From contig CAZQYO010000001.1 of the NCBI GenBank assembly GCA_964597415.1, positions 1 to 53,911 of the forward strand: a stretch of 53,911 nt of DNA, read 5' to 3'. How positions within the stretch are numbered: the stretch's first letter is position 1; the number at the start of each line of letters is the position of its first letter. The DNA is from an uncultured Chitinophaga sp. (lineage in GTDB: Bacteria; Bacteroidota; Bacteroidia; Chitinophagales; LD1). Below the pieces are notes generated by a model. That model did no database searches, had not been told where the DNA came from, and saw only the letters and a list, made by a program, of their open reading frames with translations. Position numbers and translations under genes: made by a program. This document shows positions 1 through 53,911 of this stretch, in pieces.

Positions 1-32
1 TAGATTGAAATGAAAACTTTGAGTTACGGTCT

Positions 33-137
33 TTTAGAAAGAGGCGCCACAGCACAAACGCCCGTGGGAGAGTGATGTGCCCCAAGTGGGCGCAGTAAGG
101 CGCCAAGTAATTTTTAATTTTCGGCTTTGGTGTTATC
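33..137 (-). repeat. Dispersed intergenic repeat, copy A (partner at 14649-14768, opposite orientation)
   Basis: The reverse complement of 33-137 aligns by hand with 14649-14768. Both share GATAACACC at the 5' end and CTCTTTCTAAA at the 3' end. A 46-nt core (59-104 vs 14681-14726) is identical at 40 of 46 positions. Confidence 0.75.
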
Positions 138-239
138 TTAGAAATAGAGCGGTTGGCGTAACGATTTTTAGATACAGGGGTCAGGCGATTTCCTTCCCCT
201 AAGGGATTGTCGAAGGCGGCATTGCCGGGAAAGAATTTT

Positions 240-728
240 CTATTCGGCCATCAGATTTTCGGCAGAGACGATAATGCCATCTTCATCGGCATATATATAC
301 TCTCCCGGCACAAAGTCAATTGCGGCAAAATGAACAGAAATGTTTTTCTGCCCCTCGTTTCGCTTATTGCTTTTGAGGGGAATGGTGCCGAGGGCCTTTA
401 CGCCTACTGATAGTTGTGCCATCGCCACAGAGTCGCGTATGCCCCCGTAAATCAATAGGCCGTTCCACTTGTTTGTAACGGCCAGTGCGCCCAACATATC
501 GCCCAATAAAGCACAGCGCAGGGAGCCTCCGCCATCTACCACTAACACCTTTCCCTCCCCATCTTCTTCCAGTGCTTTGCGCACTTGTGAATTATCTTCA
601 TAACATTTGACGGTGGCTATTTTTCCGTAAAAGCTTTTTATGCCGCCATAGTCTTTCCAGCCTAAGGGTTGCGCTACCCGCACTTTAGCCGGATGTGCAT
701 CGCACAAGTCTGCCGTTTTAATTTCCAT
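240..728 (-). CDS. rraA: RraA family protein (RNase E regulator / HMG aldolase fold)
   Basis: 162-aa ORF. The motif VVDGGGSLRCALLGDMLGALAVTNKWNGLLIYGGIRD is typical of the RraA/MenG family. Confidence 0.85.
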   Translation of the reverse strand: MEIKTADLCDAHPAKVRVAQPLGWKDYGGIKSFYGKIATVKCYEDNSQVRKALEEDGEGKVLVVDGGGSLRCALLGDMLGALAVTNKWNGLLIYGGIRDSVAMAQLSVGVKALGTIPLKSNKRNEGQKNISVHFAAIDFVPGEYIYADEDGIIVSAENLMAE

Positions 729-731
729 TTT

Positions 732-1487
732 TTATGCTTCTGATTTTTTTAATCCGGGAAATTTCATTTTAAAGGCCTCCAGCGTTTCTACTACCTTTTT
801 GCCGATAACATATTCTTTGTACCAGTTCTGATCGGCCGGCACTATATGCCACGGAGCCGATGCGCTACAGTGATCAAATGCCTCTTCGTATGCCTTCCTA
901 TAATCGGGCCATAGTTCGCGTTCGCGCATGTCGTTGGCATTGTATTTCCATTTCTTGGTTTCATCACTCAGCCTTTCTTCTAATCTCTTTAATTGTTCTT
1001 CGGGAGATACATGCAGATAAAATTTCAATACCGTGGTTCCGGCTTCGGTCAGCAGTTTTTCAAAATTATTGATGTGAGCAAATCGCTGTTTAATTGTTTT
1101 TTCATCTACCCATCTGTGCACCCGCTGTATCAGCACATCTTCGTAATGAGAGCGATTAAAAATGTGAATCATCCCCTGCTCCGGCACTTGGCGATGCACT
1201 CTCCACAAAAAGTCATGCTTCATTTCCAACTCGGTGGGTTGTTTAAATGCAATGACCCGGCAGCCCATGGGGTTTACGGCATTAAATACATTTTTTATAG
1301 CTCCGTCCTTGCCCGAAGCATCCATCCCCTGCAACACCACCAGCAAAGAGTGTTTGCTTTCCGCATACATCAGATTCTGCAATTCCTCTAATTTCAGTTG
1401 CAGACTCTCCGTCTTCTTTTTCACCTGCCCTTTCTTCAAATCGTTCGGAGCCTTTGTGCTTATATCCTTCAGTTTAATTTTATCCAT
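732..1487 (-). CDS. ppk2: Polyphosphate kinase 2 family (polyphosphate:nucleotide phosphotransferase)
   Basis: 251 aa. It has a Walker-A-like GMDASGKDG and the FNRSHYEDVL block characteristic of PPK2 (PF03976). Confidence 0.85.
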   Translation of the reverse strand: MDKIKLKDISTKAPNDLKKGQVKKKTESLQLKLEELQNLMYAESKHSLLVVLQGMDASGKDGAIKNVFNAVNPMGCRVIAFKQPTELEMKHDFLWRVHRQVPEQGMIHIFNRSHYEDVLIQRVHRWVDEKTIKQRFAHINNFEKLLTEAGTTVLKFYLHVSPEEQLKRLEERLSDETKKWKYNANDMRERELWPDYRKAYEEAFDHCSASAPWHIVPADQNWYKEYVIGKKVVETLEAFKMKFPGLKKSEA

Positions 1488-1627
1488 CGCAAATAATTAG
1501 TGATTGTGAGGCCTCGAATATACCATCTGTTCTGCGAAATATAGGCAGGCCTCACTTAATTCTGTTTTGTAACGATAAATCTTATCTTGCTTAAAGAGGC
1601 ATAATTTGATTCATCAAAAACTAATTT

Positions 1628-2647
1628 ATGAAGGCGATATATATTGTAGAACATGGAGATGCCGATAAGGCTTTTGAGTTGCGCGAAACACCAAAGCCTG
1701 ACCCGAAGCCAGGAGAGTTATTAGTAAAAGTAGAAGGCTTCGGGTTAAACTTTGCAGATGTAATGGCTCGCAAGGGAATGTATAAAGATGCACCTCCGCT
1801 ACCCGCAGTGGTGGGCTATGATGTTTGCGGAACAGTGGAAAAGATAGGTGCCGGTGTGAAAGGTTTTGAAGAGGGCGACCGGGTAACTGCCCTTACCCGT
1901 TTTGGCGGTTATGCCGAATATGCCTTGACGGATGCAAGGGCGGTTGCTAAAATTTCTGAAAAGCCGGGTGTTGCAGAAGCCACTTCGCTCACCACTCAAT
2001 ATTGCACCGCTTACTATTGCGCAGCAGAAATGGTGAATCTGTTTGAAGGCGACCGAGTATTGATTCATTCCGCAGCCGGTGGGGTGGGTTCTGCGCTGAT
2101 GCAATATGCCCGATATAAAGGCTGTGAAATATTTGCAACTACCGGTAGCGAATCAAAAGTTGAACTGCTCAAAACAGCCGGTGCGCACCATGTAATCAAC
2201 ACCGCAAAAGATGATTTTGAAGAATTTATAGAGGAAACCACTAAGGAGGTGGGCGTGGATGTAATTTTTGATGCCGTAGGGGCAGGTTTTATCCGAAAGG
2301 GGATACGTGCATTGGCCGCAGGTGGAAGAATTGTGTGCTATGGCGCTGCCGATATGAGCGACTCTAAAAACATTTTTTATCAACTAAGCAAGGCGATCCA
2401 ATTCGGTATTTACCATCCGGCTGTTTTTATGTTGAACTCAAAAAGCCTGATTGGAGTGAATATGCTGCGAATTGCCGATAACAAACCCTTAACACTGAAA
2501 AGATGTTTAGAGAATGTGGTGCGGCTTTACGAGGCGGGTATCTTTCAGCCCTCCTCCGGAAAAGTGTTTAAGGCAGATGAAATAGCGGAGGCTCATAAAT
2601 ATTTAGAAAGCCGTAAAAGCACGGGCAAAGTGGCTTGCCGGTGGTAG
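1628..2647 (+). CDS. Medium-chain (zinc-type) dehydrogenase/quinone oxidoreductase family protein
   Basis: 339 aa. It has a GroES-like N-terminus, the Rossmann motif AAGGVGSA, and the C-terminal STGKV typical of the QOR/VAT-1-like MDR family. Confidence 0.85.
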   Translation: MKAIYIVEHGDADKAFELRETPKPDPKPGELLVKVEGFGLNFADVMARKGMYKDAPPLPAVVGYDVCGTVEKIGAGVKGFEEGDRVTALTRFGGYAEYALTDARAVAKISEKPGVAEATSLTTQYCTAYYCAAEMVNLFEGDRVLIHSAAGGVGSALMQYARYKGCEIFATTGSESKVELLKTAGAHHVINTAKDDFEEFIEETTKEVGVDVIFDAVGAGFIRKGIRALAAGGRIVCYGAADMSDSKNIFYQLSKAIQFGIYHPAVFMLNSKSLIGVNMLRIADNKPLTLKRCLENVVRLYEAGIFQPSSGKVFKADEIAEAHKYLESRKSTGKVACRW

Positions 2648-2690
2648 AAGTATAATCTTCGTTTACTTTAGCGTTAATAATAAAACTCGT

Positions 2691-3047
2691 ATGAAAACGA
2701 CCACGATGCTTCCTTTCATTTTGTCTCTCGCTTTTGTGATGGCTTCTTTCCAATTTTCTTTTTCGCAGCAAGGAGGTTATACTACCATGAGAGTGTTTGA
2801 CTGCAACAAAGGGGTGGGTATGGGTTCCGGTTATCTTCAAGCAAAAATTATTATTGTGTACGAAGATGGTCGCAGCGAGGAAATAGGACTACAGCCCTAT
2901 AGCGAAAAAACAGAAACCGATAATCTGAAAAAGATTAATGAAGTCATCAACCAACTAAAATCGAAAGGTTACTTCCTCATATCACAGTCCACCACGGGAG
3001 AGCAAGGCGCCTTAGTTACCGACTATTCTTTCCTGAAACAACTGTAG
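2691..3047 (+). CDS. Hypothetical small secreted protein
   Basis: 118-aa ORF with an N-terminal signal-like segment (MKTTTMLPFILSLAFVMASFQFSFSQQ). I recognise no family. Confidence 0.5.
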   Translation: MKTTTMLPFILSLAFVMASFQFSFSQQGGYTTMRVFDCNKGVGMGSGYLQAKIIIVYEDGRSEEIGLQPYSEKTETDNLKKINEVINQLKSKGYFLISQSTTGEQGALVTDYSFLKQL

Positions 3048-3262
3048 AGGTACAAGAGGCTGAAAGATGTAGGCCGCTATCCCTCATTTCAACAAAACAA
3101 AGGCTGAACCACACAAAAAATGTATAGCGATACCAACTTCCGCTCGAACATTATTGCCTTACAAACAGCAGTAGAAATAAAAAGAAAAGTCTTCGCTGCT
3201 TAACCGATGGGCAACTATCGCAACCTCTTATTGCCGGTTATTGTTTATTCGTTATCGTCTAT

Positions 3263-3820
3263 TCATTTGCCAAGCATCTGTAACTCTGCGTTGACTTCGT
3301 CCTTGTCAAAATATTCAGCATCATATGGCCCAAGCCACTCCAACATTTCTTTTCGGCTTGGATCTTTTTTGTTGTTGATGATGTCAAGCAGACCGTAAAA
3401 GCCGCCAATACCACCACAATCTTCAGGCGGGCAATTTAATTGTCCATCTATACAAATTGGATATTTTGTGTTTGGGTCACGAGGTAAAAATTTTTCTACG
3501 AGTATTTGATGCGTCCATCCGTCCCCAAAATCATAGGAGTATCTGAATTTTTCTTTTGTGGAAACAATAATGCTGTCAAGCGTAACCGATGAAGCATCAA
3601 TCACTTCTTCCCCGAAGCAATCATCAAATTCTTCGTCTGAATCAGCAATTCTGTCCCCGTTAATTTCAAATTCGTGGAGGTGACAATTTGCCCACCCCAT
3701 GGCAATTTGAATAATGTGGTGGAGAGTAGAAAATGTTGTCGCTTTATCTACCAGCACCCGCCTCCAAATGGGCGGCTTTGTACCTAGTAAAGTAATTTTT
3801 AGCTGAATGATATCGTTCAT
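3263..3820 (-). CDS. Plasmid pRiA4b ORF-3-like (MM3350-like) domain protein
   Basis: The N-terminal LKITLLGTKPPIWRRVLV...HHIIQIAMGWANCHLHEF and the later DFGDGW motif match my memory of PF07929. I prefer the ATG at 3820 (MNDIIQLKI) over the ORF-track start at 3880. Confidence 0.65.
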   Translation of the reverse strand: MNDIIQLKITLLGTKPPIWRRVLVDKATTFSTLHHIIQIAMGWANCHLHEFEINGDRIADSDEEFDDCFGEEVIDASSVTLDSIIVSTKEKFRYSYDFGDGWTHQILVEKFLPRDPNTKYPICIDGQLNCPPEDCGGIGGFYGLLDIINNKKDPSRKEMLEWLGPYDAEYFDKDEVNAELQMLGK

Positions 3821-4069
3821 GGTTGTCAATATTTTTAAGTTGTTGTAATTAAATGTAGCATTAAAATTAAAAATCGCCATTGTTAGCCCGGATGTTTAAG
3901 GTTAACGGCATCGCCACAAAATAATCAGATGAAATTAATTTTTCTTTAATCTGCTTTTTCTCAGTAGAAAACAATTTACACCTATCTTTTATGTCGCAAT
4001 TAACGGGCGTAATTCTTTGATTTTTTTCAGAGAATTTTATTTTATGCCTATTCAAATAATAAATACTCT

Positions 4070-4519
4070 ATGGTACAAATCACCGTTTGGGACGGTTACA
4101 ACCGCCCTTCCATTACACAGAAACAAGAAATCTGTGACTTTCTTTTTGAAAATCTCGATCAGTATGGCGACCCGCCACAGCACATTATGAGTGCCATTGA
4201 ATATGCCGTAAAAGAGAAGGCTTCCTTTGGTGGGTTTGTACTCGCAGCCGTGGAAGACAACCGGCTGTTAGGAGCCGTAGTAATAAACGCTACCGGCATG
4301 GGTGGTTACATCCCCGAAAACATACTTGTGTACATCGCTACCCACAAGCAAGCGCGAGGAAAAGGCATTGGAAAACAACTTATGCAAAAAGCGATCATAC
4401 ATTCTACTGGCGACATTGCCCTGCATGTGGAGGCCAACAATCCCGCTAAAAAGCTTTACGAAAAATTGGGATTTAAAAATCCTTATCTCGAAATGCGGCT
4501 GAAAAAATTATCGGCATGA
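4070..4519 (+). CDS. GNAT family N-acetyltransferase
   Basis: 149 aa. It has the acetyl-CoA binding motif QARGKGIGKQLM and a C-terminal LYEKLGF. Confidence 0.75.
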   Translation: MVQITVWDGYNRPSITQKQEICDFLFENLDQYGDPPQHIMSAIEYAVKEKASFGGFVLAAVEDNRLLGAVVINATGMGGYIPENILVYIATHKQARGKGIGKQLMQKAIIHSTGDIALHVEANNPAKKLYEKLGFKNPYLEMRLKKLSA

Positions 4520-5949
4520 GTGGAATAGACATTGCCATTTTCGCAGTGTACATCATTGGTATGTTAGCCATCGGCCTTTATTTTTACAAGCGCAACGAAA
4601 CTGAAGAAGATTACTACGTGGGCGGGCGTAATATGTCGGCCGGGCACATCGGACTGTCAGTGGTTGCTACCGATGTAGGGGGTGGTTTTTCCATTGGCTT
4701 GGGTGGGCTGGGCTTTACCATGGGCATTTCAGGTAACTGGATGCTCTTTACGGGCTTGCTGGGGGCTTGGCTTAGTTCAGTGCTGCTCATTCCACGGATC
4801 TATGGCATTGCCCGCGAAAAAAAGCTTCTCAGTTTCCCACAGGCTCTTCAGCATCATTACAGTCATAACGTAGCATTGGTGGCGGGCATCATTTCGCTGA
4901 TCGGCTATATCGGCTTTACAAGTTCACAGGTGTTAGCCGGTGCCAAGTTGGCTTCGGCTACTTTTCCGATACTAAGCTTGTCGGAAGCTGTACTGTTGAT
5001 GGGTGTGGTGGTAGTTATTTATACCGTTGCAGGAGGGATGAAGGCGGTGGTCTATACTGATTCTGTGCAATGGGTTATCCTGATGAGTGGGCTTATTTTT
5101 ATAGGTATCCCTGTGGGCTTTTCCAAGATTGGCGGCCTACAAGGCTTGCGCTCAGTGGTAGAGCCGGAGCTACTCACGCTGACCAATGTATCGATCGTTC
5201 AGCTTTTCAACTGGTTTATCACCATCGTGCCTATCTGGTTTGTAGGTATGACCTTGTACCAGCGCATTTATGCCTGCCGCGATGAAAAAACTGCTCTACG
5301 CGCTTGGCGCATTGCCGGTCTTTTTGAATGGCCGGTCATGGCTTTTATGGGCGTACTGCTTGGTCTTTTTGCCCGGGTCGGTTTTGAGCAAGGTATGTTT
5401 ACTGCCATTGGCTACGCACCGGGCAGCACTATGGATGCAGAATTGGGGCTGCCTCTCTTTCTTAGGCACATTCTACCGGCAGGCTTGATGGGCATCATGC
5501 TGGCCGCTTACTTCTCGGCTATCATGTCCACAGCCGACAGTTGTTTGATGGCGGCTTCGGGCAACATGCTCACAGATATTATTGGGCGGTTCAATCGCAA
5601 ACTTGCCAACAGCATCAGCCTGTCACAGGTGGTTACTTTCCTAATTGGTGCCTTCGCTATTCTATTAGCCCTCCGTATGCAGAATGTGCTGGAGCTGATG
5701 TTGTATTCCTACGCATTTATGGTATCGGGGTTGCTGGTGCCTGTATTGGGCATGCTATTTCTTAAAAATCCCTCTTCCAAAGCTGCTATGACAACAATGA
5801 TAATAGGAGGCGGCACTACGCTCGCACTCATCCTCCTGAAAATATCTCTGCCTTTGGGCTTAGATGCGAATTTTTTTGGCATGACACTATCTCTTGTCAG
5901 TTACGTTTTAGTGCAATCCTTTTCTTCTTCTTCAACAAAACATGTATAA
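4516..5949 (+). CDS. Sodium:solute symporter (SSS) family transporter
   Basis: 477 aa and polytopic. The N-terminal Y.VGGR.M motif and overall SSS-like hydrophobic pattern fit the family. Its start overlaps the GNAT stop (ATGA). Confidence 0.85.
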   Translation: MSGIDIAIFAVYIIGMLAIGLYFYKRNETEEDYYVGGRNMSAGHIGLSVVATDVGGGFSIGLGGLGFTMGISGNWMLFTGLLGAWLSSVLLIPRIYGIAREKKLLSFPQALQHHYSHNVALVAGIISLIGYIGFTSSQVLAGAKLASATFPILSLSEAVLLMGVVVVIYTVAGGMKAVVYTDSVQWVILMSGLIFIGIPVGFSKIGGLQGLRSVVEPELLTLTNVSIVQLFNWFITIVPIWFVGMTLYQRIYACRDEKTALRAWRIAGLFEWPVMAFMGVLLGLFARVGFEQGMFTAIGYAPGSTMDAELGLPLFLRHILPAGLMGIMLAAYFSAIMSTADSCLMAASGNMLTDIIGRFNRKLANSISLSQVVTFLIGAFAILLALRMQNVLELMLYSYAFMVSGLLVPVLGMLFLKNPSSKAAMTTMIIGGGTTLALILLKISLPLGLDANFFGMTLSLVSYVLVQSFSSSSTKHV

Positions 5950-7061
5950 TGGCCTTCGTCACTTTAGACACTCATAAATTAGCTAAGAATTTTCACTACC
6001 TCGATAAACTTTTCAAGGCAAATAACATTACCTGGGGCATTGTGTCGAAGGTGTTATGCGGCAATGAAAAATACTTGCGCGAAGTCATTCGTCTCGGAAT
6101 AAAACAACTCTGCGATTCGCGCATCAGTAACCTTAAAATGATAAAATCTATTTCGCCCGAAATAGAAACCGTTTACATAAAACCTCCACCCAAGCGCAGC
6201 ATCCAAGAAATAGTGAAATATGCCGATGTGAGTTTTAATACGGAGATCGAGACTATTGAACACTTATCGCGGGCAGCGCAAAAGCAAAACAAAATCCACA
6301 AAGTGGTTATAATGATAGAAATGGGCGAACTGCGCGAAGGGGTATTGGGTGATGAACTACTCGCTTTTTACAGGTCTGTTTTCAAATTGCCCCATATCAA
6401 AGTGGCGGGAATAGGCACTAACCTCACCTGCATGTACGGAGTGTTGCCCAGCCACGATAAACTGATACAATTGTGCTTGTATAAACAATTAATAGAAGCA
6501 AAATTTGACCGGGAAATCCCCTACGTAACCGGTGGTTCATCGGTCACTATTCCGCTTATATTTAATCATCTTTTGCCTAAGGGTATCAATCATTTTCGAG
6601 TAGGCGAAACACTATTCCTCGGCACCGATGTGTACAACAATACCACTTACAAACTGATGGAGAATAACGCCTTTCAACTTTACGCTGAAATTATTGAGCT
6701 GACCGAAAAGGGTGCGGTCCCTATAGGCGAGTTAGGGAAAAACCTGAAGGGAGAAAGTGTGAGTTTTACCGGACAAAAACGAAATGAAACCTCTTTCCGC
6801 GCATTGATTGACTTAGGGCTGTTAGATATTGAAGAAAACCATCTGAAACTGACAGATAGTGATTTAAAAATTGCCGGTGCATCTTCCGATATGCTAGTGG
6901 TTGACTTGGGTGAAAACAAAAAGAATTACAAAGTAGGTGACCTGTTGGAACTTGAAATGGATTACATGGGGTTGCTGCGGGTGATGAATTCCCGATATAT
7001 CGAAAAGCGAATTAAGGGTGAAGTGTTCTTAAAAAATGAGACAGCCGGCACGATGTCATAG
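5949..7061 (+). CDS. Alanine/ornithine racemase family PLP-dependent enzyme (YhfX-like)
   Basis: 370 aa. The candidate PLP-lysine context is GIVSKVLCGN. It has a TIM-barrel-like N-domain and a C-terminal beta domain. Its start overlaps the symporter stop (TAATG). Confidence 0.7.
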   Translation: MAFVTLDTHKLAKNFHYLDKLFKANNITWGIVSKVLCGNEKYLREVIRLGIKQLCDSRISNLKMIKSISPEIETVYIKPPPKRSIQEIVKYADVSFNTEIETIEHLSRAAQKQNKIHKVVIMIEMGELREGVLGDELLAFYRSVFKLPHIKVAGIGTNLTCMYGVLPSHDKLIQLCLYKQLIEAKFDREIPYVTGGSSVTIPLIFNHLLPKGINHFRVGETLFLGTDVYNNTTYKLMENNAFQLYAEIIELTEKGAVPIGELGKNLKGESVSFTGQKRNETSFRALIDLGLLDIEENHLKLTDSDLKIAGASSDMLVVDLGENKKNYKVGDLLELEMDYMGLLRVMNSRYIEKRIKGEVFLKNETAGTMS

Positions 7062-7127
7062 TTCATGAATTTCTGAATAATTGGAGTTTATATAGCGCCC
7101 AGAAAGAGCCTTATTTTATCAATATCT

Positions 7128-8378
7128 CTATTCCAAATCTTTCAGATCCCTCATTTTGGGTACAAACAGATAAGTGAAGACCACAACTATCAAGGTCATG
7201 CTCCCGCCAAAAATTACGGATGGGACAGTTCCCATCAGTTTGGCAGTGAGTCCGCTTTCAAACGCTCCGATTTCATTTGAAGAAGAAATAAAAATCTGAT
7301 TCACTGAACTCACTCTTCCGCGCATCGGGTCGGGAGTCATAGTTTGCAATATCGTTTGCCGAATAACCACACTCACATTGTCAAATACTCCGGTCAGAAA
7401 TAACATCAGGAATGAAAGTTCAAAGTTTTTAGAAACGGCAAAGCCGATAGTAGCCGCACCAAAACCGGTGACCGCTATCAACAAGTTGCGCCCGGCTTTC
7501 ACAGTAGGTGGATGGTAGGCTAAGAAAAAGCCCATGATGACAGAACCTAAAAAAGGTGCTGCTCGAAGAATACCTAATCCCTGTGGCCCTACATGCAATA
7601 TATCGCTGGCAAATACCGGCAGCAGCGCAACAGCCCCGCCAAATAGTACCGCAAACAAGTCGAGCGAAATAGCGGATAGCATCACCTGAGTTCTAAAAAC
7701 AAATCGCAAGCCGGTTGTCAACGATTCAAAGAGTGTTTCTTTTTTCTCCTTAGGAATGGTTGCCTTAATGGGTACTTTCAAAAAGAGGAAAAAAGCAATG
7801 AGCATAAGCACTACAGCCAAGCTGAACGAAGTTTGCACATTTGTGAAACCATACACCAATCCACCAAAAGCCGGCCCTACTACCGCTGCGGTTTGCCAGG
7901 TATTACTTCCCCATGTTGCTCCGTTAGCATAAAGTTCTCGCGGTAATAGTTGGGGGAAAATACTTTGGTAAGCAGGTGCCATAAAACCTCGCGCAACTCC
8001 ACTCACTCCTATCACCAGGTAAATCGGTAATACTCCGTAAGTTTGAAGCAAGGGATTGTTTCCACTCATCAGGTAACCGATAACCCCAAAGCAACAGGTA
8101 ATTGCCAGTATTGTAATCCGGGCAATTTTGTACCGGTTAAAAGTGTCGGCTGCATGGCCGCCAAGTAGCGAGGTGAGAATAAATGGCAGTGCTTCACTTA
8201 GTCCAATTAACCCGAGGGCTAACTTATCATGCGTAAGTTCATAAACTTTCCAAGCCAGAATGGTTTCTGCCATCTGCACGGCAAATGTGAGAGTGAATCG
8301 GGAGAGTTGAAAATTGCGGAAGGCCTGAATTTTCAGCGCTGCGTAGGGGTCTTTTCGGACCGGTTTGTATTCTTCCAT
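7128..8378 (-). CDS. MFS transporter
   Basis: 416 aa with about 12 hydrophobic segments and the MFS-like loop GGHAADTFNRYK after TM2. Confidence 0.8.
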   Translation of the reverse strand: MEEYKPVRKDPYAALKIQAFRNFQLSRFTLTFAVQMAETILAWKVYELTHDKLALGLIGLSEALPFILTSLLGGHAADTFNRYKIARITILAITCCFGVIGYLMSGNNPLLQTYGVLPIYLVIGVSGVARGFMAPAYQSIFPQLLPRELYANGATWGSNTWQTAAVVGPAFGGLVYGFTNVQTSFSLAVVLMLIAFFLFLKVPIKATIPKEKKETLFESLTTGLRFVFRTQVMLSAISLDLFAVLFGGAVALLPVFASDILHVGPQGLGILRAAPFLGSVIMGFFLAYHPPTVKAGRNLLIAVTGFGAATIGFAVSKNFELSFLMLFLTGVFDNVSVVIRQTILQTMTPDPMRGRVSSVNQIFISSSNEIGAFESGLTAKLMGTVPSVIFGGSMTLIVVVFTYLFVPKMRDLKDLE

Positions 8379-8388
8379 TTACTCTTCT

Positions 8389-9198
8389 TCAAATCATTGT
8401 TTCGCGTTGTCGCAAGGCCTCAAACAAAAGTATGCCGGCACTCACGCTCACATTCAGCGAATCAATTCTACCGCGCATCGGTATTTTAATTTTTTTATCG
8501 GCTGCTATCATCCACTCTTCGCTGAGGCCGGTTGCTTCGGTGCCCACGATTATCGCTGTTGAGTTCCTGAAATTTTGTTCATAATGAAACTTCTCAGCAA
8601 GCGGTTCTGCCGCAAAAATGATAATGTTCTTTTGTTTAAGAAACGGAATGGCTTCTTTTGTTTCGCAAACCGCTACACTGTTGGTAAACACGGTTCCCAC
8701 GCTGGAGCGAATCACATTCGGATTATAAATATCGGTTCTTGCATCGCAAATAATCACCGCATCTACTCCGGCTGCATCGCAGGTGCGCAACATGGCCCCC
8801 AAGTTGCCGGGCTTTTCCACAGATTCTATCACTAACACCAAACAGTTTTCGCGAAGAGAGAGGTTAGATAAAGAAATATCCTTGAAGGCAACTACTGCGA
8901 TTACGCCTTCGGTACTTTCTCGATAAGTTAGGGATTGGTACACTTCGCGATTAGTATAGTAAATCGCTGGTGAAGGTTGCTGCGTCAGCAATTCATTGGG
9001 GGAATAGTTTTTGTCCGGTTTCATCAGCTCCTCACAAATAAAAACTTGATGAACGGCATACCCTGCTCGGTTAGCCAACACCGCTTCTCGCAAGCCCTCC
9101 ACTACAAATAATTGCTGCGCTTTTCGTTCTGAAGCCTTTTCAAGCTTCTTTAGATTTTTGATTTTAGGGTTTTGAATGCTGGTGATTATCTCCTTCAT
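8389..9198 (-). CDS. TrmH/SpoU family RNA 2'-O-methyltransferase
   Basis: 269 aa with SpoU motifs VEKPGNLGAMLRTCDAAGVD, IIVGTEATGLS and IPMRGRIDSLNVS. Confidence 0.85.
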   Translation of the reverse strand: MKEIITSIQNPKIKNLKKLEKASERKAQQLFVVEGLREAVLANRAGYAVHQVFICEELMKPDKNYSPNELLTQQPSPAIYYTNREVYQSLTYRESTEGVIAVVAFKDISLSNLSLRENCLVLVIESVEKPGNLGAMLRTCDAAGVDAVIICDARTDIYNPNVIRSSVGTVFTNSVAVCETKEAIPFLKQKNIIIFAAEPLAEKFHYEQNFRNSTAIIVGTEATGLSEEWMIAADKKIKIPMRGRIDSLNVSVSAGILLFEALRQRETMI

Positions 9199-9255
9199 GT
9201 GTGTACTTGCAAATCTATCAGTTATTCTTATTTCCTATTTTGCAAATGAGTTACT

Positions 9256-10266
9256 ATGGATTCTAAAATCTCTTTTTACCACTACAATGCCGAAGACTAC
9301 TATTTCACGGAAAGTATTTCTTTGAAGGAGTGTGCCGGTTATGACAGTGAAACGCATGTAAACTGGATAAATATTCTGGGTATCAGCGATCCTGCGGTGT
9401 TGCACGAAACCGGTGAGATTTTCGGAATACATTCTTTGGTGATTGAGGATATTTTCAACACTATTCAACGGGCAAAGATTGAAGAGTATGACGATATGCT
9501 CTACATCGTACTGCGCATGTTTTATCTGAATGAGGCGAAAGAAACATTAGATCAGCAAGTAAGTTTTGTGTTGCACAATAATGTGCTGCTTACATTCCGC
9601 GAAGCCGATACGGGTATTTTTAGCAAGTCGGTTGGTGAGCGGCTTAAAACCGGTGCCGGAAATCTGAGAAAACGAGGAGAAGACTTTTTGTTGTATTCCT
9701 TGCTGGATGTGATTATTGATAATTATTATTTAGTGCTGGAGCATATCAGCGACCAGATAGAGAAATTAGATCAAGAAATACTATACCATCCCGATGACCG
9801 CCACTTATTGGTGTTGCAAAAACTAAAAAGTGAGATTTTGTATATCCGCAAAAATATATTGCCGGTGCGCGAGCTAATTAATAATCTGATCCGTTTTGAC
9901 GTAGATTATTTTGAAGCCGACAGCAAGTATTTTCTGCGCGACCTGCAAGACCACATGCAGCGCAATGCAGAAGAAATAGAATTTCAGCGCGATCAACTTA
10001 ACTCGCTGATGGACCTACATTATTCTCTCCAAACTCATAAGATGAACACCATCATGAAAACGCTGACGGGTGTGTCGTTTGTATTGTTACCTCTCACTTT
10101 TTTAGCCAGCCTTTACGGAATGAATTTCTCCCTTATTCCTCGCGCTAACGACCCCATGGGCTTTTACGAAATGGTGGGTTTTATGGCTGTGGTGGCTGTC
10201 GTGTTGATTATTTTCGCTTTTAGGTGGGGATGGCTCTCTACAAAAGATTTTAATAAAGATCAGTAA
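9256..10266 (+). CDS. corA: Magnesium/cobalt transporter CorA
   Basis: 336 aa with the signature YGMNF followed by two C-terminal TM helices. Confidence 0.9.
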   Translation: MDSKISFYHYNAEDYYFTESISLKECAGYDSETHVNWINILGISDPAVLHETGEIFGIHSLVIEDIFNTIQRAKIEEYDDMLYIVLRMFYLNEAKETLDQQVSFVLHNNVLLTFREADTGIFSKSVGERLKTGAGNLRKRGEDFLLYSLLDVIIDNYYLVLEHISDQIEKLDQEILYHPDDRHLLVLQKLKSEILYIRKNILPVRELINNLIRFDVDYFEADSKYFLRDLQDHMQRNAEEIEFQRDQLNSLMDLHYSLQTHKMNTIMKTLTGVSFVLLPLTFLASLYGMNFSLIPRANDPMGFYEMVGFMAVVAVVLIIFAFRWGWLSTKDFNKDQ

Positions 10267-10841
10267 TGAAAATCGGTCTCTTTTTCGGCTCCTTTAATCC
10301 GGTGCACAACGGGCATCTGATTATTGCCAACTACCTGTGTGAAACAACTGACTTGAATAAGGTATGGATGGTGGTTTCTCCCCAAAATCCTCTAAAAGAT
10401 AAAGAAAGCCTGCTCAACCAATACGATCGGCTGCACCTCATTCGATTAGCTATTGAAGGCAACACCAACTTAAAAGCTTCTGACATCGAATTCAAGTTGC
10501 CCAAACCATCTTACACCATTGATACCTTAGTGCACCTGAGTGAAAAATTTCCGCAGCATCAGTTTAGCCTCATTATGGGCAGCGATAATCTTTGCTCTAT
10601 TCATAAGTGGAAGAACTATGAGTTGCTGTTGAGGAACTATTCCCTATACGTTTACAGGCGTAGAGGTGCTGACCAAAATCCTTATCCTGAAAACCAGAAC
10701 ATTCACTTTCTCGACTTTCCTTACTTAGATATATCGGCCACTTTTGTGCGTGCCAATCTTAAAAAAGGAATTTCTATGCGCTACTTTCTGCCCGAGCCGG
10801 TTTGCGCCTATATAGAGGAAGGAAATTTATATCGCAGCTAA
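10266..10841 (+). CDS. nadD: Nicotinate-nucleotide adenylyltransferase
   Basis: 191 aa with the N-terminal GLFFGSFNPVHNGH (HxGH nucleotidyltransferase motif). Its start overlaps the corA stop (TAATG). Confidence 0.9.
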   Translation: MKIGLFFGSFNPVHNGHLIIANYLCETTDLNKVWMVVSPQNPLKDKESLLNQYDRLHLIRLAIEGNTNLKASDIEFKLPKPSYTIDTLVHLSEKFPQHQFSLIMGSDNLCSIHKWKNYELLLRNYSLYVYRRRGADQNPYPENQNIHFLDFPYLDISATFVRANLKKGISMRYFLPEPVCAYIEEGNLYRS

Positions 10842-11345
10842 TAGATACCCACCTTGTGTATGTGAATTAGTGTGGACAAGTGGTGTAAACGCTCTGTGTA
10901 AGTTTTCTTTGAAAGTCGGGAAATAAGACAGAGGTGTTTGCCCCCAAAAAATAGGTGCGCAAATAGGCGGTAATGAACAGCCGAAGTGCTCCGGTGTTGA
11001 AATCAATTTATCCTTATGGCTTATCAACTGCGATTTCCACAGCCGGTGAATAAACCCTCATTTATGAGTAAACAAAGGCACTCGCAACTAACACACCCTG
11101 TGGATTGCTGTGAATAAAGTGAAACTTTTGTGAATGAAAAGCCTTTTGAAAAAAGGTTATCCCAATATCCACCGCCCTAATAATAATGGCTTTCATTTTT
11201 TAAAAAACTATTTACAAGTGATACAAGTACTTGTTGTGGATGAAAAAATTTTTTCTCTCTTAAAACAATTAACTTCTTACATTGGTATAAATAACAATAG
11301 CGGTGCTGTTATTCAGGTAGCAGCTCTTTTAAAGGTTTTGAAGAA

Positions 11346-12122
11346 ATGAAGTTGTTGCCCCGGACTTTATGTTTGCTTTTGTTGGTTTTTGCCACCTCTT
11401 TTAAAGTTGCTTCACTCTCTTTTGAAGAAAAACAAAAACAATTCCCGCGTGTGGCAGATGCCTATGAAAGAAAAGAAGAGTTGTTTTTGATGAAATGCCG
11501 CTCTAAAGAAATACCTGAAACCTTCAGCGATATGTTTATCCGGGTATTTAAGCGCGAAAACCTATTAGAAATATGGGCAAAGAATGTAAGAGGGAAATAC
11601 GTGAAGTTTGGAGACTATAAAATTTACTCCATGTCAGGTCATTTGGGGCCAAAGCGGCAGCTGGGGGATGAGCAGGTGCCGGAAGGTTTCTACTATATCA
11701 ATGAATTTAATCCGCAAAGCAATTACCTGCTCTCCTTAGGCATTAACTACCCAAATGAATCGGACAAAATTCTCAGCTCTGCCGTAAATAAAGGAGGAGA
11801 TATTTTTATACATGGAGGAAAAGTAAGTGCCGGATGTATCGCCATGAGCAATTACTATATTGAAGATATTTACATAGCGGCTGTAAAGGCACGCAACCAC
11901 GGGCAACAAATTATTCCGGTTCAAATTTTTCCTTTTCAAATGACAAGCATAAACATGACCTATTATTCTAACTTTTGGCAGTTAAGGCAGTACATGGATT
12001 TTTGGAACAATTTAGCACAAGGGTATCGCTACTTTGAAACCTATAAGACTTTACCGGATGTAGGGGTAGATACTAATGGTTACTACACCTACCAAACTCA
12101 AAAGGTTCCATCCGACAAGTAA
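11346..12122 (+). CDS. L,D-transpeptidase family protein (YafK-like)
   Basis: 258 aa with a signal peptide and the YkuD-type catalytic block IFIHGGKVSAGCIAM. Confidence 0.75.
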   Translation: MKLLPRTLCLLLLVFATSFKVASLSFEEKQKQFPRVADAYERKEELFLMKCRSKEIPETFSDMFIRVFKRENLLEIWAKNVRGKYVKFGDYKIYSMSGHLGPKRQLGDEQVPEGFYYINEFNPQSNYLLSLGINYPNESDKILSSAVNKGGDIFIHGGKVSAGCIAMSNYYIEDIYIAAVKARNHGQQIIPVQIFPFQMTSINMTYYSNFWQLRQYMDFWNNLAQGYRYFETYKTLPDVGVDTNGYYTYQTQKVPSDK

Positions 12123-12155
12123 ACCAAGCTTCACAGATGTAATTATATTCGGGCG

Positions 12156-12791
12156 ATGAAATGGATTCAACGCCTATTATACTCAGCCGCATTTTTCTGT
12201 CTGCTTTGTGTGGCTTTTTATCGCCTTTGGTTTTTGCGACAGCCGCAGCGAAACATACCACACAACCCTACAGAATTTGTTAGCCCGGCAAACGGTAAGG
12301 TAGTCTCTGTGAGGCATTGGAACACGACCGATATTGTAGAAACCAAAGGAGAGTTGGGCGCTATCCATCTTTGGACCAATGAGGTGGATACTGCGGGTAC
12401 TATTATCTCTATACAAATGAATCCTCTAAATGTGCATTACCAACGCGCTCCGCAGAATGGTAAGCTATTGAGTGAAAAATATACCAAAGGAAGTTTTCAC
12501 AATGCGGTCTCTATGAGTAATGATTATGGTATTCGCTTTGAAAATGAACACAACGAAATGCTATTTGAAACCACCAGCGGAAAAAGATATAAAGTGATTC
12601 AGATAGCCGGCTTCTTGGCGCGTAGAATTGTTGATTATATGAACACAAACCAAACTGTTTCACAGGGAGAAATTATTGGCCTTATCAAACTCGGCAGTCA
12701 AGTTACAGTTATACTCCCGCATAATGTCACCGTGACAACACAAGTAGGCGACATCGTTACTGATGGAGAAACGGTGCTCGGGAAAGAGTAA
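12156..12791 (+). CDS. psd: Phosphatidylserine decarboxylase family protein (short form)
   Basis: 211 aa with an N-terminal TM segment and a C-terminal LGSQV self-cleavage-type Gly-Ser site. Confidence 0.8.
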   Translation: MKWIQRLLYSAAFFCLLCVAFYRLWFLRQPQRNIPHNPTEFVSPANGKVVSVRHWNTTDIVETKGELGAIHLWTNEVDTAGTIISIQMNPLNVHYQRAPQNGKLLSEKYTKGSFHNAVSMSNDYGIRFENEHNEMLFETTSGKRYKVIQIAGFLARRIVDYMNTNQTVSQGEIIGLIKLGSQVTVILPHNVTVTTQVGDIVTDGETVLGKE

Positions 12792-12848
12792 TAAGCGAGC
12801 AGCAATTTACACCATCACCCCCTCTATTTAAGTTTTCTTCATCCCCCA

Positions 12849-13202
12849 TTACTCACTTCTTCTTTTTTTCTCCTCACGCATCTCTACAAACTCCCTTACT
12901 TCCCCTACTGTCATTTCTTTCAGTATTTCTTCCAGCACAATCGGTGGCTTTTTGCGGATGACCTGTAAAGGGTTTTCAGGATAATCTTCCGTTTTTTTAC
13001 CGGGAGACCATTGCAGCAGGTCGTTAGGAGTGCAACGCAACAAATTGCACAGGGTTTCTACGTCATCCAGCATCAGCCGGTTGGTTTTGCCATCTAAGTA
13101 TTGCATTGCTTTCTCTTTGCTGATACCCGCTTTGGTCAAAGCAGTGTAATCGTGTGCAATGGCTTTCTCCCGGCACAGGTCTTTTATCCTTAATCTTATC
13201 AT
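12849..13202 (-). CDS. Helix-turn-helix (XRE-like) transcriptional regulator, Bacteroidota type
   Basis: 117 aa. The block LCNLLRCTPNDLLQW and the preceding HTH segment match a small HTH family common in Bacteroidota. It has a charged C-terminal tail. Confidence 0.65.
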   Translation of the reverse strand: MIRLRIKDLCREKAIAHDYTALTKAGISKEKAMQYLDGKTNRLMLDDVETLCNLLRCTPNDLLQWSPGKKTEDYPENPLQVIRKKPPIVLEEILKEMTVGEVREFVEMREEKKRRSE

Positions 13203-13300
13203 GGCGGTTGTTTTTTTGCCTCCAAAGCTCCTTTATAGCCCCGTAGGCAGGGTTAAGGAACCTAAAATAAGGGTTTTATTGCCTAATTATCAACTTTTGT

Positions 13301-13489
13301 TCCTTAAGTAGGAGCAACTACTCCTTAAGTAGGAGTAAGTGCTCCTTAAGTAGGAGTAAGTGCTCCTTAAGTAGGAGTAACTACTCCGTAAGTAGGAGTA
13401 ACTACTCCGTAACAAGGAGTAAGTGTTCCTTAAGTAAGAGTAAGAACTCCTTAAGTAGGAGTAACTACTCCGTAACAAGGAGTAAATTA
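13301..13489. repeat. Nine head-to-tail 21-bp tandem repeats with internal dyad symmetry
   Basis: Units start at 13301, 13322, 13343, 13364, 13385, 13406, 13427, 13448 and 13469. The consensus is TCCTTAAGTAGGAGTAACTAC. The dyad is TACTCCT-TAAGT-AGGAGTA. Confidence 0.95.
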
Positions 13490-13618
13490 TTAAAAAACCG
13501 AAAAATGTTAACAAACAGGTAGCTTTTTGTGCAGAACAGGGCATTATTTGGGCTGAAACTTACGTTTATCTCCCTTTAATTTGAGTAACCGTAATTTATA
13601 AACCTAAACCATGGCACC

Positions 13619-14599
13619 ATGAACGACTCACAAGAAGAACATTTCGGGAGATTTCTGAAGCTAAACAGCTTTCTCGGGCTGTATGCCGCTGACCTTGCCG
13701 CCAACCCTGCCATAGCTGCCGAGAAAGTAAAAATTGCTACCCTCATTAACAACATTGGTTTGCAAGATGCCATTGGTAACAGCGATGACACCGGCTTTAC
13801 CACCATGAAAACCAACGCGGCAAATACACTGCGTGCAGCTTGCAAAGATATAAGCGGAGGCTTGAGTAGTTATTTCGAAATTATAGGGCATGTCGGGAAT
13901 TTAGAAAAGGCGAAAATGACAGATAGTCAAATTGATTACCCCGATGATGCTAAACTGAACATGGCCGCTAACCAACTCTATTTACTGGGTAATGTAGCGA
14001 CTGTAAAAGCCGACCCCCTGTTGGCAGACGCGCTACTGACCCCGGCAGATATTGATGACCTCGAAGTAAAACGTCTTGCCTGGATGGATTTGGTCACCCT
14101 GCCCGATGATAAACGAGCCGACCGGGTCGCTGCCAATAAAGAAAAGATGCGTTTGTTTGAGGTGGGTAATAAAGAGATAGTGCCGCGCCTCGCCAATTTT
14201 ATGCTCCCCTATGCCACCAACAACACCCTGCTTTACAGCAAATACGAAACCGCCAATGCCATTGACGATTTAGGCGGCAACAGCGGCACCGATGGCTACG
14301 ACATTCAGAACTACACTATCCCCGCAGGCGGCTCGGTAAATTTTCCGGCCGGGGCAGGACCTATCAATCCCGATTTGGAGCTATACATACGGGTAGTAAG
14401 CACCGGTGGCGGAGTTATTATCTGCACTACAGGTTTGCCGGCCAGCCCCTGTGCGGCAGGTTATCAACTAACATCCGGCACCACTTTTAAAGATAAAATT
14501 TCGGCTATGGACTTAGACCTTAACCTGCCCAATGTGCAGTTTACCAACCCGGGTTTAGATACCATAATCGTACGAGCAGGCACCAAGACACACACCTAA
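13619..14599 (+). CDS. Hypothetical protein (no recognisable family)
   Basis: 326-aa ORF, the only long frame in this stretch. I see no signal peptide or TM segment. It has an Ala/Leu-rich N-terminal part and a Gly/Thr/Pro-rich C-terminal part. Confidence 0.6.
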   Translation: MNDSQEEHFGRFLKLNSFLGLYAADLAANPAIAAEKVKIATLINNIGLQDAIGNSDDTGFTTMKTNAANTLRAACKDISGGLSSYFEIIGHVGNLEKAKMTDSQIDYPDDAKLNMAANQLYLLGNVATVKADPLLADALLTPADIDDLEVKRLAWMDLVTLPDDKRADRVAANKEKMRLFEVGNKEIVPRLANFMLPYATNNTLLYSKYETANAIDDLGGNSGTDGYDIQNYTIPAGGSVNFPAGAGPINPDLELYIRVVSTGGGVIICTTGLPASPCAAGYQLTSGTTFKDKISAMDLDLNLPNVQFTNPGLDTIIVRAGTKTHT

Positions 14600-14648
14600 A
14601 CTACTACCCCCTAAAGGCCAACCGAACCACTAAATTAAATTCGGAACC

Positions 14649-14768
14649 GATAACACCGCACACAAAAAATTAAAATATATGGCGCCTTACTGCGGCCACC
14701 ACTGGCACATCACCCTCCCACGGGCGTGCGTACGGTAGCGCTGTTTGAGCACAAAACCTCTTTCTAAA
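14649..14768 (+). repeat. Dispersed intergenic repeat, copy B (partner at 33-137)
   Basis: See copy A. The core is at 14681-14726. Copy B carries extra bases after the core relative to copy A. Confidence 0.75.
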
Positions 14769-14928
14769 TGGTCATCCTAAATTCGTAATTCGCTATTCAT
14801 TATCCTTTCAATTCACAATTCCTCCCCATTAGTGCCCCCAATGATTCACCCTACAACTCCGCCAACATCCTTTACCGGGAATAATTCAGAATAAATATTT
14901 TTACCGCAACAAACTTTTACCCCTTTAC

Positions 14929-15417
14929 ATGCCTATCACCTTTCACACAGCCGACATCTCATATACATTAAAGCAGAAGCGGCTTCTCAAGTGCTTTATT
15001 GGCGAACAGATTACAGCCGCCCGGTTGCATTTGGGTCACTTGTCCTTTGTGTTCTGCACCGATGATTATCTGCTAAACATCAACCGACAATTTCTAAAGC
15101 ACGATTACTATACCGACATTATCACCTTTCCCCTAAATGAAGAATCCGGCACTATTGCAGGAGAAATTTATATTTCCATAGAGCGCGTTCTGGACAATGC
15201 TGAAACCTTTAAAGCAAAAACCACAGAAAAGCCCATCCGCACTATAACCACTCATGCTGATTTCTTCGAGATTGAACTTCATCGGGTTATGTTTCATGGC
15301 ATTCTACATTTGATAGGTTATAAAGATAAAACCGCCCCGCAGAAAGCACAAATGCGCAAAATGGAAGACCGTTGGTTACATGAGTTTCAGCAAACTGTTA
15401 ACCGCACAGATTCTTGA
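14929..15417 (+). CDS. ybeY: rRNA maturation endoribonuclease YbeY
   Basis: 162 aa with the metal-binding motif HGILHLIGYKD. Confidence 0.9.
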   Translation: MPITFHTADISYTLKQKRLLKCFIGEQITAARLHLGHLSFVFCTDDYLLNINRQFLKHDYYTDIITFPLNEESGTIAGEIYISIERVLDNAETFKAKTTEKPIRTITTHADFFEIELHRVMFHGILHLIGYKDKTAPQKAQMRKMEDRWLHEFQQTVNRTDS

Positions 15418-15657
15418 TTATCAAATAAATACAACAGTGTTCCACATGGAACAATGCTATAAATTGCTTAGAAGAAAATGTCTTTTCAAAATGGTTCTAC
15501 GTGGAACAATATAAAGAGTAGATAAGGGTTGTTATGCCGGTTAAATCAAATGACCGCCCGGCAATCCAAATTCCTCATTAATTTCGCCCGGTGTTTAAAG
15601 AGAATAAAAGTATAGCGGTAGAGAGGGACCTCCCCGTTTCTAATCAAAGAGAAAACC

Positions 15658-17544
15658 ATGTTTAAGAAGTATGACGTAATTGTAGTAGGGGCGGGACATG
15701 CCGGCTGCGAAGCCGCAGCCGCAGCAGCCAATATGGGAAGTAGCGTGTTGCTCATCACTATGAACATGCAGGTAATGGGTCAAATGAGTTGCAACCCGGC
15801 TATGGGAGGCATTGCTAAAGGCCAGATAGTTCGGGAAGTTGATGCACTTGGTGGCTATTCGGGAATTGTAAGCGACAAAAGCATGTTGCAGTTTCGTATG
15901 CTCAACTTGAGCAAAGGTCCGGCTATGTGGAGCCCTCGCACACAGAACGATAGATTGATGTTTACAAACCTGTGGAGAACCATGTTAGAAGGCACTAAAA
16001 ATGTGGATTTCTGGCAAGATATGGTTAGTGGGCTGTTAGTAAAGGACAAAAAAGTGTGCGGAGTGAAGACTTCAATGGGGATAACCATTGAAGCCCAAAG
16101 TGTGGTTTTAACCAACGGAACCTTCCTAAATGGACTTATCCATATTGGCGAAAAACACTTTAGTGGAGGTCGGGCAGGTGAAAAAGCCGCTCACGGCATT
16201 ACCGAACAATTAGTAGAACTGGGCTTTGAATCAGGTAGAATGAAAACCGGAACCCCCCCACGAATAGATGGACGCAGCTTAGACTATTCTAAAATGGACG
16301 AACAGAAAGGCGATGAAGAGGTAAGCGGGTTTTCTTTCAAGAAAGGAATGCACCCCTTCGGTCGCCAATCTTCACCGGCTATCAGCCAACTCAGTTGCCA
16401 CATTACTTATACCAATCAAAAGGTGCACGATATTCTTCGCACCGGGTTCGACAAAAGCCCTATGTTTTCAGGGAGAATAAAAGGCTTAGGACCTCGTTAT
16501 TGCCCAAGCGTGGAAGATAAAATTGACCGATTTGCCGATAAAGATCGGCATCAGCTATTTGTAGAGCCGGAAGGATGGAACACGGTAGAAGTTTATGTAA
16601 ACGGCTTCTCTACGTCCTTGCCCGAAGAGGTGCAATTCAAGGCACTAAAAGAGGTTCCCGGCTTTGAAAACATGCGGATGTTCCGCCCCGGTTATGCTAT
16701 TGAATATGACTATTTTCCGCCCACCCAATTAGAACATACGCTGGAGACAAAGTTGGTGAAAAATCTCTTTTTTGCAGGGCAAATTAATGGCACTACCGGC
16801 TATGAAGAAGCTGCTTGCCAAGGCTTAATGGCGGGTATTAATGCTCATAAAGCTGCTCGGGAGGAAGCCCCTTTTGTGCTGAAACGTTCTGATGCCTATA
16901 TTGGAGTATTGATTGATGATTTGATCACTAAAGGAACGGAAGAGCCATATCGAATGTTTACCAGCCGGGCAGAATTTCGTATTCTTCTGCGCCAGGATAA
17001 TGCCGATTTGAGGCTTACCGAATTAGGGTATAAACTCGGCTTGGCAGATGAAGACCGCTTGAAAAGAGTGAGAGAAAAGAGAGCGGCTATAGATGCCATT
17101 CGTAAATATTTTGGCGAATACGGAGCCGAGCCTTCTGTATTGAATGTCGCTCTATCAGAAGCCGGTACCAGTGGTTTGAGTCAGCGGGTAAAATTAGATA
17201 AAGTACTTTCCCGCCCGCAGGTGGATATATCCCTGCTTAGAAAATCATTGAAAGAGGTGGATGAATTCCTTTCTCGATACGATAAAGAGTTTATTGAAAG
17301 TGCCGAAATTGAAATGAAATATGAAAGCTACATACGCAAAGAGGAAGAACTGGTGGAGAAAATTAATCGCTTGGAGGATGTTCACCTACAAGGAGACTAC
17401 GATTACAGTAAACTAAAGTCCCTTTCTATGGAAGCTCGAATTAAATTGACTAAAATTAAACCTACTTCTCTGGGGCAGGCAAGTCGAATCAGCGGGGTCT
17501 CTCCGGCTGATGTATCGGTATTGTTGGTTCACTTAGGAAGATAA
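15658..17544 (+). CDS. mnmG: tRNA uridine 5-carboxymethylaminomethyl modification enzyme MnmG (GidA)
   Basis: 628 aa with the N-terminal FAD motif VIVVGAGHAGCEAA, plus GRAGE and GTTGYEEAA blocks. Confidence 0.95.
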   Translation: MFKKYDVIVVGAGHAGCEAAAAAANMGSSVLLITMNMQVMGQMSCNPAMGGIAKGQIVREVDALGGYSGIVSDKSMLQFRMLNLSKGPAMWSPRTQNDRLMFTNLWRTMLEGTKNVDFWQDMVSGLLVKDKKVCGVKTSMGITIEAQSVVLTNGTFLNGLIHIGEKHFSGGRAGEKAAHGITEQLVELGFESGRMKTGTPPRIDGRSLDYSKMDEQKGDEEVSGFSFKKGMHPFGRQSSPAISQLSCHITYTNQKVHDILRTGFDKSPMFSGRIKGLGPRYCPSVEDKIDRFADKDRHQLFVEPEGWNTVEVYVNGFSTSLPEEVQFKALKEVPGFENMRMFRPGYAIEYDYFPPTQLEHTLETKLVKNLFFAGQINGTTGYEEAACQGLMAGINAHKAAREEAPFVLKRSDAYIGVLIDDLITKGTEEPYRMFTSRAEFRILLRQDNADLRLTELGYKLGLADEDRLKRVREKRAAIDAIRKYFGEYGAEPSVLNVALSEAGTSGLSQRVKLDKVLSRPQVDISLLRKSLKEVDEFLSRYDKEFIESAEIEMKYESYIRKEEELVEKINRLEDVHLQGDYDYSKLKSLSMEARIKLTKIKPTSLGQASRISGVSPADVSVLLVHLGR

Positions 17545-17553
17545 GCGAAACTC

Positions 17554-19239
17554 TTGAAAATCCAATCATTGAAACCCGAAAAGAAAGTGACCTTGCGGTT
17601 ACTACGGCTCTTGTTGGCCGCAGCAATATTATATGGCTGCGCCAATGAAAGTGCTCCACTGGGAGGAAAAGAAGATAAAGACGCGCCTACTCTTAAAGAG
17701 GTTTCGCCTCCCGACAAAACAATTCATTTCAAGAGCACAAAAATTCAGCTCACCTTTAGTGAATTTATTCAACGCACCGGTTTTGCTCAAACGATCATTT
17801 CGCCTCCACTCGACAAGCCACCGGTTTATCGCGTCAGTAGAAACAAACTAACAATACAATTAAAGGGTGAACTACAGCCCAACACAACGTACACAATTAA
17901 TTTTGGGGACGATATAAAGGATGTAAATGCCGGAAACATTGCCTCTAACTTTACCTATGTATTCTCTACCGGGGATTATATTGACTCACAACAAGTGAGC
18001 GGAAAAGTAATCCGCGCGGATAATGGGGAGCCGGCCGATGGAGTAATCGTCTCGCTCTATTCAAAGGATTCTGTAAACGGAATTCTGAGTTCTAAGCCCA
18101 TCTATTTTGCTAAAACAAATAAGGACGGAATCTATCAAGTTCGGAATGTCCGCGCTGATCTATACAATATCTTCGCACTGAAAGATCAGAACTTCAATTA
18201 TCGGTTTGACCAACCAAACGAACTCATTGGTTTTACTGACCGCCTGCTGGATTTAACAGGCTCACTTCCCCGACAGCAAGATTTTTTAATTTCTCCAGAT
18301 TCAAAAAGAAAGGTTTCTCTTCAAAGTGTTAATTGTCTGGAGCCGGGAAAACTATTAATAGCCTATTCAGCTCCATACCACACCCTCAAAGTAGATGGAG
18401 ATTTATTTAAAAATGGCAGCATAGAGTGGAATTATGACACGAATGATACTTTAATCGCTTGGTACTCAGCATACTATGAACAAAATGCCGAGTTATTTCT
18501 TAGAGCAAATGATACCCTGTATGATACTGCCAGAGTCAAATTAAAATATTTAGACAGGGATTCAGTAAAGCAACTTTCTAAATACTCATTAGCAATTACT
18601 AATCAGTCACTTATAAAGCCTATTCCGACTGGCATAGAGGAAAAGAATAATGTTCAATCTCTTTATGGAGCCATTAAAATAAATTTCTCTCGCCCTATTA
18701 TCGAAATAAGCGAAAATAAAGGCCTTCAGATTTTGGAAGATTCCATTCCATTATCATCATCTTCAATAAACTGGTTGCTTGACGAAAAATCAAAACAGGT
18801 CATCGAACTCACTTTTGATAGAAAGGAAAATATTACGTACCATTTAATTATTCCCGATTCAATGTTTCGGGACATTTTCGGATTATGGAATAAAAGAATG
18901 GTTTGGCCATTTACCATAAACAAGAAAGACAACTACGGAAATATTGCTTTGACCCTGACTATTGCCGACACATCAAAAAACTATGTAGTAAAATTATTAA
19001 ATAGCAATGGGGTGCCAGTGAAAACCATCCGAACCTCCGGAACAACTAAACGCAAGGAAAAGCTTAATAATATTCCGGCTGGAGTCTATCATGTGTCTGT
19101 AATAGAAGATACGAATAACAACGGACGTTGGGATACCGGTGATTTTTTACTCCGAATTCAGCCGGAAAGAGTGTACAACTTCAAAGAAAATTATACGCTG
19201 AAAGGGGGATGGGATTTGGATGTAGAGTTAAAATTTTAA
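17554..19239 (+). CDS. Ig-like domain-containing lipoprotein
   Basis: 561 aa with the lipobox-like LLAAAILYGC. The SbsA-type Ig-like N-domain pattern is DKDAPTL...TFSEFI. The C-terminal NNNGRWDTGDF is DUF2141-like. The start is a TTG at 17554 (a GTG at 17587 is also possible). Confidence 0.6.
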   Translation: MKIQSLKPEKKVTLRLLRLLLAAAILYGCANESAPLGGKEDKDAPTLKEVSPPDKTIHFKSTKIQLTFSEFIQRTGFAQTIISPPLDKPPVYRVSRNKLTIQLKGELQPNTTYTINFGDDIKDVNAGNIASNFTYVFSTGDYIDSQQVSGKVIRADNGEPADGVIVSLYSKDSVNGILSSKPIYFAKTNKDGIYQVRNVRADLYNIFALKDQNFNYRFDQPNELIGFTDRLLDLTGSLPRQQDFLISPDSKRKVSLQSVNCLEPGKLLIAYSAPYHTLKVDGDLFKNGSIEWNYDTNDTLIAWYSAYYEQNAELFLRANDTLYDTARVKLKYLDRDSVKQLSKYSLAITNQSLIKPIPTGIEEKNNVQSLYGAIKINFSRPIIEISENKGLQILEDSIPLSSSSINWLLDEKSKQVIELTFDRKENITYHLIIPDSMFRDIFGLWNKRMVWPFTINKKDNYGNIALTLTIADTSKNYVVKLLNSNGVPVKTIRTSGTTKRKEKLNNIPAGVYHVSVIEDTNNNGRWDTGDFLLRIQPERVYNFKENYTLKGGWDLDVELKF

Positions 19240-19251
19240 TCTTGCAAGTAT

Positions 19252-19764
19252 ATGGCTCTATTGTTACCGGTTAAAGGCATTTCGCCCAGCTTCGGAAACA
19301 ACTGTTTTTTGGCTGATAACTGCACGGTTACCGGAGATGTGGTAATGGGGGATAATTGTAGTGTATGGTTTACCGCAGTAATACGTGGTGATGTGCACTA
19401 TATTCGTATTGGCAATAAGGTAAACATACAGGATGGAGCAATTATCCATTGCACCTATCAAAAAGCACCAACAAACATAGGCAACAACGTATCTATTGGA
19501 CATCGCGCTATGGTGCATGGCTGCACTATACGAGATAATGTGTTGATTGGTATGGGAGCTATAGTAATGGATCATTGCGAAATAGGAGAGAACTCAATCA
19601 TAGCGGCAGGAGCGGTAGTGCTCGAAAACACGAAAGTAGAACCCGGCAGTATTTATGCCGGCATTCCGGCAAAGAAAGTGAGAGAAACCGACAAAGAGCA
19701 ATTCAAAGATTTAATTGAGCGAATCAGCAATAATTACGTCATGTATTCAGAATGGTATAAGTAA
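19252..19764 (+). CDS. Gamma-carbonic-anhydrase-like / hexapeptide-repeat family protein
   Basis: 170 aa with left-handed beta-helix hexapeptide repeats and a conserved His pattern (IGHRAMVHGC). Confidence 0.8.
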   Translation: MALLLPVKGISPSFGNNCFLADNCTVTGDVVMGDNCSVWFTAVIRGDVHYIRIGNKVNIQDGAIIHCTYQKAPTNIGNNVSIGHRAMVHGCTIRDNVLIGMGAIVMDHCEIGENSIIAAGAVVLENTKVEPGSIYAGIPAKKVRETDKEQFKDLIERISNNYVMYSEWYK

Positions 19765-19768
19765 TAGG

Positions 19769-20302
19769 ATGGAAGATTTCAATAAAGAAGAACAAGTAGT
19801 GTTAGTGGACGAGGACAATGAGGTGCTCGGCTACATGGGTAAATTAGAAGCTCACAACAAAGGATTATTGCACCGAGCCATCAGCATCATTATTTTTAAT
19901 AATAAAGGGGAAATGCTGTTGCAACAGCGCGGCTTAAATAAGTATCACTGGGCGGGTATCTGGAGCAACACCTGTTGTTCGCACCCGCGCAAAGGAGAAA
20001 GCTTCAGAGAAGCAGCAGAACGAAGGTTGTTTGAAGAACTCGGATTTCGCACTGCGTTAAAAGAAGAGTTTCACTTTATCTATAAAGCCCGCGATGAAAA
20101 AAGCGGCCTTACAGAATGGGAGTACGACATGGTGTTTACCGGCACTTACAATGAGCCTTTTGATTTTAATGTAGAGGAAATAAATGCTATCCGATGGATG
20201 CAGCCTTCAGCAGTGTTGTTGGATATTGAAAAGCATCCGGACGAATATTCCTTCTGGTTCAAAATAATATTGGAAGAACTGAAAAAGAAAGAAATTATTT
20301 AG
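19769..20302 (+). CDS. idi: Isopentenyl-diphosphate delta-isomerase, type 1 (Nudix)
   Basis: It has the motifs HRAISIIIFN, SNTCCSHP and EWEYD. The ATG at 19769 (MEDFNKEE) avoids overlapping the upstream gene. Confidence 0.85.
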   Translation: MEDFNKEEQVVLVDEDNEVLGYMGKLEAHNKGLLHRAISIIIFNNKGEMLLQQRGLNKYHWAGIWSNTCCSHPRKGESFREAAERRLFEELGFRTALKEEFHFIYKARDEKSGLTEWEYDMVFTGTYNEPFDFNVEEINAIRWMQPSAVLLDIEKHPDEYSFWFKIILEELKKKEII

Positions 20303-20306
20303 AAAG

Positions 20307-20945
20307 ATGGATTTGCTACCGGAACTAATAGAAAAGTATATAGAAGGGAATTCTACTAAAGAAGAACCATTATTAAAAGAGTTAGCCAGAGAAACACACT
20401 TAAAAATTCAAATGCCGCAGATGCTATCCGGGCATTTGCAAGGCTTGTTTTTAGAATTTATCTCTACCCTGGTTCAACCGAACCGAATACTTGAAATAGG
20501 CACCTTCACCGGATACTCTGCCATCTGTTTGGCTAAGGGATTGACCGCAAAGGGTTGCTTATATACGATTGATATAAATGAAGAATTACAGCCTATGGTA
20601 GAGAAATATTTTCATAAGGCAGGAATAGATCAAAAGGTAAAACAATTGATAGGAGATGCCCTTGAAATAATTCCTACACTAGAAGAGACCTTTGATTTAG
20701 TTTTTATAGATGCAGATAAAATAAACTATTGCACATACTATGATCTGGTGTTTGATAAGGTGAAACATGGGGGTTACATTATAGCAGATAATGTGCTGTG
20801 GAGTGGTAAAGTGATACAAGAAAAAAAGGATAAGGACACTCAGGCAATTGATGATTACAATAAAAAAGTAGCAGCCGATTCGCGCGTTAAAAATTTTATT
20901 CTTCCATTGCGCGATGGACTAAATATTGCACAGAAACTTATTTAA
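20307..20945 (+). CDS. Class I SAM-dependent O-methyltransferase (caffeoyl-CoA OMT-like)
   Basis: 212 aa with ILEIGTFTGYSA (SAM motif I), FIDADK and IADNVLW. Confidence 0.8.
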   Translation: MDLLPELIEKYIEGNSTKEEPLLKELARETHLKIQMPQMLSGHLQGLFLEFISTLVQPNRILEIGTFTGYSAICLAKGLTAKGCLYTIDINEELQPMVEKYFHKAGIDQKVKQLIGDALEIIPTLEETFDLVFIDADKINYCTYYDLVFDKVKHGGYIIADNVLWSGKVIQEKKDKDTQAIDDYNKKVAADSRVKNFILPLRDGLNIAQKLI

Positions 20946-21012
20946 GCACAACATCCCGTAAACAAATCACGTTCTACTTGTAGAGTGCACCCGGTATTTT
21001 AGAACTTGGAAA

Positions 21013-22242
21013 ATGCTGTCTATGAAGAATACGTTGATGTTGGTTTTTGGTACCGTGTTTTTGTTGCCTCTTTTCGGACAACAAAAGGAAGGAATTGTAA
21101 ATTATGTTTCTCAGTACAAAGACGTAGCTATTGAAGAAATGGTGCGCACGGGCATTCCCGCCTCCATTACTTTAGCACAGGGAATTTTGGAGTCAGGCTG
21201 CGGTCAATCTGATTTATCACTAAAGGCAAACAATCATTTTGGTATTAAGTGTAAAGATGAGTGGAACGGCAAGCGCTTTTATCAGGATGATGATGCGCCC
21301 AATGAGTGTTTTCGTGTATATGCAAATGCCCGAGAGTCTTATGCTGACCATTCTGATTTTCTGTTGACCCGGTCGCGTTATGCCGATTTGTTTAAACTAC
21401 CCGAAGGAGACTATAAGTCTTGGGCCTATGGCCTAAAGGCTGCGGGTTATGCGACTAACCCTCAATATGCGCCTAAGTTGATTAATTATATTGAGACCTA
21501 TTCATTACATCAGTACGATGAAATAGGGTACGCCATGATACAGAAAAGAGAGATATTGCTAACCACCCAAGCAGAAAATGCAGCGGTTGAAATTGTTTCA
21601 ACAGAAGCATCTACACCATTTAAAACCAGTACAACTAAAGAGAAAAATAAAGCTACTCCTGACGAATTTATAGTCAATGGAATTCGAGCCATCAAAGCGG
21701 AAGGAAGTGAAGATCCATTCGCTATCGCTTTTGAGTATAATATTGACTATGCGCATGTGCTTTCTTTTAATGATTTAAATAGCGGTGAGAAGTTCAAGGA
21801 TGGAGAAAATATTTTTCTGCAACCGAAAAGGAATAAGGCCGAACAAAATATTTATAGAGTGCAGGAAGGGGAAAGTGTGCGAGATATATCACAGAAATTC
21901 GGAGTAAAACTCAAAGATCTTTGTTATAAAAATCTGCTCAAACCAAATGAACAAGTAATGGCCGGTGAAAGTATTTACCTCCAAGATAAAAGAAGTACCG
22001 CGCCTAAAACAATTACTTATTCCGAGTATTTGAAAACGCTTGACCGGCCGAATTTCACCAAACAAAATGGCAAGTCTTCGGAAACATCCATCATAAACAA
22101 AGGAGCTTACGAGGTGCAACAAAAGGACACGCTTTATTCTATCGCAAAGAAATTCAATACCACAGTTGACAAAATTAAGGAGATAAATAACATGGATGAC
22201 AGCAGCATCCGACCCGGACAAACCTTAGTGGTATCGCAATAA
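21013..22242 (+). CDS. Glucosaminidase-domain peptidoglycan hydrolase with LysM repeats
   Basis: 409 aa with a signal peptide. The glucosaminidase block is ITLAQGILESGCGQS...NNHFGIK. Two C-terminal LysM-like repeats are present (YRVQEGESVRDISQKF, YEVQQKDTLYSIAKKF). Confidence 0.8.
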   Translation: MLSMKNTLMLVFGTVFLLPLFGQQKEGIVNYVSQYKDVAIEEMVRTGIPASITLAQGILESGCGQSDLSLKANNHFGIKCKDEWNGKRFYQDDDAPNECFRVYANARESYADHSDFLLTRSRYADLFKLPEGDYKSWAYGLKAAGYATNPQYAPKLINYIETYSLHQYDEIGYAMIQKREILLTTQAENAAVEIVSTEASTPFKTSTTKEKNKATPDEFIVNGIRAIKAEGSEDPFAIAFEYNIDYAHVLSFNDLNSGEKFKDGENIFLQPKRNKAEQNIYRVQEGESVRDISQKFGVKLKDLCYKNLLKPNEQVMAGESIYLQDKRSTAPKTITYSEYLKTLDRPNFTKQNGKSSETSIINKGAYEVQQKDTLYSIAKKFNTTVDKIKEINNMDDSSIRPGQTLVVSQ

Positions 22243-22311
22243 CAGGTTCTTCCCGAAAGTAACCTTCTAACTTTGTAAGGATAGATTTGTTCTACCGTCC
22301 GACAGATAAAA

Positions 22312-22983
22312 ATGAGACCCTCATACACTATACCCATTGTTTTTTTTGTTCTATTCGGAACATTGGCATCATGCGGACAGAAGGGGCTCAATAATGAAAA
22401 CTCAGACATTCAACTTAACATGCAAAATACAATAAAAGAAACTGCTGAACAAGATACCATCACCTTAGCTGGCGGATGCTTTTGGTGCACGGAAGCAATT
22501 TTTCAAAGATTGAAGGGAGTTGTTTCCGTAAAATCGGGGTATAGCGGTGGGGAAGCGAAAAACCCTACTTATGATGAAGTGTGCACCGGCCTCACCGGAC
22601 ATGCCGAAGCCATACAAATAACATTTAACACAAAAGAGATTTCTTTGGCCGAAATTCTTAAAGTCTTTTTCAAAACCCATGACCCCACTACTTTGAATCG
22701 CCAGGGAAATGACTCGGGCACTCAATATCGCTCTGCCATATTTTACCGAAATGAGGAACAGCGAAAAATGGCAGAAGAAATAAAAGAGGGGCTGGATAAA
22801 TCAGGGGCTTACAATTCACCTATCGTGACAGAAATAAGCCCCCTTACAGTTTTCTATGCCGCAGAGAACTATCATCAGAATTATTACAATCAAAACAAGA
22901 ACTCTAACCCCTACTGCCAGTATGTGATTGTCCCTAAGCTGGAGAAATTTGAACACTATTTCAGCGATAAAATAAAGTACTAA
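22312..22983 (+). CDS. msrA: Peptide-methionine (S)-S-oxide reductase MsrA (lipoprotein/secreted form)
   Basis: 223 aa with the active-site GGCFWCTEA and the HDPTTLNRQG block. It has an N-terminal signal/lipobox (LASCG). Confidence 0.9.
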   Translation: MRPSYTIPIVFFVLFGTLASCGQKGLNNENSDIQLNMQNTIKETAEQDTITLAGGCFWCTEAIFQRLKGVVSVKSGYSGGEAKNPTYDEVCTGLTGHAEAIQITFNTKEISLAEILKVFFKTHDPTTLNRQGNDSGTQYRSAIFYRNEEQRKMAEEIKEGLDKSGAYNSPIVTEISPLTVFYAAENYHQNYYNQNKNSNPYCQYVIVPKLEKFEHYFSDKIKY

Positions 22984-23045
22984 ATAAGGAGGTGTAGTCG
23001 TTTTGCCGGCTAAAAGGGATCATTATTTTTGATGAAACATCATGA

Positions 23046-23597
23046 ATGGAAAAAATAGTCCAACTGGTTGACAAAACGTTTAAACTATTTAAAAGCGAGA
23101 GTGAAATCCTCTATGCCATTCGTCAAATAGCCCACAACATAAACAATGATTATATCGGCAAACGACCCTTGTTGGTGCCGGTGCTAAACGGGTCATTTAT
23201 GTTTGCTTCGGACTTAATGAAAGAATTGAAATTAGATTGTGAGGTGTCGTTTATAAAAGTTGCGATGTATAATGGGGATCAATCTACCGGAGAGATAGAT
23301 ACTCTTATCGGACTCCACCACAACATAGAGGGTAGGCATGTCATTATTGTGGAAGACATCGTGGATAGCGGCTTAACTTTATCTAAACTACTTCCTGCTT
23401 TTTTAGAAAAGAATCCGGCTTCACTAAAAATCACATCCCTTTTATTTAAACCTTTTGCGCTCAGAGCTAACCTAAATATTGACTATCCGGGAATGGAAAT
23501 TCCGAATGATTTTATTGTGGGTTATGGCTTAGACTATAATGGGCTTGGCAGAAATCTCCGCGACATTTACCAAATGATTCCTGAAAGCGAATCATGA
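23046..23597 (+). CDS. hpt: Hypoxanthine phosphoribosyltransferase
   Basis: 183 aa with the PRPP-binding motif VIIVEDIVDSGLTL and the C-terminal GYGLDY. Confidence 0.85.
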   Translation: MEKIVQLVDKTFKLFKSESEILYAIRQIAHNINNDYIGKRPLLVPVLNGSFMFASDLMKELKLDCEVSFIKVAMYNGDQSTGEIDTLIGLHHNIEGRHVIIVEDIVDSGLTLSKLLPAFLEKNPASLKITSLLFKPFALRANLNIDYPGMEIPNDFIVGYGLDYNGLGRNLRDIYQMIPESES

Positions 23598-24790
23598 AGA
23601 GGGTGATTATCGTTGGTGGTGGTGCGGCCGGGTTTTTTGCCGCCTTATCTTGTGCAAAACACCATCCGGATTACAAGGTTACTATCCTCGAAAAATCACA
23701 AAAACTATTGGCAAAAGTTAAGGTAAGTGGCGGGGGAAGATGTAATGTAACTCACGCCTGCTTTGATGCCTCCTATTTAGTGAAGTTTTATCCGAGAGGT
23801 GAAAAACAGTTACGTGGGCCTTTTACCAGATTTAACCCTAAGCATACTATTGATTGGTTTGCTGAACGGGACGTAAAGTTGAAACAAGAGCCGGATGGCC
23901 GAATGTTTCCGGTTACAGATTCCTCACAAACTATTATTGATTGTTTTTTAAAAGAAGCACAACTACTCCACATCCAAATCAAAACAGGTATTGGTTTAGA
24001 TAAACTGAGCAAGGAAAACAATAGCTGGAAGGTGCATACTTCTGATAAGCAGATTTTAGAGGCAGACGCTGTTATTATTTCTACCGGAGGAGCCTTACAA
24101 GTTTGGAAAGCATTAATGAATTTGGGTCTTTGTATAGTGCCTGCGGTACCCTCTCTTTTCACTTTTAATATACGGGACAGCAGACTGCAAAACCTTCAGG
24201 GTATTTCTGTGGAGAATGTTTCTGTAGCGATGAATGAAAAACGCGGGATACAAATAAATGGGCCATTATTAATAACACATTGGGGGCTTAGTGGCCCCGC
24301 AGTTTTAAAGCTATCGGCTTGGGAGGCTCGCAAGCTGGCAGCCGCGAACTACAACTTTGAAATAGTAGTTAACTGGACAGGAACACTGACAAAACATCAA
24401 GTGAGCGAAGAAATAAAAAGCTATAAGAATAAATATTCCCGGCACCAAGTGGGCAAGCATCCGCTCTTTAATATTTCTTCTCGCCTTTGGAATGTTCTGG
24501 TAGAGGTGCCGCACTTGAATTATGCCGATTTATCGCGAGAGCAAATAGAACGGATTTCGGAATCACTGAGTCATTCCGTTTTTAAAGTGCATGGGAAATC
24601 TACTTTCAAGGAAGAGTTTGTTACAGCGGGAGGAGTTGATTTATCGGAAATAGATTTTAAAACGATGCAGAGCAAGCGTTTCCCCGGTTTGTATTTTGCA
24701 GGAGAAGTGTTAGATATAGATGCGATTACCGGAGGCTTTAATTTTCAAGCGGCATGGACCACCGGATACATTGCAGGTTCTTCAGTTTGA
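23594..24790 (+). CDS. NAD(P)/FAD-dependent oxidoreductase, HI0933/BaiN-like flavoprotein
   Basis: 398 aa with VIIVGGGAAGFFAA, GGGRCNVTH and the C-terminal FAGEVLDIDAITGGFNFQ. Confidence 0.85.
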   Translation: MKRVIIVGGGAAGFFAALSCAKHHPDYKVTILEKSQKLLAKVKVSGGGRCNVTHACFDASYLVKFYPRGEKQLRGPFTRFNPKHTIDWFAERDVKLKQEPDGRMFPVTDSSQTIIDCFLKEAQLLHIQIKTGIGLDKLSKENNSWKVHTSDKQILEADAVIISTGGALQVWKALMNLGLCIVPAVPSLFTFNIRDSRLQNLQGISVENVSVAMNEKRGIQINGPLLITHWGLSGPAVLKLSAWEARKLAAANYNFEIVVNWTGTLTKHQVSEEIKSYKNKYSRHQVGKHPLFNISSRLWNVLVEVPHLNYADLSREQIERISESLSHSVFKVHGKSTFKEEFVTAGGVDLSEIDFKTMQSKRFPGLYFAGEVLDIDAITGGFNFQAAWTTGYIAGSSV

Positions 24791-26145
24791 GTTTTGGGTA
24801 AAGTAAAATAGAAAGTTGTTCCCTGTCCTTCTTCACTTTCTATCCAAATTCTGCCACGGTGTATATCAATAATCTTTTTACAGATAGCTAAGCCGATGCC
24901 GGTTCCTTCATAATCTACTCTGCTATGGAGGCGCTTAAATGCTTGAAATACGGTGCTGAAATGCTCTTCAGAAATTCCCATTCCATTATCTCTAACATAA
25001 AACAGTACTTGGCAATCTTCCGCAATGCAACCAATCTCAATCACAGGAGTTCGAAGTTCACTTCTATACTTAATGGCATTTGAAATCAGATTCTGAAAAA
25101 GTTGTGTCAGTAATCTCGTATCACCGGCCACAGATTCAAGCTCGCGAATATGGATTTCAGCTTCGCTGTCATAAATGGCCTTTGATAGCACTGATCTTAC
25201 ATCGGCAATTACAGTCTCTACAGGAACGGTTTCCGAAGGTTTGTCAATGACGCTCAATTTGGAGTAGGAGAGGATGTCGCTGATAAGTTGGGTCATTTGC
25301 TGAGTGCCCCGACACACGTGGTCAATATACTCTTTGATGTCGTCCTCGTCCAAACCAAGTCGCCTCAGTTCCCGTTGAATCAGCGTTACAAATCCTGAAA
25401 TAGTACGCAACGGCTCTTTGAGGTCATGCGAAACTATATGTGCAAACTCTTTCAGTTTCTCATTGGAGGTTAATAGGTCTTGGGTGCGCTCTTCTACCAT
25501 TTTCTCCAACTCTTCTTTTTGTTGAGCTAATCGCTGCGCAAATTTTTCGTTTTGCTCAATAATGGTATTCATATACCCCAGCAGCCAGGTACTGATGAAC
25601 GCTAAAACAATGATGGCTACAAAAACAGCAGCAAAATGTTCCCAAACAAAAACGCCCATTTCCGGAATAGCTCTCAAATTAAAATAGATGACCAAAGAAT
25701 GAGTAAACAAAATCATCTCAAACATTACTCCGTAGAAATAAATCACTTTGTTTTCTCGAAAAAAAGAAATGATTAGAAAATAGATTCCGATGAGTGATGC
25801 CGCATCCATGTAAATTCGATAGCGAATGGCTGGATTGGTATTATAAATATCGCAGAATACATTTTGCAGAATAACTAGAAACAGTGTTGCGAAAGCCATC
25901 AGGTGGCCGGATGCTTCAACCTGCTTTTTTTTAAAAAGAAACAAGGAAGTCAAAATGCCCAATAGTGCTATTGCTCCGCTGATGTTATAAATGAGCCCCA
26001 TACCAAGTATTAGCTGGCCGATAAATACAAAAGCCGAAACGAATAAGGCGGAAAGAATAAAGTAGTAAAGAAAAGAAGCTTTCTTCTGTTCAAAAGCAGA
26101 GGCATTTCTATAGCCTGAAAGGAAATAGCTTTTAATAAAGTGCAT
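24745..26145 (-). CDS. Membrane sensor histidine kinase (orphan, no response regulator in the window)
   Basis: 466 aa with about 6-7 N-terminal TM segments. The HisKA H-box is FAHIVSHDLKEPL. HATPase N, G1 and G2 boxes are present (NAIKY, DNGMGI, GTGIGLA). Confidence 0.85.
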   Translation of the reverse strand: MHFIKSYFLSGYRNASAFEQKKASFLYYFILSALFVSAFVFIGQLILGMGLIYNISGAIALLGILTSLFLFKKKQVEASGHLMAFATLFLVILQNVFCDIYNTNPAIRYRIYMDAASLIGIYFLIISFFRENKVIYFYGVMFEMILFTHSLVIYFNLRAIPEMGVFVWEHFAAVFVAIIVLAFISTWLLGYMNTIIEQNEKFAQRLAQQKEELEKMVEERTQDLLTSNEKLKEFAHIVSHDLKEPLRTISGFVTLIQRELRRLGLDEDDIKEYIDHVCRGTQQMTQLISDILSYSKLSVIDKPSETVPVETVIADVRSVLSKAIYDSEAEIHIRELESVAGDTRLLTQLFQNLISNAIKYRSELRTPVIEIGCIAEDCQVLFYVRDNGMGISEEHFSTVFQAFKRLHSRVDYEGTGIGLAICKKIIDIHRGRIWIESEEGQGTTFYFTLPKTQTEEPAMYPVVHAA

Positions 26146-26201
26146 AAAAAAACCACCCGATGTGGATACAAGGGTGGTTTACGAAAAAGCAGGTAAAAGG
26201 T

Positions 26202-29054
26202 TTATTTTGACTCAGCCGTCTGATGTTTCTTACCGAAATTATCGAAGTCAAAGGTCCAGCCGATGTAATACAATCCACCAATTTTAGGAGAGCCGACCGC
26301 TTCAATGTGCATGTTGTTATAAGTATTCGATCCACCGATTCGGATAGTGGAATAGGCCTTTTCAATTTCATAAGAAATCTGCACATCAAGTGTATTGAAG
26401 GCCGGTACTATTCCATCTCCAAACGGACTCTGCCACTGGAATGATTGAGGTACTATTTTAAGGTTAGCACTAAAGCCCAGTCCTTTCCAAACTCTACTGG
26501 CGTTTAATCCAATGTTCAGTTTATGTCGTGGAGTATTAAATCCCGAAAGGATGGTAGCCCCGCTGTTATTCAGGTTAGAGGCATCTAAATCGGCATAAGT
26601 ATAATTGACATAAGGAGTGATTCCGTGGCCCACATAGTAGGAAAGGCTAATGGCAACTCCCCAAGAGGGAACCGCATTAGGAGAGTTGACCCACATTTGA
26701 TACACCTTGTAAGATTCATTGGTGTTGAGCGAATCGTTCAGGGCAATTTCATCATAAGCTGTTTGGTACTCGTTAGAGCCTTTATCGGCATTGGCATCAC
26801 CGGAGTTTGTGCGCACAACGCGCTGAAAGCCGATGAAGTTTTTGTAAATACTGTAATAGGCAGAAATGTCAATGAATACCTTTTTAGCAATTTCAGTTCT
26901 GTAACCGAAATCTACACTCAACACGCTCTCCGGCTTTAAAGGGGCCAGGGTAGTAGATTTTAAGATGTCAAGACCCGATTTATCGTCAACGGTACCGGGA
27001 GTGCTGTAGTAATCCAAAGTAGATTCTCTGGTAAATAAGTTGGAATATCCGGTGCGATTTCCTACCAATAGTAACTTGCCTATGTCTAAGTATAAGTAGA
27101 GATCTTGCAAGGTTGGATTGCGGAAAGCGGAGGTGACTGAAGCGCGGAAAGTGTGGTCACTGTTCTTTGCGTTGTAAGTATATACTAAGGCACCACGCGG
27201 AGAGACCTGAGCTTTAAAATTTGAGTTTTTATCTACTCTTATCGAGCCTATGATTTTAAAATTATCGTTGAATAATCTTTTGGTTGCCTGAAGGTAAGCT
27301 CCCACTTCATGCACTCGCAGTTTGATGCCTGCTGAATCTTCAAATATGGTTCCTTTTGAATTGGGCAAGTAGATTCTATACGAAGCTCCGGTGATAATTT
27401 CTAACCACTTTACAAAATCCCAGTTGTATTGGCCTTCTACATGCACCATTGCAGACTTATCGTAAAACTTGGTTCCGTCTAACGAGTTCGCATCCTTTAT
27501 TAAAAAGCTGAAGGTGTCCTTAAACTGTTGTGAGCCGGCAGGATACCATTCTCTGGCAGCCGCAATAAATGCCTGGCGGCTGGCTTCGTCAATCTGTGAT
27601 TGCTTAATACAATCTGCACAGAAACCCGTCATAGAATCTATCGCATCAAAATAGGTAGAAGAGAAAGTAGAAACATAATCAGGCACCGCTGCTCTCGAAA
27701 CATAAGCTCCGGTTAATCCTATGTTGTAAGATTTACCGGCACTTTCCACAGCGGCATAAGCACGCACCACAAAGTTTTTACCCTTTACCTCAATTTTGGG
27801 TTGATGGAAAGTAAAGTCTTTGATTTGATAGCGGGCAGTAGCTTGGTAAACGCTTGTTCCGTAGCCGAACTTATACACTCCGGTTAATTCAATGTCGTTC
27901 TTAAAACGATAGTGCAATTCCGTGGCGAACTTTAAACTCTTAGCGTTGTAGTCGGCTAAATCTTTCTCCATATATCCCGGAGCGTGAACCCATAGGTGAC
28001 CATCAGAAGCAGAAGTATCAAACTTGCTGGCGATGGGGTTAAAGTCTAACCAAGCATTCAGCTTTACGTATTTATCATGGTCTTCGGGAGTTACCTCACA
28101 AGTGGGGCAATAATGGTCGTATTGCTTTTCGCGAATAATGGAGTTCAGGTTCACATCTGCGTCAATGTTTCCGTAGCGGTTTAATTTTGGATCCGAAGCC
28201 TCCCAGTCTTTTATCTGCATATATTCTCCGGTAAACTTGAAGGCAAAGCGGTTGTCCTTTCCAAACGTGTTGGCGTATCGTATCTGCCCATCAAAGTAAG
28301 GTCCCGGATTAGTGGTTCCTCCACCTTTTAGTTGCAGGGAAAGCCCTTTAAAATCGTAGGGACTTTTGCTGGTCATAGAAACTACTCCTTGCATAGCGTT
28401 TGCTCCGTAAAGAGCAGAAGCAGCGCCCGATATAATTTCTACACTTTCTAAGTCTAAATCGTTGGCACCTACCATGTTCCCTACCGGGAAATTTAATCCC
28501 GGAGCTTCGTTATCAATACCATCAATAAACTGCTTGGTGCGCAAGGAACGGGTATCGCTGAATCCGCGCAGGTTGATGACCTTGAAACCGGCTGAACTGG
28601 TGACAATATCAATTCCTTTGTAGTTGCCAATACTCTGATAAAAATCGCCCGAGGCGGCAGATTTGATTTCACGCGAAGTCATCTTCTCGATTTGTAGCGG
28701 AGCTTCTTTGATAGATTCTGCTACTCTGGAGGAAGTAACCACCACTTCCCCTCCGGGAATAAAGGCAGTTTCAAGAGCCACGCTTATTGTAGTATTACTT
28801 CCTATGCTTACATCGCGCGGGGTGTATCCTACATAAGAAATGGTGAGCGTTTTAGATCCCGGAGGAACCGATAAAGAGAACTTTCCCTCCGCATCAGTAG
28901 CGGTGCCAATTTGTGTTCCTTTCACCATTACAGTGGCTCCAATCATGGCTTCTTTGGTGGCGGCATCTGTTATTTTTCCGGTTATAGTTTTGTTTTGAGA
29001 AAACGCGGATAGGGATATTACAAGGAATGTAACGAGAGTAAAAATTTGTTTCAT
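26202..29054 (-). CDS. TonB-dependent receptor with carboxypeptidase-regulatory-like N-domain (SusC-like, no SusD partner)
   Basis: 950 aa with a signal peptide. The CarbopepD_reg-like block is ITGKITDAATKEAMIGATVMVKG. It has plug-domain motifs and a C-terminal beta-barrel. It is a paralog of the receptor at 33257-36217. Confidence 0.9.
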   Translation of the reverse strand: MKQIFTLVTFLVISLSAFSQNKTITGKITDAATKEAMIGATVMVKGTQIGTATDAEGKFSLSVPPGSKTLTISYVGYTPRDVSIGSNTTISVALETAFIPGGEVVVTSSRVAESIKEAPLQIEKMTSREIKSAASGDFYQSIGNYKGIDIVTSSAGFKVINLRGFSDTRSLRTKQFIDGIDNEAPGLNFPVGNMVGANDLDLESVEIISGAASALYGANAMQGVVSMTSKSPYDFKGLSLQLKGGGTTNPGPYFDGQIRYANTFGKDNRFAFKFTGEYMQIKDWEASDPKLNRYGNIDADVNLNSIIREKQYDHYCPTCEVTPEDHDKYVKLNAWLDFNPIASKFDTSASDGHLWVHAPGYMEKDLADYNAKSLKFATELHYRFKNDIELTGVYKFGYGTSVYQATARYQIKDFTFHQPKIEVKGKNFVVRAYAAVESAGKSYNIGLTGAYVSRAAVPDYVSTFSSTYFDAIDSMTGFCADCIKQSQIDEASRQAFIAAAREWYPAGSQQFKDTFSFLIKDANSLDGTKFYDKSAMVHVEGQYNWDFVKWLEIITGASYRIYLPNSKGTIFEDSAGIKLRVHEVGAYLQATKRLFNDNFKIIGSIRVDKNSNFKAQVSPRGALVYTYNAKNSDHTFRASVTSAFRNPTLQDLYLYLDIGKLLLVGNRTGYSNLFTRESTLDYYSTPGTVDDKSGLDILKSTTLAPLKPESVLSVDFGYRTEIAKKVFIDISAYYSIYKNFIGFQRVVRTNSGDANADKGSNEYQTAYDEIALNDSLNTNESYKVYQMWVNSPNAVPSWGVAISLSYYVGHGITPYVNYTYADLDASNLNNSGATILSGFNTPRHKLNIGLNASRVWKGLGFSANLKIVPQSFQWQSPFGDGIVPAFNTLDVQISYEIEKAYSTIRIGGSNTYNNMHIEAVGSPKIGGLYYIGWTFDFDNFGKKHQTAESK

Positions 29055-29286
29055 TTAACTGTTGGGATTACTTAGTAATTTTTTCAGGCGGAATCGAAGA
29101 TAAGAAAATATGCTTTCCACCAAGTTTTGACTCAAAAATTATAGAGATAAAATGCGCGCTGAAATCAACTTCGACAAAGGGTTTCTAATGCTAAGGGCAG
29201 ATAATTGGATGGCAATATTCTTTGATGCTTTAAAGGGGGATGCCAAATCAGAGAAAATGCTTTGAACGGAGAGGACTTCGGTACAC

Positions 29287-29321
29287 TAAAAATGCCCAAA
29301 GAAATTTCTTCGGGCATTTTT
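29287..29321 (-). terminator. Rho-independent terminator downstream of the SGNH hydrolase gene
   Basis: The hairpin at 29292-29317 (ATGCCCGAAGAAA/TTTCTTTGGGCAT on the minus strand, one G-U pair) is flanked by A and T runs. It begins 19 nt after the stop codon. Confidence 0.6.
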
Positions 29322-29335
29322 ATTACAGGGACTGA

Positions 29336-30973
29336 TTAATTTTTAAGAATACGTTGAGAAGCGGTACCATTTAAAGTAGTAAGGCTTAGTGTATATACAC
29401 CTGCCGAAAGGCCGGAGATATCAATAGTATTGGTAGCCGTAGTGGAATGAAACACTACTTGGCCCAAGGTATTGGTCATCTCTATCTGCTTAATGATTTC
29501 GCCTTTTGCATCTATCGTCAATTTTCCGGTAGTTGGGTTCGGGAAAATAGAAAAGGAATTTTCGGTTAAAGTGGGGCCAACAGATGAGGGCGTTTCTCCA
29601 TAGACCAGATTTAGCACAGGAGCAAAATCAGGATCGGTAGAGTTGTAGAAATCTACCTTGCCCGTGGCTCCCGGAGCTTTGATTATAATTTGTGTGCCTG
29701 CTGCATTTTTAATAAAAGGAAGAGCCTGAACAGGAAGATCTAAGCGAACCCAATCATCATTATTAGCAATAGAACCAAACTGACAAGGCGCGCCTGAAGC
29801 ATCGCCAGTAGCGGTATAGTCGGCAGCCTCTACATTTGCAGTGGTTCCCAAATCACCATTCTTCACGGTTACTTCCAAGGTACCGGAAAGCGGGTTAGTG
29901 CCGGTTAATGATTGCCTTCTGATAAACAGACTCGCCTTGGCCAAAGTAGTATCGGCCATTGCGGTAGTATTAAAAGAAAGCACTGTCGCAAAATCTTCAC
30001 CGGAAGCATTGCCGAGCGAAAGCGATGCAGCTACGCTGCCTTGCGATGAAACCGTCCCCGTTTCGTTGTTATTTGCCGAAAGCAGATACAAATCATCCAT
30101 CAAATATTTCTGATAAAATTTTTGCAAGTGGTAGCTGAAGAACGCTTTAAAACCGTTGGCAGAAAGGTGAAAACAGTCTTTGGTAAATCCATAATCGTTC
30201 ATCGCTGTTTTGGGAGAGGGATAGTTAGGATCACCAAAGGGAAGAGGCTGCGTATGTGCGGCATAAGTTCCAAAGGGTGGTACACTCATGGGTGAAGTTT
30301 GACCATATACATATTGCATTAAGCCGGTGCAGATGACATGTTTCACTTGTGGGTCGCTGGCATAGATGCTGTCGAACTTTAGCGAAATATCATTGAGCAA
30401 GGTGTTGATTTGAAGAAAAGTGGGTTCGCCCATACCGTGCCAGGTATTATAGAATGGTTGGCTGGTTTGAAATGGAGCCATATCATTAATAGGCTCGGCA
30501 AAATTGGGATAAACATATCCGCTCCAAAAAACCATGATACCCGGCTTGCAGCTTTTTATGTATTGTATCACAGAGTCTAATCGCAGAAAAACATTTGACG
30601 TGAGGGTGTCGGTTTGACCCGGGGTCATGTTGATGTTCCAATCGCCCAGAAAATCATTTCCGCCAATGCTCAAGTGCACTACTTCAATAGATGGATTGTT
30701 GTTTAATAGCGTTTGAATTTCTACCTTCTTATCGGCTTTCAAAAAGTCATCTGTTTGTGCTCCGTTTTCGGCCACTATAGCGTCAGAAACAAAAGTATAA
30801 TTAGAATGTCCCCAGGCTTTTAATTCGATATTAATAATAGACTGAGTGCTCATAAACCAAGCCCAGCTATCTCCCACTAATAAAATTTTTGGAGTAGGGG
30901 TCTCGGTGCATTGAGAAAAACTGCGGAAGGGTGTTATAAAAACAATCAGCAGGAGTAGATAAAGTTTATTCAT
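29336..30973 (-). CDS. SGNH/GDSL-type hydrolase with T9SS C-terminal sorting domain
   Basis: 545 aa with a signal peptide. The SGNH blocks are LLVGDSWAW (block I), SIGGNDF and DCFHLS (block V, DxxH). The C-terminal FSIFPNPTTGKLTI...YTLSL is a T9SS CTD pattern. Confidence 0.8.
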   Translation of the reverse strand: MNKLYLLLLIVFITPFRSFSQCTETPTPKILLVGDSWAWFMSTQSIINIELKAWGHSNYTFVSDAIVAENGAQTDDFLKADKKVEIQTLLNNNPSIEVVHLSIGGNDFLGDWNINMTPGQTDTLTSNVFLRLDSVIQYIKSCKPGIMVFWSGYVYPNFAEPINDMAPFQTSQPFYNTWHGMGEPTFLQINTLLNDISLKFDSIYASDPQVKHVICTGLMQYVYGQTSPMSVPPFGTYAAHTQPLPFGDPNYPSPKTAMNDYGFTKDCFHLSANGFKAFFSYHLQKFYQKYLMDDLYLLSANNNETGTVSSQGSVAASLSLGNASGEDFATVLSFNTTAMADTTLAKASLFIRRQSLTGTNPLSGTLEVTVKNGDLGTTANVEAADYTATGDASGAPCQFGSIANNDDWVRLDLPVQALPFIKNAAGTQIIIKAPGATGKVDFYNSTDPDFAPVLNLVYGETPSSVGPTLTENSFSIFPNPTTGKLTIDAKGEIIKQIEMTNTLGQVVFHSTTATNTIDISGLSAGVYTLSLTTLNGTASQRILKN

Positions 30974-31105
30974 TGTTCTTGGTTTTTAAAGAAGGCGAAA
31001 AGTAAAGAAAATAAACAGCAAAAAATAAGTGCGGGGCTTTGTGAGGCCAGAATGGGGATATGCGCAAGGTGCAAATGGGCTCAATCGGAGGCACAAACCA
31101 AGCCC

Positions 31106-31138
31106 AATTAAAAACCCCGCTGCCTTTAGGCAACGGGG
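31106..31138 (-). terminator. Candidate rho-independent terminator (minus strand) with no intact gene upstream
   Basis: The hairpin at 31115-31138 (CCCCGTTGCC-TAAA-GGCAGCGGGG on the minus strand, one mismatch) is followed by TTTTTAATT on the minus strand. Confidence 0.4.
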
Positions 31139-31651
31139 CTACTCAAACCCCACACTCTTCTTTAAATATCGGCCTCTATTTCTCAACTGCCATTAATAGC
31201 TAGTTATAGATGTTGAAGTGCTCGTACTCATCCAACCTTTGGCGCGGCATCTTATGGGCAATGTGCGTTAGCGATTGCCAATTGAAACTTATACTCTCTA
31301 AAATAAAACACTTATCACCTTTTTTTGAGAACTTCCTAAGGCATTTTGCATAATTCTCATTGCTTGCCTTGCCCCGTCAGTTACATACTATCAAAATACA
31401 GAGTCGTTTTACGGAGGTTTGGGTTTGGGGGTATAAATGGGTTATATCCTCTTGTAAGTACGACCGCCCCAAAAGTGATTGGCCCATTTGACACTCAATA
31501 TAGAAGGAAAATCGAAAAGAAATTTGGATGGAGACCAATGGATTGAAAGTCCTCAAATAGCACATAAATGCAGCGTAGCTCGCGCGTAGAGTTGCGCTAT
31601 TTGGGTAATTCTAAGTTTAACTGACCACATGACAAGCAGCCAATCATTAAA

Positions 31652-31689
31652 ATAAAAAGAGGCAGAAATTAATTTCTGCCCCTTTTTTA
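31652..31689. terminator. Bidirectional rho-independent terminator downstream of the alpha/beta hydrolase gene
   Basis: A perfect 10-bp palindrome GGCAGAAATT/AATTTCTGCC (31661-31680) is flanked by A-rich sequence on the left and CCTTTTTT on the right. It lies 30 nt after the stop at 31711. Confidence 0.65.
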
Positions 31690-31710
31690 GAAGATATTAC
31701 CTACTGATTT

Positions 31711-33192
31711 TTATCTCTCAATAGTTACTTTTCTTGTAGTATAAGTGCCGTCCGCCAGTTTTACATATATCAGGTAAATGCCGTTGGTCAGATTGCTTAC
31801 GTTCAAGCTGTGATTGTAAGAAGCGATGCTGTTGTCGTCCTTCACCATTTCACCTATGATGTTGTATAATCGAATGGTTTGAATAGGCTTTTCAAGTGAA
31901 CTAACATGAACGTTCAACTGAGCAGAAGCCGGATTAGGGAACACTTGCATTTCTATGTTTCCGGAAACTTCGCGAATACCGGTAGGTCCCGTGTAAGAAG
32001 GATCTATCAATAATTTATAAAGGCGCGGAGAAGCATAACCCATAATAGTATCAATATACAGATTGGCGCGTGTAGGGGTAGCACCCGGATTTAAAGCTTG
32101 CATGTTGGTGGAACCATTGTAGCAAGTAGGATCGTACCAGTTGTATGGCTCAAAACCCGTTCCATAGAATGGATACAAGCCTTCAATAGATACGGTGGTG
32201 GCACCTTGTCCATCAATATTAGCCGGGCCTTGCGGAAAGTTATTTGGCTTAAACACATCGTTGTTTCCATATTTATCTACATAAGGCATATAGTCACCGG
32301 GGCCACTAACTTCAATCACCGGCTGTCCGGTGGTGGTGGTTACTATTCCGGTATTGTAAGGGCTTCCGGTTTCGTTAACCCCGTGAAAAGCCAGCACTGG
32401 CACTTCGCCCGGCTGCACCCATGAGGTATCGCCTATACAACCTCCCAGAGATAGCACACAGCTAAATTTGGAAGAAATGCCGGGATAGTTGTCGTGGTTT
32501 TGCACACCTCCGAAACCATCAAAATCACCTAGAGTATCCTGACTTATAAATGGACCACCGGAGCCGACAAATTTAGGAGCTGACAACTCTGCGGTATCGT
32601 TAAGTGCGCCTGCTGCCAAAGCTACATAAGCTCCGGAGTTAGAGCCACCAATTACAAATTTACCGGTGTCAATACCATAAGAATTACTGTTGGACGCAAA
32701 ATCATTTTTAAAGTAACGAACTAATGATTTGGCATCCTGCATAGCTTGGTAAACTGCGCGGATGATGGTAGAGGTGCGAACTTCCTGTGAACTGGAAGTG
32801 GCACTCCAACCTAAACGGTAATCGAAAGAAACAGCAACGTATCCTCTGCGGGCAAAGCGCTTGCAAAGTTCTACCATTGAAGAATCTGATCTACCCTTAA
32901 AGCATAGACCCAAAAGGGCGGTGGTAAGGTTTTCGGGAAGGAAGGAACCGTTGTGTGAGAGCAATATCACCGGCCGATTAGTAGCAGTATCGCCCACCGG
33001 ACGGTAAACATCCATTTTTAGCGGTTGCAGTGAGCTGAAGCCGGTGAAAAATTCATAGTTCTGTGCATATACAATGCTTGTATCTACCTGCACATCGGTA
33101 AACACTTCGTCTAAATAGCGAACTTGAGCGTTCGAAGTACCAGCCAGGGCTACAAGTGCGCCAATGACCAGAAATCGTAAACTTCTTTTCAT
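31711..33192 (-). CDS. Alpha/beta-hydrolase-fold esterase/lipase-like protein with T9SS C-terminal sorting domain
   Basis: 493 aa with a signal peptide. It has an HGG-like oxyanion region (LLSHNGSF) and a nucleophile-elbow-like GGSNSGAY. The C-terminal VFPNPASAQLNV...YLIYV is a T9SS CTD pattern. Confidence 0.7.
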   Translation of the reverse strand: MKRSLRFLVIGALVALAGTSNAQVRYLDEVFTDVQVDTSIVYAQNYEFFTGFSSLQPLKMDVYRPVGDTATNRPVILLSHNGSFLPENLTTALLGLCFKGRSDSSMVELCKRFARRGYVAVSFDYRLGWSATSSSQEVRTSTIIRAVYQAMQDAKSLVRYFKNDFASNSNSYGIDTGKFVIGGSNSGAYVALAAGALNDTAELSAPKFVGSGGPFISQDTLGDFDGFGGVQNHDNYPGISSKFSCVLSLGGCIGDTSWVQPGEVPVLAFHGVNETGSPYNTGIVTTTTGQPVIEVSGPGDYMPYVDKYGNNDVFKPNNFPQGPANIDGQGATTVSIEGLYPFYGTGFEPYNWYDPTCYNGSTNMQALNPGATPTRANLYIDTIMGYASPRLYKLLIDPSYTGPTGIREVSGNIEMQVFPNPASAQLNVHVSSLEKPIQTIRLYNIIGEMVKDDNSIASYNHSLNVSNLTNGIYLIYVKLADGTYTTRKVTIER

Positions 33193-33256
33193 AACATAAT
33201 GGGTTTGGTTTAAAAAAGGGTGTTTAATCTTGAAGGTTGAAAATAAGAAATTTTTA

Positions 33257-36217
33257 TTACCACTTCGTTTTTATCTTGTCATATCCTCTTTTGAGGCTTT
33301 CGGCATCTACATCAATCAATACAGAAGCATAAATTAAGCGGCCAATTCCGGGACCACCGTAAGCCTGATAATTTTTCTTTGAAATAAGGTTAGAGCCTCC
33401 CAGTTTAAACGTGCTGTAAATCTTTTTTACTTCCCAATTTATTTGAGCATCTAACAAAGAATAAGAGGGAATAGAGCCGGTAAATTGTGGCGAGCCTTCA
33501 AACATAAATCCTTGTATCCATTTGTAGGTGATATTAAATCCGAAACCGGGAGTGTTTTTTATTTTGATATTACTGCCACTAAAGCCCACATTGAATTTAT
33601 GCTCAGGGGTGTTGAAAGCCGGAATAATGGGGTCGGTTGATCCCATCATATTTATGTGGTTCCAACTGTAGTTTCCATTAAAGGAGTAATTGCGGATGAA
33701 GAAATAATTAAAGCCAATAGAGGCTCCATACGTCATTACCCGGTCTGGCGAATTGGCTGCTACGCGGTAAACTTGTTTAGGCTGTTTTGTGAATCCGATT
33801 TGCTGTAAAGTAAGTCCGAATTGATAGCCCAAAAAGTAACGGTAAAAACTTACATAGGCACTTCCGTCAATGTAGAGCTTTTTTGCTATTACCCCTTTGT
33901 AGCCCAACTCTAAACTCTGTACTTTTTCGGGTCGCACTTTCGGAACGTTAATGTATTTTATCATAGAGTCGTTCGGCTCGGCACTATCAAAGTAGTTGCG
34001 AACCGATTCTACTGTAGGGAGGGAGTCGAAGCCGTTTAAATTTCCGATAAGGATGGCTCGGCCTACGTTGTAATAAAGATATTGATCTTGTAGTGTAGGA
34101 TTGCGAATAGCCGATGCAAATGACAAGCGAATCGTGTGATTGTTTTTGTAAGAATATACAATAGAGGCGGCAGGTGTGGCAATCACCGGAAAGTTTTGGT
34201 TTTTATCTACCCGACAAGTGGCAGTGACGATAAATGAATTTTTGTTCTCCGCCCCAAAATCAAACTTCTTTGACAGGCTGATGTAGCCCCCCACTTCCCA
34301 GTTGCGAATCCACTTTCTTGTGGAATCCAGCACGATGTAGTTTCCGGTGTTGTCTTTCAAAATATTTCCGGAAGAGTCTCGGGCATAATTGCGCACAATT
34401 GTGTCGCTAAAAATGGTTCCCTTAGAGTCGGGCAAATATATCCTGAAACTCGCCCCCGTTATCAGCTCAAACAGCGGCTTTTCTGCTCTCTTTTTCTTTG
34501 GTTCAAATTTATATTCTCCCTGTACGTGCACTAACTTAGAGCGGTCGTAAAAAAGAGTTCCGCCCTGCTCAAAGGCGGTGCGCGAAATAATGTCGTGAAA
34601 TATAGAATCGTACAGCTCGGTTCCGGGAACTAATCGCGCCCGGCCACCAAATTGAGTGACGGTATCGGCATAGGTGCGCGCCCATTGATGCCATAGCGTG
34701 AGAGAGTCCTGATATAAATCCAAAACGGCATTTGCTTGCGCTGCGGTGGCCTCCGTCCAAACGGTGTTGGTGTTTGGGAAATTAGGTAAGTTTTTTACCC
34801 GTGCCATTGGAGCCAATAAACCGGGAAGTCCATTCGACCAAAAGCGCTCGTAATGTTGCCCCCATTGCAAATCGGTTTTTGCATACTGCTGCATTTTTAA
34901 ACTGGTAAATACGGCATCATAAGAATTTCCGGAGTTTTCGAAAGTGGCATAAGCGCGCACAAAAAACTTATCGGGCTGGCCTATCTCTATTTTCGCTTGC
35001 TGGAAAGTAAGTCCATTCAAACGGTAGCGGTTATCGCCTTGGTACACCGTAGAACCCGAACCGTAATTGTAGCTTCCCTTCAATTCAACCTTATCCGTGA
35101 TCTTATAATGAAGCGATGTGTTGGCCTTTATATTTCTCACATCGTAATTCACCACATCTTTTTCTAAGTAACCGGTTCTGAAAAATTGACCTAAGCCCGG
35201 GCGTTGTCGCATTATATAGGGACTGTTAGCATAGTTGTACGCATCCTTAGTTAATAGTTCGTCACCATATCTGTTTACGGCATCGTATCCTCCGGGATTG
35301 CCAACCGGTTGCCACGAATTGGTAGAAGCGGACATGTTATCGGCCTCCCAATCATCTGCCCGCAGGTAACTGAAGTTTAACTTAAACGCAAATTTGTCCG
35401 TGCCCACTTTATTTTTAAAAACTTTTGCGTAGCGAATGGCCCCTTCAAACATGTTGCGCTCTCCTCTCTTTACAAACACGGTTAATCCCGGATAATAAAA
35501 AGGATTTTTGGTTTGCATGCTGATGACTCCGTTGAAAGCGTTTGGCCCATACAAGGAGGAAGATGCACCCACGATTAAGTCCACCTTTTGGATATCAATT
35601 TCGGAAGCACCTGCAAAATTTCCAACGCTAAAATTAAGCCCCGGTGCCTGGTTGTCTGCCCCGTCTAAAAGTTGAAGAGAACGAACCGGAGAGGTAGAGT
35701 TAAAGCCTCGGGTATTGATAATCACAAAGCCCAAAGAAGCAGCCGTCATATCTACCCCCTTCAAGGTACTGAGACCTTCGTAAAAAGTAGTTGCTGCGGT
35801 TTGCTTAATGGCCTGTAACCCCATACTTTCAACGGTAAGTGGTGATTGCTGTTGCTTTTCGGTAATGCGAGAGTCCACTATTTCTACTGCATCCAGAACC
35901 GTTTCAGAAACAGCCAGCCGGATATTGAAAGAGCGCTTTAAATCTGTGGCGCTTTTTATTTCTATTTCTTGCGCATCGTAACCGATATATGAAAAGACGA
36001 GAGTGAAGGGGGGTGTTTCGATAATTTTTAATTGAAACTTTCCGTTTACATCGGTCAGCGCACCATTAGTAGTTCCTTTGACTAATACCGTAGCACCTAT
36101 CAGCGGTTCTCCACTGCTTTTGTCGAGTAGAATGCCGTTGAGTTCCTGCGCCGAAACGGCATTTGCGAGAAATGCAAATAAAGTGAGAGAGAGTAAAATT
36201 TGCTTCATGCTATTCAT
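33257..36217 (-). CDS. TonB-dependent receptor with carboxypeptidase-regulatory-like N-domain (SusC-like, no SusD partner)
   Basis: 986 aa. It is collinear with the receptor at 26202-29054. Shared blocks include DG.DN.APGLNF.VGN, ITGAS.RIYLP.SKGTIF, RNPTLQD.YLY and FNTP.HK.N.G. Confidence 0.9.
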   Translation of the reverse strand: MNSMKQILLSLTLFAFLANAVSAQELNGILLDKSSGEPLIGATVLVKGTTNGALTDVNGKFQLKIIETPPFTLVFSYIGYDAQEIEIKSATDLKRSFNIRLAVSETVLDAVEIVDSRITEKQQQSPLTVESMGLQAIKQTAATTFYEGLSTLKGVDMTAASLGFVIINTRGFNSTSPVRSLQLLDGADNQAPGLNFSVGNFAGASEIDIQKVDLIVGASSSLYGPNAFNGVISMQTKNPFYYPGLTVFVKRGERNMFEGAIRYAKVFKNKVGTDKFAFKLNFSYLRADDWEADNMSASTNSWQPVGNPGGYDAVNRYGDELLTKDAYNYANSPYIMRQRPGLGQFFRTGYLEKDVVNYDVRNIKANTSLHYKITDKVELKGSYNYGSGSTVYQGDNRYRLNGLTFQQAKIEIGQPDKFFVRAYATFENSGNSYDAVFTSLKMQQYAKTDLQWGQHYERFWSNGLPGLLAPMARVKNLPNFPNTNTVWTEATAAQANAVLDLYQDSLTLWHQWARTYADTVTQFGGRARLVPGTELYDSIFHDIISRTAFEQGGTLFYDRSKLVHVQGEYKFEPKKKRAEKPLFELITGASFRIYLPDSKGTIFSDTIVRNYARDSSGNILKDNTGNYIVLDSTRKWIRNWEVGGYISLSKKFDFGAENKNSFIVTATCRVDKNQNFPVIATPAASIVYSYKNNHTIRLSFASAIRNPTLQDQYLYYNVGRAILIGNLNGFDSLPTVESVRNYFDSAEPNDSMIKYINVPKVRPEKVQSLELGYKGVIAKKLYIDGSAYVSFYRYFLGYQFGLTLQQIGFTKQPKQVYRVAANSPDRVMTYGASIGFNYFFIRNYSFNGNYSWNHINMMGSTDPIIPAFNTPEHKFNVGFSGSNIKIKNTPGFGFNITYKWIQGFMFEGSPQFTGSIPSYSLLDAQINWEVKKIYSTFKLGGSNLISKKNYQAYGGPGIGRLIYASVLIDVDAESLKRGYDKIKTKW

Positions 36218-36275
36218 CGAATGTGAGGGCTAAATATAATCGCTAAACGATAAACCCGAATTCTTTCCCTTTAGA

Positions 36276-37193
36276 TTAATTATTGCGCTTTGCCACTTGG
36301 AGGTAATGTCCTCCCCACCATCCGGCTAATAAGCCACCGCTTACTAAATGCCAAAGTCCCCAGCAAGCGGCAACTAAGGCCATGCCCCCCATACCGTTGA
36401 AGAAACTGAAAATGAGAATTAGTCCCAGACCGCTGTTTTGCACTCCGGTTTCAAATGTGATGGTTTTTATATCTGCAGCCGATAACCGTAGCAGCCGTGC
36501 AAAGGTGTAGCCGCTGCCCAAAGCCAAGGTATTGTGAAGAATCACTATCGGCAGAATAAAACTCATAGTGCTCAGAAAAACTTTAGCATTAGCCACAAAG
36601 GCGGCTACCAAAAAAAATCCAAAGGCGGCTAAAGAGAATTTTTTCATAAAGGGGGTAATGCGTGCCGCTATCTGAGGGCGGTATTGGTTCAATAACATTC
36701 CCGCGCAAAGAGGCAGGATGATCACTAAGATAACCGTTTGAAAAACTTCAGAAAAGTTGAGGTGAATTTCGCGTAGTAGTGCCGCAGCAGGGGCATATCG
36801 GCTACCGTAAACCGAAAAGTTGAGTGGAGTGAGCACAATGGCCATAAGGTGCGAAACCGAGGTAATGCTAACCGCCAGGGCGGTATTGCCTTTGGCCAAG
36901 TGAGTAAAGTAATTACTCATGTTGCCACCCGGGCAAGCACCTACTAATATCATTCCTAATGCAATGGAAGCAGGCGGGTGAATAATTTTTACGAGTAAAA
37001 AAGTAATCATCGGAAGAATAATGAAATGTGAGCTGAGTGCCGCCAAGGCACTTTTTTTGTTTTGCAGCAACGCACTAAAATCTTCTTTGCGCAGTTCGAG
37101 GGCAATACCGAATAGAATAAGTGCCAGAATAACATTGAGAGCCATGAGGCTGCCCGGGCTAAAGTGGATGTGAATATTATCGAGTTGGTCCAT
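36276..37193 (-). CDS. Bile acid:sodium symporter (BASS) family transporter
   Basis: 305 aa and polytopic, with the motif GACPGGNMSNYFTHLAKGNTALAVS typical of BASS/SBF. Confidence 0.85.
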   Translation of the reverse strand: MDQLDNIHIHFSPGSLMALNVILALILFGIALELRKEDFSALLQNKKSALAALSSHFIILPMITFLLVKIIHPPASIALGMILVGACPGGNMSNYFTHLAKGNTALAVSITSVSHLMAIVLTPLNFSVYGSRYAPAAALLREIHLNFSEVFQTVILVIILPLCAGMLLNQYRPQIAARITPFMKKFSLAAFGFFLVAAFVANAKVFLSTMSFILPIVILHNTLALGSGYTFARLLRLSAADIKTITFETGVQNSGLGLILIFSFFNGMGGMALVAACWGLWHLVSGGLLAGWWGGHYLQVAKRNN

Positions 37194-37500
37194 CTTAATT
37201 ATCCTTAGAGAGAAGTTTGCTTATGGCTATGAAATTTGTGCGGTCATAAATCAATAGTCAGCCGGTTTCGCAAACGCTTTACAATTCATGTCTTCACACT
37301 ATCTCTCAGCCGTAAATTAATTATCCTCGTTTCGACAAATAAATACTCCTTGTTGCCTCCTTCATCTGCCGGATAATAACATCTTTATTGCAGCAACGGT
37401 TATGCGTCTTATAAGTGTTGGTAGTTACTGTTTGCCAAAGAAAGATGCTGTGAAGTATAGCACTTGTCAAATGAAGTTATAAAATTTGCGGAGTTAACAA

Positions 37501-37573
37501 GCCGATGTAGCTCAGTTGGTAGAGTAGCGCATTCGTAATGCGTTGGTCGCGGGTTCGAGTCCCACCATCGGCT
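37501..37573 (+). tRNA. tRNA-Thr (anticodon CGT)
   Basis: A hand-folded cloverleaf. The acceptor stem is GCCGATG/CATCGGC, the D arm is GCTC-AGTTGGTA-GAGT, and the anticodon stem GCGCA/TGCGT carries the loop TTCGTAA. The T arm has a TTCGAGT loop and one C-A mismatch in the stem. CCA is not encoded. Confidence 0.9.
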
Positions 37574-37619
37574 CTGAGTTGTTGTTCCGCCTTCTTAAAA
37601 TAGAGAGGGAACATTTGTT

Positions 37620-38321
37620 TTAAGCCCCCAACAAAAAAATGCAATAACGCTTATGCAACAGGGGGAGTTGCGACTTCCACTCCTTAATGGTTTTGGTGCG
37701 GATAAATTGTGTAGGTAAAGTGAGATCACAGGCAATGCACAAATTCGTTTCATCGCTGCAATGCTTCAGCAATTCTTCTAATAGTTTTTGATTGCGGAAA
37801 GGCGTTTCCATAAATAGCTGTGTGGCAGTGCGGGTGGCATTTTCCAGTTGCTTTATTTTTTTGCTCCGCTCCGGTTCTTTAATAGGCAAGTAACCGTGAA
37901 ATGAAAACTGCTGTCCGTTAAACCCCGAAGCGATTAAAGCCAGCAATATAGACGAAGGTCCTACTAAGGGAATTACCTCAATATTTTTGCGATGGGCAAA
38001 AGCTACTATTTCATTTCCCGGGTCAGCAATGCAGGGGTTCCCCGCTTCGGAAATAATGCCGCAGTCGGTTCCGCGCAGCACATTTTCTAATAATTGCTGA
38101 CAGTTCTGTTTGGCGGCATGTTTATCTAATTCGTGTAAAGTAACTTCCGTATCAAAATCTTTTTGATAGCCGATGGCGCGCAGATATCTTCTGGCGCTGC
38201 GAAGGTCTTCCACAATAAACTCACTTAATCCCGCGACTGTCTTTTTTACCTGATCGGTGATGATGTCGGGGTTGTTCTCTCCCAGAAACGAGGGTATCAG
38301 ATATATCTTTCCGAAAGGCAT
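37620..38321 (-). CDS. SAM-dependent methyltransferase, tetrapyrrole-methylase (RsmI-like) superfamily
   Basis: 233 aa with the blocks ISEAGNPCIADPG and PLVGPSSILLAL, characteristic of the TP_methylase fold. Confidence 0.8.
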   Translation of the reverse strand: MPFGKIYLIPSFLGENNPDIITDQVKKTVAGLSEFIVEDLRSARRYLRAIGYQKDFDTEVTLHELDKHAAKQNCQQLLENVLRGTDCGIISEAGNPCIADPGNEIVAFAHRKNIEVIPLVGPSSILLALIASGFNGQQFSFHGYLPIKEPERSKKIKQLENATRTATQLFMETPFRNQKLLEELLKHCSDETNLCIACDLTLPTQFIRTKTIKEWKSQLPLLHKRYCIFLLGA

Positions 38322-38330
38322 TTTTGATTT

Positions 38331-40592
38331 TTAAAAACCAGGATTGAACAGGGCTTCTTTTTTTTTAATAGAATCAAGAGCAGCACAATCAAACACAACA
38401 TTCAGGTTAGAAGAATCGGAAGGCAAACTGAAATCGCCTTGGCCTACTTGTAATATCCTATCATTGAAAACACTTTTCAGAAATTGCCCCACAATAGGCA
38501 TGGCGGCAGTAGCTCCCGCTCCTGTACTGTTTGAAGCAAAGTGAACACTTGGCTGCTCAAAACCCACCCAAGAACCTACTACTATGTCGGGGTTGAAGCA
38601 CATAAACCAAGCATCGGCATTGCTTTGGGTGGTACCTGTTTTTCCTGCCAGCGGCATCTGCAATCCAAAACGGGAGCGCAACCTGGCACCAGTGCCTTTA
38701 TTAATAACTCCCTTCAGCATTTCAGTGGTGATATACGCGGTCTTTTCGGGAATGGCTTCCTTGTGAACTTCACTAAAGTTGGCGAGTACATTGCCCTCTT
38801 TGTCTTCAATTTTTTTGATGAAGAAGGGCTTGCTGTAAGTGCCTAAGTTGGCAAAGGCGGTGTAAGCGCCTACCATTTCATAAAGGGAAATATCAGATAC
38901 CCCTAAACAAAGAGCCGGCACGGGGTCTAAGGGACTCTCAATTTCTAATCTTCGTGCAAAAGCCACTAATTCCTGAGGGGTAACCATAGAGCTGATTATG
39001 TTGGCGGTAATCCGGTTATCAGAATACCAAAGCCCATCTTCCATCGGTACAATTTCTCCTTCTTTCCAACGGTTGGTTCCTTCGGGATCCCAGTTGGCAT
39101 CGTTGCCTTCAAACTTAGGAGGCAAATAGGAGATAGGTGTGCAAGGAGAATAACCTTTGTCAATAGCCGAAGCATACACAAAGGGTTTCATGGTAGAACC
39201 CACCTGCCGCTTGGTAGATTTCTTTACGTGGTCTAACTGAAAGTAACGAATGTTGGGGCCGCCTATCCAGGCTTTTATTTCTCCGGTCTTTGCATCTACG
39301 GCTAAGAAACCCACTTGAATAATTTGCAGGTAATAGCGCAGCGAATCCAAGGGACTCATCATGGTATCTATACTATACGATTTGTCGCCATGCCAACTGA
39401 ACACCGTCATTTCTACTTTCGTTTCAAAAGCCTTTTTGATGGCGGCATCCGATTTTTTTTCCGCTTTCATTCCTAAGTAGCGGTCGCTTTGCTGCATCAT
39501 TTTATCTAACAAATCAGGCTTGGCGCGAATGCCGTATTTCCACGGGTCGCGTCCCCGCCATTCTTTAAAGTAGGCATCCTGCAAGTATTTTAAATGTTCT
39601 GCTGTGGCATCCTCCGCATATTTTTGCATGCGCGAATCAATCGTGGTGTAAACCTTTAATCCATCTTCATAAATATTCCATTTTTCGCCTCCCGGTTTGG
39701 GATGTTTATCGCACCAGTTTTGCAATTCTTGCCGTAGGTATTCGCGGATGTAAGTGCCGCTTCCCTCTCTGAAATCAGGATTGTGAAAATTGAGTTTGAT
39801 AGGCTGTGTAGAGAGGGAATCATACATTGCTTTAGAGAGGTCGTTTCCTTCCACCATTCGGTGTAAAACCAAGTTGCGCCTTTCGGCAGCGCGCTTGGGG
39901 TGCAGGCGCGGATTGTAATAGGAAGGGCCGTTTAACATGCCTACCAGCATTGCTGCTTCTTCCGGATTTAACTCTTTGGGGGTTTTATAGAAATAAGTAA
40001 ACGCGGCTGTTTTGATGCCGTACGAATTGTACCCAAAGCCGATGGTGTTGAAATACAGGCTGATGATTTCTTCCTTTGTAAACGTTCGCTCCAATTTGGC
40101 AGCCAGCACCCATTCTTTAAGTTTCTGAACCACTCGCTTAATAGCGCCCGCTCGGTTGAAATCCTGATGAAAGAGATTTTTGGCCAACTGCTGCGTAAGC
40201 GTAGAGCCGCCACCGCCATCACGTCCCAATAAGCCGGTGAGTACTATGGCGCGAAACAAGCCTTTGAGATCAATGCCTGAATGGTTATAAAATCGTTTGT
40301 CTTCGGTGGTGACTAAGCCCTGCACTAAATAAGGAGAGAGATCATCGTACGAAACTTCTATCCGGTTTTCGGTGTAATACGAGCCGAGCACTTCAAAGTC
40401 GGAGGAATAGATGGTGGTAGAAACCGCATTTCGAGGATTTTGTATGGCCTCCAAATCGGGCATTTCTCCCAACAGACCATAATTGATACCGACAAAAAAT
40501 AGAATGCAAAGCAGTATCCCCGACCAAAGAATTATTTGGGTCCACTTAAACCACCACCAAAAATCTTGCGGCTTTATTTTTTTCTTCGCCAT
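38331..40592 (-). CDS. mrcA: Penicillin-binding protein 1A (bifunctional transglycosylase/transpeptidase)
   Basis: 753 aa with an N-terminal TM segment. The GT51 motifs are EDKRFYNHSGID and GGSTLTQQLAKN. The transpeptidase motifs are STMKPF, SDN and KTGTT. Confidence 0.9.
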   Translation of the reverse strand: MAKKKIKPQDFWWWFKWTQIILWSGILLCILFFVGINYGLLGEMPDLEAIQNPRNAVSTTIYSSDFEVLGSYYTENRIEVSYDDLSPYLVQGLVTTEDKRFYNHSGIDLKGLFRAIVLTGLLGRDGGGGSTLTQQLAKNLFHQDFNRAGAIKRVVQKLKEWVLAAKLERTFTKEEIISLYFNTIGFGYNSYGIKTAAFTYFYKTPKELNPEEAAMLVGMLNGPSYYNPRLHPKRAAERRNLVLHRMVEGNDLSKAMYDSLSTQPIKLNFHNPDFREGSGTYIREYLRQELQNWCDKHPKPGGEKWNIYEDGLKVYTTIDSRMQKYAEDATAEHLKYLQDAYFKEWRGRDPWKYGIRAKPDLLDKMMQQSDRYLGMKAEKKSDAAIKKAFETKVEMTVFSWHGDKSYSIDTMMSPLDSLRYYLQIIQVGFLAVDAKTGEIKAWIGGPNIRYFQLDHVKKSTKRQVGSTMKPFVYASAIDKGYSPCTPISYLPPKFEGNDANWDPEGTNRWKEGEIVPMEDGLWYSDNRITANIISSMVTPQELVAFARRLEIESPLDPVPALCLGVSDISLYEMVGAYTAFANLGTYSKPFFIKKIEDKEGNVLANFSEVHKEAIPEKTAYITTEMLKGVINKGTGARLRSRFGLQMPLAGKTGTTQSNADAWFMCFNPDIVVGSWVGFEQPSVHFASNSTGAGATAAMPIVGQFLKSVFNDRILQVGQGDFSLPSDSSNLNVVFDCAALDSIKKKEALFNPGF

Positions 40593-40709
40593 GTATAAAG
40601 GACTTGCTTATGCTATTTGCGAATTTATCAGCAAGCGGAATTATAAACATGTAATGGCAGAAATCATTATAACCGCCAACCGCTGAGTGAACAGAGAAAA
40701 AGACAGGAA

Positions 40710-41309
40710 TCAGATACCTTTTGTGTTGGCGTATTCTTCTAATGCGCGATAAAAATCTTCTCCATACTTTCGGATAATAGCCTCTTTAAGAAAGCGAAAA
40801 ACCGGCATCTTGAGCGACTTCCCCAGCTTGCAGGCGGCTTTGCAAATGTACCACCGCTCGTAGTTCACCATATCGAAGCCCGTTTTCTTTTGTTTTGTAA
40901 TGCGGATGGGATACAGATGGCAGGAGATGGGTTTCTTCCAGTCTATCACGCCATCTAAATACGCTTTTTCGATACCGCAAATCACTACTCCATTTTTGTC
41001 GTAGTTCATCCAGGCGCAACCGCCTTTTTTCATCAGTGGGGTGTTGAACTTTTCGGCTTCCTCTGTCCGTATCCAAGGGCCTTGTTTTTCAATAGCAGCG
41101 ATGCCTTCGGGCAATAAATAAGGCTTTACCTTTTCGTAGATCTCTTCTAATATTTTGGTCTCTTCCTCCTGGAGTGGAGCACCGAGTTCCCCTTCTACAC
41201 AGCAAGCTCCTTTGCAAACGTTCAAATCACATATAAACTGCTCTTCCACCACATCCTCGCTAATAATTATATCTCCAACAACAATCACCTTTTTCGTTTT
41301 ACTTCGCAA
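40710..41309 (-). CDS. DUF3109 family Cys-rich protein
   Basis: 199 aa. The N-terminal FICDLNVCKGACCVEGELGAPL pattern matches my memory of DUF3109, which is widespread in Bacteroidota. Confidence 0.7.
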   Translation of the reverse strand: MRSKTKKVIVVGDIIISEDVVEEQFICDLNVCKGACCVEGELGAPLQEEETKILEEIYEKVKPYLLPEGIAAIEKQGPWIRTEEAEKFNTPLMKKGGCAWMNYDKNGVVICGIEKAYLDGVIDWKKPISCHLYPIRITKQKKTGFDMVNYERWYICKAACKLGKSLKMPVFRFLKEAIIRKYGEDFYRALEEYANTKGI

Positions 41310-41310
41310 G

Positions 41311-42174
41311 ATGAAGAAATTATTTTACTTGCTATGGCTGCCGCTGTTAACGCTACCGGTAAGTGCGCAGTATCATTCTTTGCTTTGGAAAATATCGGGG
41401 AACGGATTATCAGCACCTTCTTATCTCTTTGGCAGTATGCACACGACTGACAGCCGCGTAAAAGCGATGAGTGACCGCGCCATTCCTTTCTTTAGTCAAA
41501 GTGCTGCATTTGCTATGGAAGTAGATCCGAAGCAAGCCCTTGACATGTCGCTACTCAGCAAGCTGATGATGGGGAAAAATTACAGCCTCAAAAAGATGAT
41601 TCCGCAGGCAGCGTATTTGTTGTTAGATTCTGTTATTAGAGATCAAACCGGTTTTTCTATGGGTCTGTTAGATAACATGGCTCCTGTTTTTATCATGACC
41701 ATTTTTGAAACAGCCGCAATGGGTTTGACCGATTCGCTGACCTGCGAAGAGGATGTGCTGGACTTATATCTGTATCAGTTGGCAACCGACCATCATAAAA
41801 TAATTATTGGTATTGAAACGGCCGATGAACAACTAAGTGCCCTCAATTCACTTAACTATAATGAGCAGGCCGATATGCTGGTGCATGAAGTACATGAATA
41901 TGAAAGAAACCGGCAGGGAGCTACTGCGATGGTGCAGTTTTATCTCGAAGAGAATTTAGATAGCCTCGCCCGCGAAAACGAAGAAAATGAAATGCCCGCC
42001 AAATTCTACAAGGCCTTAGTCACCGACCGCAACAAAAGGATGGCCAACCGCATGAGTGATTTTATACGAAAGCAATCTACTTTTATTGCTATCGGAGCCT
42101 TACACCTTCCCGGAGAAAAGGGGGTGATAGAACTGCTGCGCAAAAAGGGGTTTGTGATAGAAGCTGTGCCATAA
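41311..42174 (+). CDS. TraB/GumN family protein
   Basis: It has a signal peptide (MKKLFYLLWLPLLTLPVSAQ), the motif YLFGSMHT near the N-terminus, and GALHLPGEKGV near the C-terminus. I prefer the ATG at 41311 over the ORF-track start at 41155. Confidence 0.8.
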   Translation: MKKLFYLLWLPLLTLPVSAQYHSLLWKISGNGLSAPSYLFGSMHTTDSRVKAMSDRAIPFFSQSAAFAMEVDPKQALDMSLLSKLMMGKNYSLKKMIPQAAYLLLDSVIRDQTGFSMGLLDNMAPVFIMTIFETAAMGLTDSLTCEEDVLDLYLYQLATDHHKIIIGIETADEQLSALNSLNYNEQADMLVHEVHEYERNRQGATAMVQFYLEENLDSLARENEENEMPAKFYKALVTDRNKRMANRMSDFIRKQSTFIAIGALHLPGEKGVIELLRKKGFVIEAVP

Positions 42175-42303
42175 AGCACATATAGAATTAATAGAACGCA
42201 GCAAATTTGCATCTGCTTACAGGACGATTTAATATCGTCCATTATCTACGGTTCGGGATGCGCTACACTAACATGGCGAACAGCGAAGTCTTCTGCTTCA
42301 TAC

Positions 42304-42657
42304 TCACCTTCCCCCCCCCCCCATCAACTCAATCGCCTCCTTTAAGGTTTGCACCTTCGTCTCTAAATCACTTTTCTGCTTTTCGAGTTCGGCAATGCGG
42401 GCTTGCAAAGGATTTTCGGCAACAGCAGAAAACTCCGGAGGCAATTGAGCACCCACTTCCGCAAAAAAGTTGTGTTTCAGCACATGGCTTAATCGCCAGA
42501 GGGTGCTTGCTTTTATGTCGGCTCTTTCTATGTATTTATTTACAGCACTTCGGTTTGTCCCCATCCAGTTAGCTACACCGCTTTTGTACTTGTGGTTGGT
42601 TTTAATGTAGTTATTAAGCATTTGGTCAATGTTGGGGGCTTTAGGAATGGGTATCAT
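42304..42657 (-). CDS. Small HTH-like protein with C-terminal coiled coil, ending in a poly-Gly tail
   Basis: 117 aa. The HTH-like segment is GVANWMGTNRSAVNKYI and the heptad-like segment is RIAELEKQKSDLETKVQTLKEAIEL. I am not sure of the family. Confidence 0.5.
   Translation of the reverse strand: MIPIPKAPNIDQMLNNYIKTNHKYKSGVANWMGTNRSAVNKYIERADIKASTLWRLSHVLKHNFFAEVGAQLPPEFSAVAENPLQARIAELEKQKSDLETKVQTLKEAIELMGGGGR
42311..42322. repeat. C12/G12 homopolymer tract
   Basis: I counted twelve consecutive C on the plus strand. They encode the terminal GGGG of the minus-strand ORF. Confidence 0.95.
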
Positions 42658-42783
42658 ACTATCTTATGGAGTTAAAATTTCTATCACAGAAATTTGGAAC
42701 CGGCACCCTTAATGGTTCAATTCGTAGATCGCCAAAGATGATGAACACCCATAATGGTTTCATCCGCAACCGGTAAAATAAAA

Positions 42784-44475
42784 CTACTCTTTCACCAGCT
42801 TGCGCACTACCAAAGGTTTGCCGTTCAGGCTTAGTTCCATCAGGTAAACTCCGGCACTGAGCAGTTGTATGGGTAGAGCGATGCGGTGTGTGCCGGAGTT
42901 TAGATGTCCGGCAGGGTAAGTATAAAGTAGTTGACCAATTACCGAGCGCAGTTGCACCTGAACAAAAGTCGGCTGCATTAAGTCAAACGTAAGGGCAGCC
43001 TCTTCCAAAGCGGGATTCGGCAGCAGCGATATTTTCTGTAACAAGTCGGTAGGCTCATGAATGCCGCTTATGCAACTTCCAATATAGTAGCGGCTTACTC
43101 CAAACATATTCACGGCTTCGCAAGCATTATTGTAGGTCACACTATCGCAACCGCAAACCGGAATAAAGGGCACAAAATCACAACAAATAGTAGGGTTGTT
43201 ACAGTTAATCAGTGTAGAATCAATGCAGGCATGAGTGATAAAAAGGGTATCGCAAAAATGATCGTAGCAGAGTTGGTTCAGGCTGTCTAAACTGCTTAAA
43301 AAAAGACACACCGTATAAGTGCCGTCTTGTGCATAAAAATGCACCGGGTTAGCGACCGTATCGCTTTGCCCGTCACCGAAGTTCCACTGATAGCTGAGTA
43401 TAGTAGCGGCAGCAGACTGATTGCTGAACCGGACGGAATCAATGTTCTTTTGATAGGAAAAACCTGCTTGGCATAAGCCCGACCCCTGTTGGTTTGTATC
43501 TGCTGCAGCCCTCAACACCTCAAAGCAGGTAAAGTCGGCTTCAAGCCCCTGCATACAAATAGAGGCACAAGTGCCGGGGGTATAATTATATGAAACAGTA
43601 TCTCCTAAATGCAGCACCGCACCGGATGGTAAACTGCAAGGCAGCAGCAGTGTGCCGGTTTGAAAGTCATCCACTAACAAACATTCTACCCCCTGAGCCA
43701 CCACTCCGATATAAATACAACTATCAGACGAAGGGAGTGCGCAAGCACCCGTGTTCCAAGCAGTAACTCCCGAATAATATGCCTGACAATCGTTTCCATA
43801 CGTTTTGCCATCGCAGCCACACACCGGGTCGTATAGCGCAATGCAGGGACAAGTGTCGCAAATCAGGGTGCTATCTATACACGAAGTAGAAGCCCCATAC
43901 TTCAGTTCCAGATGATCTACTTTAAATTCGGTGCGGGCGGCAATAATTCCGCAACCGCCATTCACCTTACCGCCTTGTATGGTTATTCTACAAGAATCAA
44001 AAGCCGTGGCATTATTTGAAATAGGAACCGACAAAAACTGATAGCCGGGTAAATAACCCGCTTGATGGTATTCCCAATAACCCTTATCTACCACAGTACT
44101 CCCGTTCAGTAACTCTACCTCTATCGAAATAGTATCCTGATCTACAAAGCCGCTATCGTTTACGCAAGGCGCAAAACTATATCGAACCCATGCGGTAAGA
44201 GCCACCGGATGAAAATGTACCGAAAAAGTAGTACTTGCTACAGCTTTAAACAAGCCGTTGGCATAAAAGTAAGCCGCATATTTACCACTGTAGCGATTGG
44301 TATCTTGCCGAACAATATATGGCTCCCAAGCAGGCAGAGTGAGTGGATGACTGTTCGTGTTCCAATCTATTAATACCGGCTGAGAGTCCCACTGCTCAAA
44401 ATCACTGTTGGGGATCTGTGCCTCAGTCATCCAAAAAGTAAGAAGCAGAAGGGGAAGAAGGAAAAGCTTTTTCAT
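42784..44475 (-). CDS. T9SS-sorted secreted protein with two Kazal-like domains and a PKD domain
   Basis: 563 aa with a signal peptide. The Kazal-like motifs are YDPVCGCDGKTYGNDCQA and IPVCGCDSVTYNNACEA. The PKD-like motif is WNFGDGQS...HFYAQDGTYTV. The C-terminal LLPNPALEEAAL...YLMEL is a T9SS CTD pattern. Confidence 0.8.
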   Translation of the reverse strand: MKKLFLLPLLLLTFWMTEAQIPNSDFEQWDSQPVLIDWNTNSHPLTLPAWEPYIVRQDTNRYSGKYAAYFYANGLFKAVASTTFSVHFHPVALTAWVRYSFAPCVNDSGFVDQDTISIEVELLNGSTVVDKGYWEYHQAGYLPGYQFLSVPISNNATAFDSCRITIQGGKVNGGCGIIAARTEFKVDHLELKYGASTSCIDSTLICDTCPCIALYDPVCGCDGKTYGNDCQAYYSGVTAWNTGACALPSSDSCIYIGVVAQGVECLLVDDFQTGTLLLPCSLPSGAVLHLGDTVSYNYTPGTCASICMQGLEADFTCFEVLRAAADTNQQGSGLCQAGFSYQKNIDSVRFSNQSAAATILSYQWNFGDGQSDTVANPVHFYAQDGTYTVCLFLSSLDSLNQLCYDHFCDTLFITHACIDSTLINCNNPTICCDFVPFIPVCGCDSVTYNNACEAVNMFGVSRYYIGSCISGIHEPTDLLQKISLLPNPALEEAALTFDLMQPTFVQVQLRSVIGQLLYTYPAGHLNSGTHRIALPIQLLSAGVYLMELSLNGKPLVVRKLVKE

Positions 44476-44514
44476 GTCACAGGTCTTTAATTATACAGGC
44501 AGCTATATCTAAAA

Positions 44515-44604
44515 CGAAATAAAACTCTCTTCCGTTGCTTCGTGTTGAATTAAAGCTGCCGCCCCACCGAAATAAAACTTTCTATCCTTGCTTCGCGCTG
44601 AATT
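44515..44604. repeat. Two imperfect 37-bp direct repeats in a divergent intergenic region
   Basis: 44515-44551 and 44568-44604 match at 31 of 37 positions by hand alignment. Both begin CGAAATAAAACT and end TGAATT. Confidence 0.7.
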
Positions 44605-44617
44605 TTCACAGGAAGAA

Positions 44618-44625
44618 TATTTTTG
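44618..44625 (+). promoter_or_regulatory. Bacteroidota-type -7 promoter element (TAnnTTTG) upstream of trmB
   Basis: TATTTTTG matches the TAnnTTTG consensus exactly and lies 34 nt upstream of the ATG at 44659. I found no clean -33 TTG at canonical spacing. Confidence 0.3.
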
Positions 44626-44658
44626 CGCCTTCGACTACCCGAAGCAGAAAATAGATGG

Positions 44659-45348
44659 ATGATGGCTAAAGCCAAAATGTTCAAGATTAACTCTGTAGCC
44701 ACATTTTCCAATGTGTTTCAGAATCCGCATTATACCCAACCCACATTGGTAAATAGTGCCGGTGAAGAAATGAATTTGAAAGGAATGTGGAACGAAAAGG
44801 TATTCGGCAACTCCCATCCGCTCACGCTGGAGCTGGGCTGCGGCAAAGGCGATTATACCGTAGCTCTGGCGACCAAATATTCCGGAAGAAATTTTGTGGG
44901 GATAGATGTAAAAGGTGCGCGGCTGTTTACAGGTGCTAAAAGGGCTTTGGAGGGACAACAGAGCAATGTGGCTTTTGGACGAATGCGCATTGAAAACATC
45001 ACTAATTTTTTTGCTCCCGGTGAAGTGGAGGAGATTTGGATCACCTTTCCCGATCCTTTTCCGCGCAAAGCCACTGCGAAAAGAAGACTCACCGCTCCGA
45101 GTTTTCTGCAACGCTACCGGCTCATTTGCAAACCCGGGGCAATGGTTCATTTTAAAACCGATGATTTACCCTTGTTTCATTATACCCGCGATGTAGTGCA
45201 GGAAGCAGCACTCCCTCTTGTTTATTATAAAGAAGATATTTACGCGGCTCCGCTCGAATTTGAAGAGCTTGCCATACAGACCTATTACGAGAAATCACAC
45301 CTCGCCAATGGTCGCAAAATCAACTATCTAAAGTTTAGCTTGCCATGA
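44659..45348 (+). CDS. trmB: tRNA (guanine46-N7)-methyltransferase
   Basis: It has the SAM motif LELGCGKGDY, plus FPDPFPRK and FKTDD blocks. I prefer the ATG at 44659 because the TTG at 44623 lies inside the putative -7 box. Confidence 0.85.
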   Translation: MMAKAKMFKINSVATFSNVFQNPHYTQPTLVNSAGEEMNLKGMWNEKVFGNSHPLTLELGCGKGDYTVALATKYSGRNFVGIDVKGARLFTGAKRALEGQQSNVAFGRMRIENITNFFAPGEVEEIWITFPDPFPRKATAKRRLTAPSFLQRYRLICKPGAMVHFKTDDLPLFHYTRDVVQEAALPLVYYKEDIYAAPLEFEELAIQTYYEKSHLANGRKINYLKFSLP

Positions 45349-45710
45349 AGCAAGGCAAAAAGGAATGGAGCCGCGAAGAACGGACGTACTCATTTTTTGA
45401 GAACGTGTGGGCGGTAACGCGCTTAATTCCGAAAGGACGGGTAACGAGTTTTGGTGCCATTGCCAATTATTTGGGAGCGGCAAAATCAGCTCGTACCGTT
45501 GGCTATGCCTTGAGTGCCTGTCAAGGGCAAAAACCAAAAGTGCCGGCTCATCGGGTGCTCAACCGCAATGGCATGTTATCGGGGAAACATCATTTTGGTG
45601 CTTCTAACGTGATGCAAATGTTACTCGAAAAAGAGGGCATACGAGTTGAAAAAGACACCGTAGTTGATTTCGAGAAATTGTTTTGGGATCCGGTGAAAGA
45701 GTTAGCTTAG
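45345..45710 (+). CDS. MGMT-family DNA-binding protein lacking the acceptor cysteine (alkyltransferase-like, ATL)
   Basis: 121 aa. The canonical PCHR active site reads PAHRV here. The rest of the winged-helix DNA-binding domain is conserved (VTSFGAIANYLG...). Its start overlaps the trmB stop (ATGA). Confidence 0.8.
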   Translation: MKQGKKEWSREERTYSFFENVWAVTRLIPKGRVTSFGAIANYLGAAKSARTVGYALSACQGQKPKVPAHRVLNRNGMLSGKHHFGASNVMQMLLEKEGIRVEKDTVVDFEKLFWDPVKELA

Positions 45711-45751
45711 AACCGATGGCGGAAAATGCCGGAGGTTCCCTATCTGCCCGC

Positions 45752-46534
45752 TTACTTTCCCTTAAACTCGGGCTGGCGCTTTTCTATAAAGGCCGTCACT
45801 CCTTCTTTATAGTCGGCACTTCTGCCCGCCATTTCCTGCCCGTAATATTCCTGTTGCAACATCTCGTTGAGAGAAGCGGAGTATGCCTTGTTCAACATTT
45901 TCTTAGTGATAGCATACGATTTGGTAGGCCCCACGGCATAGCGCTGCGCCAATTCATTCACTGCAAGGTCTAATTCACCGGCTGGTACTGCCTTATAAAT
46001 AATGCCGAGTTGCCGAGCTTCCTCCGCACTTACTTTAGAGGCCAGCGTAATCAGTTCAAAAGCTTTGTTGTAGCCGACCAAATGCGGAAGAAAAAAGGAG
46101 GAGCCGGAATCGGGCACTAATCCCACGTTGGCAAATACTTCAATGAGCGAAGCATTTTCGGCAGCAATAATTATGTCGCAGGCCAAAGCCAAAGAAGCTC
46201 CCGCACCCGCAGCCACTCCATTGAGGCGGCAAATGACCGGTTTGGGCATTTCCCGAATAGCGAGAATCATCGGATTGTATCTGCGCAGTACCGAGTCACC
46301 AAGACTTCTTTCGCCTATTTCGCCTTTTATATCTTTCAAGTCCTGACCGGAACAAAAAGCCTTTCCCTCCCCGCTAATGATAACCGTCCTGACGGCTTCT
46401 TCCTTCGATGCTTTTTTTAAAGCAGCAATAAATTCAGCACTCAATTCTTCATTAAACGAATTGAATACTTCAGGTCGGTTTAAAGTAATTCGGCAAATAC
46501 CGGCCTCGATAGAAAAGAGAATGGTGTTGTACAT
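45752..46534 (-). CDS. Enoyl-CoA hydratase/isomerase family protein
   Basis: 260 aa with the crotonase-fold blocks FCSGQDL, NGVAAGAGASLALACD and EGVTAFIEKR. Confidence 0.85.
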   Translation of the reverse strand: MYNTILFSIEAGICRITLNRPEVFNSFNEELSAEFIAALKKASKEEAVRTVIISGEGKAFCSGQDLKDIKGEIGERSLGDSVLRRYNPMILAIREMPKPVICRLNGVAAGAGASLALACDIIIAAENASLIEVFANVGLVPDSGSSFFLPHLVGYNKAFELITLASKVSAEEARQLGIIYKAVPAGELDLAVNELAQRYAVGPTKSYAITKKMLNKAYSASLNEMLQQEYYGQEMAGRSADYKEGVTAFIEKRQPEFKGK

Positions 46535-46537
46535 AGT

Positions 46538-47182
46538 TTATAAGAATTTGAGCAATCGGGGAATAATGGTGAAGGCTACAAATTGCCCGGTGAATCCAAT
46601 AAAATAACCGATAAAAATTTGTCGGGGAGTATGAGCGTTTAACAGCAGCCGTGCTGTTCCAATAAGTCCGGCCAGCAATATCAAAGCAATTAAGGCGGGT
46701 CGCAAATCGTACGTAGAATAATTCATCAAAGCCAGCAGTAAGCTTATTAAAGAACCGGCACCGATAGCATGCAAACTCACTTTGCTAAAAATATTAATGA
46801 AGAACCCTATAAAAATTCCCAAGCAGGCTCCCAGCATCATGTAGAATAAAAGAATGTTTGGAGGAATTTTCATGGTTACACTTGGTTTAAACATCCAGGT
46901 AGCCCATAAATAAAAGGTAGCGGTAGCGATAAATGGAATAATGCGATCGTTGGCATTTTCTAACTCAAAACTGTCAATCATTTCTAATCGTTTCATCATG
47001 AAAATCCAGATAAGAGGAAACAAAAACGTGAGCGCAAATACAATAAACAGCCAAACTATATGCACCTTTTGCCCTAAATATCCGAACAAGTTGGGATTCA
47101 CAACAAGCAACAATACGGTGCCCAGTGTAGGAAAGAGTAAAGGATGAAAAAGCAGGGAAATTGCTTTGGAAATTTTTTTCAT
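46538..47182 (-). CDS. PAP2-like integral membrane protein
   Basis: 214 aa with about 6 TM segments. It has degenerate PAP2-like motifs (SLHAIGAG; ARLLLNAHTPRQ). Confidence 0.5.
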   Translation of the reverse strand: MKKISKAISLLFHPLLFPTLGTVLLLVVNPNLFGYLGQKVHIVWLFIVFALTFLFPLIWIFMMKRLEMIDSFELENANDRIIPFIATATFYLWATWMFKPSVTMKIPPNILLFYMMLGACLGIFIGFFINIFSKVSLHAIGAGSLISLLLALMNYSTYDLRPALIALILLAGLIGTARLLLNAHTPRQIFIGYFIGFTGQFVAFTIIPRLLKFL

Positions 47183-47192
47183 GGCAGATAGG

Positions 47193-48698
47193 TTACAACT
47201 CTTTTCGCAGCCTTGCCACCGGTATGTTTAGCATTTCGCGGTATTTGGCTACGGTTCGTCTCGCAATATTATACCCTTTCTGATTCAAAATTTCGGTTAG
47301 TTTTTGGTCGCTGATCGGTTTGTTCTTGTCCTCTCCCATTATCAGGTCGCTCAAAATCTTCTTCACCTCGCGGGTAGAGACCTCCTCACCACTTTCGGTA
47401 GATAGCGATTCACTGAAAAAGAATTTCAGCGAAATGGTTCCAAACTCCGTTTGTAAATATTTGCTGTTGGCCACTCGGGAAACGGTGGAAATATCTAAGC
47501 CGGTACGGTCGGCAATATCTTTAAGAATCATGGGGCGCATACGGGTTTCATCACCGGTAAGCAAGTATTCCTTCTGATACTCCATAATGGCCTGCATCGT
47601 CATCAACATGGTTTGATAGCGGCTTTGAATAGCATCAATAAACCACTTAGCTGAATCTAATTTTTGCTTAATAAACAGGATGGCCTCTTTTTGTGATTTA
47701 CTTTTCTCCTTCGATTTTCGGTAGTCGCTAATCATTTCGCGAAAGTGATTGTTTACTCTCAGTTCGGGAGCATTGACCGAGTTGAGAGAAAGGTGCAAGT
47801 CGCCTGAATTATTGGTCAGAATAAAATCGGGAACTATCACAAATTGCTCTCCGCCCCCTCCCGAAAAAGAGCTGCCTGGTCTGGGATTAAGTTTGGTAAT
47901 TTCATCTATTGCAGCCTTGAGTGTATCCGAATCAACTCCTAATTGCCGCTCTAATTTCTCATAGTGTTTTTTGGCAAACACATCAAAGTACTTCTCTATG
48001 ATTCTTATCGCCAAATCGGTATAAGAAGTAGGGTCTTCTTTGCGCCTTAATTGAATGAGTAAACATTCTTCTAAAGAACGAGCCGCCACTCCCGGAGGGT
48101 CAAACTTTTGCACTTCTTCCAGTATCTGCTTCAGTTCCGTTTCATCGGTAGAGATATTCTGTCGAAAAACTAAGTCATCTACAATGGCATCTAACTCTCT
48201 GCGCAAATAACCATCATCATCCAAACTGCCGATAATGTGCATCGCAATTTGTTTTTGGTTGTCCTCCAATCGAAGCAAACCCACTTGCGACTCTAAATAT
48301 TCATGAAAGGTAGAGATGGTCGCTACAGGGATGGTTTTCTTATCATCATCCGGATCGTGATATTCACTCGGATCCTTCGTTTTATACTCGGCTACTCCTT
48401 CGTCATCTTCATCGTAGTATTCACTTAGATCAACATCATCTTCCGGATTGATGTCCTCATTTTCTCCCTCTGTATCCTGTTCCCCTTCCGCTACTTCCGG
48501 ACTATCATTCAGTATTATTTCCTCTGCTTCCGCTTCGTCCCCTTCTCCTGCGCCTTCTTCTAAGGCAGGGTTTGCTTCCAGTTCTTCCTTTATGCGTTGT
48601 TCCAAATTGGCAGTGGGGACTTGCAACAGTTTCATCAGTTGAATCTGTTGGGGTGATAATTTCTGTAATAGCTTTTGTTGTAATCTCTGTTTCAGCAT
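47193..48698 (-). CDS. rpoN: RNA polymerase sigma-54 factor
   Basis: 501 aa with an N-terminal Gln/Leu-rich region, an acidic linker, and the C-terminal RpoN box ARRTVAKYR. Confidence 0.9.
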   Translation of the reverse strand: MLKQRLQQKLLQKLSPQQIQLMKLLQVPTANLEQRIKEELEANPALEEGAGEGDEAEAEEIILNDSPEVAEGEQDTEGENEDINPEDDVDLSEYYDEDDEGVAEYKTKDPSEYHDPDDDKKTIPVATISTFHEYLESQVGLLRLEDNQKQIAMHIIGSLDDDGYLRRELDAIVDDLVFRQNISTDETELKQILEEVQKFDPPGVAARSLEECLLIQLRRKEDPTSYTDLAIRIIEKYFDVFAKKHYEKLERQLGVDSDTLKAAIDEITKLNPRPGSSFSGGGGEQFVIVPDFILTNNSGDLHLSLNSVNAPELRVNNHFREMISDYRKSKEKSKSQKEAILFIKQKLDSAKWFIDAIQSRYQTMLMTMQAIMEYQKEYLLTGDETRMRPMILKDIADRTGLDISTVSRVANSKYLQTEFGTISLKFFFSESLSTESGEEVSTREVKKILSDLIMGEDKNKPISDQKLTEILNQKGYNIARRTVAKYREMLNIPVARLRKEL

Positions 48699-48835
48699 TC
48701 TTAGTTCTCCTTTCTCCTTCCCCGTAATGAGGGGTGAAGGAGTTTATCATTCCCGACAAAAATTCAAAAAACTACCGACATCTGAGCCATTTTAGAAGAA
48801 CAAACGCTTTCCTATATTCGCAGTCCTCAAAAATC

Positions 48836-50359
48836 ATGGTCATGGTTTATATAAAAGACTTATCGGCATACGAAGGAAAAGAAGTACAACTGCAAGGTTG
48901 GAATGCGCAAAAGCGCGACAGCAAAGGATTGGTATTTATGACCTTCCGCGATGGCACCGGCTTTTGCCAAGCAGTGATAGCACTCGAAATAGTAGGGGAG
49001 AAAGCTTTTGAAGCGGCCAAACACTTGCCACAGGAAAGCTCGCTGGCGATTGCCGGTAAAGTGCTGAGAGATGAAAGACAAATAGGAGGTTTTGAAATTC
49101 AAGTTCAATCCTTACAGGTAATTGCCGAAGCAGAGGATTATCCGATCACCCCAAAGGAACACGGAGTTGACTTTTTAATGGACAAGCGCCATTTATGGCT
49201 TCGCTCCCGCAGGCAGTGGGCTATTATGCGGGTGCGTAACGAAATCATTTATTCTATTCACCGCTTTTTTCAGGGACAAGGTTTTGTGCAGATGGATGCC
49301 CCCATCTTTACCGGCAATGCCTGTGAAGGTACCACTACTTTGTTTGAAACAGACTACTATGGAGAGCCGGCCTATCTGTCGCAATCGGGTCAGCTATATG
49401 GCGAGGCAATGGCGATGGCGCAAGGTCTTATTTATACGTTTGGACCTACCTTTCGTGCCGAGAAATCAAAAACGCGCAGACACCTTTCAGAATTTTGGAT
49501 GATAGAACCTGAAATGGCCTTCTATGATTTGAAGATGGACATGGATTTAATGGAACAGTTTATACAGTACGTAGTAGGGAGTGTGCTGGATAAATGCAAG
49601 GATGAACTGAAAGTATTAGAGCGCGATATGACGTATCTCGATAAAGTACGCGAACCATTTATTCGGATGAAGTACGAAGATGCCGTGAGTATAATTAAAG
49701 GAGAGAAAGAGGTAAACGGTAAAACTTCTCTGCACATGTTGGCCGAGGAAGATGCCTCTCTGAAAGCACAGAAAGCGCAATTAGAAGCAGAGATAAAGGA
49801 AAGAGAAGAAAAAATTACAGGAGGCACTTTAAAGAAAGGGGAAATCAACTTTAATCAGAATAAGATAGATAGACTGAAAAATGAAATAAAAGAGCTGGAC
49901 GAAAAACTGGCTAATATTCCGCAATGGTTAAACAGCGCTAAAAACTTTAAGCGCGGAGATGATTTTGGAGGAAGCGATGAAACAGTTCTTACCAAAATGT
50001 TTGGACAACCGGTGATGGTGTATAATTGGCCGCAGGAAGTAAAGGCCTTCTATATGAAAGAAGATGAAACCGACAAAGGCTATGCCAAGGGAGTGGATTT
50101 ATTGGCTCCTGAAGGATACGGTGAAGTAGTGGGCGGAGGCGAGCGGGAAACCGATATTGAGCGGCTAAAAAGAAAAATAGAAGAACATCAACTCCCGATG
50201 AGTGCCTTTGAATGGTATTTAGATTTGCGCAAGTTCGGCAATGTGCCTCATGCCGGCTTCGGCTTAGGTCTTGAAAGATTAGTAGCGTGGATCTGCGGCT
50301 TGCAACACATTCGCGAAACTATCCCTTTCCCAAGAAGTTACGGAAGACTATTGCCATAG
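48836..50359 (+). CDS. asnS: Asparagine--tRNA ligase (with an internal coiled-coil-like insertion)
   Basis: It has an OB-fold N-domain and class II motifs FRAEKSKTRRHLSEFWMIEPE and GFGLGLERL. I prefer the ATG at 48836 (or 48842) over the ORF-track start at 48734. Confidence 0.9.
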   Translation: MVMVYIKDLSAYEGKEVQLQGWNAQKRDSKGLVFMTFRDGTGFCQAVIALEIVGEKAFEAAKHLPQESSLAIAGKVLRDERQIGGFEIQVQSLQVIAEAEDYPITPKEHGVDFLMDKRHLWLRSRRQWAIMRVRNEIIYSIHRFFQGQGFVQMDAPIFTGNACEGTTTLFETDYYGEPAYLSQSGQLYGEAMAMAQGLIYTFGPTFRAEKSKTRRHLSEFWMIEPEMAFYDLKMDMDLMEQFIQYVVGSVLDKCKDELKVLERDMTYLDKVREPFIRMKYEDAVSIIKGEKEVNGKTSLHMLAEEDASLKAQKAQLEAEIKEREEKITGGTLKKGEINFNQNKIDRLKNEIKELDEKLANIPQWLNSAKNFKRGDDFGGSDETVLTKMFGQPVMVYNWPQEVKAFYMKEDETDKGYAKGVDLLAPEGYGEVVGGGERETDIERLKRKIEEHQLPMSAFEWYLDLRKFGNVPHAGFGLGLERLVAWICGLQHIRETIPFPRSYGRLLP

Positions 50360-50483
50360 CCCACTGTTTGACCTCATTGGGGTTCCATCGCTAATTTTGC
50401 ATTTACGGCACGCGGAAGGAATTAAGCATTTCTTTGCATTTTCATTTTCAAATTCTCACATTCGCTCATTCTCTTATTGATTT

Positions 50484-52055
50484 ATGGATTTCATCAAGCG
50501 CACCTTCCCTATTCTATTTGGCATTTTTTTGTTGAGTGTGGTAGTGCGCCTGCCTCAACTCAATCGTCCGCTTTCGCGGCATCATGAGTTCTGTACTGCT
50601 ATTTCTCTGCGCATTATGCAGATATGGTACGACAACGGAATAGCGAAATACAATTACAACCCGGTAATGACTTACAACCGTCCGGCAGATAAGTTCATTA
50701 ATAACTACGCGAATCAATCGGGCAAAATGATAGATAAGGAAGGAAACTATTATTACGTTTCCCATCCGCCTTTTGCCTATTACGCTCCTTTTGCGGTTTT
50801 CAAACTCCTTCACATTCGACCCGATGTGTTGCCCTTACAACTGTTCAATCTGCTGTTGCATTTTATCAGTGCCCTATTTGTGTATTTTACAGTTTGCCTG
50901 CTCAGCTTCAACCGAGCGCGCAGTCTTCCATACCGATCGGCATTGGTAGCTTATGCTATTTATCTGTTTATGCCTGTTACTCTTTGGTTTCAAGGCAATG
51001 TTTACATGAGCGACATGGCGGTGCATACCTTGTTTATTATTGGCGTTTATACGGCACTAAAAATGATTATCCGGCAAAAATTCTATACGCCCAAATATAT
51101 TTTATTCTATTCGCTGGTGCTCGCCCTCATGATATATACTTCGTGGCTGGGTCTGTTCTTCGCCTTTAGCGTATTTATTTATTCACTACTGCATGTGCAC
51201 CGCAATCGAGGCTTCAAAGTGTTGCTCTGGTTTACCACTATCATCTCTTTAATAATGTTGCGAATCATTATCTATCAGTATTCGCAAATTAACGGTCCAA
51301 TTGCTTACTTTGAAGAAATGTTTAGCCGCTATCTGGTACGCGGCAGTTTGGCCGAGACAAATCACGGTCTTTTCCATTTTATGTTTGATTACCTCTGGTT
51401 AGTCAAAACGCTCGTATATAACTATGTTGTCAGTTATGTTGTCATCTATGTAGCACTGTTGCTGTTTTTTGTTTTAGCCATGAGTCGTAAAAAGATGAAA
51501 ATTGTTTTCAGCGAAAATGGATATCGCTTTATATGGTTAAGTGTAACTCCCATTCTTCTGCTACATGTTTTTTTACTGAATTATTCCGAACACGACTTTA
51601 CCGCTCTCTACGCTTCACTGTTCTTCAGCGTACTACTCGGAATTTTATATGATAAAGTGAAGAAGAGTGGAACCGTTCCACTTCAGAAAATGCGGCTCGG
51701 ATTGTTAGCGATGCTTCTATTATTAGTCGTGCAGTATGAGTTGATAAACCGCAACGTCAATATTGCACACGAGCAGCAGATAGGCGCAGAAGTAATTGCA
51801 AAGAACTCTTCTGAAACGCAAGTGATATTTTGGAATAACAACGAAACGTTAAGTCCGCAAATGGTTTTTTATGCGCAACGAAATATTCGGTTTGCCGCCA
51901 ATGTAAAAGAAGCACAGGATTTTCTTAAAAAGACACAAAGAACCGAAGGAGTTTTTTTTGCAGAATCGGAACAAGGAATCAGCAGGAGGCAGATTTTACT
52001 CGATACAGTAATGCCGCCTGTTTTTATCAATAATAGATTGGGGAACGTTTTTTAA
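50484..52055 (+). CDS. Polytopic membrane protein, GT-C-like (ArnT/PMT-like glycosyltransferase candidate)
   Basis: 523 aa with more than 10 hydrophobic segments. It has an N-terminal TM followed by a loop containing the acidic/aromatic pattern HHEF...YYYVSHPPF. The family assignment is tentative. Confidence 0.45.
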   Translation: MDFIKRTFPILFGIFLLSVVVRLPQLNRPLSRHHEFCTAISLRIMQIWYDNGIAKYNYNPVMTYNRPADKFINNYANQSGKMIDKEGNYYYVSHPPFAYYAPFAVFKLLHIRPDVLPLQLFNLLLHFISALFVYFTVCLLSFNRARSLPYRSALVAYAIYLFMPVTLWFQGNVYMSDMAVHTLFIIGVYTALKMIIRQKFYTPKYILFYSLVLALMIYTSWLGLFFAFSVFIYSLLHVHRNRGFKVLLWFTTIISLIMLRIIIYQYSQINGPIAYFEEMFSRYLVRGSLAETNHGLFHFMFDYLWLVKTLVYNYVVSYVVIYVALLLFFVLAMSRKKMKIVFSENGYRFIWLSVTPILLLHVFLLNYSEHDFTALYASLFFSVLLGILYDKVKKSGTVPLQKMRLGLLAMLLLLVVQYELINRNVNIAHEQQIGAEVIAKNSSETQVIFWNNNETLSPQMVFYAQRNIRFAANVKEAQDFLKKTQRTEGVFFAESEQGISRRQILLDTVMPPVFINNRLGNVF

Positions 52056-52064
52056 ATTTTAATT

Positions 52065-53015
52065 ATGTCGCGACATTCTATTCCTATTGTTGACCTTTCT
52101 GATTTTTTAGAAGGCGGGGAGAAGAAACAGAAGTTTGTTCATGAGTTAGGAGTTGCGTTTGAAGATATTGGGTTTGTATCTGTTCGGAATCACGGAGTGC
52201 CTCAGGAATTGATAGATACTTACTATGCTGCCATACAGCAATTTTTTGCATTACCCAAAGAAATAAAAAAGAAATATGAAGTGCCGGGGTTGGCCGGGCA
52301 GCGCGGCTATACTTCTTTTGGAAAAGAAACTGCGAAGGGTTACCAAACTCCCGATTTGAAAGAGTTTTGGCAAATGGGACAGATAATTGAAGGGGAAGAT
52401 TTACCCAAAGAGCACTATCCGAATAACATCATCGTAGAGGAAATTCCTGCTTTTAATCGTTTAAGCATAGAATTATTTAAAGCGTTTGAAACTTCAGCAC
52501 GCGAGTTGTTAAGAGCTATCGCCATCCGTTTGGGAATAGGTGAGTTTTTTTTCGATCCCCATATTCACAATGGCAACTCTATTTTGAGAGCCATCCATTA
52601 TCCACCTATTGCCAAAGAACCGCAAAGTGCCATCCGTGCCGAACAGCACGAGGACATTAACCTGATTACCCTTTTAGTTGGTGCCAGCGCAGAGGGATTG
52701 CAATTGCTCTCTCGAAATAATGAATGGTTGGATATAACCGCACCGGAAGGCTGCTTGGTGATTAATGTGGGTGATATGTTGCAGCGCCTCACAAATAATA
52801 AGTTGAAGTCAACCACGCATAGGGTAGTCAACCCTCCGAGGGAAAAATGGCATACTTCACGCTTCTCCATTCCCTTTTTTACCCATCCCCGCAGTGAAAT
52901 GCGTTTAAATTGTTTATCTGCTTGCGTGGACGAACAACACCCCTTACAATACCCGCCCATCACAGCCGGGGAGTATTTAAACCAAAGGTTAGTAGAGATT
53001 GGCTTGAAAAAATAA
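52065..53015 (+). CDS. 2-oxoglutarate/Fe(II)-dependent oxygenase (isopenicillin N synthase family)
   Basis: 316 aa. The N-terminal IPIVDLS, the facial triad context HEDINLITLL...HRVVNP, and RFSIPFF all fit the family. Confidence 0.85.
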   Translation: MSRHSIPIVDLSDFLEGGEKKQKFVHELGVAFEDIGFVSVRNHGVPQELIDTYYAAIQQFFALPKEIKKKYEVPGLAGQRGYTSFGKETAKGYQTPDLKEFWQMGQIIEGEDLPKEHYPNNIIVEEIPAFNRLSIELFKAFETSARELLRAIAIRLGIGEFFFDPHIHNGNSILRAIHYPPIAKEPQSAIRAEQHEDINLITLLVGASAEGLQLLSRNNEWLDITAPEGCLVINVGDMLQRLTNNKLKSTTHRVVNPPREKWHTSRFSIPFFTHPRSEMRLNCLSACVDEQHPLQYPPITAGEYLNQRLVEIGLKK

Positions 53016-53018
53016 GGG

Positions 53019-53911
53019 TTACTTATTTTCTGTCTTAAAAGCGAACATCAGCACCGGCAACAATATGATGGTTCCAATAGTTACTAATTTAAGGCACTCT
53101 GTATAGTAGTTGATTTCCTTTCCTACAATTCCATCAGTAGTCAGTGTGGTCAATAAAAAAACAATTAAAAGTAAGATGAGTTCCGCTATCCGTTTAGCCC
53201 ACTTGCCATTGTGCAACAACGAATAAAAGACAAAGCCAAAAGCGGGCAGCAAGTACACAAAAGCCCATTTATTCTGTTGAGGAAAAATGAGCGGAGTAAT
53301 CAAAAGCAGGTAAGCCGTCTCTGCTACAAATTGTTTTGGGCTATTTGCATTTGTGAATGGGGGTAGGCGCAAAAAGAAAAGAGCCAATCCTATCAGCAGC
53401 AATCTGGCTCCGTTAATCATCCATTGTAAGGTGGTCGGATTTACCTCCGCAATTAATACTTGAAAATAATTCGCAGTATTCTTCGAAAAATAAGCTGCAA
53501 ACAAGGCAGATAGCCCGTGTATGCGATAGCTGTCGGCATTTTGTCCCGCATTATATTGAGGGTTAAGCGGATTAATAATACTCCACCATTCGCGATGAAG
53601 TTGAATATTCATATTCCACCCCCACATAAGTGCCGGAAGTAGAAGAAATATTCCCGACAGTAAAAGCACCGCACCGAAAGCCGCCCACTGTCTGCGATAA
53701 AGCAGATAGGGCAGAAATACGAGCGGCAATAATTTGAAATTAATGCCTAATGCTAAGAGTAAACTCCCCGATAAAATTCGGTTCCGAAAAAAAATCTGAT
53801 ATAGTCCTTCTAAAGAAAGCCACAACAATAGAATATTCAGTTGCACCATTTCTAAGTTGTGAAGTATAAAGTGGAGAGAGAATAACAACACCAACGCTAG
53901 CCACTTCCACT
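53019..53911 (-). CDS. Polytopic membrane protein, DUF2029/GT87-like (partial; N-terminus beyond the window edge)
   Basis: The frame stays open from 53894 to the window end (..WKWLALVLLFSL). The protein is multi-TM and rich in Leu and Phe. The family assignment is tentative. Confidence 0.45.
   Translation of the reverse strand, partial: WKWLALVLLFSLHFILHNLEMVQLNILLLWLSLEGLYQIFFRNRILSGSLLLALGINFKLLPLVFLPYLLYRRQWAAFGAVLLLSGIFLLLPALMWGWNMNIQLHREWWSIINPLNPQYNAGQNADSYRIHGLSALFAAYFSKNTANYFQVLIAEVNPTTLQWMINGARLLLIGLALFFLRLPPFTNANSPKQFVAETAYLLLITPLIFPQQNKWAFVYLLPAFGFVFYSLLHNGKWAKRIAELILLLIVFLLTTLTTDGIVGKEINYYTECLKLVTIGTIILLPVLMFAFKTENK

What the first reader, a model, noticed from the sequence alone, without database searches (positions are those of the whole stretch)
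13301..13489. Nine perfectly phased 21-bp tandem repeats with dyad symmetry (iteron/operator-like array)
Positions 13301-13489 are nine uninterrupted head-to-tail 21-bp units with the consensus TCCTTAAGTAGGAGTAACTAC. Read across unit junctions, the consensus forms the dyad TACTCCT-TAAGT-AGGAGTA.

The 5-bp core CTCCT-N5-AGGAG is intact in five units (those starting at 13301, 13322, 13343, 13364 and 13448). It is degenerate in the others. Two units (13406 and 13469) share the variant CTCCGTAACAAGGAG.

A 21-bp period is about two helical turns, so every site would face the same side of the DNA. The array lies 99 bp from the HTH gene start (13202) and 130 bp before the ATG at 13619, exactly where a divergent promoter and operator would be.

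The architecture resembles plasmid or phage iterons, or a cooperative multi-operator array for the adjacent HTH protein. Slippage would change the copy number in helical-phase-preserving steps, which would suit a tunable or contingency switch. It is the most conspicuous non-genic structure in the window.
Basis: seen in the sequence. Interest (0 to 1): 0.7.

Follow-up and report, generated by a model that had tools for sequence, protein, structure and literature searches.

The report
Phased 21-bp regulator-site array
The nine 21-bp repeats are real, non-coding, and belong to a conserved two-gene cassette of Bacteroidota in which a small DNA-binding protein and an unknown 326-residue protein always flank a same-phase repeat array, most likely a row of binding sites for that DNA-binding protein.

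Summary
Positions 13301-13489 are nine gap-free 21-bp units. A tenth, degenerate unit lies in phase at 13283, and the exact CTCCT-N5-AGGAG dyad occurs in four units, not five.

The array is not a local oddity. Every locus I could recover that encodes a relative of the downstream 326-aa protein (22-100% identity) and had enough upstream DNA carries a 21-bp phased array upstream.

In the clade with a divergent HTH_26/XRE gene:
- The array spans 8-10 units.
- In the six loci with the window's core type it starts exactly 80-81 bp from the HTH start codon.
- Unit sequences fall into groups that track the HTH recognition helix.
- Individual units are positionally orthologous between three relatives.

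No reading frame through the array is conserved. The strong dyad and hairpin potential is peculiar to the window. There are no origin features and no plasmid or phage relatives. A 99.5%-identical strain has the same unit count.

Best reading (about 0.5): a helically phased multi-operator array for the adjacent HTH protein, controlling the divergent gene pair. The closest known geometry is BvgA at Pptx.

Main caveat: distant family members have 12-13-unit arrays with no HTH gene nearby. The iteron, contingency-switch and translated-repeat readings are not supported.

The parts
13301..13489 (.). Nine homogenised 21-bp units with consensus TCCTTAAGTAGGAGTAACTAC. Each carries an imperfect 17-bp dyad, ACTCCTTAAGTAGGAGT. 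A 63-bp (3-unit) super-period is present.
   Evidence: TRF; pattern search against shuffles; weight-matrix count; within-array identity 16.9/21.
13283..13294 (.). Degenerate in-phase tenth unit (CTAATTATCAAC). It has the core type TTAAsnATnAAC found in relatives and is positionally orthologous to their first unit.
   Evidence: It sits at offset 81 from the HTH start, in phase 0 with the array. The first units of L015, L026, L027, L028 and L029 sit at offset 80-81. Alignment A7.
12849..13202 (-). Gene for a 117-aa XRE-family protein (HTH_26), the candidate array-binding regulator. It is basic, with pI 8.4.
   Evidence: Pfam PF13443, E 2.3e-8. The AF2 model places the recognition helix at residues 29-37. 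Closest solved sequence is the N-terminus of the Stl2 repressor, 8q86, E 2e-4. pI.
13203..13282 (.). Conserved block between the HTH start codon and the first unit (inferred to hold the HTH promoter and leader). It carries a cluster of substitutions between near-identical strains.
   Evidence: Alignment A7. Ten of the 28 differences between the window and L035 fall in 13218-13274.
13490..13542 (+). Conserved block directly after the array: AAAAAACCGAAAAATGTTAAC...GCTTTTTGTGCAGAACAGGGC. Inferred candidate promoter region of the 326-aa gene.
   Evidence: Alignment A6 shows the block in the window, L015, L026, L027 and L029, and partly in L028 and L022. Reading the sequences, the TTTG of the block ends 36-44 bp after the array in the window, L015, L026 and L027. 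No exact Bacteroidota -7 consensus TAnnTTTG was found.
13619..14599 (+). Gene for a 326-aa protein of unknown function. It has an N-terminal helical bundle and a C-terminal jelly-roll-like sandwich, and is acidic (pI 4.7). It belongs to a large unannotated family.
   Evidence: No Pfam, PHROG, NCBIfam or PADLOC hit. AF2 pLDDT 86. No significant Foldseek hit. 2234 clusters at E<=1e-3. pI.
13290..13544 (-). 84-aa ORF that reads the array as (RSSYSYL)n. Judged spurious.
   Evidence: All minus-strand frames contain stops across the array in L026, L027, L028, L029 and L017. Gene callers placed small ORFs on opposite strands in L015 and L026, and none in L035.
12849..14599 (.). The whole two-gene cassette: HTH gene, array, 326-aa gene.
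   Evidence: blastn homology to nine related loci lies within 12868-14560; the flanks do not match. Neighbouring genes differ in every locus.

Best explanation
The array is a conserved cis-regulatory platform. It is a row of binding sites spaced exactly two helical turns apart, most likely for the divergently encoded XRE-family (HTH_26) protein.

In the window each 21-bp unit holds two inverted half-sites, CTCC and GGAG, one helical turn apart. The junction between units forms a second, similar dyad. Nine or ten dimers (one monomer per turn) could therefore line up on one face of about 190-210 bp of DNA.

Cooperative side-by-side binding would give a sharp, concentration-dependent switch. That switch would control the HTH gene's own promoter, which lies at a fixed 80 bp from the first site, and the promoter of the 326-aa gene, which abuts the last site.

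Shown here: the array, its period, its fixed register, its conservation, its non-coding nature, and its co-variation with the HTH protein.

Inferred: that the HTH protein is the binder, the direction of regulation (repression or activation), and the positions of the promoters.
For: 1. Every recovered locus with a relative of the 326-aa gene and enough upstream DNA has a 21-bp phased array. In ten further loci (L035 and L015-L029) it lies between that gene and a divergent HTH_26 gene.

2. The first unit starts 80-81 bp from the HTH start codon in the window, L035, L015, L026, L027, L028 and L029, although the HTH proteins are only 51-60% identical.

3. In L015, L026 and L027 the units show a 12-bp conserved core, TTAAsnATnAAC, followed by a 9-bp variable spacer. 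Units are positionally orthologous: 15-16 of 21 identities at the same position against 12 of 21 elsewhere. This pattern fits selected protein sites rather than recent slippage products.

4. Array motifs fall into groups with no significant similarity between groups. The groups coincide with HTH recognition-helix types: K[AT]xQYLxGKTNR goes with TTAAs cores, and different helices go with unrelated cores.

5. The HTH protein and the array evolve faster than the neighbouring gene (HTH 51-58% identity against 80-85%).

6. In the rearranged locus L023 a 4-unit array remains 70 bp upstream of an HTH homologue, with no intact 326-aa gene.

7. The HTH proteins are basic (pI 7.7-9.2) and the 326-aa family is acidic (pI 4.5-5.3).

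8. As a control, none of 39 phage loci with generic HTH_26 genes has such an array directly upstream.

9. A known precedent for this geometry exists: six head-to-head BvgA dimers spaced 22 bp apart on one face of the DNA, with the last one abutting the core promoter (PMC7250471).
Against: - Four distant members of the 326-aa family (L030, L032, L034, L042; about 22-27% identity) have 21-bp arrays, of 12-13 units in the two complete ones. No HTH homologue lies within the 3-7 kb recovered. The period therefore follows the downstream gene family, not only the HTH gene.
- The link between HTH helix type and array motif is confounded by shared ancestry.
- The dyad that suggests dimer binding in the window is absent from close relatives.
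- No promoter could be placed with confidence.
- No binding data exist.
Confidence: 0.5

Rival explanations
1. The array is bound by something other than the adjacent HTH protein. Candidates are an unlinked regulator, or an assembly involving the 326-aa family protein. In this reading the HTH gene is an accessory regulator acquired by one clade.
For: The 21-bp period is shared by all four motif groups, including the HTH-less loci L030, L032, L034 and L042. The group D core ACAGTTG, with a 9+12 bp layout, recalls LytTR-type direct repeats. That resemblance is from my own knowledge and was not tested.
Against: The 326-aa proteins are acidic (pI 4.5-5.3) and have no recognisable DNA-binding fold. 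No motif is common to the groups. The register is fixed relative to the HTH start codon. HTH-array adjacency survives loss of the 326-aa gene in L023.
Confidence: 0.2
2. The array is a cis-acting site of a small mobile element, such as an iteron-type origin, a centromere-like site or a recombination site. It would serve maintenance or movement of the 1.75-kb cassette rather than gene regulation.
For: The cassette sits in unrelated neighbourhoods in every locus, and homology ends at the gene boundaries. Tandem repeats of about two helical turns in 5-10 copies are typical of iterons and of parC-type centromeres (iteron review PMC4980987, listed but not read; the rest from my own knowledge).
Against: There is no Rep, partition NTPase, integrase or transposase in the cassette. 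DnaA boxes are not enriched, none lies between 11243 and 15971, and there is no skew switch. No relatives occur in 72,556 plasmids, 50,697 phages or IMG/VR. Units are stably inherited position by position.
Confidence: 0.07
3. The array is transcribed and acts as RNA: a leader made of repeated hairpins that controls stability or translation of one of the flanking messages.
For: The window array folds far better than shuffles (-80.7 kcal/mol, z -8.2). Other hairpins lie between the array and the gene in several loci.
Against: Homologous arrays in L015 and L027 do not fold better than chance (z -1.6 and -0.7). No Rfam family comes near its threshold. The conserved positions form a contiguous 12-bp core, not paired arms.
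Confidence: 0.06
4. The array is a contingency locus. Replication slippage changes unit number often, switching expression of the flanking genes within populations.
For: Units in the window are 85-90% alike, and one unit in strain L035 has been converted to the sequence of another. Unit number differs by whole units between lineages: 9, 10, 12-13 and 4. Arrays in L032 and L034 are 94% homogeneous.
Against: Four relatives have the same number, nine, with position-specific units. The window and the 99.5%-identical L035 have the same number with no indel. The arrays in relatives are too diverged (about 60% identity between units) to slip.
Confidence: 0.05
5. The array is translated as a small heptad-repeat protein: the 84-aa minus-strand ORF 13290-13544, or the open plus-strand frame.
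For: A 21-bp unit equals seven codons. The minus-strand ORF has an ATG and a hydrophobic N-terminus. The plus-strand frame TTA-AGT is open in the window, L015, L026, L027 and L029.
Against: Every minus-strand frame is closed across the array in L026, L027, L028, L029 and L017. The open plus-strand frame has no ATG, GTG or TTG before the array in the window. Differences between units are mostly non-synonymous with no third-position bias, as read. Gene callers disagree on strand between loci. The ORF has no Pfam hit.
Confidence: 0.02

Closest known systems
BvgA~P binding arrays at Bordetella promoters (Pptx, Pfha)
   Same: Several dyad sites for head-to-head HTH dimers are spaced two helical turns apart (22 bp), all on one face of the DNA. 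They bind cooperatively, and the last site abuts the core promoter. Six dimers bind at Pptx (PMC7250471). The window array has the same one-monomer-per-turn layout.
   Different: BvgA is a phosphorylated response regulator of the NarL/FixJ type encoded elsewhere, and its sites are weak and dissimilar. Here the candidate binder is a 117-aa XRE protein encoded next to the array. The sites number nine or ten, are contiguous and are nearly identical. The period is 21 bp, not 22. Binding is untested.
Iterons of plasmids and phage-plasmids (e.g. R6K seven 22-bp repeats, P1 incA nine 19-bp repeats; from my own knowledge; review PMC4980987 listed, not read)
   Same: Phased direct repeats of about two helical turns, in 5-9 copies, bound by a protein encoded next to them. 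They are often used for autoregulation as well.
   Different: There is no Rep gene, no DnaA boxes and no AT-rich unwinding element. The location is chromosomal, with no plasmid or phage relatives.
Centromere/operator arrays of small plasmid partition adaptors (ParR-parC of R1 and pSK41; omega repressor heptad arrays of pSM19035; from my own knowledge)
   Same: Contiguous tandem repeats lie upstream of an operon. A small DNA-binding protein coats them into a continuous nucleoprotein filament. The same array serves as the operator for autoregulation.
   Different: Those adaptors are ribbon-helix-helix proteins and work with a ParM or ParA motor. No NTPase is present here, and the neighbouring protein is an acidic helical plus beta-sandwich protein of unknown function.
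BldC-type head-to-tail multimers on direct repeats (PMC5859096)
   Same: A small HTH-type regulator oligomerises along a variable number of direct repeats and distorts the DNA. This could explain the arrays in relatives that lack dyad symmetry.
   Different: BldC is MerR-like and binds 9-bp repeats, with up to four subunits bound per operator in that study. Here the protein is XRE-like and the repeats are 21 bp in 9-13 copies.
LytTR response-regulator sites (9-bp direct repeats with a 12-13-bp spacer; from my own knowledge)
   Same: The period is 21 bp. The core ACAGTTG in the HTH-less arrays L030 and L032 resembles the AgrA/ComE repeat (L034 has ACAGTC).
   Different: LytTR sites come in pairs or triplets. 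No LytTR gene is adjacent. The window core, CTCCTTAAGTAGGAG, does not resemble the LytTR motif.

Membership tests
Iteron-type replication origin | Tandem direct repeats of 17-22 bp in helical phase | tested here: met
   Period 21, nine to ten units, no indels.
Iteron-type replication origin | Adjacent gene for a Rep initiator that binds the repeats | tested here: not met
   The neighbours are an HTH_26 protein and a protein with no Pfam, PHROG or NCBIfam match and no Rep-like fold.
Iteron-type replication origin | DnaA boxes or an AT-rich unwinding element next to the repeats, and residence on a plasmid or phage | tested here: not met
   DnaA-box count equals chance, and none lies between 11243 and 15971. 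There is no skew switch. No relatives occur in plasmids, phages or IMG/VR.
Phased multi-operator array for an HTH regulator (BvgA-like geometry) | Site centres two helical turns apart over the whole array | tested here: met
   Exact 21-bp register in all 14 loci examined.
Phased multi-operator array for an HTH regulator (BvgA-like geometry) | Each site is a dyad for a head-to-head dimer | tested here: inconclusive
   A strong dyad is present in the window. It is absent in L015 and L027. L017 and L029 show short dyads by eye only.
Phased multi-operator array for an HTH regulator (BvgA-like geometry) | A cognate regulator exists, and its specificity tracks the sites | tested here: inconclusive
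   An adjacent HTH_26 gene is present in 11 loci, with recognition-helix types matching motif groups. It is absent from four distant loci. The correlation is confounded by phylogeny.
Phased multi-operator array for an HTH regulator (BvgA-like geometry) | Demonstrated cooperative binding and an effect on transcription | not testable with these tools
   Needs EMSA or footprinting and reporter assays.
Contingency locus (slippage-driven phase variation) | Unit number differs between closely related strains or within populations | tested here: not met
   L035 (99.5% identical) has the same length. Only one comparable strain spans the array, because the short-read contigs break inside it.
Contingency locus (slippage-driven phase variation) | Units near-identical, with no position-specific identity | tested here: not met
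   Relatives keep nine position-specific units with about 60% identity between units. The window array is homogenised at 85%.
Protein-coding heptad repeat | A reading frame through the repeat conserved on one strand with a start codon | tested here: not met
   The minus-strand frames are closed in five related loci. The plus-strand frame lacks a start codon.
Centromere-like parC/ParR module | A partition NTPase (ParM, ParA or TubZ) in the same module | tested here: not met
   There is no NTPase domain or fold in either protein.
LytTR regulator binding sites | 9-bp direct repeats matching the LytTR consensus at 21-22-bp spacing, with a LytTR regulator in the system | tested here: not met
   The period fits, but the window core does not resemble the consensus and no LytTR gene is adjacent. 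The resemblance is limited to the group D arrays and is recalled from memory.
Structured RNA family | Match to a curated covariance model, or conserved folding | tested here: not met
   Rfam gathering and E-value scans found nothing near threshold. Folding is not conserved.

The most novel reading that the evidence does not exclude
The 21-bp array plus the acidic helical/beta-sandwich protein is the core of a previously unrecognised, widespread module. The protein family has 2234 clusters at 50% identity; the loci sampled appear to be from Bacteroidota, some by record name and the rest inferred from gene content. In this reading the array does more than control a promoter. It could template a fixed-length nucleoprotein structure, or serve as the cis site by which this gene-sized cassette, which carries no mobility gene, is moved between chromosomal sites. 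The XRE protein would be a lineage-specific add-on.
Probability: 0.15. Interest if true: 0.8.

Novelty: new variant of a known kind. Interest (0 to 1): 0.6.

Why it matters
Arrays of phased regulator sites are known. What is unusual here is a gap-free 21-bp array of 9-13 units that stays in exact register while its sequence turns over completely, across a protein family with more than two thousand 50%-identity clusters.

I found no description of such an array or of this protein family. Four literature searches and the family libraries returned nothing.

It gives a clean natural system for three things:
- studying how a small XRE protein and its operator array co-evolve new specificities;
- studying how unit number and helical phase are selected;
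- providing a sequence signature, a 21-bp period upstream, that flags a large uncharacterised gene family and its regulation in a phylum where promoter architecture is poorly known.

It also shows practically that short-read assemblies break at these arrays.

Tried and rejected
- **Genome scan for the unit.** A scan of 185,579 species genomes for GGAGTAANNNNTCCNTAANNAGGAG gave 14 single, unrelated hits and no array. The unit is lineage-specific.
- **Viral and plasmid origin.** There are no relatives of the 326-aa protein in IMG/VR, INPHARED phages or PLSDB plasmids.
- **Function of the 326-aa protein.** Pfam, PHROGs, NCBIfam, PADLOC, a PDB sequence profile and Foldseek against PDB and BFVD gave only weak cupin or jelly-roll matches to the C-terminal 100 residues.
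- **Promoter placement.** The sigma-70 scan was at chance level. The Bacteroidota -7 consensus TAnnTTTG is absent from most of the intergenic regions.
- **Universal motif.** There is no significant similarity between the four motif groups. The L016/L032 resemblance (AAATAGC...TACA) has permutation p about 0.06.
- **Origin of replication near mnmG.** There are no DnaA boxes and no skew switch.
- **Coding and RNA readings.** Both rejected.
- **Literature.** Searches for 21-bp repeats in Bacteroidetes found nothing relevant.

Full report
**1. The observation**

Reading 12700-14300 and running Tandem Repeats Finder confirm an uninterrupted array at 13301-13485. It has period 21, 8.8 copies, 85% matches and no indels, with consensus TCCTTAAGTAGGAGTAACTAC. 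It is by far the highest-scoring repeat in the window. A 63-bp (three-unit) super-period scores even better, at 90%.

The unit occurs nowhere else in the window and never in shuffles. The exact dyad CTCCT-N5-AGGAG is present in four units, not five, because the first unit is preceded by T. The variant CTCCGTAACAAGGAG occurs twice, as stated.

The flanking genes are as described. A 117-aa HTH_26/XRE protein is encoded on the minus strand (12849-13202; Pfam E 2.3e-8). A 326-aa protein with no Pfam match is encoded on the plus strand (13619-14599). The wider neighbourhood is ordinary chromosome: CorA, a cytidylyltransferase-like gene, a YkuD-domain gene, psd, ybeY and, from its sequence, an mnmG/gidA-type gene at 15658-17544. 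There is one tRNA and no Rfam match.

**2. The array belongs to a conserved cassette**

The 326-aa protein and the HTH protein each have only a handful of close relatives among 5.8 billion proteins. I fetched the DNA around those relatives. In every locus with enough upstream sequence (L015, L016, L017/18/19, L020, L022, L026, L027, L028, L029 and the near-identical strain L035), a divergent HTH_26 gene faces the 326-aa gene across 380-600 bp. That intergenic region shows its strongest autocorrelation at 21, 42 and 63 bp.

The neighbouring genes differ in every locus. blastn homology to the window stops at 12868 and 14560. The unit of conservation is therefore a 1.75-kb two-gene cassette with the array at its centre.

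**3. What is conserved and what is not**

A leave-one-out weight-matrix count gives nine units in seven loci. Four others have eight units plus a borderline or degenerate in-phase unit.

In six loci that share the core TTAA(G/C) (the window, L015, L026, L027, L028, L029), plus the window's near-identical strain L035, the first unit starts 80-81 bp from the HTH start codon. Units then follow at exact 21-bp steps. L015, L026, L027, L028 and L029 have nine units. The window and L035 have ten. This matches the intergenic lengths of 416 bp against 393 bp.

In L015, L026 and L027 the units share a 12-bp core, TTAAsnATnAAC, followed by a 9-bp variable spacer. Units are positionally orthologous between loci: 15-16 of 21 identities at the same position against about 12 of 21 at other positions. 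These arrays are therefore old and stably inherited.

The window array has instead been homogenised. Within-array identity is 16.9 of 21, orthology to the relatives is lost, and there is a 63-bp block structure. In strain L035 one unit has been converted to the sequence of another.

Motif comparison sorts the arrays into four groups with no significant similarity between groups. The period and register are conserved while the sequence is not.

The strong dyad and folding potential of the window array (z -8.2) is not shared by L015 (z -1.6) or L027 (z -0.7).

**4. Coding, RNA and origin readings**

- *Coding.* The 84-aa minus-strand ORF through the array is closed in L026, L027, L028, L029 and L017. 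The one plus-strand frame that stays open in several loci has no start codon in the window. Unit differences are mostly non-synonymous. Gene callers placed small ORFs on opposite strands in L015 and L026, and none in L035.
- *RNA.* Rfam gives nothing near threshold.
- *Origin.* DnaA boxes are at chance level, none lies near the array, and there is no skew switch. The protein family has no relatives in plasmid, phage or IMG/VR collections.

**5. Who binds?**

*Evidence for the adjacent HTH protein:*
- The register is fixed relative to its start codon.
- Recognition-helix type (residues 29-37 in the AF2 model) coincides with array motif group.
- The HTH protein diverges faster (51-58% identity) than the neighbouring protein (80-85%).
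- In the rearranged locus L023, a four-unit 21-bp array lies 70 bp upstream of an HTH homologue, next to only a fragment of the 326-aa gene.
- The HTH proteins are basic and the 326-aa family is acidic.
- None of 39 generic phage HTH_26 loci has such an array directly upstream.

*Evidence against:*
- A profile search shows the 326-aa family is large: 2234 clusters at E<=1e-3.
- Four distant members (L030, L032, L034, L042; 22-27% identity) also have upstream 21-bp arrays. L032 has 12.4 copies at 94% identity, L030 about 12 units, L034 at least 7 and L042 at least 8.
- None of these four has a homologue of the HTH within 3-7 kb.

The 21-bp design therefore follows the downstream gene family more widely than the linked HTH gene does. 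Either those genomes encode the regulator elsewhere, or another factor reads the arrays.

**6. Mechanism proposed**

In the window the half-sites CTCC and GGAG alternate in orientation about every 10.5 bp. The geometry is thus one HTH monomer per helical turn and one dimer per 21 bp, all on one face.

This is the arrangement shown experimentally for BvgA, where six head-to-head dimers sit 22 bp apart and the last abuts the core promoter (PMC7250471). Relatives whose units lack a dyad may be read in a head-to-tail manner, as BldC reads direct repeats (PMC5859096).

A conserved block directly follows the array (AAAAAGCCGAAAAACGTGATGAA...TTTTTTGTGCAGAACAGGGC). Reading the sequences, its TTTG ends 36-44 bp beyond the last unit. 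This is where a Bacteroidota -33/-7 promoter for the 326-aa gene would sit, but the match to the consensus is poor, so this step is inference.

I therefore propose cooperative coating of about 190-210 bp by the XRE protein. This would give switch-like autoregulation and control of the 326-aa gene. I put this at about 0.5.

**7. The downstream protein**

AlphaFold (pLDDT 86) predicts an N-terminal helical bundle of about 215 residues and a C-terminal jelly-roll-like sandwich of about 100 residues. Foldseek finds only weak cupin or small-jelly-roll matches to the C-terminal part. Some distant family members replace that domain with a CarboxypepD_reg-like domain. There is no defence-system, phage or NCBIfam annotation. 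Its function remains unknown.

**8. Comparison and novelty**

The array works like known phased multi-site operators and resembles iterons and parC-type arrays in form. It fails the defining tests for an iteron origin, a partition locus, a contingency locus, a coding repeat and an RNA family (see the membership table).

I rate it a new variant of a known kind: a strictly phased 21-bp array of 9-13 units that marks a large, unannotated gene family and, in one clade, a co-evolving XRE regulator.

**9. Verdict**

- Interest: 0.6.

Noticed in passing
window 13218-13274 (compare L035 2100-2156): Between the window and a 99.5%-identical strain, 10 of the 28 substitutions over 5981 bp fall in this 57-bp stretch between the HTH start codon and the array. 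Four more fall in array units 2-3. The intergenic region differs at 3.6% against 0.23% elsewhere, which suggests recombination with another allele or diversifying change.
   Followed up: partly
window 12849-14599; L015, L016, L017, L026, L027, L028, L029: The HTH-array-gene cassette lies in a different gene neighbourhood in every locus, and homology stops at the gene ends. It carries no integrase or transposase and I recognised no terminal repeats. How it moves is unexplained.
   Followed up: partly
L032 782-1041; L034 1-140; L030 2455-2696; L042 1-190: Distant members of the 326-aa family (about 22-27% identity) have 21-bp arrays with the core CGAAAT...TTTACAGTTG and no HTH gene nearby; L032 and L030 have 12-13 units, while L034 (at least 7) and L042 (at least 8) are cut by contig ends. 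L032 and L034 units are 94% identical to each other. The ACAGTTG part (L030, L032) recalls LytTR-type repeats (from memory, untested).
   Followed up: partly
L032 1217-1270; L034 146-190; L016 700-830; L015 3940-3985: Long, often perfect palindromes lie between the array and the start of the 326-aa-family gene in several loci. The window has no equivalent strong hairpin. Their role (leader structure, terminator or inserted element) is unknown.
   Followed up: no
L023 2889-3736 (also L024, L025): This is a rearranged locus. Only the C-terminal ~110 codons of a family member remain. They are followed, in the same orientation, by four 21-bp units (core GGTTCATTCA, with inverted copies on both sides) and an HTH homologue 70 bp further on.
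   Followed up: partly
L036-L041 (Logan contigs carrying the identical 326-aa protein): All six short-read contigs end 139-161 bp upstream of the gene start, inside the last units of the array. Such arrays will be systematically missing or truncated in short-read assemblies.
   Followed up: yes
window 14600-14928: A 330-bp gene-free spacer after the 326-aa gene is C- and A-rich, with GC skew down to -0.41. It has no homology to the related loci.
   Followed up: no
window 13203-13230 and relatives: On the HTH sense strand a conserved GGAGG lies about 17-20 nt before the start codon, followed by an A-run and preceded by a small G+C hairpin (CCCyG-N4-CGGGG). A Shine-Dalgarno-like element is unexpected in Bacteroidota, which generally lack them (from my own knowledge).
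   Followed up: no
P0125, P0154, P0171 (distant family members): Some members of the 326-aa family carry a CarboxypepD_reg/Ig-like domain in place of, or in addition to, the jelly-roll C-terminal domain. The family thus has a conserved helical N-terminal domain and an exchangeable beta-sandwich.
   Followed up: no
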